In this document: positions 1 to 64,000 of the stretch, piece by piece
How positions within the stretch are numbered: position 1 is the first letter of the stretch
How the letters are laid out: the number at the start of each line of letters is the position of its first letter
From: Gammaproteobacteria bacterium
Lineage (GTDB): Bacteria; Pseudomonadota; Gammaproteobacteria; Pseudomonadales; JAUIET01
Assembly: GCA_030429735.1 (NCBI GenBank)
Contig: JAUIET010000005.1
Span: 13,905-77,904 of the forward strand
DNA length: 64,000 nt
Reading direction: 5' to 3'
The notes under the pieces: model-generated
What the model saw: the letters and a program-made list of their open reading frames with translations, nothing else
What the model was told of the DNA's origin: nothing
Database searches by the model: none
Made by a program: the position numbers and the translations under genes

Positions 1-311
1 TGGCCGTGTCGCAACGCACTGCAGAAATCGGCTTGATAAAGGCCCTGGGGGGCCAGCGTCGGCAAATCATCACGCTGTTTATGATGGAAGCGGCGATTTT
101 GAGTTTCATTGGGGCTGTTTTGGGTGTGCTATTGGGCGAAACCGCAATCTACCTGATGCGCGAACTGTATCCGGCGGTAGAATTTCACGCACCCCTATGG
201 GCAACTATGGCAGCCGTTGCACTGGCTGTTCTCTGTGGATTGCTGTTCGGTATCATGCCCGCCCGCCGGGCAGCGGCACTGGATCCTATTGAGGCCTTAG
301 CCAGCCACTAA
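1..311 (+). CDS. ABC transporter permease, FtsX/MacB-type, C-terminal fragment (5' end outside window)
   Basis: The frame is open from the window edge. The tail ...EIGLIKALGGQRRQI...LLFGIMPARRAAALDPIEAL matches the conserved last TM hairpin and C-terminus of FtsX-like permeases. Confidence 0.8.
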   Translation, partial: AVSQRTAEIGLIKALGGQRRQIITLFMMEAAILSFIGAVLGVLLGETAIYLMRELYPAVEFHAPLWATMAAVALAVLCGLLFGIMPARRAAALDPIEALASH

Positions 312-348
312 CAGACGGTCTGGCCAGCTGCCAGTAGGCTGACCAGGA

Positions 349-620
349 ATTAAGGAAGCTCTGAAAAATACCCAATGCCTCTGCGTGACCTGTAGCGTGC
401 CGTGGTGAGGCGCGTCGAGAAGGCCAAGGCTGGGTGTCCTTGGCGAGCGGCGCAACGAAGCCACGGTGCGCTACAGGCCGCGCCCTGCGGGGCTTACAGG
501 CGAATCCAGCCTTGTCGTTGCGAGTTCTTGACTTACCACCAGTAAGCCTGCGTACTCGCGCCTCAACTCTGGATTCGCCTGTAAGCCAGAGGCATCGGGT
601 ATTTTTCAGAGCTTCCTTAA
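349..620. repeat. Nested-palindrome MITE/REP-like element, copy 1 (full length, orientation A)
   Basis: About 33-bp terminal inverted repeats: ttaaggaaGCTCTGAAAAATACCCaATGCCTCTG ... CAGAGGCATCgGGTATTTTTCAGAGCttccttaa. It contains internal hairpin module A (389..477) and module B (19-bp arms at 491..509 and 569..587). Related copies lie at 11388..11680 and 22278..22457. Confidence 0.9.
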
Positions 621-679
621 GTAAACAGCGAGTGCAAATAACGTAAAATACGAGAATCTAATCATAAAGGACACCCCCA

Positions 680-2632
680 ATGCGTTTCGCAATTCTTGGT
701 TTTGTACTTTTTTTGACTGGTGGCGTTGCCACGGCCGCCGATTATTCGCCGCCTGTCGCCAATGATTACCCCACCAGGTTGCTGTGGGGCGATACCCACG
801 TTCACAGCTATTTATCACCTGACGCCTTTACCTTTGGTAATCGCAGCATCACTCCCGAACAGGCATTTCGTTTTGCGCGCGGCGAAACTGTCGTGTCACA
901 AGGTGGGTTAAAGGCAAAATTATCCAGGCCGTTGGATTTCCTGCTGGTGTCTGATCATTCAGAATATCTGGGCATTTTCCCCAAAGTGTTTGGTGGTTCG
1001 CAAGACATACTCGCAACACCGCTCGGACAACGTTGGGGGTCGTACTTAAAAGAGAACCAGGCAACCAAGGTGTTGATGGAGTTCGGCATACTGTCTATGG
1101 GTAGCGAGCATCTGGAACACACCCTAAGCCAGCTTGACGATTCCCTGAATCTTGACGCGGACGTGTTGCGCGACCCGGAGCAAACCTCAGTTCCGGAGTC
1201 TATAAAGCAATCGATCTGGAACAATGTGGGCGCTGTGGCGGACCAATTTAATCAGCCTGGCCGGTTCACCGCCTTTATCGGCTATGAGTGGACGTCTATG
1301 CCCGGCGGCAATAACCTCCATCGTAATGTGTTGTTCCGTGATTCTGCCGAGAAAACATCGCAACTGCTGCCGTTCTCATCCATTGATGGCGGCGACCCTG
1401 AACAACTATGGGAATACCTGGCCGCCTACGAAGAAAAAACCGGTGGTAAGGTATTAGCGATACCGCATAATAGTAATGTTAGCAATGGTTTGATGTTTGC
1501 GGAAACCACACTGGGTGGCGACCCTTTGAGCGCCGAGTATGCCCAGCGGCGCAGTCGCTGGGAGCCGGTAATTGAAGTCACGCAAATCAAAGGTGATAGT
1601 GAAGCGCATCCTTTCTTGTCACCGGATGACGAGTTTGCCGATTATGAAACCTGGGACAAAGCCAATCTGTCGTTTAACGCGGTTAAAGAGCAATCCATGC
1701 TAAAGCATGAGTATGCTCGGTCGGCGTTGAAAATTGGCTTGGCTCAAGAGGCTGAGATAGGAGAGAACCCGTTTAAGTTTGGCATGATCGGCAGCACTGA
1801 CTCGCACACCAGTCTGGCCACCGCGGATGAAGACAATTACTTCGGAAAAATGGCCAGTGCTGAGCCGGCAAAAGACCGGGCGTATAGATCGTTCTTTCCT
1901 CAGGCAGCGGCAGAAGACCAGATTCAGCAAGACCAGTGGGAAAGCGCTGCCTCAGGGTACGCAGCGGTGTGGGCTAAAGATAATACGCGTGAAGAAATAT
2001 TTGACGCGATGCAGCGCAGGGAAGTGTATGCAAGCACCGGCCCGCGCATGACCGTTCGTTTTTTTGCCGGTTGGAACTTTGTGGCGAACGATGTGCATCG
2101 TCCTGATCTTGCTTATCACGGCTATCGTAATGGCGTGCCGATGGGAGCCGACTTGCCTGCAAATGCAAGCGAAAATGCAGCGCCCACCTTCCTGCTGGCC
2201 GCACAGAAAGACCCCATGGGCGCTAACCTTGACCGCTTGCAAATTGTGAAAAGCTGGTTGGATGCCGAGGGCGAAACGCACGAACGCGTTATCAATGTTG
2301 CGGCCTCAGACGAACGCCCCATTTTAAACAACAAGGTCCGTCCAGTGGGAAATACGGTTGATACCAACACAGCAACGTATCTCAATACCATCGGTGATGC
2401 CGAGCTGGCGGTAGTGTGGACGGATACTGAGTTTGATCCGAACCAGTCTGCCGTGTATTACGCCCGTGTGATGGAGATTCCAACACCGCGATGGACACAC
2501 GTGGATGAAGTGTTCTTTAAATCACAAGCCCCGGAACAGGCGCCTAAATGGACCCAGGAGCGCGCGTATACCTCACCTATTTGGTACACGCCGCCATCAG
2601 ACCAGGCAGCAGAAAAAGGCGATGCGCAGTGA
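680..2632 (+). CDS. DUF3604 family secreted metal-dependent protein
   Basis: Signal peptide MRFAILGFVLFLTGGVATA. The N-terminal YPTRLLWGDTHVHSYLSPDAF...LSRPLDFLLVSDHSE pattern is typical of DUF3604 (PHP-like). AAAGGA SD upstream of the ATG. Confidence 0.75.
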   Translation: MRFAILGFVLFLTGGVATAADYSPPVANDYPTRLLWGDTHVHSYLSPDAFTFGNRSITPEQAFRFARGETVVSQGGLKAKLSRPLDFLLVSDHSEYLGIFPKVFGGSQDILATPLGQRWGSYLKENQATKVLMEFGILSMGSEHLEHTLSQLDDSLNLDADVLRDPEQTSVPESIKQSIWNNVGAVADQFNQPGRFTAFIGYEWTSMPGGNNLHRNVLFRDSAEKTSQLLPFSSIDGGDPEQLWEYLAAYEEKTGGKVLAIPHNSNVSNGLMFAETTLGGDPLSAEYAQRRSRWEPVIEVTQIKGDSEAHPFLSPDDEFADYETWDKANLSFNAVKEQSMLKHEYARSALKIGLAQEAEIGENPFKFGMIGSTDSHTSLATADEDNYFGKMASAEPAKDRAYRSFFPQAAAEDQIQQDQWESAASGYAAVWAKDNTREEIFDAMQRREVYASTGPRMTVRFFAGWNFVANDVHRPDLAYHGYRNGVPMGADLPANASENAAPTFLLAAQKDPMGANLDRLQIVKSWLDAEGETHERVINVAASDERPILNNKVRPVGNTVDTNTATYLNTIGDAELAVVWTDTEFDPNQSAVYYARVMEIPTPRWTHVDEVFFKSQAPEQAPKWTQERAYTSPIWYTPPSDQAAEKGDAQ

Positions 2633-3588
2633 GCTATAACTTTGATCCGGAATTTCGCGATTTAATAGCGCTGATTCCTGCGGCGGATTTCTCGGATGTG
2701 GAAGGTTCGCGCCAGGGCATAGAAGCAATGTTGGCTGACATCAATGAGGCAGTGGATACATCCGGTATTGATATTGAAGACCGAATGATACCCGGCCTTA
2801 ATGGAGCACCCGAACTGGCCATACGCATTTACCTGCCTAAACAGCGTCAAGGCACAACCGGAGCGCTGTTGTACATTCACGGGGGTGGATTTGTCGTCGG
2901 CAGTCTGGATTCAGAGCATGCCAGCGTGTGCAATTTCGCAAACGAATTGTGTGTGCCGATAGTGTCCGTTGATTATCGTCTGGCGCCGGAGGCAGGTTAC
3001 CCCGAGCCGGTGGATGACTGCTACGCGGCTTTACTGTGGTTGCATGCCAACACCGAGGAATTGAATGTTGACCCGGAGCGCATCGCGATCATTGGGTTGA
3101 GCGCGGGCGGCGGGCTAAGTGCGTCAACTGTGTTGCGTGCGAAATCTGAGGGCGGGCCCACAATATGTCACCAGTTTCTCGGCATTCCGGAACTTGATGA
3201 TCGGCTGCAAACCCCCAGCATGACTCAGTTTACCGACACGCCGCTCTGGAATCGTCCGAATGCTATTGTCAGCTGGGAATTCTATTTGAGCCCGCGTTAT
3301 GCGCCGGGCGCGGAGAATGTCCCCGTAGAAGCAGCGCCTGCGAGGGCGTGTGCTGACGATGTGAAAGGATTGCCGCCTGCGTTTATCTCGGCGATGGAGT
3401 TCGATCCCTTGCGCGATGAGGCAATACACTATGCCTTAACCCTGTTGGAAGCGGGTGTACCTGTAGAATTGCATGTTTATCCGGGAACCTTTCATGGCAG
3501 TTCCCTGTTCACCGAAGCGGCTGTCAGTCAACGGCAACAAAACGATTTGCTTGGCGCACTAAGTCGTGCGCTCAAAATACCCGCCTAA
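2629..3588 (+). CDS. Alpha/beta hydrolase, HSL/Aes-type esterase-lipase
   Basis: HGGGF oxyanion motif, GLSAGG nucleophile elbow, DPLRDE and GTFHG. Start placed at GTG 2629, overlapping the upstream TGA (GTGA); the longer ORF start at 2548 lies inside the preceding gene. Confidence 0.8.
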   Translation: MSYNFDPEFRDLIALIPAADFSDVEGSRQGIEAMLADINEAVDTSGIDIEDRMIPGLNGAPELAIRIYLPKQRQGTTGALLYIHGGGFVVGSLDSEHASVCNFANELCVPIVSVDYRLAPEAGYPEPVDDCYAALLWLHANTEELNVDPERIAIIGLSAGGGLSASTVLRAKSEGGPTICHQFLGIPELDDRLQTPSMTQFTDTPLWNRPNAIVSWEFYLSPRYAPGAENVPVEAAPARACADDVKGLPPAFISAMEFDPLRDEAIHYALTLLEAGVPVELHVYPGTFHGSSLFTEAAVSQRQQNDLLGALSRALKIPA

Positions 3589-3633
3589 TAATGAGGCTTG
3601 GCCTCGTAACGCGGCGGCTCAGAGTGGCAGCGA

Positions 3634-5658
3634 TTACTCAGCAACGCGACGGTAGAAATCATCGAATAACGGCGCCATGTATTGGCTGCCAAACGTTGAA
3701 ACGTGATCGTCATCTCGGTAGACGGCGCCACCCTCTCTAACAACCGGGCACAGGTTTTTATCTGCTTCGTTGACACCACACAGATACGGGGTGGGGTCAA
3801 GCAAGGTCAGCCTGTATTGTGGCTTCTCAGCCAGCGATCGAATAAACGCATTCACGCGTTTTTGCCGCTCGGTGTGGTCCTGAACGGATATGCCCAGCGT
3901 ATTGAGTTCATCACCCTGCCATTTCCGGCTGGCCAGGTAGCGTGGCGAGGTGTGCTCATCCTGGAGAGGCACTTGAAGCAGCAGAGTCACGTTCGCTGTC
4001 TTTGATAGCTCGGCAATCATACCTTCCAGGCCCTGTTCAAACGCGGCGCGAGCTTCAGCAGCCGGCGGCTTGCCTTTCGACAGCCAATTCTCCGGCCGCT
4101 TGCCGTTGGCATCCAGCGCACCAATCATTCGGTCTTCCGGATAAAATGCCCAGCGCCCCAGCAGCAGTACATTGTCAATGCTTTCCTTGCGGACCCGCTC
4201 AATGACAGCCCGGTTGAATGCATCACAGTTATGCAAATCGCCGGTGTCGTAGCGGTAAACGCCGAGCATGGGCGGGCAACCGTTGTAGCCCGCAAACAGA
4301 CCAGGAATGCCTTTTTGCGCGCTCAATTGATCGAGTAGAGGCATCATTGAGTTAGCGTGGCTGTCACCCACGGCCAGGAACGCAGGTTTGCTCTGCGAGT
4401 TGGTATCACCCAGCGTGCAGACTCGCTCGGGATTGAAATTCATGTAGTGCGGGTTTAAGCACTCGCCGCGCCGCTGATTGTAGTATTCATGCCCGCTGTA
4501 AATAGACAACACCTCAGGTTCGAAGCGGTTTGGAAAGCCGTTGCTCAGATGCCCGGCCAGGCCAATACCGATACAGATAACCGCGGCCACAAGGGCGGCA
4601 ACAAAAACTGATTTTCTTGTTTTGAAGACTTCACCGCGACGAATTGGCCCTTCCACGAAACGCCATGAAAAATAAGCCAACACAAAGCTGGCCGCCATGG
4701 CTGCCACGTTGAGCATCATGTTTTCTTCACCGGTGGTGTGATAGCGTACGAATACCAGTAAAGGCCAATGCCACAAGTACAGTGAGTACGACAGCAGCCC
4801 AACAAAAATAACCGGCTTAAGTGCCAGCAACTTGTAACACCAGGTTTTGTGCTCTGGCGATTGGCTGAAGATGATAAAGCCGGTGCCAATACAGGGTAGC
4901 AAGGCGCTGATACCTGGAAATCGCGTTTCCTTTGTATACACCAGACACGTGTAAATAATCATCACCAGACCGGACATGCTCAAGACTTCACGCAACCATC
5001 CCGGCGCACTGTTGCTCAGCCTGATGAAGACCAACAGGGCGCCAATGCTGAGCTCCCAGGCGCGTGCGGGAAGCAGAAAAAAGGCCGCTTCCGGCGCACT
5101 TTTCACCATCTGGTGGCTGAGTAACAGGGAAATGATCGCCAGCCCGCCAATCACCAATACTCTGAATCGGGCGCGGCCACCGGCCAGGGCCATCATCAGA
5201 AAGGGAAACAGCAGGTAAAACTGCTCTTCGATCGCCAGTGACCAGGTATGCAGTAAGGGTTTTAATTCGCCAGGTCCGGCAAAATAACCGGCCTCGGTAA
5301 AAAACAAAAAGTTTGACGCAAAGACAGTGATCGCAAACAGCGACTCGCTAAAGTCTTTGTAATCGTCCGGGAACAGCAACCACCAGCTGCCGATCAGCGC
5401 GAACAATGCCACTACCATTAGCGGTGGAATAATTCGGCGCACGCGCCTTTCCCAGAAGTCGATAAGGCTGAACGAACCTTTGTCTACTTTGCTGACAATA
5501 ATGGAGGTGATCAGATAGCCGCTGATCACAAAAAATACATCTACGCCAACATAACCGCCTGAAATGCTGCTCACGCCGCCGTGAAACAGCAACACGGCCA
5601 TAACGGCAACCGCCCGAAGTCCGTCGATGTCAGGCCGATAGGTAAAAGGGTGGGACAT
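3634..5658 (-). CDS. Acyltransferase-3 family membrane O-acyltransferase with C-terminal SGNH-like domain (OafA/OatA architecture)
   Basis: N-terminus RPDIDGLRAVAVMAVLLFHG followed by about 10 hydrophobic segments. The C-terminal soluble domain carries AVGDSHANS. Confidence 0.8.
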   Translation of the reverse strand: MSHPFTYRPDIDGLRAVAVMAVLLFHGGVSSISGGYVGVDVFFVISGYLITSIIVSKVDKGSFSLIDFWERRVRRIIPPLMVVALFALIGSWWLLFPDDYKDFSESLFAITVFASNFLFFTEAGYFAGPGELKPLLHTWSLAIEEQFYLLFPFLMMALAGGRARFRVLVIGGLAIISLLLSHQMVKSAPEAAFFLLPARAWELSIGALLVFIRLSNSAPGWLREVLSMSGLVMIIYTCLVYTKETRFPGISALLPCIGTGFIIFSQSPEHKTWCYKLLALKPVIFVGLLSYSLYLWHWPLLVFVRYHTTGEENMMLNVAAMAASFVLAYFSWRFVEGPIRRGEVFKTRKSVFVAALVAAVICIGIGLAGHLSNGFPNRFEPEVLSIYSGHEYYNQRRGECLNPHYMNFNPERVCTLGDTNSQSKPAFLAVGDSHANSMMPLLDQLSAQKGIPGLFAGYNGCPPMLGVYRYDTGDLHNCDAFNRAVIERVRKESIDNVLLLGRWAFYPEDRMIGALDANGKRPENWLSKGKPPAAEARAAFEQGLEGMIAELSKTANVTLLLQVPLQDEHTSPRYLASRKWQGDELNTLGISVQDHTERQKRVNAFIRSLAEKPQYRLTLLDPTPYLCGVNEADKNLCPVVREGGAVYRDDDHVSTFGSQYMAPLFDDFYRRVAE

Positions 5659-5886
5659 TGCTGGGAAACAACTCCTTTGCGAGAGACAGGAACTTCTACA
5701 TAAACCCTAGCTGAAAACCCTTGTATCGTGAAACCCGATTGGCTCGCAAGTGTAAGTTTATGAACATTTTTTTCTGTTCCCCCGGTAATTCCTCAGCAGC
5801 GGTGCACTATTTGATCGCTCAGCACACAAACACATATAACTCTGTATAATCGCTCGCCGTTGTTGCCATCGCTTTCACCCAGCTCC

Positions 5887-7461
5887 ATGACCGACCACTA
5901 CACAGATCGTCGTACGTTCGCGATAATTTCGCATCCGGACGCCGGTAAAACGACCATCACTGAAAAACTATTGTTGTTCGGCAACGTTATACAGCAAGCC
6001 GGCACGGTCAAAGGGCGCAAATCTGACCGGCACGCCACCTCAGACTGGATGAGCATGGAGCAGGAGCGGGGTATTTCCGTAACTTCGTCTGTGATGCAAT
6101 TTCCGTACAAAGGTCGAACAGTCAACTTGCTGGATACGCCTGGCCACGAAGACTTCTCCGAGGATACCTATCGCACTCTCACGGCCGTGGATTCCGCGCT
6201 AATGGTGGTGGATGGTGCAAAAGGTGTGGAGGCGCGCACCATTAAGTTGATGGAGGTGTGCCGATTGCGCACCACGCCCATACTCAGCTTTGTTAACAAA
6301 ATGGATCGCGATATTCGCGACCCAATTGAATTGTTAGATGAAATTGAAACGATATTGAATATCGCAGCGGCACCCATCAACTGGCCACTGGACATGGGGC
6401 GGCAATTCAAGGGCGTGTATAACCTGTACACCGACACCATTCACGTGTTTCAGCAGGGTCAAGGCAAAACAATCCCTGAGGATGTACAAATACAGGGCCT
6501 GGAAAGCGATGAGGCCAAGGCTCTCCTTGGCAGCATTTATGACGATGTGTTGGGCGAAATAGAGCTGGTACGCGGTGCCAGTCATGAATTTGACCGCGAC
6601 GCCTACCTTGCGGGTGATCTCACACCGGTTTATTTTGGCACGGCTTTGGGCAATTTCGGTGTGCGAGAAATGCTCGACGGTTTTGTTGAATACGCGCCGA
6701 TCCCGCAGCAGCGTAATGCCGGCGACCGCGACGTGCAGCCCGGCGACGATTTCTTTTCGGGCTTCGTTTTCAAAATTCAGGCGAATATGGACCCAAAGCA
6801 TCGCGATCGAATTGCATTCATGCGGCTGGTATCTGGCAGCTATCAGCGCGGCATGAAAATGCGCCATGTTCGCATTGGCAAAGACATACGCATAGCCGAC
6901 GCCGTGACATTCACCGCAGGCGAGCGTTCGCATGTGGAGGAAGCATTGGCGGGCGATATTATTGGCTTGCACAATCACGGTACCATTCAAATTGGGGACA
7001 CGTTCACCAGTGGTGAAGAGCTGCAGTTCACTGGCATTCCACATTTTGCGCCGGAGTTATTTCGCCGAATTCGGATGAAAGATCCCTTGAAAACCAAACA
7101 GCTGCAGAAAGGCCTGCAGCAGTTGTCGGAAGAAGGGTCTACTCAGGTGTTTATGCCCGAACGCAACAATGACCTGATTGTGGGCGCGGTGGGCGTGTTG
7201 CAATTTGAGGTGGTGGCTTACCGCTTGAAAGACGAATACGGCGTGGATTGCTTGTACGAAAACATCAACGTCTACACCGCCCGCTGGATTGAATGTGACG
7301 ACACCAAAATGCTGGATGAATTCAAGCGCAAAAACGCTGACAACATTGCCATAGACGGCGGCGGGCACCTGACCTATCTGGCACCCACCCGGGTAAATCT
7401 GAGCCTTGCCGAGGAACGCTGGCCTGAGGTCACGTTCCGGGCTACCCGGGAGCATCATTAG
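5887..7461 (+). CDS. prfC: Peptide chain release factor 3
   Basis: GTPase motifs [20 protein letters not shown] and NKMD, with full-length RF3-like sequence. ATG 5887 is preferred over the upstream alternative start at 5860. Confidence 0.93.
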
Positions 7462-7556
7462 GCTTGTCGTAGATCACCGAACCCAGACCTTCAGCATTGC
7501 CTGAGACCGCCCTTGCACCTATCATGGTTGCATCTTTGATCACTTGGGGCTGATTC

Positions 7557-8792
7557 ATGTCGCAAAATGTTTACATTCTAGGGGGCGCTCAAACCGATTT
7601 TTCCAGAAACTGGGCCCGCGAAGGTCTGGATTTGTTCGACATGTTCAGCGAGTGTCTGACCGATGCCGTGAGCAGTGCTGGTGTGCAGCCAGAACAGATC
7701 GAGGTAGGCCATGTCGGCACGTTCAATGCGCAGCTGTTCACCGGGCAGGGCATATTGGGTGGCCTGTTTGCCCACGTATTCCCCGAAATGCGAATGATGC
7801 CAAGCTCCTGCCATGAAGCCGCCTGCGCGTCGGGTTCAATGGCCCTGCTGGCCGCCATGCGCGACATACTGTGCGGCCACTATCAGACCTCGGCGGTGAT
7901 CGGTATCGAAATGATGCGGAACACCGACGGCAAAACGGCCGCCGAATACCTGGGCGCGGCCACCTGGAAAGGCATTGAAGCGCAAGACGCTGACTATCCC
8001 TGGCCGCATATGTTCGATTTGATCGTTGATGAGTACGATCGTCGCTACGGTATTAACTGTGACCACCTGAAAACCATTGGCAAAACCAATTTTAATAATG
8101 GCCGCGAAAACCCGAACGCGCAGACGCGCAAATGGGACTTTCCGGAAGGCTGTTTTTCCGACAACGACCAACTCAATCCGGTGATCGAAGGGCGAGTTCG
8201 CAAGCTGGACTGCGGTCAGGTGACGGATGGCGCGGCGGCAGTCGTGCTGGCAAGCGAAGACTTTGCCCGCCAGTACGCGGCAGATAGAGGGCTAACACTG
8301 AGCGATATTCCCAGAATCAAAGGCTGGGGGCATCGGTGCGGACCATTGCTGCTGGACCGAAAGCTGGAACTGAGTAAGGACGAGCCACTGATTTTCCCGC
8401 ACGCAGCATTGTGTGGGCTGGAAGCGGTTCAGCGTGCCGGCTTCGAGAAGGTCAGCGATCTGGACGGCCTGGAAACGCATGATTGTTTCTCAATCACCGA
8501 ATACATGGCCATTGACCATCTGGGCTTAACCGCACCGGGCCAAAGTTGGCAAGCAGTGGAAGAGGGCGTTATACAGAAAGACGGCAGCTTCCCGATCAAC
8601 CCCAGTGGTGGATTGATCGGCCTCGGCCACCCGGTGGGTGCCACCGGCGTGCGCATGCTGCTCGATTGCTACAAGCAATGCACTGGCACCGCCGGCGGGT
8701 ACCAGCTTGAAGACGTACAAAACATGCTGACGTTTAACGTGGGCGGCAGCACAACTACCTGCGCCAGCTTCGTGGTGGGTACTGGTCAATGA
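7557..8792 (+). CDS. Thiolase-like protein (acetyl-CoA acetyltransferase / SCP-x lipid-transfer type)
   Basis: MSQNVYILGGAQTDFSRNW N-terminus, active-site Cys context HEAACASGS, and C-terminal GLGHPVGATG. Confidence 0.75.
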   Translation: MSQNVYILGGAQTDFSRNWAREGLDLFDMFSECLTDAVSSAGVQPEQIEVGHVGTFNAQLFTGQGILGGLFAHVFPEMRMMPSSCHEAACASGSMALLAAMRDILCGHYQTSAVIGIEMMRNTDGKTAAEYLGAATWKGIEAQDADYPWPHMFDLIVDEYDRRYGINCDHLKTIGKTNFNNGRENPNAQTRKWDFPEGCFSDNDQLNPVIEGRVRKLDCGQVTDGAAAVVLASEDFARQYAADRGLTLSDIPRIKGWGHRCGPLLLDRKLELSKDEPLIFPHAALCGLEAVQRAGFEKVSDLDGLETHDCFSITEYMAIDHLGLTAPGQSWQAVEEGVIQKDGSFPINPSGGLIGLGHPVGATGVRMLLDCYKQCTGTAGGYQLEDVQNMLTFNVGGSTTTCASFVVGTGQ

Positions 8793-8808
8793 CGCAAACA
8801 GACACTAG

Positions 8809-9744
8809 ATGAGTGAGCCATTGTTACCCTATAAGCTGGGTTGCCCGATGTGGGGCAATCGGCATTGGGCTGAGCGTTTTTTCGCGCAAGGCGCGAAAGT
8901 GTCTGACTACCTGCTGCAGTACAGTTCTGTGTTCAATACCGTCGAAGGTAACACCACATTTTACGGTTTGCCATCACCCGCAACGGTGGACCGCTGGGCG
9001 CAAGATGCGGATGATCACTTCCGGTTTTGTTTTAAATTTCCACAGCGCATAACGCACGCGCAACGGCTGCAGGGCTCTGAGGAAGAAACCGCCAAGTTTT
9101 TCTCAAGCATGGAGCCGATTGCTGACAAGCTTGGTCCATTCCTGCTCCAGCTGCCGCCCGATTTTTCGCCCGAGTCCCTGCCCGTTCTGAAAGCCTATCT
9201 GCAACAGTTACCGGAACACTATTCGTATGCGGTGGAAGTACGCCACCTTGGCTTTTTTCATGACCATGATGCGGATGATGCGCTCAGCGAGCTGTTACAG
9301 GGTAATGGTATAGACCGGGTAATATTTGATACACGCCCACTGTTTTCTGCGCGCGCTCAAACCGAGGCGGTGCGAGATGCCCAGGGCAAGAAGCCCAAAG
9401 TGCCGGCAAATACCTACGCGTTGGCACAACATCCAAGTCTTCGATTTATTGGGCACCCGGAAATGGAACGCAGCCTGGAGTATTTTCGCCCCTGGTTGCG
9501 AAAGGTGGCAGGCTGGATTGAACAAGGAAAAACACCCTACGTGTTTATCCATACGCCGGATAACGCAGACGCGCCGGAGCTGGCTCGGCTGTTTCATGCG
9601 GGCTTGCAAGAGTTCCTGCCAGCGCTTCCTGCCTTACCCGGTTTTCCCGCGGAGCGTCAGCAGCAAAGTGAGCGTGATTTGCGCAAGCGCAATCGGCAAA
9701 TTATGCGGGCGGATGTTGATGAGCACCAGTACGACCTTTTTTGA
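8809..9744 (+). CDS. yecE: DUF72 family protein (YecE-like)
   Basis: VEGNTTFYGLPSP, DDHFRFCFKFPQRITH, AVEVRH, AVRDAQGKKPKVP and YVFIHTPDNADAPEL are collinear with E. coli YecE as I recall it. Confidence 0.8.
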   Translation: MSEPLLPYKLGCPMWGNRHWAERFFAQGAKVSDYLLQYSSVFNTVEGNTTFYGLPSPATVDRWAQDADDHFRFCFKFPQRITHAQRLQGSEEETAKFFSSMEPIADKLGPFLLQLPPDFSPESLPVLKAYLQQLPEHYSYAVEVRHLGFFHDHDADDALSELLQGNGIDRVIFDTRPLFSARAQTEAVRDAQGKKPKVPANTYALAQHPSLRFIGHPEMERSLEYFRPWLRKVAGWIEQGKTPYVFIHTPDNADAPELARLFHAGLQEFLPALPALPGFPAERQQQSERDLRKRNRQIMRADVDEHQYDLF

Positions 9745-9769
9745 CATTAGCTGCACACCCTGTTGATCG

Positions 9770-10234
9770 ATGGAGAACACCATGAACACCCGTATAGTTA
9801 GAGCAAGTATTGCGCTGATGTCGTTGTTTATTACACCAACGCTGATGGCTGAAGAAGCACCCGCAATCACGCTTGGTAACGGTGAGAAAAACTGGATTAT
9901 TGTTGATGATGTAAAGCGCAATGAGTCTGTGTTGACCTTCTCTGAAGTGCATATCGATGGAAACGGCTGGTTGGTCATACATCCGTTCGAAGATGGTAAA
10001 CCCAACGGTGATAAATACGTGGCATCAAGCTACCTGACAGATGGCAAAAACAGCAATGTTGATATTGAGGTGTACAAAGGCTTGAGCAGTGGCGAAATGT
10101 TTATTGTGATGCTGCACCGCGATGTCAATGAAAACAAGGTACTGGATTTTGTCTTTATTAATGATACCGCGGTGATGGATACGGCTGTGTTTGAAGGCAA
10201 CAAAATGATTGCCCACGCAATTCCTGCGCCCTGA
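9770..10234 (+). CDS. Small secreted protein, possibly DUF7282-like
   Basis: Signal peptide ...ALMSLFITPTLMA. The GWLVIHPFEDGKPNG...MFIVMLHRDVNENKVLDF pattern suggests the family. The second ATG at 9782 has a better GGAGA SD. Confidence 0.5.
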   Translation: MENTMNTRIVRASIALMSLFITPTLMAEEAPAITLGNGEKNWIIVDDVKRNESVLTFSEVHIDGNGWLVIHPFEDGKPNGDKYVASSYLTDGKNSNVDIEVYKGLSSGEMFIVMLHRDVNENKVLDFVFINDTAVMDTAVFEGNKMIAHAIPAP

Positions 10235-10272
10235 CCCCTGGCTGTGCACTGTAGTGCCCCGATTAAGGAATA

Positions 10273-11391
10273 ATGATTATGAGAACAAGAAGAGAAATGT
10301 TAGTTTCGTTGTCGGCTGCGAGCGCGCTGGCCGCTACTGGCTGGTCTGGCTCGCTAGTGGCGATGTCTGGTACACCGGCGACGGTAAACAGGCAGATTGT
10401 ATTGGCGTCTCGGCCAAAGGGTAAACCGACACTGGATAATTTTCGACTTGAAAAAAGCGCGATAAAACCACCTGCCACCGGTGAGCTGTTACTGAAAACG
10501 CGTTACCTGTCACTGGACCCTTACATGCGCGGTCGAATGACCGCCGGCCCAAGCTACGCGCAAAATGTCGCGCTGAACGACGTAATGCTGGGTGGCACAG
10601 TATCTGAAGTACTTGAAAGTAAACACCCTGATTTTGCAGCTGGCGATATTGTGCTTTCCAATTCCGGCTGGCAGGAGTATGAAACCACCAGTGCGCAAGG
10701 CATTCGGAAACTGGATCCGCGAATCAGCCGCCTGTCCTATGGGCTTGGCGTGCTTGGGATGCCCGGCTTGACGGCCTATGTGGGTCTGCTTGATATTGGT
10801 GAACCAAAACCAGGTGAAACCGTCGTACTGGCTGCATCCACGGGTGCGGTAGGCTCGGTGGTTGGCCAAATTGCGAAATTAAAGGGTTGCCGTGTGGTGG
10901 GCATTGCCGGCGCCAAAGAAAAGTGCGAGTACGCCGTGTCGGAGCTGGGCTACGACGCCTGTGTCAGCCATTATGATGACGATATGGCGAGCCAGCTGAA
11001 AGCAGCCTGTCCTGACGGTATTGACGTGTATTTCGAGAACGTTGGCGGCTCGTCCTGGGAGGCGGTTATGCCATTGCTGAATACCCATGCCAGAGTGCCT
11101 GTATGTGGTCTTATCGCTCATTACAACCAGACAGAACTGCCACCCGGACCGGATCGTATGTCGGTACTGCAATCAGTGATTCTGACCAAGCGCATCAAAA
11201 TGCAGGGCTTTATTATTTCCGATCACGCTGATCGAATTCCTGAATTTGTGACTAATGTATCCACCTGGCTGCAGCAGGGGAAAATTAAATACAAAGAAGA
11301 CGTGGTTAACGGCCTGGAAAATGCGCCTGATGCGTTTCTCGGTTTATTCTCAGGTGCAAATTTTGGCAAGCTGGTAGTGAAAGTGAGCTAG
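10273..11391 (+). CDS. MDR-family NADP-dependent oxidoreductase (YncB/CurA / prostaglandin reductase-like) with N-terminal Tat-like signal
   Basis: The core from NRQIVLASRPKGKPTLDNFRLE...YLSLDPYMRGRM...AASTGAVGSVVGQIAK (Rossmann) is typical of the family. A 36-aa extension MRTRREMLVSLSAASALAATGW...LVA precedes it, with an AAGGA SD. Confidence 0.8.
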   Translation: MIMRTRREMLVSLSAASALAATGWSGSLVAMSGTPATVNRQIVLASRPKGKPTLDNFRLEKSAIKPPATGELLLKTRYLSLDPYMRGRMTAGPSYAQNVALNDVMLGGTVSEVLESKHPDFAAGDIVLSNSGWQEYETTSAQGIRKLDPRISRLSYGLGVLGMPGLTAYVGLLDIGEPKPGETVVLAASTGAVGSVVGQIAKLKGCRVVGIAGAKEKCEYAVSELGYDACVSHYDDDMASQLKAACPDGIDVYFENVGGSSWEAVMPLLNTHARVPVCGLIAHYNQTELPPGPDRMSVLQSVILTKRIKMQGFIISDHADRIPEFVTNVSTWLQQGKIKYKEDVVNGLENAPDAFLGLFSGANFGKLVVKVS

Positions 11392-11680
11392 GGCAGCTCT
11401 GAAAAATACCCGATGCCTCTGGCTTACAGGCGACTCCAGCATTGAGGCGCGAGTTTGCAGGCATACTGGCCGTACGTCAAAAACTCGCAACGAAAAGGCT
11501 GGAGTCGCCTGTAAGCCCCGGAGGGCGCGGCCTGTAGCGCACCGTGACTTTGTTGCGCTCCTCGCCAGGGACACCAACGGTAGGCGCTTTAGGCGACCAG
11601 CACTGGCCTTCGGAACGCGCCTCATCACGGCACGCTACAGGCCACGCAGAGGCATCGGGTATTTTTCAGAGCTGCCCTAG
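11388..11680. repeat. Nested-palindrome MITE/REP-like element, copy 2 (full length, inverted interior)
   Basis: Same terminal inverted repeats (ctagGGCAGCTCTGAAAAATACCC...GGGTATTTTTCAGAGCTGCCctag). The interior is the reverse complement of copy 1, with about 20 extra bp in module A. The left end overlaps the TAG stop of the upstream gene. Confidence 0.9.
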
Positions 11681-11718
11681 GTAAGCAAGCACTATCAACA
11701 TCAGTGACTTTGCTTTAC

Positions 11719-13425
11719 TCATGCCAGTGTAATTTTGGCAGTACCGCGCTGGGTTGTGGCGTCAACAATAACGCGTTGCTCAAGGCGCTGTGAGCTGCGG
11801 GTGGACAAAATTGTATTCACGAAATAGTAGTCAGCGCTGCATTGCTCAGGTGTGATGGTCAACACCGCATAGCCGCGATCTGCCGTATTGGTATAGCGGA
11901 CATTTTCATTTCGGGCTTGTATGATTCGCCCGAATTTCTCAGCGTTTATGCCCAATACCTCTGATACGCCGGGCGAGGTGACACTGCTTACTGCAATTTC
12001 TGCCGCAACATTGACACTATTGCTGGGGTGCACAATATCATTTGCCCAGGCGTTATGCGTATCGCCGGTCAGTACGACCGCATTGTTGGCGTGCAGGAGC
12101 ACGGCATTCAACAGTCGTTCCCGTGCTGCCGGATAACCGTCCCAGGCATCCAGGTTATATGGCAAACCGAGAGCAGAAAACTCAGCGAACTGACGTGCTC
12201 TTGGAATGAGACTGGCTATTTCCTCGGCGGAAAAATGCTTGGCCATATCGGGCGCCAGTACATTGGCCATAATGGTTTGATTGCCAATCAACTGCCAGGT
12301 TGTACTTGCCATCGCTGAACGTTGCAACTCTTCGGCCAGCCATTTTTCTTGCTCTGTGCCAATCATGCGCCGCTCAGGATTGTTGAGTATTTCCCGCTTG
12401 AAGCGGGGTATGTCCGGTCTGGGTTGGTCGCTGCCGGCAACCGAAACATAAGGCAAGTCTTCGGAATAGCTCAGGGCTTTGTCTCTGCCGGATAAGCGTG
12501 TTTCAAGGATGATAAGGCTCAGTAACTTGCCAAACTGGAAGCTGCGAAAATTATTTTCGCGATGTGCCAACGGTTCACGAACCGGCATCCATTCGAAATA
12601 CGCTTGCAATGCGGCGGCTTTGCGCTCTTTCCAGCTACCTTCGCTGTTGTCATGGTTTTCCGCGCCCAGCTGATAGCTGTCGTTAGCTACTTCATGATCA
12701 TCCCAGGCGCATATAAATGCGTGCTTTGCATGTGCCGCTTGCAAGTCCGGGTCTGATTTGTATTGCGCGTGGCGAAGCCGGTAGTCGCTGAGGCTGAGTA
12801 CTTCGTTAACGGGTATGGTTTGCCGGCCCATTTGGGACGCTTTGGGTGAATCGTATCCCCCGGATTCGTATTCGTAGATGTAGTCTCCCGCGTGATACAC
12901 CGCATCAAGGTCATCGTGTTCTGCGAGGTAGCGGTAGACATTGAAATAACCGAATGAGTAGTTGGAACAGGACACAACTCCCAGTTTGGCTTGCTGCACG
13001 GATTCAAATGCCAGCGTTTTAAATCGTCCCGTTGGGGAGTGTTGGGGGCCACTCGCAAAGCGGTAGTAATAAATCGAACCGGGTACGAGACCTTCAACGT
13101 CTACTTTGCACGTGAAGTCCTTGCTGGCGTCGGTGAGCACCGAACCGCTTTTGAAAATAGTTCGAAACTGCTCGTCCAGTGCTACTTGCCACGTAACACG
13201 GTGCTGGCTGTCGGCCGCTATCGCATTGCTAACGGCTTTTTCATTGCCGACACCCGATACCCGCGTCCAGATAATCGCACTTTCCTGGCGGGGATCACCG
13301 CTGGCAACACCGTGGGCGAAGCGGGTAGGTCCAGTTGGTTTAGAGGTGCTGCCCGCGCAGCCTAGCAAAGGTGCGCTGGCTGCCGCGGTTAAGGCTCGCT
13401 TGAGTAGGGTTCTACGCTGGTTCAA
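11719..13425 (-). CDS. phoD: Alkaline phosphatase D family, Tat-exported lipoprotein
   Basis: Tat motif [10 protein letters not shown], lipobox LLGCAG, GVASGDP and [11 protein letters not shown] metallophosphatase motifs. TTG start at 13425. Confidence 0.85.
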
Positions 13426-13906
13426 AATCGAGCACGGACTCTATCGCGTCTTCCAGCTCGGCCGGTGTGGTTTTTGGTGAGAACCGGTTCAGCACCTTGC
13501 CATCAGGATCGACCAGAAACTTAGTAAAATTCCACTTCACGCCCGTGGTACCCAGCACGCCAGGTGCTTCGCTTCTAAGGTGTTTATACAAAGGGTGTGC
13601 ACCACTGCCATTGACCTCCAGTTTGGCAAACATCGGAAACTCCACGTCATAATTCAAACTGCAAAATTCCAGAATTGCCTCATTTGAATCAGGGTCTTGA
13701 TTGCCAAACTGATTGCACGGAAAACCAAGGATTTCCAGGCCTTGATCGCGATATTTGTCGTACAGTGCCTGTAAGCCTTTGAACTGTGGCGTAAATCCGC
13801 ATTTACTGGCTGTGTTAACAATCAGCAGTGTTTTGCCCCTGTAGTCACTAAGTGATTTCTTTTCACCTTGAATGGTTTCAACGTCAAAATCATGCACTGT
13901 GCTCAT
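13412..13906 (-). CDS. Glutathione peroxidase
   Basis: [21 protein letters not shown] and WNFTKFLV motifs. ATG 13906 has a GGAGG SD and is preferred over the longer ORF start at 13966. Confidence 0.88.
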
Positions 13907-14132
13907 AATGGCCTCCGCCGAGTGATTCACAAACGGGAGTATAGGGCTTTGTAGTTGGGCCGACAATTACTTATAGTAAGCTGGGCACGCCACTGCGCAC
14001 GCAGTCAGCTGATCGGAAGAATCGCACTATGCCAGTTAATGAACAAGCCAGGGCGGTATTGGACCTGATGGGAGAGCAAGCACTCAATCCGCAAACCATG
14101 ACCGTGGCAGAGTTGCGTGAGGTGACCAGCGT

Positions 14133-14924
14133 ATGAAAGAAAGCCCCGCCACCGACTTGCGTGTAACGCTTATTCAAAGTGATCTGCGTTGGCATGACCC
14201 GCAGTCAAACAAAGCAATGTACGCCGAGAAAATTGCTGCTATTGCCGGCGAAACGGATGTTATTGTGTTACCGGAAATGTTTACATCCGGCTTTACGACG
14301 GAGATCGATGGTCTTGATGCTTTGGGGGCACCAACAACCGAGTGGATGAAAGCGCAAGCAAAGCTGTCTGGCGCTGCGATTACTGGCAGTACTGTTTTTG
14401 AAGTGAATGGCGGCCACGCGAATCGCATGCTGTTTGTAACGCCAACCGGCGATGTGCAGCATTATGATAAAACGCATTTGTTTCGCATGGCCGGTGAGCA
14501 CGAACGTTACGTGGCGGGAAACACGCGTGTGGTTGTGCACTATCACGGGTGGAACATTCTGCTAACCGTGTGCTATGACCTGCGCTTTCCGGTATTTTGC
14601 CGAAACAAACAAGATTACGATCTGTTGCTGTGCGTAGCCAACTGGCCTGCTGCACGGCGCGCGCCCTGGCGCACTTTGTTGCAAGCAAGAGCAATAGAGA
14701 ACCTGGCCTACACAGCTGGCGTTAACCGCATTGGTCTGGACGGCAAAGGCCTGGAGTACAGTGGCGACTCAATGCTAGTGGACTTTAAGGGTGATGCGCT
14801 TATTGATCACCCAAGAGATACCGAATTCACTGAAACGCACACCATTAGTCTGGCAAAGCTGGCAAATTTCAGAGACAAATTTCAAGCCTGGCGCGACGCC
14901 GACCGTTTTGAAATGCAGTTATAG
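14133..14924 (+). CDS. yafV: Carbon-nitrogen hydrolase family omega-amidase (YafV-like)
   Basis: VLPEMFTSGF, HLFRMAGEH, CYDLRFPV and ANWPAARR are collinear with E. coli YafV. Confidence 0.85.
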   Translation: MKESPATDLRVTLIQSDLRWHDPQSNKAMYAEKIAAIAGETDVIVLPEMFTSGFTTEIDGLDALGAPTTEWMKAQAKLSGAAITGSTVFEVNGGHANRMLFVTPTGDVQHYDKTHLFRMAGEHERYVAGNTRVVVHYHGWNILLTVCYDLRFPVFCRNKQDYDLLLCVANWPAARRAPWRTLLQARAIENLAYTAGVNRIGLDGKGLEYSGDSMLVDFKGDALIDHPRDTEFTETHTISLAKLANFRDKFQAWRDADRFEMQL

Positions 14925-14928
14925 TCGT

Positions 14929-16782
14929 TTAGTTGAGTGCTTCAACACGCGCTCGCGCTTGGTCTACGTCAAAATGAGTGATGCTACTGGGTGCAAGCGC
15001 AACGGCTTTCTGATAAAAGCTCTTGGCACTGGCAGATTTGCCCAACTGATCAAGTGATACCGCTAGATTGAAGGCGTAGTCAGCGCTGCCATTGTCCCGA
15101 TTAAACGCGTCAAAATACGCTTGTTGTGCGTCGGCCCAGCGCTTGTCGCGTGCGTACCAGTTACCGAGAATGAACGGCAACTCAGAGACGGTTGGGTTAT
15201 TGCGCGCCAGTTTCATCAAATCGCTTTCAAGTTGCTCGCGGTTGTTGGTGCTGGACAAGCTTGCTAAAGCTGCCAGCGCATACGCATGATCGGGTTGGTT
15301 TTTTACGGCACGCACAAGATACTGCACTGCAAGATCGTTGTTGCCTTGCTGCTGAGCCATTGAGCCCAGCCCAACAAGTGCTTCGGTGTCATCCGGATTA
15401 GCCTGCAGGATACGTTCATAGGCAGCTTGAGCACCGCTTAGGTCGCCACCTGCCCATTGTGAGTAAGCCAGCTCATGCGGACTGACGTCCGCTTCGCGCT
15501 GATCAAATGTGATGCCAAATTCAGATTCTGCAACTGGATAGTAGCTATTTTCTGCGTCGGCCAGAGCGTCGGGCTCGTACAATGATTCATCGTAGTAGTT
15601 GAACTCTTCGGCGCCAACACTGGCAGCGTCTACCTGGTCAGTCGCGATCGCAGTGCCCTGCGCTGATGACGCATTGCCTGGTGCAGTATCAACCGCCATT
15701 CCAACCACAGCGCCTGAAACCGGCTCATTGACGGATTGATAACGCGGCGGAGGCACACTGCCTACCGTGGGTGTGCTTACGTCTGGCACGCTTAAGGCGC
15801 GCATATTGGCGCTCAATAACAGATACACAATGGTGGCCGCTATCAATACCGCACAGACCGCGCCGGCACTGATTAGCACCAGCTGTCGGCGTTGGGTGGC
15901 CTGTGCCGCGCGCTGTGCTTCTCTTTGTTCAGCGAGCACGCGCTCGTTTTCCATGTACATATCAACCAATGCCTGCGCAATTTTCTGAGGGTCGATATGT
16001 GGAATTTCGCTGCTGAGTTGTAGTGCGTTCGCAGCGGGTTGTGGTTCGATTCGGCTGACGACGGCAATGTCTTCGTCGTGAAAATCGTCGTTTGCGCTGT
16101 GCAAAGGGTCGCTGCCGTGCCGGGTTTTCTGTTCTTGAAAATCGTCAGCAAGCGTAAAAAGCGTGTGCTCCTGGTGCTCTGAAAGATCTGCCGATTCATG
16201 CTTGGTCTGAGCAGCATTGTCCGAGCTTGATTCATTCTCCAGCTCAGCAAATTCCACATCAGGGACGGGCAAGTTTTGCAACCCGAATTCAGCGGCTGTT
16301 GGTTGATCTGTATCCAAGGGAATATGTGGTTCTGCGCTGGACTCATGGCGGCCCTTGTTCAGGGACTTAAGCATACGACTTACCGTTTCTTCGGTAGTTG
16401 CAAGCGCTTCTCGCTCCATTTCATCGTAGAGGTCGTTGTAGTCCAACGTGCTCAGTTCGCCCATCCATTCGGATTCACCGGCAGATTCAGCGTGGTTGAT
16501 GAGCTCGGCGTTTGAGAGGCAGTTGTTTGTAGCCTCGGTTTCCAATTCGGGAAGCAGCTGCTTAAGGCTGATGATCTGGCCTTTCGTGACGGCCTGCACA
16601 AGCGCGGGTTTTTTGCGGTGTCTGAGACTCAGCAGCCGACGTTCTATTTCAATAAATGCATCGTCCAGAAACTCATCAGCAAACTCCTCGGCTTCGCGCA
16701 AGGCGCTAGCGTAGAGTTCGTCTTTTGTGTCGGTATTCTGGTGTGCACATGTGCTGGATGGAGCGTGCTTAACAGAGTCCAT
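14929..16782 (-). CDS. Single-pass membrane protein with acidic cytoplasmic N-domain and periplasmic C-terminal TPR repeats
   Basis: The N-terminal region of about 300 aa is D/E-rich. One TM segment (LVLISAGAVCAVLIAATIVYLLL). C-terminal TPR-like repeats (AQAAYERILQANPDDTEALVGLG..., AVQYLVRAVKNQPDH...). Confidence 0.6.
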   Translation of the reverse strand: MDSVKHAPSSTCAHQNTDTKDELYASALREAEEFADEFLDDAFIEIERRLLSLRHRKKPALVQAVTKGQIISLKQLLPELETEATNNCLSNAELINHAESAGESEWMGELSTLDYNDLYDEMEREALATTEETVSRMLKSLNKGRHESSAEPHIPLDTDQPTAAEFGLQNLPVPDVEFAELENESSSDNAAQTKHESADLSEHQEHTLFTLADDFQEQKTRHGSDPLHSANDDFHDEDIAVVSRIEPQPAANALQLSSEIPHIDPQKIAQALVDMYMENERVLAEQREAQRAAQATQRRQLVLISAGAVCAVLIAATIVYLLLSANMRALSVPDVSTPTVGSVPPPRYQSVNEPVSGAVVGMAVDTAPGNASSAQGTAIATDQVDAASVGAEEFNYYDESLYEPDALADAENSYYPVAESEFGITFDQREADVSPHELAYSQWAGGDLSGAQAAYERILQANPDDTEALVGLGSMAQQQGNNDLAVQYLVRAVKNQPDHAYALAALASLSSTNNREQLESDLMKLARNNPTVSELPFILGNWYARDKRWADAQQAYFDAFNRDNGSADYAFNLAVSLDQLGKSASAKSFYQKAVALAPSSITHFDVDQARARVEALN

Positions 16783-16840
16783 TCCGTGGCTCTCTTTGTT
16801 ATTCCCTTATCTTAAAACTGTAGCAGTGGGAGCCCTTAAT

Positions 16841-17344
16841 TCAAGCAGCCTGAGTAACGCTGATCGTCACCGGAAGCGCGCGGCGCAAGGTTTTATACAG
16901 CGGATCGTTGGCGCACATTTGCTCAATTTCAGCGGCGCGTTCACTGGCCTTAACTTCAAACTGCAAATCTATGGCTTCCAATGGGGGGCGGTCGTCATCA
17001 CCGTTCAGTAGGTTTGAGCAGACACCGGTGCTGCTTGAAGTCACCAATTCCATGGAAACACCGGCCAATTGGGCGCGTTGTACCATTGTTGCCATCACGC
17101 TGCTGGTCAAAGCGTGCAACAGATGTTCAACTGAACTTGCCGACGTGTCTGAGCCGCGTATATCAGCAAATTGCGCGGCATTGGTTTCCAGAACAATCGC
17201 CGTTTGCCGACTGCCGTGTGCATCACGTTCCACACGCGATCGACAACGCAGTCCCCCCAGCCAGCGCGATCTTATTCGTGCAATGCTACTGGCTGCTACT
17301 GTGCTTGTTTCGTTCAAGAGGCATCTCTTTGTGATTGCGGTCAC
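16841..17344 (-). CDS. OsmC/Ohr-family-like protein
   Basis: The pattern ...SSVEHLLHALTSSVMATMV...IDLQFEVKAS...MCANDPLYKTL resembles the OsmC fold. GTG start. The opposite-strand ORF 16908..17399 is S/R-rich and judged a shadow. Confidence 0.5.
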   Translation of the reverse strand: MTAITKRCLLNETSTVAASSIARIRSRWLGGLRCRSRVERDAHGSRQTAIVLETNAAQFADIRGSDTSASSVEHLLHALTSSVMATMVQRAQLAGVSMELVTSSSTGVCSNLLNGDDDRPPLEAIDLQFEVKASERAAEIEQMCANDPLYKTLRRALPVTISVTQAA

Positions 17345-17441
17345 AAAAAAGATAGTATATGTTCAAAAATTGAACAAATATTTAGAGTATGAAGCGTAGT
17401 ATTCCCGGATAGATGGTCTATATGCCATCTATGCAAGGCGC

Positions 17442-18854
17442 CTAAATCAGTTTTTTCGGATCAAGCAATTGCTTCAAGCGCTTTGGCTCTATGTCTGTCA
17501 TCTCCGCCGCTACCTCGGCAATGGGTCGGCCCTGCTGGTATGCTGCTTTGGCGATTTCGGCCGCCTTGTTGTAACCCACTTCGCTGTTCAGCGCTGTCAC
17601 CAGGATTGGGTTACGGTGCAGGCTTTCATTCAGTATGTCAGCGCGCACCGTAAAACCGGCAATTGCGTCATCGGCCAGCAGGCGGCTGGCATTGCCCAAC
17701 AGCTCAATACTCTGCAACAGGTTATACGCTATGACCGGCAGCATCACATTAAGCTGAAAATTGCCTGATTGGCCGGCCACCGTAATACAGCTGTCATTAC
17801 CGATCACCTGGGCAGACACCATGGCCACTGACTCGGGAATAACCGGGTTTACCTTGCCAGGCATTATGCTGCTGCCCGGTTGCAAGGCCGGTAAGGCAAT
17901 CTCACCCAAACCGGCCAGAGGACCGCTGTTCATCCAGCGCAAGTCATTGGCTATTTTCATAAGGGCCACAGCAAGTGTCTTGAGTTGCCCGGACAACTCA
18001 ACAGCGGTGTCCTGGCTGCTTATGCTCTCAAACGCGTTGCGATTCGGTTTAAATGCCAATCCGGTGCGTTCGCTCAAGTGGCGCGCGAAGCAGGGGGCGA
18101 AACCCAATGGTGCGTTAACCCCTGTGCCTACTGCGGTGCCTCCTTGTGCAAGCAGCATCAAGCGCTTGCGAGTGTCATTTATGCGCCGGGTTGCCGAGGC
18201 TAATTGCGCGCTCCAGGCTGACAGCTCTTGCCCCATTGACAAGGGCATTGCATCCATTAAATGAGTACGGCCCGTTTTCACTGTTTTGCGCAATTCGCGT
18301 GATCTTTGATCAATCGTAGTGCGTAAATGGGCTATGGCTGGTAGTAAGTGTTCACTTAGCTGGCATGCTGCGCTGACATGAATTGCCGTTGGTATCACGT
18401 CATTGCTGCTTTGCCCATAGTTAACGTGATCATTGGGGTGCACAGACTCGCCGAGGGCTTTGCTGGCCAAATTGGCGATAACTTCATTGGCATTCATGTT
18501 TGAACTGGTGCCGGACCCTGTTTGAAACACGTCTACCGGGAAGTGCTCGTCTAACTCATTGCTGGCAACCTGGCTGGCGGCCTTGATAATCGCATTGGCA
18601 ATGGGTTTTGACAGGGTACCCAACTCCAGGTTAGCCGCGGCGGCACTCGCTTTGACGTCCCCAAGGGCGCGTATGAATGCGGCTGGCATTGCCAAGCCAC
18701 TGACGGGAAAATTATTGACCGCGCGTTGCGTCTGGGCCGCGTACAGCGCCTGACTGGGGACTTTAAGCGCGCCCATGCTGTCGTGCTCAATGCGGGAGCG
18801 GGTGAGCTTTGCCCCGTTGCCTTTACCCGTCGACTTGCCTGTTTTCTTGCTCAT
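17442..18854 (-). CDS. fumC: Class II fumarate hydratase (fumarase/aspartase superfamily)
   Basis: GSSIMPGKVNP signature, SGNFQLNV, and N-terminus DSMGALKVPSQALYAAQTQRAVNNFPVSG. An aspartase assignment is not fully excluded. Confidence 0.75.
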   Translation of the reverse strand: MSKKTGKSTGKGNGAKLTRSRIEHDSMGALKVPSQALYAAQTQRAVNNFPVSGLAMPAAFIRALGDVKASAAAANLELGTLSKPIANAIIKAASQVASNELDEHFPVDVFQTGSGTSSNMNANEVIANLASKALGESVHPNDHVNYGQSSNDVIPTAIHVSAACQLSEHLLPAIAHLRTTIDQRSRELRKTVKTGRTHLMDAMPLSMGQELSAWSAQLASATRRINDTRKRLMLLAQGGTAVGTGVNAPLGFAPCFARHLSERTGLAFKPNRNAFESISSQDTAVELSGQLKTLAVALMKIANDLRWMNSGPLAGLGEIALPALQPGSSIMPGKVNPVIPESVAMVSAQVIGNDSCITVAGQSGNFQLNVMLPVIAYNLLQSIELLGNASRLLADDAIAGFTVRADILNESLHRNPILVTALNSEVGYNKAAEIAKAAYQQGRPIAEVAAEMTDIEPKRLKQLLDPKKLI

Positions 18855-18859
18855 GGCCG

Positions 18860-21541
18860 CTATTGGCCTTTCAAGCGCTCTAGCACAAACTGCAAAATAC
18901 CGCCGGCAAGGAAGTAATCAACCTCTACCGCGGTGTCGATACGCGACAGCAATTGAAACTCTTCGACGCAGCCATCCTCACGGTGTACACGCGCTTCAAA
19001 TACCTGTTTGGCCTGCATTCGTTGACCGTGTGCGCCAAGCCCCAGAATATCAATTCGATCAGTGATGCCCAGCTTCAGTGTTTCGCGAGTTTGCCCATTC
19101 ATGAACTGCAGCGGCAAAACACCCATGCCTACCAGGTTTGAGCGGTGTATACGTTCAAAGCTTTCCACAATGACTGCCTTAACCCCCAACAAAAGAGTTC
19201 CCTTGGCTGCCCAGTCGCGACTGGAGCCGGTACCGTATTCCTTGCCGGCAACCACCACTGTAGGCGTACCTTCCGCCATATACTGCATTGCTGCGTCATA
19301 AATTGACAATACTTCATCGCTGCCGGGTCGTTTGGTGTACCCCCCCTCGGTACCGGGTGCGAGTTGATTGCGAATTCGAATATTCGCGAAGGTACCGCGC
19401 ATCATTACCTCGTGATTGCCGCGTCGGGAACCGTAACTGTTGAAATCTCGTCGTTCAACGCCGTTGTCTGTCAGGTACTTCGCGGCTGGACTGTCAGCGG
19501 CAATTGATCCGGCGGGTGATATGTGATCGGTTGTCACTGAATCGCCTAACAGAGCAAGCAAGCGTGCACCGACAATATCCTGGTCTTTGCCTTGCGTGTA
19601 CTGCGGTTCAAAAAACGGCGGCAGTTGAATATACGTACTGGATTCCTGCCATTGGTAGGTTTTGCCTTGTACGGTAGGTACGGCCTGCCATTTATCATCG
19701 CCGGTAAACACGTCGGCATACTTGGCCGTGAACATGCTCTCATCAATTTTCGCAACTTCTGTGGCTATTTCCTCGTTGCTTGGCCAGATATCCTTCAGAT
19801 AAACCGGATTGCCTTCATTGTCTTTACCAAGCGGTTCGCTGCTCAGATTTATGCGCGTGCTACCGGCTAACGCATAGGCAACCACCAATGGCGGAGAGGC
19901 CAGCCAGTTCGCTTTCACCAGTTGGTGAATGCGGCCTTCAAAATTACGGTTACCTGACAAAACACTGGTTACTACCAGGTCATTGTCTTCAACTGTTTTG
20001 TGCACTGCTTCTGGTAGTGGTCCAGAATTACCAATACAGGTTGTGCAGCCATAGCCAACAGTATTAAAGCCGAGTTCATCAAGATATTGCTGCAAGTTGG
20101 ACTTTTCAAGATACTCAGTCACTACTTTGCTGCCAGGTGCCAAGGACGACTTGACCCAGGGTTTTCGTGTCAGACCTTTCTCAACTGCTTTTCGGGCAAG
20201 CAAACCGGCGCCCATCATTACTGCGGGGTTAGATGTGTTTGTGCAGCTGGTGATTGACGCGATCACTACATCACCGTGATTCAATGTGAAATCACCGCAG
20301 TTGAAATCCGTATCCATTTCGTCAGCTTTGCCATCAAGCTCAATAAAGTCTTCAATCGCCTTAGGCATTTCGCGCAAAGGCACGCGATCCTGGGGTCGCT
20401 TCGGCCCCGACAGGTTGGGTTCTACGGTACCAATGTCCAGACTCAAACCAGACGCAAATACAGGTGCAGGCGAATCCGCATCGCGCCACATTCCCTGCGC
20501 TTTGCAATACGTCTCTACCAGTTGTACTAGATCTTCCTCGCGCCCGCTCAAACGCATGTAATCTACCGTTTTCTGATCGATCGGGAAGAAGCCGCAAGTA
20601 GCACCATATTCAGGTGCCATATTTGCAATAGTGGCACGGTCTGCCAGCGGCAGAGTGTCGAGCGCGCTGCCATAAAATTCAACGAACTTGCCAACTACAC
20701 CGTGTTCGCGCAGCATCTGCACTACCTGCAGCACCAAATCAGTGGCGGTGATGCCCTCACTTAATTGACCAGTTAGTTCGAACCCGACCACTTCAGGGAT
20801 TAGCATAGACACCGGTTGGCCAAGCATGGCAGCTTCGGCTTCAATGCCGCCAACACCCCAGCCCAGTACTCCAAGGCCATTGATCATGGTGGTATGGGAA
20901 TCAGTGCCCACCAGGGTGTCGGGGTAGGCTAGCGTTTGACCATTGTGCTCCGAGCTCCAAATAGCTTTGGCAATGTATTCCAGGTTCACTTGATGACAAA
21001 TGCCAGTGCCAGGCGGTACCAGACTGAAGTTATCGAACGCAGCTTGCCCCCATTTCAAAAACTGATAGCGCTCCGCGTTACGCTGCATTTCCAGCTCAAC
21101 ATTGTGATCAAAGGCGTCTTCTGACGCAAACTGGTCAATCACTACCGAATGATCGATCACCAGATCAACCGGCGATAACGGGTTGATATTGGAAGGGTCA
21201 ACCCCGGCCTTTTGAAGCGCATCGCGCATGGCCGCAAGATCTACAACCGCGGGTACACCTGTAAAGTCTTGCATTAACACTCGCGCCGGATGGTACGCAA
21301 TTTCTACCTCGCGCCGGGTAACCGCACTTTGTGCCAACGCCTTAATATCGTCAACGGTGCAGGCAACGCCGTCTTCATGCCGCAACAGATTCTCAAGCAG
21401 CACCTTGATCGAATTAGGCAGACGGGAAATATCAGCCAGATCCGCTATCTTTTTCGCGCTAAGGCTGTAATACCCGTAAGTCTTTCCCTGTACATCGAGA
21501 GTTTGGTAGCTGTCAAAACTGTTGTTGCTGGTTCCATTCAT
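18860..21541 (-). CDS. acnA: Aconitate hydratase A
   Basis: 893 aa with [36 protein letters not shown] and [11 protein letters not shown] Fe-S ligand motifs. Confidence 0.93.
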
Positions 21542-21606
21542 TTAAATTCTCCGGATGGTTTAACATACCATGACATAAAGTGCAGCTAAGAGTATCAGAG
21601 AACCGA

Positions 21607-22272
21607 ATGAATCAACAATCTACTCGATTTTTTGATCGAATAACAATTTACAGTGCGCAAGCTGCGCGTCTGCGCGCTGAAATGGCGCTGCTTTTTGGTG
21701 CAGACGCTGGCTTATTCAGGCTGGGAAATACCGATATTGAGGTGGTCTCTGGCAATCCACACTCTCTGAAGGGAAGAGCAGCGCTAGTTGGCGGCATATC
21801 GCTTTACACAGATGCCCGACATCTTCCGGCAGACAGAAGAGGCTTGCTCATTCAACCAGCACAGCGCCCTGCAGACCTGATAACCCGGGTAGCGGCAACT
21901 GAGCCGGGCATCCAGTCGGTTGATCACCTGGTGCTGCGAACCGGAGATGCCGATGACTGCATACGATTATTCAGAGACGATATTGGTATGCGGCTGGCGC
22001 TAGATCAAACCGTGCAAGAATGGGGCGGACGAATGCTGTTTTTTCGCGAAGGTGGTATGACGCTGGAAGTGATAGAAAACAGCAGCAAACGACCCGAGCA
22101 GGATTTTTTCTGGGGCATTTGCTACCGCTGTGGGGATATCGATGCTGTGCATGCCGAGCTGGTAGCCAGGGGCGTTTTACTTAGTGATATTCGAGAGGGC
22201 AGAAAGCCGGGTACACGAGTTGCAACGATTAAATCGCATGTTGGCGGCGTGCCCAGTTTGTTGCTTGGGTGA
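21607..22272 (+). CDS. VOC (glyoxalase/bleomycin-resistance/dioxygenase) family protein
   Basis: SVDHLVLRTGDADDCIRLFRDDIGMRLA...MTLEVIE pattern. ATG 21607 preferred. Confidence 0.6.
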   Translation: MNQQSTRFFDRITIYSAQAARLRAEMALLFGADAGLFRLGNTDIEVVSGNPHSLKGRAALVGGISLYTDARHLPADRRGLLIQPAQRPADLITRVAATEPGIQSVDHLVLRTGDADDCIRLFRDDIGMRLALDQTVQEWGGRMLFFREGGMTLEVIENSSKRPEQDFFWGICYRCGDIDAVHAELVARGVLLSDIREGRKPGTRVATIKSHVGGVPSLLLG

Positions 22273-22277
22273 ACCTT

Positions 22278-22457
22278 GGGCAGCTCTGAAAAATACCCAA
22301 TGCCTCTGCGCGACAGGCCGCGCCCTCCGGGGCTTACAGGCGAATCCAGCCTTTTCGTTGCGAGTTTTTGGCGTACGGCCAGTATGCCTGCAAACTCGCG
22401 CCTCAATGCTGGATTCGCCTGTAAGCCAGAGGCATCGGGTATTTTTCAGAGCTGCCC
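22278..22457. repeat. Nested-palindrome MITE/REP-like element, copy 3 (short variant lacking module A)
   Basis: Same terminal repeats and module B as copy 1, but the roughly 84-bp hairpin module A is precisely absent (ctgcgcgac|aggccgcgcc). Confidence 0.9.
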
Positions 22458-22460
22458 TTG

Positions 22461-22943
22461 TTATTTGCAGTACTTGTTTAGCGCCTTATTGAGTTGACGA
22501 AGCACCTCTGCACGCTCTTCGTCGCTGTAATACTTTCGCTCGCCACTTTTGTCCTCAGTATAAATAACGCCGTGCTGCTGATATTCGCGTTTGCGTTGGC
22601 GCAGTTGCTGACAGGCATGCTGGCGCTTTTGCTTCGTCTGCCTTTGCTTAGCGCTGTTCTTCTCTTCAATCGCCGCTTCGGTCGCGGCCGCCTCACGATT
22701 TCGTTTAATGTACTCGCGATAAGCGTCCAGTTCTTTATTTTTGCGGGTGTTATGAACCTTTACATCAACCTTCGCTGCATCCTTAGCGTTCTCCGGTTTC
22801 TGGTCGGTATAATGAATATTGCCCTGCTCATCCACCCACTTATAAACCTCAGCCGCAGTGACTGCCTTACTAAGTAGTATCAATATGCTCAATTGGCATG
22901 CAGTGACCGCAAGTACTCTCTGAATTTTTGTTCTTTCCGGCAT
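22461..22943 (-). CDS. DUF4124 domain protein with K/R/E/Q-rich C-terminus
   Basis: Signal or anchor segment, then the VYKWVDEQGNIHYTDQKPE motif (DUF4124). ATG 22943 preferred over the longer ORF. Confidence 0.7.
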   Translation of the reverse strand: MPERTKIQRVLAVTACQLSILILLSKAVTAAEVYKWVDEQGNIHYTDQKPENAKDAAKVDVKVHNTRKNKELDAYREYIKRNREAAATEAAIEEKNSAKQRQTKQKRQHACQQLRQRKREYQQHGVIYTEDKSGERKYYSDEERAEVLRQLNKALNKYCK

Positions 22944-22994
22944 TTGGCTGTGTAATAATCCGCTCAATCGTACCTTACTAGGAGAATAGACCAA

Positions 22995-23366
22995 ATGATT
23001 GGTTACGTAACGATTGGCGTCACAGATATGGAGCGCGCCAAGGCCTTTTGGTCAGAACTGTTAGCCGATATGGGATGCACTGTGTTGTTTGATATGGGTC
23101 GCATCGCAATGCTGGGCCGCAGCATGGAAGAACCTATGCTGGCCGTATGCATACCCTACGATGAAGGCGAGCAAAACCCTGGCAACGGCAACATGGTTGC
23201 CTTCGCACCCGGTTCGCGGGAAATGATCGACAAGCTGTATGCCAAAGCGCTGGAACTGGGCGGCACTGATGAAGGTGAGCCCGGGGTGCGTGTGGAAGAT
23301 GTATTTTATGGCGCTTATTTTCGTGATCCTGATGGGAATAAGGCGGTGTTTTACGAGATGGGCTGA
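22995..23366 (+). CDS. VOC family protein (glyoxalase-like)
   Basis: MIGYVTIGVTDMERAKAFW...YGAYFRDPDGNKAVFYEM. Confidence 0.75.
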   Translation: MIGYVTIGVTDMERAKAFWSELLADMGCTVLFDMGRIAMLGRSMEEPMLAVCIPYDEGEQNPGNGNMVAFAPGSREMIDKLYAKALELGGTDEGEPGVRVEDVFYGAYFRDPDGNKAVFYEMG

Positions 23367-23468
23367 GGGTTGGTGGCACTGGGTCAAACACCGGTCTCGC
23401 AGTTACATCAATTTGTTGTTTGCTTTTGCGGTTTTTTTGCCGAATTCTCTAATGTCATGGTCGCCAAG

Positions 23469-24347
23469 CTACAAAGTCTCAAGCAAATCCGCGTAACGAT
23501 TCAGACTAGCCTGCATTCGCGCGTGCTGTTCCGCGTCCATTGTTTTAAAAATATCGTGCAGCCCGTCAACCAGCAATCGCCGGTTACTTTCCACTTGATA
23601 CGGAGCAAAATTCTCAAGCAACGTACTGCTGGTCAAAAGATGCTCCAGAACCGCATCGTATGACACGCTTCGCTTGTTTAGCCGCTGCAAAAGTTCAATG
23701 AACTGACCATTCCACTCCGTCTCAAGCCGCAGCTCTTCCCATGGGTTGCTTTGCCATTGGGTGGCAATAGTCTGTATTCTGGATTTTTGTGCTTTGGTCA
23801 GCGGCACGTCAAGAAAATCTGTAAACAATCCGACCATTTCATTACGGCGTTCGCGAATCAGTTTTTCTGTGCCGTTGCCCCGGTGCAAGCGCTTCAGGTC
23901 CCGTTCCATGTCGACAATTTCGTCCTGCAAGGTTTCCTCGATCTGTACGATCTGGGCAATACTCAGTGAGCTGAACAATTCATCAAGCCGCGGCCATGGC
24001 GCATTTTCCATGTTTTTCATAGCCTGTTCGATCCGGTCGAGCTTGGCTCTTATAAGCTCACGTTGGAGTAATGCGCCACTGGCCGATGCGTTCGCGATAT
24101 CGCGTAATACGCGCGCATAGATTGGGAGTTGCGTCGTTCGATGCCAGTGGTGCAAGTCGTCTGCTACGGTTTCGATCAACTGGCTTTGGTGTTGGTCGAA
24201 GTCGGCGTATTCATGCACATCATCAATGAACGAGTCTCCCAGCCCCTCGTACATGTTTTTTACCATGAACTCCGAGCTGCATGCGCTACTCAATAGAATG
24301 ATGATGCCGAGACCAACGAAGCGTTTAAATTCTTTAGGTGATTTCAT
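23469..24347 (-). CDS. Lipoprotein, DUF6279-like
   Basis: Lipobox LLSSACSS. The YEGLGDSFIDDVHEYADFDQHQ...LHHWHRTTQLPIYARVL pattern suggests the family. GGAGAG SD before ATG 24347. Lies 17 nt downstream of the TonB-dependent receptor gene. Confidence 0.55.
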   Translation of the reverse strand: MKSPKEFKRFVGLGIIILLSSACSSEFMVKNMYEGLGDSFIDDVHEYADFDQHQSQLIETVADDLHHWHRTTQLPIYARVLRDIANASASGALLQRELIRAKLDRIEQAMKNMENAPWPRLDELFSSLSIAQIVQIEETLQDEIVDMERDLKRLHRGNGTEKLIRERRNEMVGLFTDFLDVPLTKAQKSRIQTIATQWQSNPWEELRLETEWNGQFIELLQRLNKRSVSYDAVLEHLLTSSTLLENFAPYQVESNRRLLVDGLHDIFKTMDAEQHARMQASLNRYADLLETL

Positions 24348-24364
24348 GTTTCTCTCCGAATGTA

Positions 24365-26413
24365 TCAAAAGGTAAGCCTGATGCCGATCGACGGCAGTAG
24401 CCCGTAACTGTCTTCTTTCTCCAATGCAAACTCAGATGAATTCGCGACAGGCTTGTAGACCACCGAACCGCCGTTGTCTCGTCCGTATGCATTGATAATG
24501 TCGATGTAATACGAGCCCTCCGCGCCCCATAATGTGAGTGGATGCTCGGCGCGCAAGTCCAGCCGATGGTAGTTGCTGGCTCGTTCGCTGTTAAGCGCGC
24601 CATACACTGGTCGGTAGAAGCCCGGGAAATCCGGGTTTTCTTCATTGCCGATAATAGGTGTGAATGGCAGGCCGCTGCGGTAATTCCAGCGCGCACCGAG
24701 GTTCCAGCGACCCAGCTGGTAATTGAGCACGGCTTTGATAACCAAAGGTGTATCGTAGTCGGCTTTAGTGATCTGTGCATTCAATGAGTTTCGCCTTTCC
24801 GAGCGCGCGTAGCTGAATGACAGCCAGCCGTACCAGGGAGAATCAGCGACCTGGCGGCGTAGCATTAGCTCAGCGCCGTACGCTTTCCCATTGGCCGCAT
24901 TGAGATAATTGCGCTGGTCGTCGACATCAACCGCGAGCTTTTTCAGGTCTTTATAATAGACATCGGCATCAACAAACCAGTGTTCGGCTAATTTCCCACT
25001 GAGCCCAAGCAGGTAGTGGCTGGACTCAGGTGAATCCAGGTCTGGGTTACCGATGACAGGCACAATTTCATCGGCGTCCGGGAGTTGATGGTAACGACCC
25101 CATGCACCGTTAAAGGCCCAGTTTGCATCCAGAGCCCAGCTTAGCGTCAGTCTTGGTTCGACATGCGTTTCGCCAAGATAGGACGTGTGCTGCCAACGTA
25201 CTCCCGGTGTAATCACCAGGCGATCGGTGGCGGCCCACTGGGCGCTGGCGTGCACCGCAGACGTACTCAGTGACTGTGCATCAGTTTGCTCAAGTAATTC
25301 GCCAGGGACTGTGTCGCAGTCGGTGGAAAATTCGGAACAGCTTCGGTAACGCGCATTGAAATCGTAGTCCACATCGTAGTCACGGTATTCAATACCTGAT
25401 GCCAGTTCCAGAGAGTCGTTGAATTGGAAATGATAAGTGCTTTTGACCGTCAAGCTGCGACTGTCGATGTTCAGGTACTCGCTACCGTTTGCGATTCGAT
25501 CGCGGCGCGACTCATTCAACTGACCTATTGCAGTCTGCCAGTAGTGACGTCCATAGTCTGCAATCCAGTTCGCTCCAATACTGCGAAACTCTGTATCCAA
25601 CGATGCAGTGCCTGATGACCCGGGGTCGATCAGGGCTTCATCGGATTGATCGCCAATATCGACCGCACCGCGGTCGCTGGCACCGAGTGCCAACACAGAA
25701 ATACTGTGCTGGTTGCTGGGGCGCCACATGTATTTGGCCTGGTAGTCTGAAGCACGCGGGTACTGCTTGAATTCAATGTCATCATCGTCTTCTTCCTTGT
25801 CAGCGTCTTCTATTGCCTTGATAAGTAGATGCACCAGACTCTCACGCGCTGATACATAGAACGTATGGTCTTTCGCGATAGAGCCCTCGAACATCAAGCC
25901 TGCGCGCAGAAAGCTGGCGTCAACGGTTGTTTGAACGGGTTGCGCCCGCGGATCCCTCAGGGCCACATCGAATACGGCACCGTTGGCGTCGCCGTATTGC
26001 GCACCAAAGCCACCGGGCTGGAAACCGAAATCCCGGATCAGGTTTTCATTAAATATGCTGTTGCCAAAATCATGAAACACATAGGCAGCTGGCAAAAAGT
26101 CGATATTGAAGGCATTGTCGCGTGGACTGGAGCCACGTACTGCAGGTTCTCCATCATCGGTTTCAAGAACCCCTGGCAGCGAGTAAATGGCTGACAGCGG
26201 GTCGCCCAGCGTGCCAGGTACCTTGAGTAACTGTTGTGTCAATTGCGTGGGTTCAGTCGCTGGGCCTGTTTCCTGGCCTTGCACGTTCAGCTCTTCCATC
26301 GCAGGCGTTTCGCTGTCTAAGGCGGCTGCTGAAACCTGAACGGTGTAAGCGCAGGCTGCCAAGGCAATCAGTGATAGGCGAGCGCGGGTGTTAGATCGGT
26401 GTAGAGTGCTCAA
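24365..26413 (-). CDS. TonB-dependent outer-membrane receptor
   Basis: Signal peptide, plug region (PGVLETDDGEPAVRGSSPRDN), a long beta-rich barrel, and a C-terminal ...SIGIRLTF with terminal Phe. Confidence 0.85.
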   Translation of the reverse strand: MSTLHRSNTRARLSLIALAACAYTVQVSAAALDSETPAMEELNVQGQETGPATEPTQLTQQLLKVPGTLGDPLSAIYSLPGVLETDDGEPAVRGSSPRDNAFNIDFLPAAYVFHDFGNSIFNENLIRDFGFQPGGFGAQYGDANGAVFDVALRDPRAQPVQTTVDASFLRAGLMFEGSIAKDHTFYVSARESLVHLLIKAIEDADKEEDDDDIEFKQYPRASDYQAKYMWRPSNQHSISVLALGASDRGAVDIGDQSDEALIDPGSSGTASLDTEFRSIGANWIADYGRHYWQTAIGQLNESRRDRIANGSEYLNIDSRSLTVKSTYHFQFNDSLELASGIEYRDYDVDYDFNARYRSCSEFSTDCDTVPGELLEQTDAQSLSTSAVHASAQWAATDRLVITPGVRWQHTSYLGETHVEPRLTLSWALDANWAFNGAWGRYHQLPDADEIVPVIGNPDLDSPESSHYLLGLSGKLAEHWFVDADVYYKDLKKLAVDVDDQRNYLNAANGKAYGAELMLRRQVADSPWYGWLSFSYARSERRNSLNAQITKADYDTPLVIKAVLNYQLGRWNLGARWNYRSGLPFTPIIGNEENPDFPGFYRPVYGALNSERASNYHRLDLRAEHPLTLWGAEGSYYIDIINAYGRDNGGSVVYKPVANSSEFALEKEDSYGLLPSIGIRLTF

Positions 26414-26499
26414 TGGTTTGCTCCGTGATGTGCTAGGGAGCAGTGTATGGCGGCAATACTGTTACGTCTGTTGTTGGATTGTCCCGGTTTGTTGGCCTA

Positions 26500-26513
26500 T
26501 GTAACGGTGTGTA
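26500..26513 (-). promoter_or_regulatory. RstA-box-like site upstream of the TonB-dependent receptor gene
   Basis: The minus strand reads TACACACCGTTACA, matching 12 of 14 positions of TACATNTNGTTACA. It lies 87-100 nt upstream of the receptor start codon. Confidence 0.35.
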
Positions 26514-26524
26514 TCACGCCAGGA

Positions 26525-28120
26525 CTAGGAATCCCTCGGTAGCCGCAGTAAAAACTCAGCGCCACCCATACTTGAGGTACGGATAGTGATGGTGCCACCC
26601 AGCCATTGGCAAATGCGTTTTACGATGGCAAGGCCCAGACCGTAGCCGCCTTCGTCCCTGTGTCTACTGCTGTCGGTTCGGACGAACGGCTCAAATATTC
26701 GTTGCCGCAAGTCCTCGGGAATGCCTGGTCCGTCGTCAGCCACGCTAAGACAAAAGTGACTGGTGTCGACAGTCACTGTGCAGAGAATCTTTGAATGTGC
26801 ATGCCTTGCGGCATTGCGAAGCAGGTTTCTAACTGCCCGTTGCAATAATCGCGGTTCCACATAAGCATGCATTGTTTGCTGAGTGCAGGGTTCGGGTGTG
26901 ACTACCTCATATTGCACTTCGCTGAAGTCAGCCATTTCCTGCGCAATCAAATCATTTAACCAGCTTTTGATCTCAATTTCGGTTTTATGTAGCTCGGGTG
27001 CTGGCCGGTCCATACGAGAATAGGTCAGCAGTTCGTTGACCATATCCTCCAACTCTTTCACATCGGCTTGCATGCCCGCCGTGTAGCGTTGCTGGTCTTG
27101 CTCGGAATTGGTTTCTTCAAGCATATCGAGTGCAAATTGCATTCGGCTGATTGGCGTTCTCAACTCATGAGAGACGGCGTCGGTCAATTCTTTATGTGAA
27201 TTCAATAATTGGCCGATTCGATCGGCCATGGAATTAAACGTATCGGCCAGATCTGCAACTCGCGATCGTCGCGATACCTTAACCCGCTGTTCCAATTCGC
27301 CACTGCCCAGTGCGGACGCGGCCGTGCGAAGCGCAGACAAATCCAGCCACAGCGGTTTTATCCAGAAGAACAACACGATTGCTAACAGTGACGCGAGAAT
27401 TAACAAGGCCAAACTGGTGACAATGGCCGATGAGATACCCTCTGTGATGGGTCCGATCTGCAGCGCAAGATCGCTGTTGGCGAGTGTGCGAAAGTAACGT
27501 TCCGTATCACCCTCTATGTCGTACCAAACCAATTCCCCGCGCTTAAGTTTGGCAAGATCAGTCTCGTCAACCGCCGCATCTTCAACCGGAGTGATAAGCA
27601 CAGGAAAATTCGCATGCTGCGCATAGCTTTCGATAAGCGCTGGCCAGTTTTCTGGCGGGCTGCTCCCCAATTGCTGTTCGATCATGGAGATAAAACCCAG
27701 AATCGTTCGCTCTGCATGCTCAGTATTGCTTTGCTCTATGTCCATGCGCACCACCAGGTCGGTGGGTGCAAAAGGCAGCAACATATACTCGACGTCCTCG
27801 CGCTCATCCTCACCAACGGCCACCAGGTTCTGGCTCAGCCTGGCGCTCACCTGTTCATCGTTGGCAAAATCCTGCAGCACGTGCAGCCGAAGAGGGTAGC
27901 CAAACTGACTGCTTTTTGCCTCAAGAACACCGCGCCATTGGCTGGACGGAGTATCTTTCAATTCTTGCTCCAGAATGTATTGCGGCAGCGAGGCAATACC
28001 GTGCGCATGCTCATACAGGCGCTTCTGTACTACACCTTCCACCAGCATCGGTATCCCAAACACAAAGCCGGCCAGCGTGAACGCAATCAGCAAATATAAT
28101 GAAATAAAGATGCGCCACAT
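26525..28120 (-). CDS. Two-component sensor histidine kinase (RstB-like, enlarged periplasmic domain)
   Basis: Two TM segments flank a periplasmic domain of about 190 aa. HAMP domain, H-box SHELRTPISRM, N-box LLRNAARHA, and G-boxes DDGPGIP and GGYGLGLAIV. Confidence 0.85.
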   Translation of the reverse strand: MWRIFISLYLLIAFTLAGFVFGIPMLVEGVVQKRLYEHAHGIASLPQYILEQELKDTPSSQWRGVLEAKSSQFGYPLRLHVLQDFANDEQVSARLSQNLVAVGEDEREDVEYMLLPFAPTDLVVRMDIEQSNTEHAERTILGFISMIEQQLGSSPPENWPALIESYAQHANFPVLITPVEDAAVDETDLAKLKRGELVWYDIEGDTERYFRTLANSDLALQIGPITEGISSAIVTSLALLILASLLAIVLFFWIKPLWLDLSALRTAASALGSGELEQRVKVSRRSRVADLADTFNSMADRIGQLLNSHKELTDAVSHELRTPISRMQFALDMLEETNSEQDQQRYTAGMQADVKELEDMVNELLTYSRMDRPAPELHKTEIEIKSWLNDLIAQEMADFSEVQYEVVTPEPCTQQTMHAYVEPRLLQRAVRNLLRNAARHAHSKILCTVTVDTSHFCLSVADDGPGIPEDLRQRIFEPFVRTDSSRHRDEGGYGLGLAIVKRICQWLGGTITIRTSSMGGAEFLLRLPRDS

Positions 28121-28127
28121 GGCGGTA

Positions 28128-28832
28128 TCAGTTCCAGCTGTCGGCTACAAACAAATAGCCTTTATTACGAACCGTTTTAATCCGTTTCGCCGGCTGTGCG
28201 TCATCACCGAGTTTGCGCCGCAGGCGTGAAACAGCAATGTCTACCGAACGATCGATGCCGTCGTACTCGATGCCTCTTAGTGTGCGCAGAATTTTGTCTC
28301 TGTCCAGAACGCTGCCGGCATTGCCGGCCAACAAAGCAAGCACATCAAATTCGCCGGTTGAGAGTTCGATGTGTTGCTCATCAAGCTGAACCTCTCGGCC
28401 TGCCAGGTCGATACGCAAGGTACCAAAGTTTAGGTTCTCCAGCTTGACACTGGGACGTTGTGCGTTGGCCCGACGTAAGTGCGCATTGATGCGCGCGAGT
28501 AACAGACGTGGTTGTACGGGTTTGTTGATGTAATCATCCGCGCCAAGTTCCAGGCCAACGATCTGGTCAATGTCTTCATCGCGCGCGGTCAGCATTAGAA
28601 TGGGGGCGGTGTAGTGCTGTCGCACTCTGCGGCATACCTCAAGGCCGTCTATACCAGGAAGCATAATGTCCAACACCAGCAGATCGGGTTTGCTTTCAAG
28701 AATGTCGTCGACAGCAAGATCGCCACGCCCTTGAATACGAACGCGAAACCCATGCTTGGTCAGGTATTCTTGCATCAGGTCTGCCAGACGTTCGTCATCT
28801 TCGACCAGAAGTACGTAAGGTGTGTTATCCAT
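28128..28832 (-). CDS. rstA: OmpR-family response regulator, RstA-like
   Basis: Receiver motifs VLLVEDD...LLVLDIMLPGIDG. The C-terminus LRGIEYDGIDRSVDIAVSRLRRKL...RIKTVRNKGYLF closely parallels E. coli RstA as I recall it. Confidence 0.75.
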   Translation of the reverse strand: MDNTPYVLLVEDDERLADLMQEYLTKHGFRVRIQGRGDLAVDDILESKPDLLVLDIMLPGIDGLEVCRRVRQHYTAPILMLTARDEDIDQIVGLELGADDYINKPVQPRLLLARINAHLRRANAQRPSVKLENLNFGTLRIDLAGREVQLDEQHIELSTGEFDVLALLAGNAGSVLDRDKILRTLRGIEYDGIDRSVDIAVSRLRRKLGDDAQPAKRIKTVRNKGYLFVADSWN

Positions 28833-28908
28833 TGTTGCCAGCTATCAATATCACGTTGTTGAAGTGTGCCACATAAGTTGTATTTGTCTGTACTGGCGTG
28901 TTTTCGAA

Positions 28909-28943
28909 TGTAACGGAATGTAGCCGCGATACATATCGTTACG
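28909..28943. promoter_or_regulatory. Pair of inverted RstA-box-like sites in the rstA / serine-hydrolase divergent promoter
   Basis: TGTAACGGAATGTA (28909..28922) and TACATATCGTTACG (28930..28943) each match 13 of 14 positions of TACATNTNGTTACA or its complement. The pair is centred at about 28926, the midpoint between start codons 28832 and 29021. Confidence 0.55.
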
Positions 28944-29020
28944 CGCCGCTACCTGCGCCAACAGACTATCGCCTGTAAGCCATTTAGTCTAACCCCGTAT
29001 CAACATTCGAGGAGTAGAAC

Positions 29021-30280
29021 ATGAACTTGCGAAATACCTTTCTGGCTATAATCGGCACCGTTGCCTTAACCGCCTGCAATAGCGGCGGCTCGTCGCGTAC
29101 CAGCGAATCAGTGCCAGTCGTACCTGAGGTGGTACCACCTGCAGCAACGAGAGTCTGCGATGTTGACGCTGACATCAGGGAAAACGCATTTGCAGAGCAG
29201 TACCAAAGCATTATCAATGGCACCTTAAGCGCCACAGGTTTGCCAGGAATCAGCGCCCTGGTCTATACCCCAGACCAAGGCATGTGGATGGGCGCAGCCG
29301 GCTATGCCACCGTTGAAACCAGCGACGAACTCACTACCTGCAATGTTATGTTTTCAGGCAGCGTGGCCAAAATGTACACCGCTGTGGCCGCGCTGGGTCT
29401 GGTGGAAAACGGGCTGCTGGGACTTGATGACCTGATTGCAGATTACCTCCCGGACGAGATCGCGGACAACTTGCCAAACGGCAGAACTGCGACGGTCAGA
29501 CAACTATTAAATCACACCGCAGGAATACCGGATCACGATGACGAAGAAGAACTCAACCGATACGTCGAAGAAAACGACGGCCACCTTCCTTCCGCTGAGC
29601 AGCAACTTGCCTATCTCTATGATAATGAACCTGACTTTGCCGCTGGCACCGGTGTGGCATATTCCAGCGCTCATACAGTGGTATTGTCCCTGGTGGTTGA
29701 TGCGGCGGCTGGCGAACATCATTCGAACTTGCTGAGTCGAAACATCATTGATCGTCTTGGCCTGATGGATACTTACTACAAGAATGAAGAGGGTTTTCGA
29801 AGCGATCTCGTTAGTGGGTATCTTGGCACTGGCGACAGTCGAATTGATATTACTGAAGAATCGATCAACTATGCGTTGGATAGTCAGGGCGACGCCGGCA
29901 TCATGGCCACGGCGCACGACTATTACTCGTTTATACGCACTGTGTTCGACAGCGAGCTGCTAATGCCCGAAACCGTAACTGCAATGCAAGACACCAGCTG
30001 GTTGTACAACGATGGCGATATTGGTCTTGGCTTTGGCTTGGGGCTGTTCTCGATCGCCCGCGGTGGAGACATTGTAAAACTGGGTCACAGTGGTGCCACC
30101 CTGGGAGGCATGTCACACGTCTATTATTACCCGAAGGCGGGCAGCTATATCGTGCTGCTAACCAATACGCTCATTATTGACGACAGTGACCTACTCACAG
30201 CCTGGGGTGAGAATCTGTTGGTGGGGTCGGAAAACGATTCAGTGTTGGCGCAAATTGAGCAATTGATCGGGATTGAGTAG
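29021..30280 (+). CDS. Serine hydrolase lipoprotein, beta-lactamase/PBP4* (class C-like) family
   Basis: Lipobox ALTACNS, SxxK motif SGSVAKMY, and HSGATLGG. Confidence 0.75.
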   Translation: MNLRNTFLAIIGTVALTACNSGGSSRTSESVPVVPEVVPPAATRVCDVDADIRENAFAEQYQSIINGTLSATGLPGISALVYTPDQGMWMGAAGYATVETSDELTTCNVMFSGSVAKMYTAVAALGLVENGLLGLDDLIADYLPDEIADNLPNGRTATVRQLLNHTAGIPDHDDEEELNRYVEENDGHLPSAEQQLAYLYDNEPDFAAGTGVAYSSAHTVVLSLVVDAAAGEHHSNLLSRNIIDRLGLMDTYYKNEEGFRSDLVSGYLGTGDSRIDITEESINYALDSQGDAGIMATAHDYYSFIRTVFDSELLMPETVTAMQDTSWLYNDGDIGLGFGLGLFSIARGGDIVKLGHSGATLGGMSHVYYYPKAGSYIVLLTNTLIIDDSDLLTAWGENLLVGSENDSVLAQIEQLIGIE

Positions 30281-30368
30281 CGATCAACTGGCTCTGAATG
30301 CGAGTTAGCAGGGAGACCTTATCTTTGACCTGGTTTGCCGTTACTTTTTCTTATCTGGTAAGTAAGGT

Positions 30369-32615
30369 TTACAGCGCCGAAACCTGGGCCGCAACACACT
30401 TGTGCCAGGGAGTGCCGGCAAATTTGTCGCGTTGTTGCGTGCTGGTCAGCTCATTGGCGGCTACTCCCTCGCGTCGGCCATCTACATTGTCCAGCCCGAA
30501 ACCATTGGGCAGAGACATATGCCCGGGCTGCATACGATCATTAATTTCGATAGTAGTGACCGCGCTGCCAACCGCTGTGGTAATACACGCTCGATCACCG
30601 TCACCCAAACCCAATTGCTGCGCGTCTGTCGAGCTTATGCGCAAAGCCCCGCCACGATCTTTGCGGCGCCAGCCGCCGTCACGAAATATGGTATTGGCTG
30701 AATAGTCGCGTCGCTCGCCGGCCATTAGCAGGTAGGGGAATTCTTCGCTGGTCATCCGGCCGGGTCCGTCCTTCAAGTTGGTCAACTCATTGAGCAGGTC
30801 GTTAATAACAAGGTTTATTTTGCCGTCAAAACCGTTGTTCTTAATTCGCCGCCAGCTGTTGTCAATAGTGTCTTTGGAAAATACAACACCTGAATGACCT
30901 GACACGATAGCATCAAACAATGAATCGGCCTGCGTTATTGGGTCACCGTTGTAACCCGCTTTTTCGAGAGATTCTGATTCACCCATCGCAAAACCAAGGC
31001 AAAGCGGCCACAGCAATGCGGCTTCCTTTGCACCGTTCGCAAGGCTGGGCCCCAGCGTTCTATACAAAATGACAGAAGCAACCGCACTCGCTTCCGGGTG
31101 TTCGGCCAATACCTGCATGAATCGGTCTCGGTAAGCATCGCGCCCTGAAGTCGCCAGTATATCCGAGAGCTCGTCGCAAATGCGGGTAGGCATGGCACCC
31201 ATCGCTTCTATCAGGCGCGCATGAATCTCGGCTTCCGATAACGTGTTTTCAAGAGGAGCGAACAAGGGTTTTCGCAGGTGAAAATAGTTATCAGGGAATT
31301 CGAAATTAAAAAACGTGGCTTCCCATTTTTCGTACTGCGTAGAGGCAGGCAATATATAGTCGGCCTCTTTACAGGTTTCAGTCATCGCGATATCAATCGC
31401 TACCACCAGATCAAGGCTGCGCAGTGCCTTGCGCATTTGGTCCGAGTTAGCCAGTGAATGTACCGGGTTTGCTGTTTCTATAATCATTGCCCGATAGCGA
31501 TCAGGGTGATCGGTGAGTATTTCTTCCGTTATTACATTGCAAGGTACTAACCCGCTGATGATAGGTGCACCCACAACGGGGCTGTTTCTGGAACTGCGAC
31601 CACTGCCTGCAATATTTTGCAAAGCTACAGGAACGTACTGACCGCCTTTCTTGCCAAAATGTCCGCGCAGTACCCACAGCAGTTTTTCCAGATAACTCAC
31701 CAGTGTGGAGTGGCGATTCATTTGAACACCCAGGTCTTCGTACATCGCAATACTGTTGGCCGCCACAATCACCTCAACAACTTCGCGTACCTCACTCTCA
31801 GAAATTCCACAAAAGTTACAGTACTTGTTGACAGGGATGTCAGCGAAGGCTGCAACGATAGCGTCCAGACCCACCGCATGATTGTTCAGCCACTCCTGGT
31901 TATAGCGTTGATCCTGGCACAGCACGGCAATCATGGCGCTCAGCAGCCAGGCATCAGTGCCAGGTTTTACACGCAGATGAAAGTCAGCGAGCTTGGCGGT
32001 TTCGGATACCACCGGGTCGACAACAATCATTGTGCGTGCAGGATCTTTGCTGAAATCCCTTAGCCATGCTCGGGCACGTGGAATTCCATGTGAATGCCAC
32101 GGGTTCTTGCCCAGAAAAATCGCCACGTCACAATGTTCGAAATCACCGCGAACCTGTTGCCCGAACATCTGCGAGTTAACCCAGAACTCGCCTGTTTTTT
32201 CCTGCGCCAACGCGTTGGAACGGTACTTTGAACCTAGTGCTTTGCGAGTGGCTGCTGAATATCCGCCCGGCAAATGATTGCCTTGTCCACCGCCGCCATA
32301 ATAAAAAATGCTTTGCCCACCGTGTTCTGACTTGATCGTCAGCATGCGCTTGGCGATCTCTGATATTGCCGTATCCCAGTCTATTTCCTCAAAACTGCCA
32401 TCGGTAGTACGCCGAAGTGGTGAGCTCAATCTATCTTTGCCGTTTTGGTAATGATCCAGTCCGGATGCTTTTTGGCACAAGTATCCTTGTGATGCCGGAT
32501 GAGCCTCGTCCCCTCGTATACGCGTTATGTGTCGCCCGCCCTCACCACCCAGTTCTACTTTAATTCCGCAATTGCATTCGCAAAGAATGCAGGCGCTGCT
32601 GTGCCAATCGCTCAT
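30369..32615 (-). CDS. Molybdopterin (bis-MGD) oxidoreductase family protein
   Basis: N-terminal 4Fe-4S motif CILCECNC...YLCQK, with length and overall pattern of the formate/nitrate-reductase-like MopB superfamily. No partner subunits adjacent. Confidence 0.75.
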   Translation of the reverse strand: MSDWHSSACILCECNCGIKVELGGEGGRHITRIRGDEAHPASQGYLCQKASGLDHYQNGKDRLSSPLRRTTDGSFEEIDWDTAISEIAKRMLTIKSEHGGQSIFYYGGGGQGNHLPGGYSAATRKALGSKYRSNALAQEKTGEFWVNSQMFGQQVRGDFEHCDVAIFLGKNPWHSHGIPRARAWLRDFSKDPARTMIVVDPVVSETAKLADFHLRVKPGTDAWLLSAMIAVLCQDQRYNQEWLNNHAVGLDAIVAAFADIPVNKYCNFCGISESEVREVVEVIVAANSIAMYEDLGVQMNRHSTLVSYLEKLLWVLRGHFGKKGGQYVPVALQNIAGSGRSSRNSPVVGAPIISGLVPCNVITEEILTDHPDRYRAMIIETANPVHSLANSDQMRKALRSLDLVVAIDIAMTETCKEADYILPASTQYEKWEATFFNFEFPDNYFHLRKPLFAPLENTLSEAEIHARLIEAMGAMPTRICDELSDILATSGRDAYRDRFMQVLAEHPEASAVASVILYRTLGPSLANGAKEAALLWPLCLGFAMGESESLEKAGYNGDPITQADSLFDAIVSGHSGVVFSKDTIDNSWRRIKNNGFDGKINLVINDLLNELTNLKDGPGRMTSEEFPYLLMAGERRDYSANTIFRDGGWRRKDRGGALRISSTDAQQLGLGDGDRACITTAVGSAVTTIEINDRMQPGHMSLPNGFGLDNVDGRREGVAANELTSTQQRDKFAGTPWHKCVAAQVSAL

Positions 32616-32754
32616 GTTCGTTTTGTTCTATGCTGTTGGACGCACTAATATAGCGTATCGCGCGACCGAGGTCATGGTGATCTGCCCAGTGCGAATTCGC
32701 GTAATCTAAGTGCATAAGCGCACTAGCGTTTGTGAATAATGCGGGCCAGACACC

Positions 32755-33447
32755 TTAGATGACGTCCAGGGGCCGGGCAGCGCTGAGCTTCGCCGGATTG
32801 CGTATCACGAATATGCGGTTGATTTTGCCTTGCGCACAACTCAGGCTAACGCAGGCGTACGGCGTATCGTGCTCGGTGATCCAAAGGCCGGAGCGGCCGT
32901 TCACGGTACACAGTGAAATCTGATGATGTTCTCCGGTATTGACCAGCATGCGCAGAATAAAGCGCTCTATTCGCTGTTTACCCTGTAATGGTCGCAGTGC
33001 CGCCAGTACTTTACCGCCACCGTCGGACACCAGTTGAATGTCATCTGAAAACAGATTTAGCAATGCTTCCAAATCACCACTCGCACTGGCCGTTGCGAAC
33101 GCCATAAACAATGCTTCGTGTTCGCTCGCATCACTTTCGGAACCAGGCCGGCTTGCATCCAGTTTGTTTTTGGCGCGTGATAAAATTTTGCGGCTTGCGG
33201 CTGTTTCAATGCCGAGTACTTCAGCTATTTCCATGTGGTTGAATTCAAACGCCTCTTTGAGAATAAACGCCGCGCGTTCTTTTGGGCTCAGTTGCTCCAG
33301 CAATGCCAGCAATGCAAACGACAAAGAGTCGGCGAGTTTCGCCAATTCGGAAGGTGTTTCGCTGGCCGCCAACAAGGGCTCGGGTAGCCAGGGACCAATA
33401 TAGGTTTCTCTGTTGCGGCGCGCAGAGCGCAGTACATCAATACTCAT
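32755..33447 (-). CDS. ECF41/SigJ-type sigma factor fragment: sigma-4 plus SnoaL-like C-terminal domain, sigma-2 domain missing
   Basis: Begins at ...IDVLRSARRNRETYIGPWLPEP, the end of region 2 plus linker in SigJ-like sigmas. This is followed by sigma-4 (LSPKERAAFILKEAFEFNHMEIAEVLGIETAASRKILSRAK) and a SnoaL-like tail. No sigma-2 sequence appears in any upstream frame. Confidence 0.6.
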   Translation of the reverse strand: MSIDVLRSARRNRETYIGPWLPEPLLAASETPSELAKLADSLSFALLALLEQLSPKERAAFILKEAFEFNHMEIAEVLGIETAASRKILSRAKNKLDASRPGSESDASEHEALFMAFATASASGDLEALLNLFSDDIQLVSDGGGKVLAALRPLQGKQRIERFILRMLVNTGEHHQISLCTVNGRSGLWITEHDTPYACVSLSCAQGKINRIFVIRNPAKLSAARPLDVI

Positions 33448-33803
33448 TCGGCAACATGGCCAAGGATAACAAGCGCCAGAAACACGCCAGCCCAGCGATG
33501 TAAACGCTGGCGTGCTGACAAACGCCGAGAATGGCGACGATTAATGAATTGCAGGGCCAGCCCGGCAAGCATATGAATCAATAGTGGACCAATCACAAAC
33601 AGAAGTTCAATAATTGGGAGTTGATAGAACTGCTGAGCTGCTTTTTGAAAACGGTCATAGCTTGACGGACCCAATATGCCAAGCACGGCGTTGATCAAGT
33701 GGATGAAAAGAACGGGTAAAAACGCGACGGCTGAGCCGATTTGTGCTGTTTTCAAGCGTTTTTCAATTGCTTTTGAGTAAATCATCATGGGGTTCTCATT
33801 CAT
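33444..33803 (-). CDS. Hypothetical small membrane protein (possibly 3'-truncated)
   Basis: Two to three hydrophobic helices with conserved-looking His residues (FIHLINAVLG, LLIHMLAGLA, LVILGHVAE). The stop overlaps the sigma fragment's ATG (ATGA). The start is uncertain (33803, or further upstream to 33953). Confidence 0.35.
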   Translation of the reverse strand: MNENPMMIYSKAIEKRLKTAQIGSAVAFLPVLFIHLINAVLGILGPSSYDRFQKAAQQFYQLPIIELLFVIGPLLIHMLAGLALQFINRRHSRRLSARQRLHRWAGVFLALVILGHVAE

Positions 33804-34019
33804 CAGATACAAGACCAGCCGCACTTTTACAACTGATTCATGAGAGAGACGAGGCAGTGTCACAAAATGTGACGCTTTTTTCCGGATTGTGCGAAGCTTT
33901 GTTTCAAGCGACTCGCATGATTTAATCTGTTTGACATCATTTCGTGGGGCCAACGATGAATACAGTACTACTGAAGACTCTGATAAGCCCGCTTGTCGCC
34001 AGAAGGCCTTCGTAGCACT

Positions 34020-34385
34020 TTACAGTTCTGCGTCGGCGTATACCGAATACGCAACATACTGCTGGCCTTCAAGGCTCGCGCCCAGGCTACCAACGGCCTG
34101 GCTTAGTGCCGCGAAGAAGCCCGCGGCTATCAGTCGGTCAACCGCGCTTATGGACTCGTGCTGCAGCGCACTAATCCACTGTGTTAACAAAGAGTCGCTA
34201 AAAAATCCAAATGAAATCAGCACAGCAACCAAGAAGATCATTGCATAGGTGGCGAACATGCCGAGTATTACGCTTAGAATAACAGTTGCGTTGCCAACCA
34301 CCAGCAGTTCGCTCAATGTGCCTGAACTAGAGTGAAGTATTAGTTGCTGCTTATGCAGTATAAATAGGGAGCTGATACCTATCAT
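34020..34385 (-). CDS. Hypothetical membrane protein
   Basis: The open frame has hydrophobic segments (VILSVILGMFATYAMIFLVAVLISFGFF). No family recognised, no clear SD, and the start is uncertain. Confidence 0.3.
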   Translation of the reverse strand: MIGISSLFILHKQQLILHSSSGTLSELLVVGNATVILSVILGMFATYAMIFLVAVLISFGFFSDSLLTQWISALQHESISAVDRLIAAGFFAALSQAVGSLGASLEGQQYVAYSVYADAEL

Positions 34386-34543
34386 TGTTAAAGAAAGCAA
34401 AACGACAGCATTCCGAGATACACAGCAGGACGAGAAAAGCCGCCTTGCAGCGGCTACACCTTCAATAAAGCCTATGCCTGGTACGGCAGTGCGTTAAGCC
34501 ATCACAGCGCAACGGCCGTACTCAGGGCAGAAGTTACGGCGAG

Positions 34544-34711
34544 TTAAACTGGCGGGGGTCGGCGCCCCATCACAAAGAAAACGACCGCGAGAATCAATCC
34601 AACTACAAACAGGATCCACGCGATTTCTGATGCGATTGCCGCAATTCCGGTTAAGCCAAGTACACCGGCAATGATTGCCACGACGAAAAATATCAAAGCC
34701 CAATACATCAT
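34544..34711 (-). CDS. DUF1328 (UPF0391, YtjA-like) small membrane protein, 55 aa
   Basis: Hand translation gives MMYWALIFFVVAIIAGVLGLTGIAAIASEIAWILFVVGLILAVVFFVMGRRPPPV*. GGAG SD 7 nt upstream. It falls below the ORF-track size cutoff. Confidence 0.8.
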   Translation of the reverse strand: MMYWALIFFVVAIIAGVLGLTGIAAIASEIAWILFVVGLILAVVFFVMGRRPPPV

Positions 34712-34813
34712 TGTTCTACTCCTTTTTTAGTGTTCACCATGAGAACAGCAAGTTGTGTGCCAATCGTTGCAGTGGATGGTGAACAAGCTTGGTTTGGTGA
34801 CATCGTTCACCGC

Positions 34814-34849
34814 TTGATATTATTCTAATAATCTATAGAATTATAGAAT
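34814..34849 (+). promoter_or_regulatory. Putative arsR promoter (TTGATA-N16-TAGAAT) overlapping an imperfect 28-bp palindromic operator
   Basis: TTGATA at 34814..34819 and TAGAAT at 34836..34841. The palindrome ATTCTAATAATCTA|TAGAATTATAGAAT (34822..34849, 22 of 28 positions symmetric) abuts the ATG at 34850. No SD is present. Confidence 0.45.
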
Positions 34850-35155
34850 ATGAAATCAACTAATGCCGTCTCATGCTTGAGCGCGCTTGCTCACGAAGGC
34901 AGGCTAAATGTGTTCAGAGCGCTTGTGCAAAGCGCGCCTGAAGGTCGTGCCGTTGGTGAACTCGCAGGATGTTGCAAATTAAACATTGGCACGGTGTCAG
35001 CGCAGTTGTCTGTGCTTGCTCAGAGTGGCTTGATCAGCGGGCATCGACAGGGTCGTTGCATTCGTTATCAAGTCAATTTTGAACGGGTAGATGATTTGCT
35101 TGGATTCCTGATGAGAGACTGCTGTGGCGGTCGTAACCTGGAGCAGATGAAATGA
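34850..35155 (+). CDS. arsR: ArsR/SmtB family metalloregulator
   Basis: LSALAHEGRLNVFRALV...VGELAGCCKLNIGTVSAQLSVLAQSGLISGHRQGRCIRYQV is a winged HTH with a CC pair. Confidence 0.85.
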   Translation: MKSTNAVSCLSALAHEGRLNVFRALVQSAPEGRAVGELAGCCKLNIGTVSAQLSVLAQSGLISGHRQGRCIRYQVNFERVDDLLGFLMRDCCGGRNLEQMK

Positions 35156-35604
35156 AAAGAGTGCACATACATGTAGGCGTCAACAATATGCAAGAGTCTG
35201 TGCAGTTTTACTCGGCATTGTTTAACGCTGAACCCGAAGTTTCGCGCGACGACTACGCAAAATGGATGCTGGATGACCCACAATTGAATTTTGTTGTTTC
35301 GCAGGGCCACGCCAAGATCGGTATTGAGCATGTGGGTATCCAGTCTGACAGCGACAGCGAGTTTCAGGAGATGCGCCAGCGTATGCTGGATGCAGACGTT
35401 ATAGAAACAGTGGAAGAAAAGGAGACCCATTGCTGCTACGCGAGGTCTAATAAAACCTGGACGACGGACCCGCAGCAGGTGGTGTGGGAGTCATTCCATT
35501 CTTTCGGCGAGGCCGACAGCTACTACGGAGAACGCCCCGCGTTTTCAATGCCGGAGCAAATCGCTGAAAAAAACGCTGGCTCGTCGCCTTGTTGTGACAA
35601 TTAG
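35152..35604 (+). CDS. arsI: ArsI/CadI-family VOC metalloenzyme (organoarsenical C-As lyase-like)
   Basis: VHIHVGVNNMQESVQFYSALF..., vicinal Cys motif THCCYARSNKTWTTDP, and a C-terminal SSPCCDN. ATGA overlap with arsR. Confidence 0.7.
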   Translation: MKRVHIHVGVNNMQESVQFYSALFNAEPEVSRDDYAKWMLDDPQLNFVVSQGHAKIGIEHVGIQSDSDSEFQEMRQRMLDADVIETVEEKETHCCYARSNKTWTTDPQQVVWESFHSFGEADSYYGERPAFSMPEQIAEKNAGSSPCCDN

Positions 35605-35634
35605 TGTCCCTCTGGTGGTTCTTGCGAACGTGAA

Positions 35635-36339
35635 CTAGCCAACGGGCTCTGTTTCCTTTCTCAGCAGTTGCCATAGCAGTAGTGCCGTGCCTACGCCGGC
35701 ACTGCCCAGAATCATGGCCATGATCATTATCTGGTAACGCACTGCAATCAGTGGCGAGACGCCGGACAATATCTGACCGGTCATCATGCCTGGCAGAGCT
35801 ACCAAACCAACGGCCAACAAAGCATTTATTTGCGGTATCATGGCTGCGTCAAACGCTTTTCTACGTGCCAGCAGGCGATCAATACCGGATTCCAGTTCGG
35901 CATAAAAGCGCTCTGCCGCCAGACTGATCGCAGTCATGGTATTGGCGAAATACATACCTGCCAATGGAATCAATACTTGCGGTTCGTACCATGGCTCAAC
36001 TTTCAATACCAAAGCAATTGAAATGCTCAGGTGTACAGCCACCGAAAAAAGTAATGCGAGCATGGCGGGCAGCATAATACCCTGGTGTTCTTTAACCGGG
36101 CGAATTGAAATCCAACTTGCCGCAATGAGCATAACGAGTAACACAGCCGTAGAGATCCATAGCGAAGGGCGGGTAAAAACGACGACCAATAGGTAACCAA
36201 CAGCAATTAATTGCACCAGCATGCGAGCACTGGCGAACAATGGTTCCTTCGTTGAACCTGACCAGCGCCAGTAAATGCCAGATACCAGCGAAACGGGTAT
36301 AAGACACCAGCCAAGCTCCACCCAAGAAATGGTTTGCAT
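35635..36339 (-). CDS. UPF0014 (FetB/YbbM-like) ABC-type permease
   Basis: MLVQLIAVGYLL, IPLAGMYFANTM and GLVALPGMMTGQILSGVSPLIAVRYQIMIM parallel E. coli FetB. No FetA-like ATPase gene is adjacent. Confidence 0.7.
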   Translation of the reverse strand: MQTISWVELGWCLIPVSLVSGIYWRWSGSTKEPLFASARMLVQLIAVGYLLVVVFTRPSLWISTAVLLVMLIAASWISIRPVKEHQGIMLPAMLALLFSVAVHLSISIALVLKVEPWYEPQVLIPLAGMYFANTMTAISLAAERFYAELESGIDRLLARRKAFDAAMIPQINALLAVGLVALPGMMTGQILSGVSPLIAVRYQIMIMAMILGSAGVGTALLLWQLLRKETEPVG

Positions 36340-36372
36340 TGATTTGATATCGCCTCAGTAAATTCGTTTCCC

Positions 36373-36394
36373 GATTGTGACCTTGGTCACAATC
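36373..36394. promoter_or_regulatory. CRP/Vfr-type binding site (perfect 22-bp palindrome)
   Basis: GATTGTGACCTTGGTCACAATC contains TGTGA-N6-TCACA with fully symmetric 10-bp arms. It lies in the divergent intergenic region between the fetB-like gene and the CE4 gene. Confidence 0.5.
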
Positions 36395-36588
36395 TGCGCT
36401 GTCATTCTAACGCGCTTTGCTACACTAAAGGCAGTGTTTGCAACATTCCTAATAGCTGCCAGAAGCTAACAAAAACGATATTGGAAACGCCGCACACACT
36501 TTCAAACAGGTAAGAACAAGGAAGCAGCTTGCCAGCCGACGCGTCGTTGTCGGCCAGCGATTTGTGCTGCGTGATACTAGTGCATTGG

Positions 36589-39303
36589 ATGCCAAAACAT
36601 AAAAATTGCGCAATTGCAGGGGCCATTCCATTGTCGAATCTTAGATTTTTCCATAGTTCACTTTCACAACAAATTGTACTGGCTGCACAAGCTTGTTTGC
36701 TTGCCTACAGTGTGTCGGTCACTGCTAACTTAGGCGCCGAGATTGACCTTATTGAAACCAGCCGGGGAGAGGTTATTGAATTTACTCCGCAGCCAATAAG
36801 TGCCCATATCAATAAGCCATTTACTGTCCGAGAGACGCTTGACAATGTAAGCGGCATTAATGCCCTTCAGCTAGTCGCCGCTCAAGGTTACGGCGAGGGT
36901 CTTAGTGGTGTGCAACTTCGTTTTGACGAAAGCCGTAATTTGCATGATTTCTGGCGTGTGCGCTACCAATTGAAGAGCAATACGGGGTCAGACCGTGTGA
37001 GCCTTGCGTTGGAATTGGTAACCCGATCGCCTGATCAAGACGATACAACCATCTGGCGGCAAAAAACCGATTTTCAACTAACGCTTGCCGACATATGTGA
37101 CACCTGGGTAGAAGTGGATAGTGCCATTCATGTAGATCACTTCAGCCGGCGACCGGGCACCAGAAGCAATGGTTCGCTGCTTGAGCTCAGTGACGTTATT
37201 GCCATAAATGTTGTTCTGGTTTCTAGAGAAAGCACCGAAGAACGCGCTGAGATTTCGATTGATGCAATCGAATTTTATGACGAAAGCCCCTACAGCGAGC
37301 TGGTCAGTGAATTGGAGCGCACCGAAATTGGTGCGGTAAACCCTACTTTGCCGAGCGAGTTTGCTGCCGGCAGTCATAGCCGTATGGCTGTCTATATTAC
37401 GGATACAGATTCCTCATGGTTAGCCTTTGTTGCGTCATTGAAGAATATTGGTATACCGGTGAAAGTGGTTCCAGAGCTTGAGCAGGCATTGTCCCACGAT
37501 ACCGTTGTGATATACCCGCGTGTATCCCGACGTGACTTGAGCAGTAGTGACATAAATGCGGCACGCGAGTACGTTAGCGGTGGTGGTACGCTGATAGGCT
37601 TGCAGCTGGTCGACACGTCCATGAATGACGTGTTCGGTATAAAACGCAGTGTAAACCTCGCCAATGATCCCGATATTCGTGATATCAAATTTGATACCGA
37701 AAACTATCCGCAGCTCACCGCCAAGCTTGATCATGAATATGATCGACGCGTAAGTATTTATCGACGCCTGGGTGACGACAACGGCATTATCTTTACGGCC
37801 GAGGGTCCAGATCGTCTCGATCGATTGAACCCGAACGACAGCGACGATGGACTTATCTGCGGTTACGAGCCAGGTGCCGCGCAAGTTATCGCAATCTATG
37901 ATAACGAGTTTGATGAGGACGACACCGGCAACGAGCGCGCTGCGATCACCCGACACCCGTTTGGCAACGGGGTAGCCTACAGTGTTGCCTGGGACGTTGG
38001 TTACCAGGCGGTTGTTGGTCAAAGCCTTGAGTACGCCCCCATGGGTAGGTTTTATTCGGACGCGTATTCACCGGGCTTTGATGTGATCATGAATTTCTTC
38101 AAAGATGTGTATCACAAGGAAAGTCAAACAGCGGTAACGCTAAGTACTGTGCCCAACGGCAAAGACTTGTCAATTATCATCACCCACGATATAGATGGGA
38201 AAGACGCGAATATTGTCAGTCCCGAGTTCGCTCAACTTGAACAGGATTACAACGTACCGGCAACCTATTTCTGGCAAACCCGTTACATGAATGACGCGCG
38301 CGACATGCGCTTTTTTGACAGCGCGGCCATCACTGCCATGAATGATATTCTTGAACATCCTGTTGGTCATGAAATTGGCAGTCACGGAATCTCTCACGCC
38401 TTTGATTTTTCGAGATTTAAGATTGGCGAGAACCCCCAGTTTCCGGATTACGCACCGCGCAGTTTATTGCGAGACAATCATGAGGAACTGCCAGAAGCCA
38501 AAAAATACATTGTTGAAGACGGCACTGTTCTAGGTGAAATGAAGATCAGCAAATTTCTGCTTGAGGAGATGACAGGTCAAGCGGTGACATCTTTTCGCCC
38601 CGGCCATCTTTCCTACCCGATCAGAATGAATGAGATTGCTCAAGCAATCGGGTATGGCGCTACGTCAACCACCACAGCGCCTTATTCGTCAACGAACCTG
38701 CCGTACCTAATGACTTATTTGCGTAGCACTGGTTATGTGCAAGCCGAACGTAAAGAGCAGTTACTGGATGTGGTGGAAATTCCGTTGAGCTGGGAAGATG
38801 TAGGTAAGAATACCATTCTAAAACCAGAGCATGCAGATGACCCTGAGCGGTTCGGCATGATGGAACCCGAATTCCTGGCAGAAACTGAAGAGTTTCTGCG
38901 CCAGCTTAGCCAATATGGGGGTGTGTTCAACTTGCTGATTCATCCGACACGACTCGGGCTTGAGCACAAGTTGGCCTATCAGCGTTATCTGCTTGACTTG
39001 TTCCAGCCAGGCAACGGTCTTGCTGGTGTGCAGCCGCACTTTTCGACCGTGCAGGTATTTGCACAATGGTGGTTAGCCCGTTTCAAACTGGACGTAGACG
39101 TAATGGTCGTTGAAGAGCAGGTTGAACTGACGATCGCCTCCGCAAGAGATATTGGCGGAGTAACTTTGCAGATACCTGAAACCTGGCAGCTGCTGGGTGA
39201 TGTGCCTGGTGTACGTTTATCGGGCAATCGATTGCGGCTCGACCAGGTGTCCGCCGACTCGGCGCTACTGATTCGTTTTACCCGATCAGGAAACGCGCTA
39301 TAG
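36589..39303 (+). CDS. Large secreted multidomain protein with polysaccharide deacetylase (CE4/NodB) domain
   Basis: Signal-like IVLAAQACLLAYSVSVTA. A central domain resembles class-I glutamine-amidotransferase-like folds (AVYITDTDSSW...VSGGGTLIGLQ). CE4 motifs IIITHDIDG and HEIGSHGISH. ATG 36589 preferred over 36529. Confidence 0.65.
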   Translation: MPKHKNCAIAGAIPLSNLRFFHSSLSQQIVLAAQACLLAYSVSVTANLGAEIDLIETSRGEVIEFTPQPISAHINKPFTVRETLDNVSGINALQLVAAQGYGEGLSGVQLRFDESRNLHDFWRVRYQLKSNTGSDRVSLALELVTRSPDQDDTTIWRQKTDFQLTLADICDTWVEVDSAIHVDHFSRRPGTRSNGSLLELSDVIAINVVLVSRESTEERAEISIDAIEFYDESPYSELVSELERTEIGAVNPTLPSEFAAGSHSRMAVYITDTDSSWLAFVASLKNIGIPVKVVPELEQALSHDTVVIYPRVSRRDLSSSDINAAREYVSGGGTLIGLQLVDTSMNDVFGIKRSVNLANDPDIRDIKFDTENYPQLTAKLDHEYDRRVSIYRRLGDDNGIIFTAEGPDRLDRLNPNDSDDGLICGYEPGAAQVIAIYDNEFDEDDTGNERAAITRHPFGNGVAYSVAWDVGYQAVVGQSLEYAPMGRFYSDAYSPGFDVIMNFFKDVYHKESQTAVTLSTVPNGKDLSIIITHDIDGKDANIVSPEFAQLEQDYNVPATYFWQTRYMNDARDMRFFDSAAITAMNDILEHPVGHEIGSHGISHAFDFSRFKIGENPQFPDYAPRSLLRDNHEELPEAKKYIVEDGTVLGEMKISKFLLEEMTGQAVTSFRPGHLSYPIRMNEIAQAIGYGATSTTTAPYSSTNLPYLMTYLRSTGYVQAERKEQLLDVVEIPLSWEDVGKNTILKPEHADDPERFGMMEPEFLAETEEFLRQLSQYGGVFNLLIHPTRLGLEHKLAYQRYLLDLFQPGNGLAGVQPHFSTVQVFAQWWLARFKLDVDVMVVEEQVELTIASARDIGGVTLQIPETWQLLGDVPGVRLSGNRLRLDQVSADSALLIRFTRSGNAL

Positions 39304-39335
39304 TAGCCCCTTTGCCACCATGGTTAGGGATACAT

Positions 39336-40412
39336 ATGCTGAACAACAAGCCACTGATATATCGTGGTTTGAATTATCCATGGGGGCGTGACCAGGTTCC
39401 AGAAAGCGCGGAGCCCGAGCAGGTCGCAGACGGTGTTTGGTGGGCAAGATTCCCAATGCCTATGTCGCTGGACCATATCAATATATGGTTATTGGAAGAC
39501 GAGGCCGGTTGGACGGTTGTTGATACCTGTCTGGATCTCCCGGAATCCAGAGCGGTTTGGGAGTCGCTGTTCTCAGGCTTTTTGAAGAATAAACCAATCC
39601 ATCGCGTCATTTGTACGCACATGCACCCGGACCACGTTGGTCTGGCGGGCTGGCTGGTAGATCGATTCAATGGCGAGCTGTGGATATCACGGGAAGAATT
39701 TTTGATGTGTCGCGCCCTGGCCAGCGACACCGGCCGGCAAGCCCCCGAGGTTGCGCTGCGTTTTTACCGGGCGGCCGGCTATGATGAGCAACAACTGGAT
39801 ACCTATCGCGAGAAATTTGGTAATTTCGGTAAGGCCATTTATCCCTTGCCAGACAGTATTCGCCGGCTGGTTGATGGGGAGACTATCCAGATCAATGGCC
39901 GCTACTGGCAGGTGATGGTCGGCAGCGGGCATTCACCAGAGCACGTCTGCTTATATTGCCCGGCATTAAAGCTGCTGATTTCAGGTGATCAGGTGCTGCC
40001 TAAGATCACCTCCAATGTCAGTGTGTTTCCAACCGAGCCCCAGGGTGACCCGCTAAAGGAATGGTTGAGATCCTGTGCACGATTGCGCGAAAAACTGCCG
40101 GATGACCTGTTGGTATTACCCGCGCATGAGTCACCGTTCTATGGCTTGCATGTTCGACTCACGCAATTGATAGAGGCGCATGAGCGTGATCTTGATCAGC
40201 TGTATGATCACCTTGATACACCTAAACGTGCGGTGGATTGTTACCCCGCGTTGTTCAAACGCAAGATTGACGCTGGGATGGCAGGGCTTGCCACAGGAGA
40301 AGCTCTGGCGCACTTGAACTGTTTGTTGGGCAGACGGCGCATAAGCCGCGAGCGCGATGAGCATGGCGTTGATTGGTATTTACAAAAACCGGAAACCGCA
40401 GAATTTGACTGA
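39336..40412 (+). CDS. MBL-fold metallo-hydrolase
   Basis: HMHPDHVG (HxHxDH), downstream GSGHSPEH, and PAHES. Confidence 0.8.
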   Translation: MLNNKPLIYRGLNYPWGRDQVPESAEPEQVADGVWWARFPMPMSLDHINIWLLEDEAGWTVVDTCLDLPESRAVWESLFSGFLKNKPIHRVICTHMHPDHVGLAGWLVDRFNGELWISREEFLMCRALASDTGRQAPEVALRFYRAAGYDEQQLDTYREKFGNFGKAIYPLPDSIRRLVDGETIQINGRYWQVMVGSGHSPEHVCLYCPALKLLISGDQVLPKITSNVSVFPTEPQGDPLKEWLRSCARLREKLPDDLLVLPAHESPFYGLHVRLTQLIEAHERDLDQLYDHLDTPKRAVDCYPALFKRKIDAGMAGLATGEALAHLNCLLGRRRISRERDEHGVDWYLQKPETAEFD

Positions 40413-40426
40413 TTGCTTCTTGCGGT

Positions 40427-40879
40427 TTATGTGATTTCAAACGGCATACCAACCGCAATTTGACCGTCGCCTAAGGCATTTGTGCGCAAGCCACCATTCC
40501 CGACAAAGGCCTTAACCACGGCAGGCCCCGACATGGTGTCTGTAGCCAGTTTGTCGCCAATGCCTTTGCAAGGTTCACACAGCTCCACACCCATAAAGCG
40601 TACATTGCCTACCGTGAACTCCTTGCCTACCAGCGCGTTTAGATCGACCCCTGTAGTGATTACCGTGCGGCGTGGGTCGCTTTCATGAATGTCGCGCTGG
40701 TATTGTGTATTGAACGCATCAATTTTTTCTTTTTCTATAAAGGTTACGTTTTGCCCCGGCCAATTACTTTTGCCAAAGTTTCGATCACCAACAATACCTT
40801 TGCCGGCAACCACATCTACCCGGTCTACGCTGCTCAAGTCGGCATCATGTTGCGTCGCTATGTATATTGCTTTGATCAT
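40427..40879 (-). CDS. MOSC domain protein
   Basis: VAGKGIVGDRNFG...NVTFIEKEKI...VELCEPCKGIG. ATG 40879 preferred. Lies 10 nt downstream of the NRAMP gene. Confidence 0.75.
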   Translation of the reverse strand: MIKAIYIATQHDADLSSVDRVDVVAGKGIVGDRNFGKSNWPGQNVTFIEKEKIDAFNTQYQRDIHESDPRRTVITTGVDLNALVGKEFTVGNVRFMGVELCEPCKGIGDKLATDTMSGPAVVKAFVGNGGLRTNALGDGQIAVGMPFEIT

Positions 40880-40889
40880 ATGAACTTTC

Positions 40890-42098
40890 CTAAATAGCCA
40901 CGCCAAACACGCGAAGAATAGCACGCATACCAAGCCCAAGTGTCAGCAGTACAATGAGTGCGCCAGCAATGTTCGACCAGAGCCCATTGGCGTATTCGCC
41001 CAGTAGCGCCTTGCGATTCATAATCATTAGCAGTAGCGTCGCAATAACCGGCAATAGCAATCCATTGGCAATCTGGGCAATGATGATTAACGACACAGGC
41101 TTTATGTTAAGCATGGCAATCAGGCTGCCTATCAATATGATCAACAAGGCAGTGATCTTGAAAAACGGCGCATTGCTGCCCGCAGGCTTTTGCAGAATTT
41201 CACCGAGCACATAGGCGGTTGCCATCGGAGCCGTGATCGCTGAGGTGAGCCCCGCGGCAAGTAAACCGATGCCCAGCATAACTCGTGCGGCGCTACCGAA
41301 TAATGGCTCAATGCCCACGGCCATATCACCGGCATTGAGCACTTCAATACCGGTGCCAAACAAACTTGCGGCGGCTGTTGCAACAATAAGAATAGATACC
41401 AGCCCACCCAGGCCTACGGAGATTACTGTGTCAGCACGCGCTTCTGCTATACCTGCGCCGCTGGGCCAGCGTTGGCGACAGGCAGCGGCGTGCAAAAACA
41501 GGTTGTATGGCACGATGGTGGTGCCAATAAGAGCAACCGCCGTCAGCACGCTGCCTTCAGGAAGGCTGGGTACAAAACCCAGCAACAGTTTATGCAGTGG
41601 CGGACCCACCAATATCGCGCTGATGATAAACGCTGCACTCATAAGCAACACAAGGCCGATTAGAATACGCTCCAGCACTTTGTATTTACCCACCAGCAAT
41701 ATGGCTGCCGCCAGCATTGCCAGAGCCAGTACAATCCATCGCCTGTCTATGCTTGAACCGCTCAGAATTGATTGCAAACCAATCGCGCTGCCGGTCAGGT
41801 TGCCGGCCTCATAAGCGCTGTTGCCAAGCGCGAGTGCAGTGAACACCAGGGCCGTCACCAGCCACTTCAGCCAGGTTCGCTCACTGATTTGCAACAAAGC
41901 CTCGCCCAAACCCAGGCGTGCTCCGGCTCCAAGTCTTGCAGCCATATCCTGCAAAATAATGGTTGCTACGGTAGCGAACGCCAGAGCCCATAACAACGCG
42001 TATGCGAAGTTGGCGCCAGCCAGTGTGCACGCGGTAACCGTGCCGGGTCCGATAAAGGCTGCTGCAACCAGTGCGCCGGGTCCAATGGTTATTTTCAA
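40890..42098 (-). CDS. NRAMP family divalent metal (Mn/Fe) transporter, MntH-like
   Basis: GPGALVAAAFIGPGTVTACTLAGANFAYALLW...DMAARLG followed by about 11 TM segments. TTG start. Confidence 0.8.
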   Translation of the reverse strand: MKITIGPGALVAAAFIGPGTVTACTLAGANFAYALLWALAFATVATIILQDMAARLGAGARLGLGEALLQISERTWLKWLVTALVFTALALGNSAYEAGNLTGSAIGLQSILSGSSIDRRWIVLALAMLAAAILLVGKYKVLERILIGLVLLMSAAFIISAILVGPPLHKLLLGFVPSLPEGSVLTAVALIGTTIVPYNLFLHAAACRQRWPSGAGIAEARADTVISVGLGGLVSILIVATAAASLFGTGIEVLNAGDMAVGIEPLFGSAARVMLGIGLLAAGLTSAITAPMATAYVLGEILQKPAGSNAPFFKITALLIILIGSLIAMLNIKPVSLIIIAQIANGLLLPVIATLLLMIMNRKALLGEYANGLWSNIAGALIVLLTLGLGMRAILRVFGVAI

Positions 42099-42189
42099 TT
42101 CTGCCCCCCGTTTACGATTAAATAAGACTTGACAAGGTTCGAGTCCATACCCGTTATACTACAGCTTCATTTGTGGAGAAGGTATCGCC

Positions 42190-43023
42190 GTGCAACAATC
42201 CCATACACCCTCGAGCGTCAGCATTCAGCCCCGCAATCGACGTTTTGACATTGCTTCGGCGCTTTCGCGTGACTGGTTCGACAACAACGCATTTATAACG
42301 GCGTGGCACAACTCGCTGTCGATTACTTTTCCCCTGGGTGAAAAATTCTTCATCGACAGCGTGCGCCATTTTGCAAGCCAGATAGAGGATGAAAAGCTTA
42401 AAGCAGAGATCCGCGGCTTTTGTGGCCAGGAGGGATTTCACCGGCGTGAGCACGAGTTGTACAACGAAACTTTGTGTAACGCCCGGGGTTACGACCTTAC
42501 GCTGTTAGAAGGCCGAGTTGCCAGGCGTCTGGAATTTGCCCGAAGGCGCTTTGACCCGATGACGCAGTTGGCGATCACGGTAGCGCTGGAGCACATCACC
42601 GCAGTCATGGCAGAATTTCACTTGCGTAACGACAGTCCGTTTCGTGGTAAGCCCGAAAAAGCGATGGAAGAGCTCTGGCATTGGCATGGCGCGGAAGAGC
42701 TGGAGCATAAATCAGTCGCATTCGATGTGTATCGGGCTATGAACGGAACGGAAGCAATGCGCATCAGCGCGCTGCGCAGAACAACCGTGCTTATCATCTG
42801 GCGCGCGCTGACCGGTATGCTGCACATGTTTCGTAAAGACGGCAATCTGTTCAGCTTGCGAGTATGGGCTCAGGGTGCAAAGTTTTTACTCGGCCGTGAA
42901 GGTTTGTTTCGCTCGGTATGGCCTTCTTACAAGCAATTCTTCAAACCTGATTTTCACCCCTGGCAAATAGACACGCAGGACATCTTGCGCGATTGGGAGG
43001 CAGGGCAACTTAGCGCGACCTGA
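42190..43023 (+). CDS. Predicted metal-dependent hydrolase (COG3687/PF10118-like, ExxH motifs)
   Basis: LSITFPLGEKFFIDSVRHF, CGQEGFHRREHELYN and HGAEELEHKSVAFDVY. GGAGAA SD before GTG 42190. Confidence 0.6.
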   Translation: MQQSHTPSSVSIQPRNRRFDIASALSRDWFDNNAFITAWHNSLSITFPLGEKFFIDSVRHFASQIEDEKLKAEIRGFCGQEGFHRREHELYNETLCNARGYDLTLLEGRVARRLEFARRRFDPMTQLAITVALEHITAVMAEFHLRNDSPFRGKPEKAMEELWHWHGAEELEHKSVAFDVYRAMNGTEAMRISALRRTTVLIIWRALTGMLHMFRKDGNLFSLRVWAQGAKFLLGREGLFRSVWPSYKQFFKPDFHPWQIDTQDILRDWEAGQLSAT

Positions 43024-43456
43024 TCTCGGTGCCTTCGCCCGCGGTTATAAACACTGCGGTGGCGCTGGTCTCTATATCGGCCGTGTGCCAAACCCCGGGA
43101 GCATTGATCGCATAGTCACCCGTTTCCAGACTAACCGTCGTGATGGTGCCGTCGGTATGTTCCTGATGCAGTACGATAGTGCCGTCAACACACAATACGA
43201 CTTCTGAGCCCACTGGGTGCATTTCCCAGGTGTCCCAATCAGATGTAAAGGTATGCATGCTGACCAGGCGGCCCTCCTTACCGTCTCCGCCATTGCGTTC
43301 ACTATAGGCTTCGTACCAATCCATCTGGCCCGTGAAAGCAGGTTGCACAAGTGCGGTTGCCCCAAGACCAAGATGAATTGGGTTTTTGCTTAGGCTCTCT
43401 TTGCTCACGCGTTTCTCCGTGTTATTGAGTCGTAATTTAAAATTCGACGAGACCAC
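43010..43456 (-). CDS. Cupin domain protein
   Basis: HPVGSEVVLCVDGTIVLHQE...GDYAINAPGVWHTA is a two-motif cupin pattern. Overlaps the upstream MBL gene by 20 nt. Confidence 0.65.
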   Translation of the reverse strand: MVSSNFKLRLNNTEKRVSKESLSKNPIHLGLGATALVQPAFTGQMDWYEAYSERNGGDGKEGRLVSMHTFTSDWDTWEMHPVGSEVVLCVDGTIVLHQEHTDGTITTVSLETGDYAINAPGVWHTADIETSATAVFITAGEGTEIRSR

Positions 43457-44366
43457 TTTTCTTCAGTGCTTCCAGGTCGTGCGACACTATTACCTGCCTA
43501 TTTGGTAACTGATCAATATCTGCCAGCCATTGCCGTAAGCCAGCTAATCTCTTGCGCGATTCAGGTACCATAAAAGTGCTATACCATAGTGCTTTTGGCG
43601 TATTCGTCAGCAGGTCCTGCTTGGTGTTGGTGATGTCGCCGGAAAACAGCCAGGTGTAGTCTTCGACTTTCGCTGCGTATATCGTGCTGCCAGGCGTATG
43701 CCCGCCGGCACTAATCATTAACAAGCCGGGAAAGCCAGGCACATCGTTTACTTCTGGCCCTGGCAGTTTCGTGAAATCAAGACAGCTAGCTTCGTCAAGC
43801 AGCACTCGACCCATATCAGTTACGATATTTCCCCAATCTGCCTGCCACGGAGATTGAAAAACGGCTATTGGTCGCTCGGCTTTGGCGCACAATGCACTGG
43901 CGCCACCTGTGTGATCCTGGTGCAAATGTGTAAACGCAAGGCCGCCAATTGTGGCCGCCACCGTGCCAAGCAGATCAGCCACGGTACCGTGAAATTGAAT
44001 TGGATCTGCTGCAAACGCGGTTTCAGAAATGTTGCCGAACTCGATGGTGCCTCGCTCATCCATGCCAACGTCCAGCAAAAAATGCTGGCCGTCCTTCCAT
44101 TCAAACAAAAAACTGCTGTGAGTCATCGGGCCGCCGTGAGGGCTGGTCTGGCTGGCGTTTAGCAGGTAACGTATCTGAACCGGACCATCTGCCTTGTTGA
44201 GCCTGTAGTCTATTTCCTCAAGAGTGGGCAGTTCAGGATTAACCTGGCGGATATCCCAATGAGCTTTGCCAAGAATAGCTGTCACCGCCAGCACTAAAAC
44301 AAGAACCAGAGCAGCAAAAATCTGAAATATTTTTTTGATCACTACGAATGTCCCGGCTCTTTTCAA
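43437..44366 (-). CDS. Membrane-anchored MBL-fold metallo-hydrolase
   Basis: N-terminal TM (IFAALVLVLVLAVTAIL), FTHLHQDHTGG, and SAGGHTPGS. Confidence 0.8.
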   Translation of the reverse strand: MKRAGTFVVIKKIFQIFAALVLVLVLAVTAILGKAHWDIRQVNPELPTLEEIDYRLNKADGPVQIRYLLNASQTSPHGGPMTHSSFLFEWKDGQHFLLDVGMDERGTIEFGNISETAFAADPIQFHGTVADLLGTVAATIGGLAFTHLHQDHTGGASALCAKAERPIAVFQSPWQADWGNIVTDMGRVLLDEASCLDFTKLPGPEVNDVPGFPGLLMISAGGHTPGSTIYAAKVEDYTWLFSGDITNTKQDLLTNTPKALWYSTFMVPESRKRLAGLRQWLADIDQLPNRQVIVSHDLEALKKSGLVEF

Positions 44367-44420
44367 TCATCTTATCACTTAGCCGATGATCGTTTATAAA
44401 CAATCCGCTACACTGCGGCA

Positions 44421-44617
44421 ATGAATACAATCAGCTCACTTTTAGCCGGGTTCAGTATCGTCAGTGCCATGATGTTGTTCAGGCAAAGCTGCTGCGTCTA
44501 GAAGAGCTGATGAGCAAAGAAAAACACTACCAGGATGAGGCGCTGAATCTGAATGGCCTTGCGGAACTTGTTGAGCTGTCACCGCATCAGTTATTTAACA
44601 CTGCGTTGGTTCGTTAA
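44421..44617 (+). pseudogene. Degenerate remnant of an AraC-family regulator
   Basis: One frame gives a short TM-like start (MNTISSLLAGFSIVSAMMLF..*). A second frame gives VQAKLLRLEELMSKEKHYQDEALNLNGLAELVELSPHQLFN, the typical lead-in and first HTH helix of AraC proteins. It ends where the convergent L,D-transpeptidase gene stops. Confidence 0.4.
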
Positions 44618-46176
44618 TGAGCCTGGGTGGACGCAAGCCAGTGTGACTGTTCTCGCAGAAGATTGTTGGCAATTACACGATCGCGCCCGTAGCGGTCAGG
44701 GGTGAAGTGTAAAAGACCTTTATCGTCAAACCACGTAGTCATATACACCAAATAAACTGGCAGTGGTTGTTCAAGTGAAATCGATTGGCTAGCCACGTTT
44801 CCAGGTCGTGCCAAGTTTTGTAGCAGCGTGACTTTCGCAGGGCTGCGTTCAAGAACGGCCTTGGCAAGCTCAAACGGATTTTCGATCCGCACGCATCCCG
44901 AACTGAAATTCCTGTTGGGTAACTCAAACAGTACCTTGTTGGGCGTATCGTGCAGGAACACGTTGAAATCGTTGGCGAATACAAACTTGATGCGCCCCAT
45001 ACTGTTCTGCTCACCCGGGTCCTGGCGCAGCCGGTACGAAAAATTCTGTGCATTAACCTTTTGCCAGTCAATGCTGCGGCTATCCAACTCAATACTTTTT
45101 CCTTCTTGACGGGTAAACACACGAATATTCTTCTGCGCGAAAAAGTGTTTGTTCTTTTTTTGTAATGGCAGCAAATCGTTGACGGCGATTTTGTGAGGAA
45201 CTCCCCAGGCAGGGTTGACCACCAACTTGTCAATTGATGAAACCAGGCTGGGCGTTGCTCGGTAAGGTCGACCAGCAATTGCGCGAAACCGCAGTTTAAC
45301 CGTGTTGTGCTCTACCAACTGCGCGAAGGCGCCGGCTGTATTTACCCAAAGGCGTCGATCCGCTATAAATCGTGGCATCCAGCGCCAGCGTTCCAGATTC
45401 ACGTGTATTTGCTGCAGGCGCTGGCTGACAGGCACGCGCAGCGCTGTTCTGGTTTGGCGATCCAGAATTCCATCGGCGAGAAGGCCGTGGCGTATTTGAA
45501 ATTGCCGTACGGCTTCCGCCAGTGCTGGACCGAAGAAAAAAGGGTCTGCTTGCATGGCGCCGCTGTAGTCGCCTTCAATCCGCAGTCGATTCCGAAGTGT
45601 TTGAATTTCGCTATGGCGCTCACCAGGCCTTAGAGTCTGATCATTATCTTCCAGCATTGGCCAACCGCCATTGTCTGCGATGGACTGGTACTGCAGCAAA
45701 GCACTGACCAGTTTTGCGTATTCTGCAGCACTCGGCAGTACCCCTCGCAGAACTTGGTCAAGTGGCTGGCCGTCACGAAGCTGTTGGCGAAGTGGCGTCA
45801 GTAGCGCGTCTTCGGTTATTGAGGCGGGGGAAATATGCCAGTCGTTATCAGTCGTTGGCTGCGTGTACCCTTGATGCAAGGCGAACACCAAGGTGCTAAA
45901 AAGCTGCTCAAGTTGGGCATTTCTTAACATCTTTACCGGTAACGCGTTGGCTGAATTTTCTGCAATTACAGGTGCCAAGCCCAACGTAGATGGACTGTTT
46001 AACAGCTGAACTAATTCTTCACCTTGAGCGGTAAGGCCATGTTCAGTTCGCCACAGAGGCTTACCGGCTTGTAAATCCGCTGTTGCCGGTAGGCTAACAA
46101 TTCCTGCTAGCAGAGCTGCGACAAGTCTGCCGGCACGGAGGAAACTAAGGCTGAGTTTCAAGCAGGTGCCCAACAT
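44614..46176 (-). CDS. L,D-transpeptidase, YcbB/LdtD-like (PG-binding plus YkuD domains)
   Basis: PG_binding_1 motif AVRQFQIRHGLLADGILDRQTRTAL. YkuD catalytic region FLHDTPNKVLF...SSGCVRIENP. Signal or anchor at the N-terminus. Confidence 0.85.
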   Translation of the reverse strand: MLGTCLKLSLSFLRAGRLVAALLAGIVSLPATADLQAGKPLWRTEHGLTAQGEELVQLLNSPSTLGLAPVIAENSANALPVKMLRNAQLEQLFSTLVFALHQGYTQPTTDNDWHISPASITEDALLTPLRQQLRDGQPLDQVLRGVLPSAAEYAKLVSALLQYQSIADNGGWPMLEDNDQTLRPGERHSEIQTLRNRLRIEGDYSGAMQADPFFFGPALAEAVRQFQIRHGLLADGILDRQTRTALRVPVSQRLQQIHVNLERWRWMPRFIADRRLWVNTAGAFAQLVEHNTVKLRFRAIAGRPYRATPSLVSSIDKLVVNPAWGVPHKIAVNDLLPLQKKNKHFFAQKNIRVFTRQEGKSIELDSRSIDWQKVNAQNFSYRLRQDPGEQNSMGRIKFVFANDFNVFLHDTPNKVLFELPNRNFSSGCVRIENPFELAKAVLERSPAKVTLLQNLARPGNVASQSISLEQPLPVYLVYMTTWFDDKGLLHFTPDRYGRDRVIANNLLREQSHWLASTQAH

Positions 46177-47509
46177 CTTTTAATATTGTGCCATTCTTCA
46201 GGGCCACGTCGATAGCGTGAATTACGGATTGCGAATGACGCTCGCCCAGCAATATTCCTTGAATTGCGCTGCGACCTGCGTCTACGTTGGCACTGAAGCG
46301 GCCGGCAACTGATACCAGGTTCGCCCCATGAACACTGCCGCCAGCAGAAAACGTGGTAGCCGCAGTCGTGCTTGTCCACTGCCCATTCCAATCGGGTCGA
46401 CTGCCGAAGCTAATGGTGATGTTGGCGGTGGTGGATGTGTTGCGCTGCAGGCTGCCGGCGAAGTGCAAGCTGATTCCCTGACCGCCATTATTGATACCTT
46501 CAGTCGTTAGTTGATCCAGGGTCGCCTGACTGCTGGCAACGCCCCAAACAAAATGCCCACCGTCTGCAGGTCGGTTGGCGTGACTGGCACCGTGTTCAAC
46601 GAACCCAGCGGTGCCGTGCCCCCACAGTCCGCTGGCAACGATCAGTTCGCCAGCATTGTTTGCTGTGAAGTCGCCGGCAACCCCGGATTCAACATCGCCG
46701 TTGCTCGCATGAAACGCGCTTTGCCCCTGGTAGCTGCTGGCAGTCATTCCCGTCAAGGACGCAATTTCATTTTCGCCTCCGCGATCAAACACGAACTGGC
46801 TGCCATCGCTTGCCAGATCGAAGCGGCCTACGGTTTGGTCTTCCGGCACCGAACAAAAGTCTGGATCAAGTACTGCGAAACCACAACTGCCGCCCGCTTC
46901 GCAAAGGCCTAACGGGGGCTCAGGGATCATCGGGTCGATAGGGTTCATTGGGTCTGTTGGATTCATTGGGTCAACTGGTGTCATCGGATCTATTGGTGCG
47001 ATGGGGTCCATGGGATCGACCGGATTCATTGGGTCGACCGGGTTCATTGGGTCAACCGGGTTCATTGGGTCAACCGGGTTCATGGGATCCACGCCATTCG
47101 GCGGACGATTACCCGGCGTAAACGTATCCGCGAACTCCGGGCGAAACTCGTAGTCATCGTGTAAAACAAGCGATTGAGGGGCGTCGGCTTCTGGTCCGGA
47201 TGCAGGGCTGAGCGCTTCCCACGGTCCCCAGCAGCGCACTGAATTGGCAGCGGCTGGATCAGCGCATGGGTCTTCAACCGGTAGCTCTTCAGCCAGACGT
47301 GCAGTATCGGCAGCAAGCAGTTCCCGGCATCCTTCAACCAGGTGAGCGGCTACAGAATCAGGATTTTGTGCCCACTGCTCGAGAATTTCAACGCAGTCGC
47401 GCTTACTGGTGGCAAGACCCGTAGCCACGGCCTGCGCGGCGACAAATAGAAATGACAGGCCAAGCAAGGCGCTAACTACTTTCCTGCCAGGTATATTCAT
47501 GAAAGACAC
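46145..47509 (-). CDS. Secreted repeat protein with TbpB/hemophilin-like C-terminal beta domain (candidate T11SS cargo)
   Basis: SPI-type signal (...FVAAQAVA|TG, no lipobox) and a 4-Cys N-domain, followed by about 10 DPMNPV-like hexapeptide repeats. The Gly/Ser-rich C-terminus (ISLHFAGSL..ANITISFG..FSAGGSVHGANLVSVAGRFSANV..IQGILLGE) shows the alternating pattern of 8-strand handle/barrel domains. Confidence 0.45.
   Translation of the reverse strand: MSFMNIPGRKVVSALLGLSFLFVAAQAVATGLATSKRDCVEILEQWAQNPDSVAAHLVEGCRELLAADTARLAEELPVEDPCADPAAANSVRCWGPWEALSPASGPEADAPQSLVLHDDYEFRPEFADTFTPGNRPPNGVDPMNPVDPMNPVDPMNPVDPMNPVDPMDPIAPIDPMTPVDPMNPTDPMNPIDPMIPEPPLGLCEAGGSCGFAVLDPDFCSVPEDQTVGRFDLASDGSQFVFDRGGENEIASLTGMTASSYQGQSAFHASNGDVESGVAGDFTANNAGELIVASGLWGHGTAGFVEHGASHANRPADGGHFVWGVASSQATLDQLTTEGINNGGQGISLHFAGSLQRNTSTTANITISFGSRPDWNGQWTSTTAATTFSAGGSVHGANLVSVAGRFSANVDAGRSAIQGILLGERHSQSVIHAIDVALKNGTILKDVGHLLETQP
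46926..47095 (-). repeat. 18-bp in-frame tandem repeat (about 10 units) encoding (D-P-M-N-P-V)n
   Basis: Plus-strand units such as gttcattgggtcaaccgg are repeated head to tail. The central units are near-identical and the flanking ones are degenerate. Confidence 0.9.
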
Positions 47510-47580
47510 TCCGAATACAGCGTTTAGACGTTGCAGCCAGTATACGGATGTGAATCAGGCCTTACATTGCAGCTCGTCTT

Positions 47581-48315
47581 TTAACGGCTTACAACGCTAC
47601 CACTTGTCTGCTGCTCACTACCGGTGGTCGAAGCCGCCTGTACAAAACGACGTTCGGCAACTTCAGCGGGCATATGCAGCCACCATTGATGCTTATTGAT
47701 CGAGTACAAAGGCGTGTAGTGGGGGAGCGATTTGTCACTGAGCAGAGAGTTGGTTTTGTTGTCAAGAATAACTGTCTCTTCGCCGCGTGTGACCGCCAAT
47801 ACGGCATGCGCTTGTCCGGCCGCCGTGTCTTGTACCACCACCACGCGCATTGAACGTGATGGAACGCCCAGGTGTTGTAAGGCCAGCATTTTCGCGATCG
47901 CGAAATCTTCGCAATCGCCGCCGTTTTCCATCAGCTCTAACGGTGTTGCCCAATAGTCCTCACGAGCGTAGTTGTGCCTGTCTGCACGGTAGTGAAATTG
48001 GTTGATTGCGGTGTTGAGCCTGGTGAGAAGATCATGCCCGGAATATTCCTGCCATTGCTGTAACATTGAGAACCAGTCGTTTGTTTCACAGCGCGCATCT
48101 TGCTTTATGGCACAACGTTTTAGTTTGTGATGTTCTACCAGGTAGCGGCTTGACACCTCTGTCATTTGCGGAAACGACGCACTGTTTTTGTTAGCTTGCT
48201 GAAAAAAACCGAACAGGCTGCGTTCCATGGGGGAGGCAAGCGCACAACGGCTCGCCACTATTGAGCAAATTATGAGCGCTAGTGCGGGTCTGAACTGTTT
48301 GGTCGTCAGCAACAC
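47581..48315 (-). CDS. Periplasmic transglutaminase-like cysteine protease (BTLCP, LapG/peptidase C93 family)
   Basis: Signal peptide, then the Cys-His-Asp triad contexts NGGDCEDFAIAK, QAHAVLAV and VILDNKT. TTG start. Confidence 0.75.
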   Translation of the reverse strand: MLLTTKQFRPALALIICSIVASRCALASPMERSLFGFFQQANKNSASFPQMTEVSSRYLVEHHKLKRCAIKQDARCETNDWFSMLQQWQEYSGHDLLTRLNTAINQFHYRADRHNYAREDYWATPLELMENGGDCEDFAIAKMLALQHLGVPSRSMRVVVVQDTAAGQAHAVLAVTRGEETVILDNKTNSLLSDKSLPHYTPLYSINKHQWWLHMPAEVAERRFVQAASTTGSEQQTSGSVVSR

Positions 48316-48382
48316 GACTGCAAAGCGACTGCTATAGTCAATAGAGAACTCTTATGCGTATAAACGCGCTCAAGCTATCGTG

Positions 48383-49756
48383 ATGCGTAAACAGCCTCAA
48401 CAGAAAATAACCCAACATCTGCACACTTGCGTGTGTTGGTTGCGTGGAGTGTTTGTTTATTTACTGTTTTTAGCCGGTGCAGTCACCAGCAGTGCGTTTG
48501 CACAAGATTCCGCAGGCGACGAAAACAAAGTGCAGCCGAAAGCAGACCTGCAAAGCATTGATGATGCTGATCAGCTGTTCGCAGAGGCAATGGCGGCCCT
48601 GGAAGGTGATGACTTGCTCACGGCGCGCAATCGATTTGAACGTATTCTGGCCAGCAATCCGGGTCTGCATCGCGCGCGGCTGGAATTGGCCCGGGTGTAC
48701 TACTTGAGTCTTGACTATGAAAAGGCCAGAGAGGAAACCTTGCGAGTGCTTGACGACCCAAACACTCCGCCACAGGTCAGAGTGACACTTCTCGCCTTTC
48801 TTGCTCAAATTGACGCAGACCGCAAAGAGTTAAACAAAGCGCATCGCTGGGCCGGTTCCTTATATCTGGGTTTGAGTTACGACACCAATGTAAATGCGGG
48901 CCCTGACCAGAGCGTGATAGATTTGAATGGCACTCAGTTGTCATTAACAGACGCGTCGCTGGAACGATCAGATGTAGGTGGCGCTGCGATTCTAGGCATA
49001 ACCCACAATTACAGCCCGGGTATAACGTTCGATTTTGCTGAACGCAGCGGTTTTTTCCTGTGGCAATCTCAGGCAAATCTAAACACTCGCCTTTATTTCA
49101 GCGAAGACGATTTCAACCTCGCCGTGCTGACACTCCGAACAGGTCCAGCCTGGATTGTGCCCCGCCATTGGCGTGCAGGCATTGCACTGCAGCTGGACAG
49201 GTTGTGGTTGGGTAATGAGAGTCTGGCGCTGTTCTCGTCGCTAAACCCATATATTGTTTGGCAATGGGCCGACAACTGGGAATTTGGTCTTGATGCGGTC
49301 TACACCGATCGGGACTACGACGATGAATTCAATACACCAAGAAACGGTGATTACCTTGCTGGGTCTGCCACGCTGTCCCGATATTTCTCTGATGCTGACA
49401 TTGGTGTGCAGGCAGGTCTTGGGTTCTCGAACTTTGATGCCGAGGCAGAGCGCTTCAGCCATTCAGGCCCTGATGCCTTCGTATCAGTGAACAAATCGAT
49501 GTGGACTGATGGCTCGGTGTTTGCGCGCTTGAATTGGCGCGCATACGAATACGACGGCGTGGAGCCGGTGTTTAATGTCGCTCGCGACGACACCGAACTT
49601 CGTCTGACCGTTGGCTTTCAGCGGCAGCTTGAATGGTGGCTGCTGGACGGCTGGCAGCTGTTGGCTTCCTGGAGTGTTACTGATAACAGCTCCAATGTCG
49701 AAATATTCGACTACGACCGCCAGCTGATCAACTTAGGCGTCTCTCGCCAGTTTTAA
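48383..49756 (+). CDS. Outer-membrane TPR plus beta-barrel protein with Slam/DUF560 (type XI secretion) architecture
   Basis: Signal peptide (...GAVTSSAFA|QD) and TPR region (AEAMAALEGDDLLTARNRFERILASNPGLHRARLELARVYY...). A beta-rich domain of about 300 aa with alternating hydrophobics follows, ending ...LINLGVSRQF. Confidence 0.5.
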   Translation: MRKQPQQKITQHLHTCVCWLRGVFVYLLFLAGAVTSSAFAQDSAGDENKVQPKADLQSIDDADQLFAEAMAALEGDDLLTARNRFERILASNPGLHRARLELARVYYLSLDYEKAREETLRVLDDPNTPPQVRVTLLAFLAQIDADRKELNKAHRWAGSLYLGLSYDTNVNAGPDQSVIDLNGTQLSLTDASLERSDVGGAAILGITHNYSPGITFDFAERSGFFLWQSQANLNTRLYFSEDDFNLAVLTLRTGPAWIVPRHWRAGIALQLDRLWLGNESLALFSSLNPYIVWQWADNWEFGLDAVYTDRDYDDEFNTPRNGDYLAGSATLSRYFSDADIGVQAGLGFSNFDAEAERFSHSGPDAFVSVNKSMWTDGSVFARLNWRAYEYDGVEPVFNVARDDTELRLTVGFQRQLEWWLLDGWQLLASWSVTDNSSNVEIFDYDRQLINLGVSRQF

Positions 49757-50034
49757 CAGGTGCCTGGCCCGCATTGACCCCACGGCTGCAACCGCCACTA
49801 GCCTTAAAACACAGTGCGTGCTCCCTTCAGGTGCTTGACGGATCGTCAGGTACGCCTGTGCGCCTGTCAGTCCGCGCCACACCGTGTGTTACAGACTTTT
49901 GACGCTTTCGCTTCGCGCGTGCATGAATAATGTGGGCTAGCAGCCCGCATTCCTCTACAATCCTGTGCATCAACAAACATCCACGCCCGAATCGAAGCGT
50001 GGCTGCAATGTAAGCAATTTCCAGGAAAACAAGT

Positions 50035-51042
50035 ATGACCTCTAATTCTGTGCCGCTGGGCTTAAACCTTGGTATTTGGGACCGAATGAGCAATTGGCAA
50101 GACACTGTCGAGATTGCTCGGCTAGCCGATGAGCTTGGTTACAGCACCTTGTCATTGCCCGAGTCATTTGGGCGTGATGGCGTTACATTGTGCGATCGAT
50201 TACTTGCGGCCACAGAAAATATTAATGTCTGCTTAGGTATAGCGAATGTGTTTTCGCGCTCACCGGCGGTGCTTGCATCGACCGCAGCGACACTCGATGA
50301 ATTGTCTGGCGGACGCTTTATTCTCGGCTTGGGCGGCAGCACGCCAAACCTGATTGAGGGCTGGCATGGCTTGGAATTCAGTGCGCCGCTGCAGCGCACG
50401 CGTGAAACAATCGATATCTGCCATAAAATTTGGGCACGAGACAAGTCACCTTATGAAGGCGAAATATTTAAAACGGGCGGTGTAAAGTTAACCTTCACTC
50501 CATTGCGCGAATCAATTCCAATTTGGCAGGGTGCAGTATTGGATAAAGGTATTGCAACCTGTGCGGATAAGGCAGACGGTTGGATACCATCCAGTTTGCC
50601 TAGAGAGAGCATTGAACATGGCTTGGGCATAATTAATGAAACATGTTCGGCCAATGGTCGCAATGCAAGTGAAATCAGTGTCGCGCCAACATTTCAGTTA
50701 GCCGCACACGACGATGCTGATCAATTACTACCGCTGGTGAAATTCGGAATCGCGATGTATTACGGTGCTGCCAACAGTCCTTATGCCAAGGCAGCCATCG
50801 GTCTGGGTTATGGTGACGAAGTGCAAGAACTGCAGGCAGCCTACGTCAACGGTGGCGCACCGGCAGCTGCCGAAGTGTGCTCGGAGCAGCTGGCCAGAAG
50901 TGTAGCCCTGGTAGGGTCTGTTGCTGAGTGCCAACAACAGATTCGAGACATATTGGCCGCAGGCGCAAGCCAGGTTATGGTCACACTACCAGCTGGAACT
51001 CGCGCTGAATGCGAGCCAATCCTCGCGGGTATTCGCCCTTAA
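50035..51042 (+). CDS. LLM-class (luciferase-like) flavin/F420-dependent oxidoreductase
   Basis: LGYSTLSLPESFGRDG, SGGRFILGLGGS and EGWHG pattern. Confidence 0.75.
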   Translation: MTSNSVPLGLNLGIWDRMSNWQDTVEIARLADELGYSTLSLPESFGRDGVTLCDRLLAATENINVCLGIANVFSRSPAVLASTAATLDELSGGRFILGLGGSTPNLIEGWHGLEFSAPLQRTRETIDICHKIWARDKSPYEGEIFKTGGVKLTFTPLRESIPIWQGAVLDKGIATCADKADGWIPSSLPRESIEHGLGIINETCSANGRNASEISVAPTFQLAAHDDADQLLPLVKFGIAMYYGAANSPYAKAAIGLGYGDEVQELQAAYVNGGAPAAAEVCSEQLARSVALVGSVAECQQQIRDILAAGASQVMVTLPAGTRAECEPILAGIRP

Positions 51043-51070
51043 CTCTAATAATAATTATAGGTAGACAAGT

Positions 51071-51889
51071 ATGAAGAGGTTTTTTCTTTCGATATTAGTA
51101 ATCTTTGCTTTGCTTGTTATTGGCTTTAATTTATGGGGTTACGCAACGCTGGGTACTATTGATGTGGCGGAAAATGCAGAACGACAAGAAGATGCAAATG
51201 CCGTTGTTCTAGTGATGGGGGCTACGGGTTCCGCCGGAGACGGTTTGCTCAAAGCCGCCATTGAAGACCCAAGCGTGAAAAAAGTGTATGTGTTGACCCG
51301 GCGTAGCACACCGCGCATCGACGCAGGCGTGGCATCCGGTAAAGTCGATATGCGCTTGCATAAAGACTTCACCGACTATTCCGCGTTTGCAACCGAGCTG
51401 GCTGAGGTGAATACAGTTTTATGGGGTCTGGGCACGTCGTCGCTTAAAGTAGACGATGCAACCTACACACGAATTCACGTAGACTTCACCATTGCCTTTA
51501 TCAAAGAGTGGCTGTCAGCGAGAAACGAAGCACCCATGGCGCTGCACTATATTACCGGCATGGGTACCGACCCGAAGGGAGATGCGCATTGGGCGCGCGA
51601 AAAAGGCCGCCTTGAACGAGAGATGGCTGAGCTCGCCGCACCAACGCCGCTGCGTACATTCAGCTATCGCTCAGCGTACATCCGGCCCACCAGCGAAAAC
51701 TCAAATGCGCTGACGTATCTGGGGGAACTGCTTTTGAAACCGGGAAAACTGGTGATCACCTCAAAGGCACTGGGCCAGGCAATGCTGGAGATAAGTACTC
51801 GAATCACCGAGTTACCGAATGGCACTTTGATAGATAATGCCGACAGTATCGCGTACGCGCAGGCTTACCAGGAGAGCATGGCTCAATGA
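51071..51889 (+). CDS. Membrane-anchored NAD(P)-binding (atypical SDR/NmrA-like) protein
   Basis: N-terminal TM, then Rossmann motif VVLVMGATGSAGDGLL. Confidence 0.6.
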   Translation: MKRFFLSILVIFALLVIGFNLWGYATLGTIDVAENAERQEDANAVVLVMGATGSAGDGLLKAAIEDPSVKKVYVLTRRSTPRIDAGVASGKVDMRLHKDFTDYSAFATELAEVNTVLWGLGTSSLKVDDATYTRIHVDFTIAFIKEWLSARNEAPMALHYITGMGTDPKGDAHWAREKGRLEREMAELAAPTPLRTFSYRSAYIRPTSENSNALTYLGELLLKPGKLVITSKALGQAMLEISTRITELPNGTLIDNADSIAYAQAYQESMAQ

Positions 51890-53013
51890 TCAGAATCAGC
51901 AGTGGATTTGATGCAGGCAATATAGAATGCATGAGTTGCAAGCACGCCAATGACATTCGGCTAGCGATCCGAAAAGACAATAATTCTGATTTTTATCAAT
52001 GGTTCTATTTTCGATTAACCGGGGCCGCTGATACCGCCTGCACATTAAAGATCCTCAATGCCGCCGGTGCCGCTTACCCTGGTGGTTGGGAAAATTATCA
52101 AGCGCTTGCCTCCTACGACCGAGATATCTGGTTTCGTGTGCCTACACGCTATGAAGACGGCTGTTTGACGATCGATATTGCGCCCGATCAAGACAGTATT
52201 TACTTCGCTTACTTTGCGCCCTATAGCCTTGAACGGCACAGCGATTTAATCAGCCACACGCTTGGTTCTTCCATCGTGAAGCTGAGTGTGCTGGGCAGCA
52301 CATGCGATGGGCGTGATATTGAATGCCTGACTATTGGTGAAAACGCGGCAAACAAGAAACACTATTGGGCAATAGCTCGCCAACACCCCGGTGAGACCAT
52401 GGCGGAATGGTGGATGGAGGGATTTCTTGACCGATTGTTAGATGAAGACGACGCAGTGTCTCGCGCCTTGCTGGAAAACATCGTCTTTCATATCGTGCCG
52501 AATATGAACCCCGATGGCAGCTTCCGTGGTCATCTTCGCACCAATGCTGTGGGTGCAAATTTAAATCGGGAGTGGGCCGAGCCCAGCGAAGAGCGAAGCC
52601 CTGAAGTATTCCATGTAAGGCGCGAAATGGAGCGCACCGGCGTTGATTTTTGCCTGGATGTGCACGGCGATGAGACATTACCCTACAATTTTATCGCTGG
52701 TACAGAAGGTATAGAACAATGGAACGATCAGCGAAACAATGTGCTGATAGGGTTTAAGAAAACCCTGCAGGCGATCAATCCTGACTTTCAGATTAAAAAT
52801 GGGTATCCACCCAATTCAAGCGGCAAAGCAAACCTGAGTTTCTGCAGTAATAATATTGCGCACAGCTTCAATTGTTTGGCGATGACACTGGAAATGCCTT
52901 TCAAAGACACTGCCGATACACCGCAACCTGACACCGGCTGGTCGCCTGAACGTGCGAGAGCGCTTGGGGCTTCCTGTCTGCAGGCGATTTATGCGGCGAA
53001 AACGGAGTTTTGA
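51886..53013 (+). CDS. M14 metallocarboxypeptidase, cytosolic carboxypeptidase-like (N-terminal beta-sandwich plus catalytic domain)
   Basis: ISSGFDAGNIEC...FYQWFYFRL N-domain, zinc motif QHPGETMAEW, and DVHGDE. ATGA overlap with the upstream gene. Confidence 0.75.
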   Translation: MIRISSGFDAGNIECMSCKHANDIRLAIRKDNNSDFYQWFYFRLTGAADTACTLKILNAAGAAYPGGWENYQALASYDRDIWFRVPTRYEDGCLTIDIAPDQDSIYFAYFAPYSLERHSDLISHTLGSSIVKLSVLGSTCDGRDIECLTIGENAANKKHYWAIARQHPGETMAEWWMEGFLDRLLDEDDAVSRALLENIVFHIVPNMNPDGSFRGHLRTNAVGANLNREWAEPSEERSPEVFHVRREMERTGVDFCLDVHGDETLPYNFIAGTEGIEQWNDQRNNVLIGFKKTLQAINPDFQIKNGYPPNSSGKANLSFCSNNIAHSFNCLAMTLEMPFKDTADTPQPDTGWSPERARALGASCLQAIYAAKTEF

Positions 53014-53088
53014 AATCCATCCATAAAAATTTCTAACGAGATTTATGTGTTTTTTGCGAAGAAAGGTTAGCTTATTGGAGCTGCAGCA

Positions 53089-53727
53089 ATGAAGTTAAGT
53101 GTATTTGGCGCTACTGGCGATCTTGGTAGCGAATGTCTTAAACAAGCGCTTGATGCAGGGCACGATGTGACCCTTTTGGTACGATCGCCGGACAAGCTCG
53201 ATTCGACTCTACGAGAGCAATGCAATATCCATCAAGGCGATGGCTTAAACGCAACCGATGTAGATTCAGCGATAGACGCTGATTGCGATGCAATACTATT
53301 CGCTATTGGTGTAGACAAACAGTCACCAGAACACTTATGCGCTACCGTCACCGAAAACATTTTAACCGCCATGAGATCTAAAGAAATTCGCAGATTCGTT
53401 TGGTGTGGGGGCGGGGCGACTCTATTGGAAGGTGATCAGTTATCGTTTGGTGCGCGTTTCGTTGAATTTTTTTCCAGGGTGTTTATGGCGCTTAGGCATC
53501 GCGACAAACTGAAGCAACTGGAAGTGCTCAGCAGTGCTGATGATATCGACTGGGTTGGCATAAGGCCGCTGCAAATGCTCCATGGCCCGCGTACCGAGAG
53601 TTATCGTTTGGGATACCACAGCTTCAGCGGTCTATCGAAAATCAGTTTTGCCGATTGCGCCCATGCAATGCTGGAAATGACCAAAGATGACACGTGGATT
53701 AGAAAGGCCCCCATCATCCAATATTGA
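53089..53727 (+). CDS. NAD(P)H-binding protein (BVR-B/NmrA-like)
   Basis: MKLSVFGATGDLGSECLKQALDAGHDVTLLVRSPDKL. Confidence 0.75.
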   Translation: MKLSVFGATGDLGSECLKQALDAGHDVTLLVRSPDKLDSTLREQCNIHQGDGLNATDVDSAIDADCDAILFAIGVDKQSPEHLCATVTENILTAMRSKEIRRFVWCGGGATLLEGDQLSFGARFVEFFSRVFMALRHRDKLKQLEVLSSADDIDWVGIRPLQMLHGPRTESYRLGYHSFSGLSKISFADCAHAMLEMTKDDTWIRKAPIIQY

Positions 53728-53903
53728 ACCGAGAGGGCGTTCGCAGTCAATGTGCAGCGTGTTATTCAGAGTTCGTCAAATTCGCCGTGACGACCTCGAC
53801 GAGAGCGTCGGCGGAATCCGGGTCCATCGCATTTCTTGCTTCGCTTCTGTTGTGAATAACAGTCCAGACGTGTTCTGTTTTTTTCTATTTCAATTGTCAT
53901 TTA

Positions 53904-54527
53904 TTAGTACAACTCATCGCGATAGTTTTCCTCCAGCGCCGCGTCAAACTCTTGCTCGGCGTTTTCGTCGCCGCCCATCTCTGCCACAAACTGCTTGACC
54001 ATCGGAGAACCGGAGGGCTGAGTCCAGGAATCAGGCTTCCACAGCTTTGATCGAATCATTGCTTTGCCGCAGTGAAAAAAGCACTCTTCTATCTCGACCA
54101 GGCTATACAGCAATGCAGGTTTGTTGTTTACCTGTAAATTCGACAGTACGTCAGGATCGCGGTGTAACGTTGCCCGGCCTTTTACCCGTAGAGTTTCTCT
54201 TTGCTCGGGAATAACGAAAATCAGCCCAATCTTTGAGTTGCGCAAAATATTCCTAAAACCAAAAGCCAGACGATTGCCTGGCCGCTCGGGAATGATCAGT
54301 CTGCCGGATTCATCTATTCTGACAAATCCCGGTGGGTCCCCTTTTGGCGAAGTATCAATGTTGCCCTGTTCGTCTATGGTCGATACAAACGCAAGCGGCG
54401 ATTGGCGAATAAAATTGGACATGGGCTCGTCCAGCGACTTTTTGATTTTTGCCACCACGAAATCAAATGGCTCACCAATGATGTGCTTGAGATCAGCTTC
54501 ATTGTCCACCCTGTATTGATCCTGCAT
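53904..54527 (-). CDS. Pyridoxamine 5'-phosphate oxidase-family FMN-binding protein
   Basis: FIRQSPLAFVSTIDEQGNIDTSPKGDPPGF...GNRLAFGFRNI pattern (MSMEG_1061-like PPOX class). Confidence 0.7.
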   Translation of the reverse strand: MQDQYRVDNEADLKHIIGEPFDFVVAKIKKSLDEPMSNFIRQSPLAFVSTIDEQGNIDTSPKGDPPGFVRIDESGRLIIPERPGNRLAFGFRNILRNSKIGLIFVIPEQRETLRVKGRATLHRDPDVLSNLQVNNKPALLYSLVEIEECFFHCGKAMIRSKLWKPDSWTQPSGSPMVKQFVAEMGGDENAEQEFDAALEENYRDELY

Positions 54528-54720
54528 TTTTCGCTCCGCGTGAGATTTGTGGTATTACTTCGTACCCTGCAACCGGTCATCATTCTAACTTATTTATCCG
54601 CAGCGCTACGTTCGCAGCTCAAATACGTGGAAATAGAGTAGAATCGGAGCCAGCCCAGACAACCGCAGCCCTTTTGGCATGCAGGTGCGTTTCGCGGGCC
54701 GTACTTTGTTGGTAGGTGTC

Positions 54721-55872
54721 ATGAAATTACCGAACTTTCCTTCTGTGGAAGAGGTGGTGAATACTCTTAAACCCAGTTACCCGGTGTACTGCCTTCGTCC
54801 TCAGACTATTCGCGCCTCTGCGAAGTTGTTTCTAGACCACTTTCCGGGCCGCGTCATGTACGCTGTGAAATGCAATCCTAATATCGAAGTGATGCGTTTG
54901 TTGTACGGGGCTGGTATTCGCCATTTCGATACCGCCTCACCGCGTGAAATAGCGCTGGTCCGCGAGAACTTTAAAGACGCAGACTGCTATTACATGCATC
55001 CGGTGAAAGGCCGGGCAGCGATTCAGCTTGCGCACGAAGTGTATCGGGTAGATCACTACGCGATCGATCATGTTGATGAACTTCAGAAGATCATAGATAT
55101 CACTGGTGGCGGCGATGCCAGTGTTATTCTAGTGAGAGTAAAAACGCCGCAGCACAAGGCGCTGTTCAAGCTGGCCGACAAATTCGGCTGTGAAGTTGAT
55201 GAGGCGGTTGAGCTACTGCGCCGGGTTGAGAAATCCGGCTTTCAGCCTGGGCTGGCCTTTCATGTGGGTTCGCAATGCCAGGAGCCGGAAGCCTATGCTT
55301 CTGCGCTGCAGGTCATTGATAAAGTAATACAGGCCGCCGGCGTAAACCTGCATTATCTTGACGTAGGCGGAGGTTTTCCGGTGGACTACGTGAATGACAT
55401 TCCGCAACCGCTAACTGACTATTTTGATGTTATTAAACGGTCTGTGAGCCAACTTAATTTACGTCGTGATTGCACCTTAATGTGCGAGCCGGGCAGGGCG
55501 CTTGTTGCCAGCGGTTGCACCTTGATTGTCCAGGTGCACTTACGAAAAGGCTCAAACCTTTATATCAATGATGGCGTCTATCATAGTCTGTCGGAAACCA
55601 TGGTCTGTGGTCTGGAATTACCCATGCGTGTCATACGAAAAGTAGCCTCCGAAGCCGAACTTATACCTTTTCGAATATATGGCCCTACATGCGACTGTAC
55701 TGATGTTTTGCAAAAAACAGTTCTTCTGCCCTGCGATGTGCACGAGGGCGATTGGATCGAGATAGGGCAGGCAGGCGCGTACTCAAACTCTATGAGTACT
55801 CAATTTAATGGCTTTTACCCGGAAACGTTTGTTACCGTTGACAGCCCGCCATTACTGCCTGATCGACATTAA
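54721..55872 (+). CDS. Type III PLP-dependent decarboxylase (ornithine/lysine decarboxylase, alanine-racemase fold)
   Basis: PLP-lysine motif YAVKCNP, GFHVGSQ-like AFHVGSQC, DVGGGFP, EPGRALV and GPTCD. ATG 54721 preferred. Confidence 0.8.
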   Translation: MKLPNFPSVEEVVNTLKPSYPVYCLRPQTIRASAKLFLDHFPGRVMYAVKCNPNIEVMRLLYGAGIRHFDTASPREIALVRENFKDADCYYMHPVKGRAAIQLAHEVYRVDHYAIDHVDELQKIIDITGGGDASVILVRVKTPQHKALFKLADKFGCEVDEAVELLRRVEKSGFQPGLAFHVGSQCQEPEAYASALQVIDKVIQAAGVNLHYLDVGGGFPVDYVNDIPQPLTDYFDVIKRSVSQLNLRRDCTLMCEPGRALVASGCTLIVQVHLRKGSNLYINDGVYHSLSETMVCGLELPMRVIRKVASEAELIPFRIYGPTCDCTDVLQKTVLLPCDVHEGDWIEIGQAGAYSNSMSTQFNGFYPETFVTVDSPPLLPDRH

Positions 55873-56022
55873 GTGAGGGTCGATAGCGCCCCTTGCCCAA
55901 TCTGACCCCTTTGTAGGCCCCCTTGTCGGCCGTATACCGTTCGTCGGTCAATTACATAACCATTGAACTAAGGGTACAGAAAATCAGTACCATAGTAACT
56001 TGCAGTCCCCAAGGTATGTTGT

Positions 56023-57471
56023 ATGAACGTGTCATCGTCCATTGTGCCGCTCTCATTTGCAGTATTGGTTCTGAGCGCCTGCTCCAGCGACACTGCTTTC
56101 GAAGGCAGTGCCCGGTTTTCTGATCTCAGTGCGGAACAAATCGCCGCGCAGCAACGCATGGAGCTCAATAGCCAACTAAATGATCTGTTAGAGCTGGTCG
56201 CGCCCGGGCGCGGTTCGACGGCGTTTATTTTCCCGGAAGCTTCGAACCTTGATGCGATTCCGCAAGATCCGAGTAATCCACTTACGGCCGAAAAAGTTGC
56301 GCTGGGGCAGTTGCTCTATCATGAAACCGCACTCGGCCAGGTAGGCAATAATCCGGCGCTGGCAGGTTCTTACTCTTGCGCCTCGTGTCACCACGTCGCG
56401 GCAGGCTTCAAATCCGGTGTGCCGCAGGGTATTGGTGAAGGCGGCACAGGTTTTGGTATTAACGGTGAAGGCCGTCTAATGACTGATGGTTTTGATGCTA
56501 CTTTGCCGGACGGTGATCCGATGAAGCCGGACGTGCAACCACTAACGTCGCCAACCACCTTGAATGTGGCGTATCAAGACGTCATGCTTTGGAACGGCCA
56601 GTTTGGCAATGCCCTAGATGGTCAAATCAATGTCGGTATTAACCCGGCTGTTTTCACCACCACAGGTACGCCCAAAGAAGCCAATACCCGTATGCTGTCT
56701 GGTGTCGAAACACAAGCAGTGGCGGGCCTGGGCGTGCACAGGCTTAATGTCGAAAACAACTCAGTCTTGCAAACCAATTCGCGCTACCAGTCACTGTTTG
56801 CGGCAGCTTACCCTGGCGGCAGTAGCGATGTGCTGGAAGACGCGGCTAAGGCGATTGCTGCGTACGAACGCACACTGCTAGCCACGGAGGCGCCCTTTCA
56901 GCGCTGGTTGAAAGGAGACAGCGAGGCACTTAGTCTGGCTGAATTGCGCGGTGCCGAGGTGTTTTTCGGTGACGGCGGTTGTGCGGGATGTCACCGTGGA
57001 CCGGCGCTAAGCTCGGAAGCTGGTGCCGGAGCGGATGAGGTGTTTTTTGCGATTGGTTTCGCCGACTTCGATACGAATGATCCTCGGATTCATGGGCCGG
57101 TAGACGATGCCAGCAGCCGAGGGCGCGGCGGGTTTACCGGCAATCCGGCTGATGACTACAAATTTAAAATAACTCAGCTCTACAATCTGGCAGACAGCGA
57201 CGTATTTGGTCACGGCGCTTCGTTCACCAGTATCCGCGAGGTCATTGAGTACAAAAACTCCGCTGTTGCCCAACAGCCACTTGCCATGAACAACCTTGAT
57301 CAGCGTTTTGTACCACTGGGTCTCAGCGAGTCGCAAATGGACGACCTGACCTTGTTTCTAAGGGATGCGCTGTATGACGCCAATCTGGAACGCTACGTAC
57401 CCAACAGCTTGCCTTCCGGGCAGTGTTTCCCGGTGAATGATGAGCAATCGCGGTTGGACCTTGGCTGTTAA
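56023..57471 (+). CDS. Di-haem cytochrome c peroxidase (CCP/MauG family) lipoprotein
   Basis: Lipobox VLSACSS and two haem motifs, CASCHH and CAGCHRGP. Confidence 0.85.
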   Translation: MNVSSSIVPLSFAVLVLSACSSDTAFEGSARFSDLSAEQIAAQQRMELNSQLNDLLELVAPGRGSTAFIFPEASNLDAIPQDPSNPLTAEKVALGQLLYHETALGQVGNNPALAGSYSCASCHHVAAGFKSGVPQGIGEGGTGFGINGEGRLMTDGFDATLPDGDPMKPDVQPLTSPTTLNVAYQDVMLWNGQFGNALDGQINVGINPAVFTTTGTPKEANTRMLSGVETQAVAGLGVHRLNVENNSVLQTNSRYQSLFAAAYPGGSSDVLEDAAKAIAAYERTLLATEAPFQRWLKGDSEALSLAELRGAEVFFGDGGCAGCHRGPALSSEAGAGADEVFFAIGFADFDTNDPRIHGPVDDASSRGRGGFTGNPADDYKFKITQLYNLADSDVFGHGASFTSIREVIEYKNSAVAQQPLAMNNLDQRFVPLGLSESQMDDLTLFLRDALYDANLERYVPNSLPSGQCFPVNDEQSRLDLGC

Positions 57472-57509
57472 TTCGATGGTGTATTCGAGTCAAGCCCGCC
57501 AGTGAGTAC

Positions 57510-58052
57510 TCAGTCCGCCGATGCTGTCAGCTGCTCAGCGAGATCGCGATTCGGAACCGGTAGCCAGCGTTCGCAATCACCCACACTGCTTAACTGGATG
57601 TTTTGAACAGTTTGCCCATCCGGCGAAAGCTCGGCGTAAATCTGGCATTCGTGATCTGTTGCTGCGGCATACTCGTTGCCAGGTGAAAGGAAGTAATCCT
57701 CTGATTCCTGACCGCAATCATTGGCACTAACCTGGCCTGCCGCATTGGCAGCACAGGGCGAGCCGCTGACTTCAGATTCCAGTAGCTCAACAATGGCCAG
57801 GTCGTTGCTGCTGCTCACCCACGACAGGGCGGGTGCAAGCCCGATTTCCGGCATACCTTCAAAAGTTTCCACAGGCGTGCCCAATGCGCGAATCATTGCT
57901 TGAGTTTGTGCGCCATTCCACGCGGCTACGTCAGCCGCATAGCCAGTTGCGGGCGCTTCGCGCAGTGCAGCGCTGTCAATCTGAGGGCTTTGTGAGGCGC
58001 AGCTTGCCAGTGTGAACAGTGTCACACCGAGGATGCACTTTTTCATCGTCAT
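57510..58052 (-). CDS. Hypothetical lipoprotein
   Basis: Lipobox TLASCAS. No recognised family. The coding-like frame is the only long ORF here with a signal. Confidence 0.5.
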   Translation of the reverse strand: MTMKKCILGVTLFTLASCASQSPQIDSAALREAPATGYAADVAAWNGAQTQAMIRALGTPVETFEGMPEIGLAPALSWVSSSNDLAIVELLESEVSGSPCAANAAGQVSANDCGQESEDYFLSPGNEYAAATDHECQIYAELSPDGQTVQNIQLSSVGDCERWLPVPNRDLAEQLTASAD

Positions 58053-58160
58053 TCTCCGAGCAGTTACTCAAAAGAATAGTATGAAAAATGATCAGCCTGG
58101 TTTCTAAACACCGATTCTGCGACCTGGCGCACAAGCCAGCCAGGTGCAGGTTTTTGCGGT

Positions 58161-58895
58161 TTAGGAATACACCTCGTTAAACATGGCCAGCATTCTCGTC
58201 CAGGAATCTTCGTCGGCGGCTTTGTCGTACGCCACGGGCAAACCGAAGGTGGCATTTTTCTCATCGGCGGCAGTATTGCTAAAACCGTGGCCTGCGCCGT
58301 CGTAGCCTACAAATTCATAGGCAGCATTGGCTGCATCCATTTCTTGCTTGAACGCTTCGACATGGTCGGGCGGAATCATTGCATCATCATTGCCATGGCA
58401 GACCAGAATGCGTGCTTTCACCGCGTTTGGCTGTGCAGGCGAGTCGGTTTGCAGGCTGCCATGAAAACTGGCCACGCTGGCCAGGTCCAGGCCGGCTCTT
58501 GCCATTGCCAATACCACTGCGCCGCCAAAACAGTACCCGATTGCACTGATCGCTTGGTCATTGCAATGCGCGTGGTCGCGTAGCGTGTCCAGCGCCGCTT
58601 GAAACCTTGCCGGAGCCGCGTTGGCGTCGTCCAATACCGCTTGCATTAAGCCCGCTGCCTCGTCTGGCGAGGTGGCCGTTTTGCCATCGCCGTACATATC
58701 GATTGCCATCGCAGCGTAGCCTTGTGCGGCCAACATTTCTGCACGTCGCTTTGGGTAGTCATTCAACCCCCACCACTCATGCACCACGAGTATGCCGGGG
58801 TATTGAGCGCCATCGTCCGGTCTGGCCAGATAGCCTTTTAACTGAGTGTCGCCAGCGGAGTAATGAATTGTTTCGGTGTGTATTGCATCAGGCAT
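58161..58895 (-). CDS. Dienelactone hydrolase family protein
   Basis: ILVVHEWWGLNDY, nucleophile context IGYCFGG, and a late ...GAGHGF. Confidence 0.85.
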   Translation of the reverse strand: MPDAIHTETIHYSAGDTQLKGYLARPDDGAQYPGILVVHEWWGLNDYPKRRAEMLAAQGYAAMAIDMYGDGKTATSPDEAAGLMQAVLDDANAAPARFQAALDTLRDHAHCNDQAISAIGYCFGGAVVLAMARAGLDLASVASFHGSLQTDSPAQPNAVKARILVCHGNDDAMIPPDHVEAFKQEMDAANAAYEFVGYDGAGHGFSNTAADEKNATFGLPVAYDKAADEDSWTRMLAMFNEVYS

Positions 58896-59007
58896 CGTAA
58901 GTTCCTCAAAACCTTGATAGGGTAGCCGGGTCTTATGATAAAGAATTTAAACGCTGTTTCAAAACGCTGTGATGCAGTGTGCTTATAATTTTTTGCCGAG
59001 TAAATAT

Positions 59008-60249
59008 ATGCCAAACAGTTTTCCGATTGATGATGTCAGGGCGCAATTCCCAGCGCTGTCGGTAGGGGACAGAATCTACTTTGATAACCCTGCGGGTACT
59101 CAGGTGCCGGCCAGTGTTGCGGCGGCTGTGGCAGATTGCCTGCTGTACAGCAATGCCAATCTTGGCGGCCATTTCGCTACCTCTCGCGCAGCCGATGAGG
59201 TGGTTGCCGCGGCCCATTAGGCCATGGCTGATTTCTATGGTGCCCAAGACGCCGGCGAGATCGTTATTGGCGGCAGTATGAGCGCCCTAACGTTTCATAT
59301 TTCGCGCAGTATCAGCCATAATTTCAGGCCCGGTGACGAAATCATTCTGACCAATTTTGACCACGAGGGTAATGTGTCCCCCTGGCTCCATGTTGCTCAC
59401 GACAAGGGGCTGGTTGTTCGCTGGGCAGAGGTGAACCGCGATACCTGGCGCATAGAACCCGAATCAGTGGCAGCACTAATCTCGGACAAAACGCGCCTAC
59501 TGGCACTGGGTTATGCAAGCAACTTTATGGGTGCGGTCAATAACGTGGCCGAGATCGTGGCTCTGACACGCGAGGCTGGCGTGTTAAGTTATGTGGACGC
59601 TGTGCAGTATGCGCCACATGGCCCGGTAGATGTTGGTTCTGTCGGTTGTGATTTTCTGGTGAGTTCTGCGTACAAGTTTTTTGGCCCACATCTTGGTGTG
59701 CTGTGGGGCAGGCGGGATTTGCTGGAGTCGCTTCCCGCCTATAAATGTCGTTGTTCCCCCGAACAACTCCCGTGGCGGTTCGAAACCGGCACGTCGGCCA
59801 TTGAACAGCAAGCGGGTTTAACAGCAGCGGTGGACTACTTTGCCTGGCTGGGCGGCAAATTGGGTACGCAAGGCAGCCGTAGAGAACAAATTGTTGAGGC
59901 CTTTCGCGCCAGTCAGGACTATGAAGCCGAGCTGAGCACGCCGCTACTGGAAGGCCTGCTGAAGCTGCCAAACGTGGACGTGTTTGGCCCGCGACCCGGT
60001 GCTGAAGCGAACGGTGTTGAGCGGGTTCCTACCGTTTCGTTCCGCCACAGTTCCTTATCGCCAGACCATATTGCCCGAGCATTGGCCGAGCTGCAAATAT
60101 TTGTTTGGCAGGGCCACAATTACGCGTATGAAATGGCGAAGTCGTTGGGGATAGAGGCTGAGGGAGGCGTTCGCATAGGGCTTGCCCACTACAATACGGT
60201 AGCGGAGGTAGAGCGAACGCTGGCCGCGTTGAACAAGTTGCTGAGCTGA
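59008..60249 (+). pseudogene. Cysteine desulfurase-like class V aminotransferase interrupted by an in-frame TAG
   Basis: ORFs 58969..59220 and 59224..60249 are in the same frame and collinear with one family (VRAQFPAL...FDNPAGTQVP...|TAG|..ADFYGA...GDEIILTNFDHEGNVSPW...SSAYKFFGPH). The only interruption is TAG at 59218..59220. Confidence 0.7.
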
Positions 60250-60338
60250 TTACACCTGTCTCGATTGAAATATTTAAACAGCAAGGGCAGCTATTGAAGT
60301 GGTTAAAATAGTGTTTTGTTTTTCGCTTGGAGAAAACC

Positions 60339-61460
60339 ATGCAAACTGAATTTTGCAAGCAATTAGGCGTTGAAGTACCAATTTTTGCTTTCACTCACTG
60401 TCGTGATGTGGTGGTAGAGGTCAGCAAAGCCGGCGGTATAGGCGTGCTTGGCGCAGTTGGTTTTTCCCATGCACAGCTGAAGGAGGAGCTGGACTGGATT
60501 GACGAGCATATTGGGGATCATATTTACGGTGTTGATACGGCGATTCCGCAAAAATATGAAGGGCAAGGGGAAACAGACCCGGACAAACTGGTTGAAATGC
60601 TTAAAGCCGCCATCCCGGAACAGCACCGAGAGTTTGCCAATAAGTTACTGGCCGATCACGGTGTGCCGGAATGGCCGGAACAAGATGATGAAGTCACGTT
60701 AAGTTTTTCTGAGGCACAAGCACAGGTGTTAGTTGATGAGGCGCTAACTCGCCCCAAATGCAGAATGATCGTGAATGCACTGGGAACGCCACCAGCCGCC
60801 ATCGTAGAGCAGGTGCATCAATCAGGGCGATTGATAGGTGCGTTGGCGGGCCGATTAAAACACGGTATCAATCACAAGAATGCGGGCCTGGATTTTATCG
60901 TTTGTCAGGGCTCAGAGGGCGGTGGGCATGCCGGCGAAGTGACCTCTATCATTCTATGGCCTCAAATGGTCGATGCCGTGGCCCCGTTGCCAGTGCTGGC
61001 CGCCGGTGGAATCGGAAACGGCCGCCAGATAATGGCCGCCATGAGCATGGGAGTGCAAGGTGTTTGGCTGGGTTCTCGCTGGCTCAACTCAAGCGAGGCG
61101 CATGCTGAACCTGCTCAGCGAGAGTCGTACATGAAAGCGACGTCTGAAGACACGGTGCGCTCGCGCTCTTTTACCGGTAAGACAGCGCGCATGCTGAAGA
61201 ACGAATGGACCGAAGCCTGGGAGCGTGACGACACGCCGGACCCTTTGCCCATGCCATTGCAAGGGTATCTTAGCTTTGATGCCCAGCGCCGAACACATCG
61301 TTATGCAGGTGTTGGCGATTGCCAAAAGGTGGCATTTAACCCTGTCGGTCAGATTGTTGGGGAAATTAATGAAATAGAGTCGTGCCGTGACATCATGATG
61401 CGCCTGATGACAGAGTACAGCGAGGCATACGACCGTCTGCATGCCATCAATCCTGAATGA
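60339..61460 (+). CDS. Nitronate monooxygenase / NAD(P)H-dependent flavin oxidoreductase (NMO family)
   Basis: VPIFAFTH, IVCQGSEGGGHAG and LAAGGIGNGRQ. GGAG SD before ATG 60339. Confidence 0.8.
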   Translation: MQTEFCKQLGVEVPIFAFTHCRDVVVEVSKAGGIGVLGAVGFSHAQLKEELDWIDEHIGDHIYGVDTAIPQKYEGQGETDPDKLVEMLKAAIPEQHREFANKLLADHGVPEWPEQDDEVTLSFSEAQAQVLVDEALTRPKCRMIVNALGTPPAAIVEQVHQSGRLIGALAGRLKHGINHKNAGLDFIVCQGSEGGGHAGEVTSIILWPQMVDAVAPLPVLAAGGIGNGRQIMAAMSMGVQGVWLGSRWLNSSEAHAEPAQRESYMKATSEDTVRSRSFTGKTARMLKNEWTEAWERDDTPDPLPMPLQGYLSFDAQRRTHRYAGVGDCQKVAFNPVGQIVGEINEIESCRDIMMRLMTEYSEAYDRLHAINPE

Positions 61461-61464
61461 GCAC

Positions 61465-62820
61465 ATGAATATGATGTCAGCTGGCCTATGCAAATTGTCG
61501 AGTCATCGCTTCATGCACCTGCTGTTGGTGATTGTTGCGGCGTGCGCGGCGAATTCCACGCAAGCGCAAGACAAACAACTGAGCCCTGCAGAGCAGCGCA
61601 TTGTGAATTGGATTGATGCCAATGTAGACGGTCTGGAAGCGCTTATTGAAACTCAGGTCAATATCAACAGCGGCACCAATAACCCGGCTGGAGTTAACAA
61701 AGTGGGTGACGTGCTGGAGAAGGAATTGCAGGCTTTGGGTTTTGAGACCACGCGCTTCGTTCTGCCTGAATCCATGCGGCGCGGGAACCACCTGTTTGCA
61801 CGGCGTGGTGTGCACAGCGCTTCACAAAAAAAACGGCTACTGCTGATCGGGCATTTGGATACCGTGTTTGAACCTGATGACCCATTCAATCGTTTTGAGC
61901 GTCAGGGTGATTGGGCCAGCGGCCCGGGTATATCGGATATGAAAGACGGTAACGCCATTTTGATCTATGCGCTTAAAGCGCTGGCCAGCGTGGGTGCACT
62001 TGATGACGCGCAGATAACGGTCAGCTACACGGGCGATGAAGAGTCAACCGGCGAGCCACTGTCAGAGTCTCGCAAACCACTTATTGAGGCAGGCAAATGG
62101 GCAGACATATCGCTGGGGTTTGAGTCGGGTATTGTCGATGAGCATGGCGAGTGGGCGACGGTCTCCCGTCGCAGTTCCAGTGGTTGGTGTTTGCAGGTAA
62201 CGGGCAGGCAAGCGCACTCTTCGGGCATTTTCAGCGAACAAGCCGGCGCGGGCGCTATTTTTGAGACGGCGCGTATATTGAATCAGTTTTACGAACAGGT
62301 CAAAGGCGAGCAATACCTCACCTTTAATGCGGGAACCATCATGGGCGGTACGGACGTTCAGGCCGATTGTGAAACGCCACGCGGTGTGGTGTACGGGAAA
62401 ACAAATGTGATTCCAAATCGGGCCGTTGTACGCGGTGGCCTGAGAACAATCTCTAATGAACAACGCGACCGCGCCAGAGAGGCGATGCGCAAGGTGGTGG
62501 CCGAGTCATTACCACACACCTCGGCCAGTATTGAATTTTACGAAGGTTACCCTGCCATGGCGCCTACCGCGGGCAACAAAGCCTTAAAAAATCTGTTGTC
62601 TGACGTGAACCAAGCGTTAGGCGGTAACGCCATGCTCAGTCTTGACCCGTCCAGGCGTGGTGCGGCCGACATCTCATTTGTTGCCCCGCACAGTGATGCG
62701 CTGGCAGGGCTTGGCGGTTACGGCGAAGGCGAACATTCACCCAAGGAGCGGCTGGACTTGCGCTCGCTCCCGATTGCAACCAAGCGCGCCGCGTTACTTA
62801 TTTACCGCTTAACGCGCTGA
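61465..62820 (+). CDS. Secreted M20 family peptidase (carboxypeptidase G2-like)
   Basis: Signal peptide, LLLIGHLDTVFEPDDPF, GPGISDMKDG and YTGDEE. Confidence 0.8.
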   Translation: MNMMSAGLCKLSSHRFMHLLLVIVAACAANSTQAQDKQLSPAEQRIVNWIDANVDGLEALIETQVNINSGTNNPAGVNKVGDVLEKELQALGFETTRFVLPESMRRGNHLFARRGVHSASQKKRLLLIGHLDTVFEPDDPFNRFERQGDWASGPGISDMKDGNAILIYALKALASVGALDDAQITVSYTGDEESTGEPLSESRKPLIEAGKWADISLGFESGIVDEHGEWATVSRRSSSGWCLQVTGRQAHSSGIFSEQAGAGAIFETARILNQFYEQVKGEQYLTFNAGTIMGGTDVQADCETPRGVVYGKTNVIPNRAVVRGGLRTISNEQRDRAREAMRKVVAESLPHTSASIEFYEGYPAMAPTAGNKALKNLLSDVNQALGGNAMLSLDPSRRGAADISFVAPHSDALAGLGGYGEGEHSPKERLDLRSLPIATKRAALLIYRLTR

Positions 62821-62859
62821 GTTGCGACAGAGCACAGGCATTTGTACAGCAAGGTCGCT

Positions 62860-64000
62860 TTACAAAGCACTGGCAATTTCGCGGCTAACCTTGAGTTTGG
62901 CACTGAACTGCGGATTATTCGCAGCGCTGGCTTTCTTCTGGCTTGAAAACCAGGCAATCACTGTATTCGCGCTGCGGTTTATGTAAATCACCTGGCCATG
63001 TATACCCACTGCAGCGTATTCCCCTTTATCTGCGTTCAGAATCCACCACATATTGTGATACGCCTGCCACGGCATATTCTGATACTTGGTGTTGGCACGC
63101 ATGTTACGTATGTGCGTTTCGCTAAGGTTGAGACTGGCGTCCACCCAGGTAGCGGGCACCACTTGCGTGCCTTTGTATTTGCCCCTTTGCAGTATCATTT
63201 GTCCAAACCGTGCGGCGTCGCGTAGCGTGCTGTTCATGCCGCCCGTGGCAACCGCCATGTAGGCGCGATCGGCAGCGATAAAAGCATCATGTTCGGTATG
63301 CAGTTTTGACCAGATGTTTTGCTGCAGGTATTTGTGCAGTGGCATGCCCGACAGTCGAGCAACCAACCAGCCTAATACATCGGCATTTGTCGAGTTATAA
63401 TCAAACGCTTCGCCGGGTGATATCGATGTGTCCGGTTTAATGTAGTCACTCAGAAAGTCATGTACGCCGTAAATCGTCTGCTCACCGGGTGCGGTGTCGC
63501 GCGCACCTGGCATATAGGCCAGGTTTAAAGCAGGTGCGTAAAATCGCGCGAAATCCGAGTTTAGATCGGTGTAGTTTTCCTTGAAATCCAGAGCAGTGCT
63601 GTGATCCAGAACTTGTTGTATGGTCACGCGTGCGAATCCACTGTTTTTTAGCTCAGGAATGTAGTCAGCGGGCGATTTTTCCAGGTCCAGTAAGCCCTGC
63701 TCAACCAGAATGCCTGCAGCGCTACTGACTAAGGATTTTGTCATTGAAAACCAGATATGCTTGTCACTTGCCTGCATGCCTGCAAAGTAACGCTCATAGA
63801 GAATTCTGTTGTTCTTAAGCACCAGGAAGCCGTCTGTGTCGTTGTCCGCCAGCAATTTATCCAAATTGCGCTCCTGCGTTTGGCGCCAGCCTAGCGAAGC
63901 GATGACCTGGCTTTCTTTGCTCTTGTAGCGATAAATCTTTCCCGCCCGGGGTATATCCAGGGTATTGAAAAATGCTCCGGTATTGCGGAAGCTCCAATGG
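62860..64000 (-). CDS. Serine hydrolase, beta-lactamase family (5' end outside window)
   Basis: SxxK motif FSMTKSLV. The frame stays open upstream of the listed TTG (63864) to the window edge (HWSFRNTGAFFNTLDIPRAGKIYRY...). Confidence 0.75.
   Translation of the reverse strand, partial: HWSFRNTGAFFNTLDIPRAGKIYRYKSKESQVIASLGWRQTQERNLDKLLADNDTDGFLVLKNNRILYERYFAGMQASDKHIWFSMTKSLVSSAAGILVEQGLLDLEKSPADYIPELKNSGFARVTIQQVLDHSTALDFKENYTDLNSDFARFYAPALNLAYMPGARDTAPGEQTIYGVHDFLSDYIKPDTSISPGEAFDYNSTNADVLGWLVARLSGMPLHKYLQQNIWSKLHTEHDAFIAADRAYMAVATGGMNSTLRDAARFGQMILQRGKYKGTQVVPATWVDASLNLSETHIRNMRANTKYQNMPWQAYHNMWWILNADKGEYAAVGIHGQVIYINRSANTVIAWFSSQKKASAANNPQFSAKLKVSREIASAL

Follow-up and report, generated by a model that had tools for sequence, protein, structure and literature searches.

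Palindromic repeats at gene ends in a gammaproteobacterial genome as probable IS5-type MITEs from a family with a conserved, polar, Y-shaped interior

Three odd palindromic repeats in a 64,000-nt stretch of gammaproteobacterial DNA (hereafter the window: C20:13905-77904 in a draft assembly of 5.03 Mb, in 24 contigs and 97% complete) are, with high probability, copies of a non-coding, non-autonomous IS5-type MITE that lands on CTAG or TTAA, often on stop codons. The family to which they belong spans the class and has an interior that is conserved, polar and Y-shaped. MITEs of the IS5 group are a known kind of element, but this family is apparently undescribed, with no entry in Rfam or in the literature searched.

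The three copies are present where the initial annotation had placed them, with edges that can be refined to 354-616, 11392-11676 and 22279-22456. The inverted repeats it described at their ends are real, but the length of about 33 bp that it gave for them combines two features: a 30-bp terminal inverted repeat (TIR) and a palindromic 4-bp target duplication. The 30-bp TIRs read GG[A/C]AGCTCTGAAAAATACCC... and are 97-100% complementary; a search for a 26-nt terminal motif gave six hits in the window and none in 100 shuffles. Nearly all of the interior is self-complementary and non-coding; ORFs across it appear on both strands by chance only.

Copy 1 (354-616, + strand) is a full-length, 263-bp element of subfamily I (GGAAG... 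ends) in which arm A precedes arm B, and it is bounded by the same TTAA target-site duplication at 350-353 and 617-620. Its left TIR, GGAAGCTCTGAAAAATACCCAATGCCTCTG (354-383, + strand), shares 15 of its first 16 nt with MITEPsy1 and 11 with E. coli IS5; the right TIR occupies 587-616 on the - strand. Hairpin module A and the central junction (CGCCC-UGCG-GGGCUU) span 379-499, sense on the + strand, and are supported both by covariation and by a score of 124.9 bits (E = 9e-25) with R1, a covariance model of arm A plus junction built on the + strand. Module B (471-591, sense on the - strand) is a diverged inverted copy of module A, scoring 33.8 bits with R1 (E = 2.5e-5) and folding better as the - strand.

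Copy 2 (11392-11676, - strand) is a 285-bp element of subfamily II (GGCAG... ends) in inverted orientation, lying between CTAG target-site duplications at 11388-11391 and 11677-11680; the oxidoreductase gene upstream (10273-11391) has its stop codon in the TAG of the left duplication. Its module A is on the - strand (11509-11651) and its module B on the + strand (11417-11537; R1 ~34 bits). The apical loop of module A holds a 22-nt insert at 11574-11595, CGCCTAAAGCGCCTACCGTTGG as read on the - strand, and this 22-nt unit is also found in family members of two other genomes, at other positions. The insert has a REP-like look, and is the sole REP-like part of the element. Copy 3 (22279-22456, + strand) is a 178-bp subfamily II derivative without module A, consisting of the TIRs, the junction (22304-22339) and module B (22314-22431, sense on the - strand; R1 ~34 bits). 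Since CTTG is non-palindromic, the CTTG flanks of this copy (22275-22278 and 22457-22460) are a true direct repeat.

The gene context was also as first described. The upstream stop codon lies 38 nt before the flanking repeat in copy 1 (42 nt before the element), within the flanking repeat in copy 2 and 2 nt before it in copy 3 (6 nt before the element), while copies 2 and 3 are situated between convergent genes. The flanking genes are unrelated housekeeping genes, encoding an FtsX-type permease, a DUF3604 protein, an oxidoreductase, a PhoD phosphatase, a glyoxalase-fold protein and a DUF4124 protein.

A family of three copies describes the window correctly but not the genome, where 50 TIR hits resolve into 22 pairs and six solo ends. 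The possibility that the solo ends are IS termini was rejected: they are truncated relics. Searching this genome with a profile of the wider family gave no additional, more divergent members. The copies form two subfamilies (GGAAG... versus GGCAG... ends) that are ~89% identical to each other, with 97-100% identity (about 98.5%) within each, and they include variants without arm A (178 bp, three copies), without arm B (159 bp) and with the 22-nt insert (five copies). When their insertion sites were checked, the 22 paired copies had 4-bp target duplications: the 4-nt flanks were CTAG in 16 of 22, CTTG in two, CAAG in one and TTAA in one, and they were identical on both sides in 19 copies, with one mismatch between flanks in the other three (e.g., TTAG/CTAG).

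Among the options raised earlier, that of a non-autonomous mobile element (MITE) is the one borne out, by the TIRs, the 4-bp target duplications, the IS5-type ends and empty orthologous sites. Three genomes of the same genus (G003, G004 and G005) have an empty site with a single TTAA at the position of copy 1, and in all three the site of copy 3 is a 6-18 bp gap between the same convergent genes, the element being absent. G003 and G005 both keep the CTAG at the stop codon used by copy 2 but have no element at that position. Among carriers of the same TIR, G001 (the MAG Gammaproteobacteria bacterium Co_bin.231) is the closest. None of the testable insertion sites is shared between it and the window genome, and its copies show ~88% identity to those of the window, against only ~75-77% for the flanking genes. 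From the sequences, we infer that the copies in this genome are relics of recent bursts, and that their mobility is historical.

Flanks from other genomes point in the same direction. Identical 4-nt flanks were found in 44 of 60 relatives, 23 of them non-palindromic (CTAA 11, TTAG 8, CTTG 2, ATAG 1, TTAT 1), and the targets overall are dominated by CTAG, TTAA, CTAA and TTAG, with CTTG, CAAG, ATAG and TTAT as minor ones. These data bear on the alternative of an IS630/Tc1-mariner-type MITE (Correia-like), in which only TA would be duplicated and the outer flank bases would belong to the inverted repeat. Most flanks are palindromic with a central TA (CTAG, TTAA), and there the two readings are alike. 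A TA-only duplication is nevertheless excluded by the 23 elements with non-palindromic, identical 4-nt flanks, which are direct rather than inverted repeats; moreover, the CTTG and CAAG flanks contain no TA, the ends equal IS5 ends, and the partners that reside in the same genomes resemble InsH of IS5. An IS630-type origin is therefore highly improbable.

The ends of the element and of its relatives connect the family to the IS5 group. The family TIR consensus, GGnnnCTCTGA, matches IS5 at between 11 of 16 positions (window) and 16 of 16 positions (a member in genome G080): the E. coli IS5 ends, taken from NC_000913, are GGAAGGTGCGAATAAG and GGAAGGTGCGAACAAG, which the G080 member bears at 16/16 and 15/16. 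Four places (G315, G402, G066 and Bacterioplanes sanyensis KCTC 32220) yielded IS5-group elements or remnants whose ends resemble those of the local MITE, with transposase remnants beside the matching ends that are 50-63% identical to InsH. IS and MITE with matching ends are co-resident in G315 and G402; in G315, the IS end is GGAGCCTCTGAATAATTCTG and the MITE end is GGAGCCTCTGAATAACTCTG. The best match for the window is in B. sanyensis KCTC 32220, which has a 1142-bp IS5-group IS at no fewer than six sites (at least six, with CTAG or TTAG flanks); its left end, GGCACCTCTGAAAAATACCCC, equals the window subfamily II TIR at 19 of 20 positions, and its transposase gene was readable in part, with the rest masked. 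Derivation of the interior from subterminal sequence of an IS5 parent was rejected, since three IS5-group elements or remnants are without the modules.

The window had been noted to contain no transposase, and for IS5-type genes this holds across the whole assembly, in which PF05598, NF033581 and tblastn with IS5-like pieces gave no IS5-type transposase. The closest relative with the same TIR likewise has no matching transposase. Two PF01609 hits were considered as the parent and rejected: the one on C18 is an IS4-like element with unrelated ends, and the one on C22 is a broken IS4-like fragment beside an IS110-like gene. No contig ends in a TIR, except one that runs into a MITE. The copies thus look stranded, since no IS5-type transposase was found in this draft (24 contigs, 97% complete), though a copy of the IS may lie in unassembled sequence. 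In the order sample, IS5-type transposase genes were present in 7 of 32 module-bearing genomes versus 12 of 119 module-free genomes; the link between module and transposase is at most a weak association, and most carriers are without a partner.

In the mechanism we favor, an IS5-type transposase would recognize the TIRs (~20-30 bp, GGnnnCTCTGA...), excise the element and insert it at YTAR tetranucleotides, here mostly CTAG, where a 4-bp staggered cut followed by repair would produce the 4-bp target duplication. The duplication would regenerate a TAG stop codon and, with CTAG being rare, surviving insertions would be expected to accumulate on or after gene ends and between convergent genes. No tetranucleotide is rarer in this genome than CTAG (3400 sites, observed/expected 0.17). 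Among 82 elements (22 from this genome and 60 from others), 18 adjacent genes stop inside the target duplication (16 with TAG, two with TAA), seven more genes end in the TGA of the TIR, and 21 elements lie between convergent genes. There was no orientation bias relative to genes reading into these elements (17 from the arm A side only, 20 from the arm B side only). The position at gene 3' ends can therefore be attributed to the CTAG/YTAR target, since TAG is often a stop codon and is regenerated by the duplication, together with selection against disruptive insertions.

An extragenic, highly structured sequence at gene 3' ends could also be a REP/BIME/REPIN palindrome spread by a RAYT (HUH) transposase, or a host intrinsic terminator that was never mobile, and the initial annotation had called the repeats REP-like. 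REP/BIME/REPIN sequences are imperfect palindromes of ~20-40 nt with a GTAG-type head, linked to RAYTs and without TIRs or target duplications. By contrast, the elements described here have 30-bp TIRs, 4-bp target duplications and precise presence or absence at orthologous sites; they measure 263 bp versus ~35 bp for REPs (roughly eight times the length), and neither the TIRs nor the arms contain a GTAG-headed REP core. The REP-like label is therefore abandoned. Nor are the elements native terminators at those gene ends, since congeners lack them there, and this pair of explanations is scarcely credible.

The internal hairpin modules A and B, which had been proposed from the window, are real. 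Copy 1 folds as a Y, formed by the TIR stem and two long arms, with an RNA folding energy of -172 kcal/mol (z = -14); the energy is -166 kcal/mol for the complementary strand and -94 kcal/mol with DNA parameters. The consensus of an alignment of 26 members (~70-80% identity) is also a Y, comprising the TIR stem, arm A, a two-pair central hairpin and arm B. Paired cells amount to 93.6% in this alignment versus 35-41% with the partners slid by 1-3 columns, changes have occurred on both sides in 80 of 95 pairs, and the covariation score is 0.60 versus 0.06-0.09 in the slid controls. None of 500 shuffles reached any observed measure, though these statistics, like those on strand polarity below, overstate the independence of the evidence because the family members are related. 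The stems vary freely. The fixed parts are the loops and the centre (AAGGCG, GCTGGTTG, CAACGC and CGCCC-TNCG-GGGCTT), and 24 of 26 members have a centre that fits C(UNCG)G.

The two arms are inverted homologues of one ~100-nt module: on the opposite strand, R1 recognizes arm B in almost all elements, and in some genomes both arms score 60-75 bits. Fold and strand polarity are conserved in each module. In arm A, G.U pairs number 73 versus 12 A.C, and the fold is better by 9.3 kcal/mol as the + strand (24 of 26 members). Arm B is the mirror image, with nine G.U versus 35 A.C (one invariant column excluded) and a fold that is better by 9.6 kcal/mol as the - strand (23 of 26 members). In each module, therefore, the strand that folds better reads inward from the TIR of that module. 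This mirrored polarity is not what a strand-wide mutation bias would produce. Inheritance from a polar ancestral module could give the mirrored pattern, although the stems have turned over many times, which argues against it. CsrA/RsmA binding was considered and found no support: inspected by eye, the conserved sense-strand motifs are AAGGC/AAGGY, not GGA, and each module has only one CAAGGA, on the antisense strand and half within a stem.

The interior extends well beyond this genome. BLAST with the interior alone found it in other genera and families with quite different TIRs, all of the form GGnnnCTCTGA..., and a scan for the arm A apex found it in Porticoccus and other Porticoccaceae, Spongiibacteraceae, Halieaceae (Haliea, Halioglobus), Cellvibrionaceae, Microbulbifer and MAGs. 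Hits of the same scan in Campylobacter concisus had no TIRs and were set aside as chance. R1 detected the module in 32 of 151 genomes and 24 of 96 genera of the order sample (about a fifth), and in 21 of 150 genomes of a class sample with one genome per other family (E <= 1e-6). Hits often numbered 15-23 per genome, with no more than 23 candidates scored in each, and every inspected hit had the same architecture and a length of ~263-268 bp. Compared with the curated families of Rfam, the window had no match at the gathering score, and positions 330-640 had none at E <= 10. A plasmid collection searched by blastn in distant mode also gave no match.

The conservation of fold and polarity suggests that the interior is selected in single-stranded form, or acts on single-stranded nucleic acid. 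We tentatively propose that the ~100-nt polar module (AAGGCG...GCUGGUUG...CAACGC, with covarying stems and the C(UNCG)G centre) may be a functional single-stranded element, most likely of RNA, and it could block read-through in either orientation, protect 3' ends or bind a protein. That the module acts on RNA reading in from either flank, as a hairpin block or a 3'-end protector, is plausible if still somewhat doubtful. The mirrored polarity of the arms fits such an RNA-level role, since transcripts could enter from either side; the bidirectional terminator or mRNA stabiliser suggested initially would be a role of this kind. On read-through RNA, the module would form a 3' hairpin block or insulator, which may make insertions tolerable in either orientation. 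In the window genome, a closing stem (UACCC...GGGUA) has A5 and U5 flanks on both strands, and the loop it encloses is the 200-nt Y; the U-tract after the closing stem is present in some family members only and is not conserved in the family. A simple terminator scan found nothing at the element.

Alternatively, the arms may have no function, being palindromes kept complementary by DNA-level template switching, intra-strand correction and gene conversion, with loops that are conserved through recent common descent and horizontal spread of the MITE. Several observations are consistent with this. In a single copy (C24:59097), both terminal bases have changed together (TGAAG...CTTCA), which selection would hardly favor; a compensated change of one pair from A-T to C-G is segregating within a subfamily of 98.5% identity; exact deletions of an arm have arisen repeatedly, as would be the case for unstable palindromes; and the identity of 88% for the MITE versus ~75% for flanking genes between two species suggests horizontal spread. 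However, stems have been wholly replaced between families while the loop and junction motifs and the length of 263-268 bp stayed fixed, and G.U-type mismatches persist on one defined strand per arm instead of being corrected away. We regard functionless arms as possible but doubtful.

A further alternative places the function of the interior in transposition itself: acting in cis, a folded or cruciform centre might join the ends, or the loops might bind the transposase or a host factor, in which case selection would act on the element's own mobility and not on a host-level RNA function. Mobility is the only trait selected in a selfish MITE, the same interior occurs with at least 10 different IS5-like end sequences, like a portable chassis, and its length is tightly conserved. 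This explanation is nonetheless unlikely: IS5-group elements and remnants in the same genomes have no modules, MITEPsy1 (100 nt) transposes without them (PMC3189936), another MITE combines the same terminal 20-mer with a 144-bp interior of unrelated sequence, and strand polarity of the fold is not expected of a double-stranded cut-and-paste substrate.

As a MITE, the element is ordinary, and it accounts for three odd intergenic palindromes without new biology. Annotation as IS5-type MITEs is warranted for ~28 loci of this genome and for tens of loci in many Gammaproteobacteria of marine and soil origin. The repeats break assemblies and yield spurious ORFs, and those on stop codons can alter 3' UTRs. 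Less ordinary is the retention of the Y-fold, the fixed loops and length, and the mirrored polarity while the transposase-binding ends were exchanged. If the RNA-level function proposed above is true, a mobile element would be distributing a ready-made, orientation-independent regulatory hairpin, and the family would represent a widespread, undescribed class of structured RNA on a transposon chassis, with ends exchanged to suit the local transposase. It would also be a readily testable system, as there are hosts in culture (Bacterioplanes sanyensis, Porticoccus and Microbulbifer).

Comparison with known systems places the elements among bacterial MITEs, since they are small, non-coding and dispersed, and have TIRs, a fixed 4-bp duplication and ends shared with an autonomous IS. 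The ends of E. coli IS5 (InsH) begin GGAAGGTGCGAA(T/C)AAG, and the window TIR shares 11 of 16 positions with them. IS5 makes a 4-bp duplication at a YTAR target. The elements have this YTAR duplication and IS5-type ends, and no InsH-like transposase was found in the same assembly. E. coli IS5 differs in being a 1195-bp, autonomous element with 16-bp ends and no Y-shaped interior, and the window genome is without such a gene.

MITEPsy1 of Pseudomonas syringae pv. phaseolicola, whose presumed parent is ISPsy2 (IS5 family), makes a 4-nt duplication at CTAG or YTAA, and its transposition was shown experimentally (PMC3189936). With a length of 100 nt and TIRs of 18 nt, it occurs in P. syringae genomospecies 2 alone (PMC3189936). 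Its end, GGAAGGTCTGAAAAAGCC, and that of the window element, GGAAGCTCTGAAAAATAC, are equal at 15 of the first 16 positions, a comparison confined to the terminal 16 nt. Like the window element, MITEPsy1 is non-coding, depends on a transposase in trans and is found in or next to genes. It lacks the double-hairpin interior, however, whereas the window element is 263 bp long with 30-bp TIRs, dimensions that place it outside the MITEPsy1 family proper, and its mobility is inferred only.

Correia (NEMIS/CREE) elements of Neisseria and ERIC/IRU elements of enterobacteria resemble the window element as small non-coding repeats with long inverted repeats. Correia elements differ in making a TA duplication and in their link to other transposase families. 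The window family has no sequence in common with Correia or ERIC, neither of which has two inverted polar hairpin modules, although the window element, like them, is found at gene ends and between convergent genes. Correia and ERIC elements are co-transcribed with their neighbors, fold stably as RNA and are reported to affect transcript processing, stability or termination (PMC10969869). Together with SPRITE, these co-transcribed, structured MITEs are precedents for RNA-level effects, and a dispersed small Gram-positive repeat with a terminator-like fold, though unrelated in sequence to the window family, is a precedent for a mobile repeat as terminator (PMC10969869).

The MITE is a source of stop codons for neighboring genes. 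In seven cases among the 82 family members (22 copies in the window's own genome and 60 relatives elsewhere), the adjacent open reading frame enters the element by 11 nt and ends at a TGA within the conserved CTCTGA motif of the terminal inverted repeat (TIR), as at C7:17576 and C21:195863 of the window's genome. Since this TGA is joined by the TAG or TAA of the target duplication, the element gives stop codons to the genes it clips. In the window, a repeat finder detected a coding repeat at 46905-47120 with an 18-nt period and at least eight GGGTTCATTGGGTCNACC-like units, which probably encodes a hexapeptide-type repeat protein.

The MITE is itself a target for insertion. A 22-nt unit, CGCYTARAGCGCCTACTGTTGG, has inserted into it at differing positions in three unrelated genomes, every time in the context T^unit^TG: in the apical loop of arm A in the window's genome (11574-11595, minus strand), in arm B in G489, and directly past the junction between the arms in the MFD09779 bin. 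Further sites occur in the window's genome (C8:4389, C8:91860, C9:105265, and C17:398648) and beyond it (locus L229; loci L110, L116, and L147, among others). The unit consists of a mini hairpin followed by a CCTAC tail, and the start of its reverse complement resembles a GTAG-headed REP. Variants at C20:303695 and C22:64221 of the window's genome, in a different repeat context, carry compensatory stem changes. The 22-nt unit may be a tiny mobile unit in its own right.

Two sets of transposase genes in the window's genome bear no relation to the MITE: an IS4-family element (C18:470-1730) with a 383-aa transposase and ends ...CACTGCTGTCCCACATTT, and a broken IS4-like transposase fragment adjoining a 400-aa IS110-like gene (C22:167370-169070). 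The best candidate for the type of autonomous partner is a multi-copy, 1142-bp IS5-group insertion sequence of Bacterioplanes sanyensis KCTC 32220 (NZ_BMYY01000007; L235 928-2069, also L241 and L247-L251), with ends GGCACCTCTGAAAAATACCCC and GGCACCTCTGATTTTCACC and TTAG or CTAG flanks; 44 bases are masked within its transposase gene.

A 144-bp MITE (DATDVK010000095, L239 1301-1444) in a candidate-phyla-radiation MAG, 'Candidatus Peribacteraceae', shares the terminal 20-mer GGAAGCTCTGAAAAATACCC with the window MITE, is flanked by CTAG/TTAA, and has an unrelated interior, and shows end type and interior to be independent cassettes. Alternatively, this contig may have been misbinned into the MAG. 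On the Hahella sp. SMD15-11 chromosome (L240 6807-7080), an IS5-group deletion derivative of ~270 bp with TTAA flanks retains transposase-coding fragments between its ends, GGAACCTCTGAAAAATACCCC and GGAGCCTCTGAATAAC, and is a textbook IS-to-MITE intermediate.

Follow-up and report, generated by a model that had tools for sequence, protein, structure and literature searches.

A conserved envelope module joins a divergent Slam-type outer-membrane protein and its predicted TbpB-fold cargo to a BTLCP-family protease

Can a protein exported by a type XI secretion system (T11SS) be held at the cell and then released by a dedicated protease? The question is raised by a locus within a 64,000-nt stretch of DNA, here called the window (GCA_030429735.1 JAUIET010000005.1:13905-77904), whose host is an uncultured marine gammaproteobacterium. 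The original prediction proposed that an outer-membrane protein (OMP), a BTLCP protease, a secreted protein and an L,D-transpeptidase (Ldt) form one protease-gated module, and all four ORFs were found at the positions it gave. The BTLCP gene runs divergently from the OMP gene, whose ATG lies 67 nt away, and is followed by the cargo gene after a 71-nt gap; in the window, the cargo and Ldt genes share a 32-nt overlap. A scan of 48316..48379 for consensus promoters gave nothing exceeding the shuffled background. We computed gene identities, predicted folds, co-occurrence and a conserved motif, and we infer a mechanism for the following features.

44614..46176, minus strand: YcbB/LdtD-type L,D-transpeptidase gene, 520 aa
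44887-44904, minus strand: Ldt catalytic SSGCVR (Cys428), from the motif
46145..47509, minus strand: gene for the predicted T11SS cargo, 454 aa, with a Sec signal peptide
46148..46474, minus strand: predicted cargo C-terminal 8-strand TbpB_B_D-type barrel, aa 346-454 (eight AF2 strands, 346-452)
46475..46912, minus strand: predicted cargo 'handle' beta-sheet domain, aa 200-345 (AF2 pLDDT >90)
46913..47191, minus strand: predicted disordered spacer of the cargo, aa 107-199, Pro-rich (DPMNPV)n (pLDDT <60)
47192..47422, minus strand: cargo N-domain, aa 30-106, helical hairpin and Cys3-Cys4 loop (alignments, AF2)
47195..47233, minus strand: candidate BTLCP recognition/cleavage element CWGPWEALSPASG, aa 93-105, consensus CWGPWxxLAPAA(G/A)
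47243-47260, minus strand: cargo DPAAAN, aa 84-89, within the Cys3-Cys4 loop
47581..48315, minus strand: BTLCP (Peptidase_C93) Cys protease gene, 244 aa, periplasmic
47761-47763, minus strand: BTLCP Asp185, aligned to 4FGO
47806-47808, minus strand: BTLCP His170, aligned to 4FGO
47905-47922, minus strand: BTLCP GGDCED with Cys135 and flanking Ca2+ ligands, aligned to Legionella LapG 4FGO
48316..48379, no strand: short intergenic region separating the divergent OMP gene and BTLCP operon, 64-67 nt
48380..49756, plus strand: Slam/DUF560-type T11SS OMP gene, ATG at 48383, 458 aa, C-terminus ...VSRQF
48380-48502, plus strand: OMP signal peptide, about aa 1-41
48557-48835, plus strand: OMP periplasmic TPR helices, aa 60-152 (AF2 model)
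48842-49753, plus strand: OMP 14-strand beta-barrel, aa 155-458 (AF2 model)

Whether these genes belong together was judged from 80 species-level genomes carrying an ortholog of the OMP. A BTLCP gene was adjacent in 77 of the 80, a cargo homolog lay beside the OMP gene in 77/80, and Ldt was present in 63 loci. The related loci fall into two gene orders with unrelated flanks, arguing for a real functional module. OMP, cargo, BTLCP and Ldt thus make up a module shared by about 80 species, and the shared neighbourhood that had been anticipated persists despite rearrangement. The OMP-cargo pair is retained even in loci without BTLCP and Ldt. The cargo of locus L088 is recognised by Pfam as TbpB_B_D, and two complete genomes (L040, L041) carry BTLCP, OMP and Ldt with no cargo gene between them. 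In L089-L091 the cargo genes have an RTX protein gene 2 kb away; across the 80 neighbourhoods, T1SS and RTX families show no conservation.

The OMP matched SlipAM/PF04575 marginally (24.0 bits, cutoff 22), although over the whole model (1-288 of 288). The DUF2860 score, over the C-terminal half, was higher at 40.9 bits, and TPR_Slam reached 23 bits, under its cutoff. Among 36 members of the OMP family, SlipAM was matched by 23 (E <= 1e-3), DUF2860 by 25 and TPR_Slam by 18. The AF2 model (pLDDT 88.2) places helices at 60-152 ahead of 14 long strands at 155-457, and its best Foldseek geometry and TM-scores were with the 14-strand barrels OmpG and CymA, and also FadL, in a PDB set that holds no Slam. 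The DUF560 identity first proposed for this protein was upheld by a PF04575 match above the gathering score and by TPR helices followed by 14 predicted strands. As profiled and modelled, the OMP is a divergent member of DUF560/Slam that sits near the border with DUF2860.

The predicted cargo, of about 45 kDa, has a Sec signal peptide (aa 1-29) without a lipobox and is not a lipoprotein. Its AF2 model has a mean pLDDT of 78.6, rising above 90 in the C-terminal half, and Foldseek matched that half to TbpB (3HOL, 3PQS, 9CMG_B) with probability 1.0, the top matches being TbpB and fHbp. The direct PF01298 match looked for in the original prediction did not materialise, the window cargo giving none to Pfam PF01298/TbpB_B_D at E <= 1, and the cargo profile retrieved low-complexity matches only from PDB sequences. 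The weak tail of the cargo profile search consisted of PF01298-positive proteins matched across the same stretch, and hhalign aligned the cargo C-terminus with these PF01298-positive relatives at 99.5% probability (E = 2e-22). The proposed C-terminal 8-strand TbpB/fHbp-like barrel is thus borne out by AF2, Foldseek and hhalign, and is presumed to be the T11SS targeting domain. The preceding handle includes a conserved CxxGxxCGF and a helix at 328-340.

The remaining parts foreseen for the cargo, namely its SPI signal, 4-Cys N-domain, DPAAAN and Pro-rich spacer, are all present. Alignments identify the four conserved cysteines as C39, C61, C82 and C93, and AF2 places the N-domain helices at 36-48 and 55-72; conservation of the cysteines suggests a folded periplasmic domain in most cargo orthologs. 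The spacer is underlain by a DNA repeat at 47004-47083 (18-nt period, 4.4 copies, 90% identity; TRF), differs in length among orthologs and is nearly missing in P0005 and P0006.

The protease, which carries a cleavable signal peptide (cleaved between ...CALA and SP), scored 65.5 bits against PF06035 and aligned with L. pneumophila LapG 4FGO at E = 8e-23, motifs included. GGDCED, a His at +35 and ILDN are kept in 79/79 BTLCP orthologs, leaving the triad and the Ca2+ site intact. Its score against the LapG equivalog model NF045674 was 89.5 bits, so far under the cutoff of 320 that we class it as a BTLCP rather than a LapG ortholog or equivalog. The description 'LapG-type protease' therefore holds for family membership and an intact C-H-D triad, and fails for LapG equivalence.

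What might this protease cut? LapG recognises Helix1-DPxxxLxx-TAAG, and the wider LapG-family pattern comprises a targeting helix, DPxxxLxx and [T/A/P]AA[G/V] (bioRxiv 10.1101/198937; PMC13090378). The cargo element CWGPWxxLAPAA(G/A) resembles this arrangement and, judged by its sequence, is likely the candidate cut site. Its P, A and A occur, position-fixed, in 64, 64 and 63 of 67 non-redundant orthologs; [TAP]AA stands at the fixed position in 61/67, many of them reading PAAA, and the strict [TAP]AA[GV] is found in 26/67. The short-N cargo variants and the Pfam-positive relatives keep PAAG without exception. In the window cargo this site reads PASG, with PAEG in its closest relative; neither is a canonical Ala-Ala. 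DPAAAN, which the original prediction had pointed out in the N-domain, was rejected in favour of this element, lying as it does inside the Cys3-Cys4 loop with Ala-Ala in just 46/67 orthologs. The short-N variants have about 25 residues ahead of PAAG, so that a bulky periplasmic 'plug' is not a universal mode of retention.

Independent support for protease gating comes from the relatives, where a DvhD-like receptor is encoded directly downstream of the BTLCP gene in about 69/80 related loci. This receptor combines a periplasmic domain, a PAS domain and a degenerate HD-GYP, and its best PDB match is DvhD 9RC0/9RBZ (E = 3e-34). No receptor gene was found in the 64-kb window, nor <=8 kb from the OMP gene in six loci of its clade, and the clade is also without the VPLPA-CTERM protein gene found in relatives. 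Gating by c-di-GMP is therefore proposed for the relatives and not for this locus, which is a reduced four-gene version of the conserved envelope module.

Besides a signal peptide, the Ldt has the YkuD, PG_binding_1 and Scaffold domains of the YcbB-type enzyme it had been taken for. It matched YcbB 7AJ9 at E = 2e-57 and scored 221 bits against NF007891, under the cutoff of 425, and is thus a member of the YcbB/LdtD family rather than an equivalog. The catalytic motif is intact in 60/63 orthologs. Ldt co-occurs with 4-Cys-type cargos in 52/53 loci and with short-N cargos in 0/6; the latter class may stem from no more than two or three lineages, and common ancestry could then lie behind the correlation. 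Cargo and Ldt genes are separated by 1-21 nt in L001, L003, L076 and L078. The cargo alignments contain no conserved Lys or N-terminal Ala-Asp that could serve as an acceptor motif.

Taking all steps together, we hold it somewhat better than an even chance that the module exports its cargo through a Slam-type protein and releases it with the BTLCP. The OMP would act as type XI translocon to its Sec-exported neighbour, recognising this cargo by the C-terminal TbpB-type barrel and placing handle and barrel on or beyond the cell surface. The cargo's N-terminal element would remain accessible from the periplasm; in this clade it would consist of a disulfide-bonded 4-Cys domain and, after it, WGPWxxLxPAAG. 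The Ca2+-dependent BTLCP would cleave at the Ala-Ala of this element and convert the cargo from a cell-associated to a released form, as LapG does for LapA and DvhG for DvhA. In most relatives, the DvhD-like degenerate HD-GYP receptor would couple this cleavage to c-di-GMP. In the window's clade, given the missing receptor and VPLPA-CTERM genes and the PASG site, the cut may be constitutive or weakened, or its control may reside elsewhere in the genome. The co-transcribed YcbB-type Ldt would act on peptidoglycan and support the 4-Cys-domain form of the system. As a whole, the module resembles the release switch of a biofilm adhesin, coupled here to another secretion system. The DUF560 match, the two predicted barrel folds and the conserved neighbours, on which the original prediction had staked its case, were all found.

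The same genes can be read differently. The BTLCP might strip off the N-terminal element ahead of export or in its course, and so license T11SS secretion or activate the cargo; the roughly 25 residues before the invariant PAAG of short-N variants are indeed too small for a plug, and the soluble T11SS cargos hemophilin and HrpC are fully secreted (PMC8406197). We nevertheless consider such gating unlikely, as all characterised BTLCP/LapG/DvhG cuts free a retained surface protein (PMC13090378; bioRxiv 10.1101/198937), and as the four conserved cysteines suggest that most orthologs have a folded periplasmic domain. Alternatively, the Ldt may link the cargo to meso-DAP, either through the 4-Cys N-domain or through a new N-terminus made by the BTLCP, keeping the exported cargo tied to the sacculus up to, or following, proteolysis. 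The operon with its 32-nt overlap and the 52/53 versus 0/6 co-occurrence with 4-Cys cargos speak for anchoring, as does the attachment of Lpp and beta-barrel OMPs to peptidoglycan by Ldts. Yet YcbB-type enzymes are best known for 3-3 cross-links, the alignments offer no conserved acceptor, and common descent could account for the correlation, making this distinctly unlikely. A related and decidedly improbable reading casts the cargo as a counterpart of sortase-anchored, regulated-release surface proteins, with the Ldt fixing the 4-Cys N-domain to peptidoglycan. The Pro-rich stalk would thread the Slam barrel and leave the TbpB-fold domain outside, bridging sacculus, outer membrane and surface, until c-di-GMP-controlled BTLCP cleavage at PAAG broke the bridge.

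Two further alternatives dissolve the module or its translocon. Synteny might not entail a shared substrate, in which case the BTLCP would cut a protein encoded elsewhere, for example a T1SS RTX adhesin, independently of the OMP-cargo pair and the Ldt. Large RTX adhesins are the canonical LapG and DvhG substrates (PMC13090378; bioRxiv 10.1101/198937), the L089-L091 cargo genes have an RTX protein nearby and L040 and L041 are without a cargo gene; but no T1SS/RTX family recurs in the 80 neighbourhoods, the gene set outlives changes of order and the LapG-like motif is position-fixed across cargo variants, all of which render this very improbable. Finally, the OMP could be a barrel that is no translocon, such as a DUF2860-type porin, and the 'cargo' a periplasmic protein, a proposal that gains from the 40.9 versus 24 bits of DUF2860 and SlipAM and from a structural comparison lacking Slam. 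It is extremely improbable in the face of a whole-model SlipAM match, TPR_Slam in 18/36 members, the TPR plus 14-strand architecture and a TbpB-fold neighbour.

Under the preferred reading of Slam export followed by BTLCP release, the module shares with known T11SS (Slam1/2-TbpB/fHbp, HrpB-HrpC and the hemophilin-type HphA/Hsf) a cargo-adjacent DUF560 OMP of TPR helices and 14 strands, and a Sec-exported cargo ending in a TbpB_B_D-type handle and 8-strand barrel; like hemophilin and HrpC, this cargo is non-lipidated. It differs in its OMP, which belongs to a distant branch, and in its cargo, whose N-terminus bears the novel element WGxWxxLxPAAG, accompanied or not by a 4-Cys domain. The module also includes BTLCP and Ldt, to which relatives add a c-di-GMP receptor and a VPLPA-CTERM protein; it has no TonB/iron-uptake link, and the hosts are uncultured environmental Gammaproteobacteria. 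No BTLCP, Ldt, c-di-GMP receptor or VPLPA-CTERM protein is among the T11SS neighbours in PMC12282271 and PMC8406197, and our literature search returned nothing connecting BTLCP/LapG to T11SS.

With the Lap system (LapD-LapG-LapA/LapE of Pseudomonas fluorescens; LapG-CdrA/CdrB), the module has in common a BTLCP that is periplasmic, Ca2+-dependent and built on a C-H-D triad and, at the level of the family, a presumed substrate in which an N-terminal periplasmic element precedes P-x-x-x-L-x-(x)-[TAP]AAG. The Lap substrate, however, is a giant RTX adhesin in a TolC-like pore or TpsB, and here it would be a TbpB fold of about 45 kDa exported by a T11SS; there is no LapD (GGDEF-EAL), the window is without any receptor, and the protease falls under the NCBIfam LapG cutoff. 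The Dvh system of Desulfovibrio vulgaris (DvhD-DvhG-DvhA; PMC13090378) is matched in about 69 related loci by a BTLCP and a DvhD-homologous receptor. The window's clade lacks that receptor, the route is T11SS rather than T1SS with another substrate, and the BTLCP has a cleavable signal peptide, unlike DvhG with its membrane-associated N-terminus. The Ldt resembles E. coli YcbB/LdtD in its Scaffold, PG_binding_1 and YkuD domains and catalytic SxGC(I/V)R, but is operon-coupled to a secretion/protease module and restricted to 4-Cys-cargo loci.

Experimental verification of T11SS is confined to the animal-associated cluster 1, the remaining nine being uncharacterised (PMC8406197; PMC12282271). The module described here adds a T11SS branch from the environment, for which a cargo class is predicted, together with a WGxWxxLxPAAG signature and a protease of its own, joined in most genomes by a receptor. 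With its four to six genes, it is small enough that reconstitution in E. coli or P. fluorescens should be feasible, as for Dvh, and the association of Ldt with the 4-Cys domain hints at a link, open to testing, between secretion and peptidoglycan. If the proposed release is correct, 'inside-out' control of the LapG/DvhG type would reach a third route beyond type I and type Vb secretion, and the output of T11SS would be open to post-translational regulation.

The four genes that the original prediction joined into one module all lie where it had placed them. They encode a Slam/DUF560-type outer-membrane protein (OMP), a LapG-like protease (BTLCP), a secreted protein referred to here as the cargo, and a YcbB-type L,D-transpeptidase (Ldt).

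48380/48383..49756, + strand: OMP gene, 458 aa
47581..48315, - strand: BTLCP gene, 244 aa; divergent from the OMP gene, 67 nt to the OMP ATG
46145..47509, - strand: cargo gene, 454 aa; 71-nt gap after the BTLCP gene
44614..46176, - strand: Ldt gene, 520 aa; 32-nt overlap with the cargo gene

Base composition across the region was unremarkable, and between 44300 and 50100 promoter and terminator hits were no more frequent than in shuffled sequence. An OMP with 100% identity and loci with 82% identity came from uncultured marine Pseudomonadales/Pseudomonadota MAGs.

As anticipated, Pfam SlipAM/DUF560 matched the OMP over its full model (24.0 bits, cutoff 22); DUF2860 matched the C-terminal half with 40.9 bits, and TPR_Slam scored slightly under its cutoff. 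Among 36 family members, the three domains were detected in 23, 25 and 18, respectively. In the AF2 model of the OMP (pLDDT 88.2), residues 60-152 form TPR helices, and behind them come 14 long strands, the number expected. Foldseek found the closest geometry in the 14-strand barrels OmpG, CymA and FadL, a result that does not confirm Slam identity because the PDB set compared contained no Slam structure.

Pfam found no domain in the window cargo, and a profile search of the full protein against PDB sequences yielded Pro-rich low-complexity matches only, so fold and profile-profile comparisons were needed. In the AF2 model, built from a 28-sequence alignment, residues 200-454 formed a beta handle, a helix and eight strands with pLDDT >90, and the top Foldseek PDB matches were TbpB (3HOL, 3PQS, 4O3Y, 9CMG_B; probability 1.0) and fHbp, in agreement with the TbpB/fHbp-like C-terminal barrel that had been proposed. 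A word-indexed search had recovered six relatives, an underestimate; tblastn on OMP-anchored loci combined with an exhaustive profile search raised the number to about 70 cargo orthologs. Within 1.8 billion proteins, the C-terminal half of the cargo belongs to a family that is small and closed (66 clusters at 50% identity); its weakest members are Pfam TbpB_B_D-positive across exactly the stretch matched. When this family was compared by hhalign with its TbpB_B_D-positive relatives, the probability was 99.5% (E = 2e-22). Together, the fold match, the profile tail and the hhalign result identify the predicted barrel as a divergent TbpB_B_D domain, the recognised cargo domain of type XI secretion (T11SS; PMC12282271, PMC8406197).

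The protease is a BTLCP by its PF06035 score (65.5 bits), and its score for the NCBIfam LapG equivalog is far under cutoff (89 vs 320). Alignment to Legionella LapG (4FGO) confirmed the intact triad: GGDCED, His170 and Asp185 are all kept, and these residues are conserved in 79/79 BTLCP orthologs. The YcbB-type identity proposed for the Ldt also held, with Scaffold, PG_binding_1 and YkuD domains, a catalytic SSGCVR, and a match to the solved YcbB 7AJ9 at E = 2e-57.

Cargo homologs on three long contigs were all found within the identical four-gene set, two of the contigs having unrelated flanks. A scan with an OMP alignment across the GTDB species, one genome each, provided 80 loci. By tblastn and ORF clustering, BTLCP stands next to the OMP at 77 of them, and a cargo homolog is present at 77 and Ldt at 63, contig ends accounting for most missing Ldts. 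The predicted conservation of these neighbours was thus observed, in two gene orders. In the window's clade, OMP and BTLCP are divergent and cargo and Ldt follow BTLCP; in the majority, BTLCP is divergent from an OMP-cargo-X-Ldt series. The OMP-cargo pair is kept even at loci without BTLCP and Ldt. No recurring T1SS/RTX family was found among the neighbourhoods.

Some loci departed from this plan. On two complete MAG chromosomes (L040/L041; OZ244928, OZ244979), receptor, BTLCP, OMP and Ldt are present at about 7200-10750 with no cargo gene from OMP to Ldt; the missing gene may lie elsewhere or have been lost. At L089 4168-8287 and L091 1215-5334, a 36%-identical OMP precedes two tandem PAAG-bearing cargo paralogs; BTLCP is absent within 7 kb, and a gene for a 1203-aa RTX (HemolysinCabind) protein lies 2 kb downstream.

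Which part of the cargo might the protease recognise? The suggested di-alanine site, DPAAAN, was rejected: it sits inside the Cys3-Cys4 loop of the 4-Cys N-domain, and its Ala-Ala is kept in only 46/67 orthologs. Directly after Cys4, at a fixed position, we found C-W-G-P-W-x-x-L-A-P-A-A-(G/A), in which the Pro is present in 64 of the 67 orthologs, the first Ala in 64 and the second in 63; the canonical motif has a background frequency of 0.0014 per residue. The candidate element reads WGPWEALSPASG, set beside the consensus WGPWAALAPAAG. The candidate site is PASG in the window, PAEG in the nearest relative and PAAG in other clade members. Divergent cargos that lack the 4-Cys domain, among them Desulfobacterota variants and Pfam TbpB_B_D-positive relatives, carry DSVxxWG(R/P)WxVxxPAAG right behind the signal peptide, with PAAG invariant. 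LapG-family recognition involves a targeting helix, then DPxxxLxx and then [T/A/P]AA[G/V], where the cut falls between the two Ala residues (bioRxiv 10.1101/198937; PMC13090378). The Pro-to-Leu spacing of the cargo element is identical, whereas its PAAG comes one residue earlier. A second P(A/G/S)AG occurs between Cys2 and Cys3 in 31/67, about half of the 4-Cys cargos (cargo alignment A4; e.g. L017, L024, L029, L033), and the Cys3-Cys4 knot therefore has candidate sites on both sides in these proteins.

The spacer from the PAAG element to the handle is hypervariable, which fits a length-tunable stalk. The window spacer (47004-47089) is a DPMNPV repeat with an 18-nt period, the L069 cargo (9074-10069) has runs of about 30 consecutive Pro, the L074 cargo (9469-10785) is another example, and in the homologs P0005 and P0006 the spacer is close to nil. 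In a close relative (L002/L008; GCA_964352475.1, CAYGSL010000022.1) the cargo is annotated at just 261 aa; L002 5290-6789 holds no full-length cargo ORF, and N-domain and C-domain matches are split around the Pro-rich repeat, likely through a frameshift or assembly collapse within it.

In most relatives two further genes belong to the neighbourhood.

L024 5086-7206, homologous positions in L012-L085: DvhD-like receptor gene
L012 10676-11290; L016 10654-11250; L024 10611-11201; L005 1701-2306: gene X, in the cargo-to-Ldt interval

The receptor, about 690 aa, is encoded directly downstream of BTLCP in about 69/80 loci and consists of TM, periplasmic domain (about 310 aa), TM, PAS (PAS_4) and a degenerate HD-GYP. 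Its best PDB matches are 9RC0 and 9RBZ (E = 3e-34), both structures of DvhD; in Desulfovibrio, this c-di-GMP receptor regulates the BTLCP DvhG. Canonical HD and HHE are missing (AN, KQE), as in the aligned DvhD (SQ, MNE), and GYP is kept. The receptor gene also gave rise to two spurious recurrent "gene families" among the neighbours counted, both of them antisense shadow ORFs. Gene X, in 51 loci, codes for a roughly 200-aa secreted protein; its VPLPA-CTERM (PEP-CTERM-type) sorting tail (TIGR03370 above cutoff) implies a link to exosortase-type sorting. Both genes are absent from the 64-kb window and from six loci of its clade.

Where at least 2.6 kb was available downstream of the cargo gene, Ldt was present at 52/53 loci with 4-Cys-type cargo and at 0/6 with short-N cargo, which lacks that domain; at short-N loci the next gene is often leuA. 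Such a distribution suggests that Ldt and the 4-Cys domain are functionally linked, although shared ancestry could explain the pattern, since the six short-N loci may represent few lineages. At two short-N loci (L074 10867-13727, L069 3647-6534), tandem genes for proteins of about 470 aa stand behind the cargo in Ldt's place; by eye, their sequences look like adenylate-forming, phenylacetate-CoA-ligase/F390-synthetase-like enzymes.

Our data support a T11SS OMP-cargo pair in which the cargo N-terminus is the predicted substrate of the adjacent BTLCP, and a protease predicted to act under a DvhD-like c-di-GMP receptor in most genomes. By analogy with Lap and Dvh, where LapG or DvhG frees a surface adhesin, a cut by BTLCP would free a cell-associated surface protein. 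Alternatively, cleavage might remove a propeptide that gates export, the Ldt might anchor the cargo to peptidoglycan, or the BTLCP substrate might be encoded elsewhere. A HvyA-like (capsule-control) role was considered and set aside in view of the cargo motif and the DvhD-like receptor.

In a full-text literature search, no paper connected BTLCP or LapG to DUF560, Slam or T11SS. Surveys of T11SS neighbourhoods leave PF06035 unlisted and report YkuD at noise level only (PMC12282271, PMC8406197), and LapG-type substrates known so far use the T1SS or T5bSS route. The window locus is a reduced variant, without the receptor and the VPLPA-CTERM gene; its Pro-rich stalk is long, and its PASG site is degenerate. 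The module as a whole combines two known kinds of system, T11SS and a LapG/Dvh-type protease.
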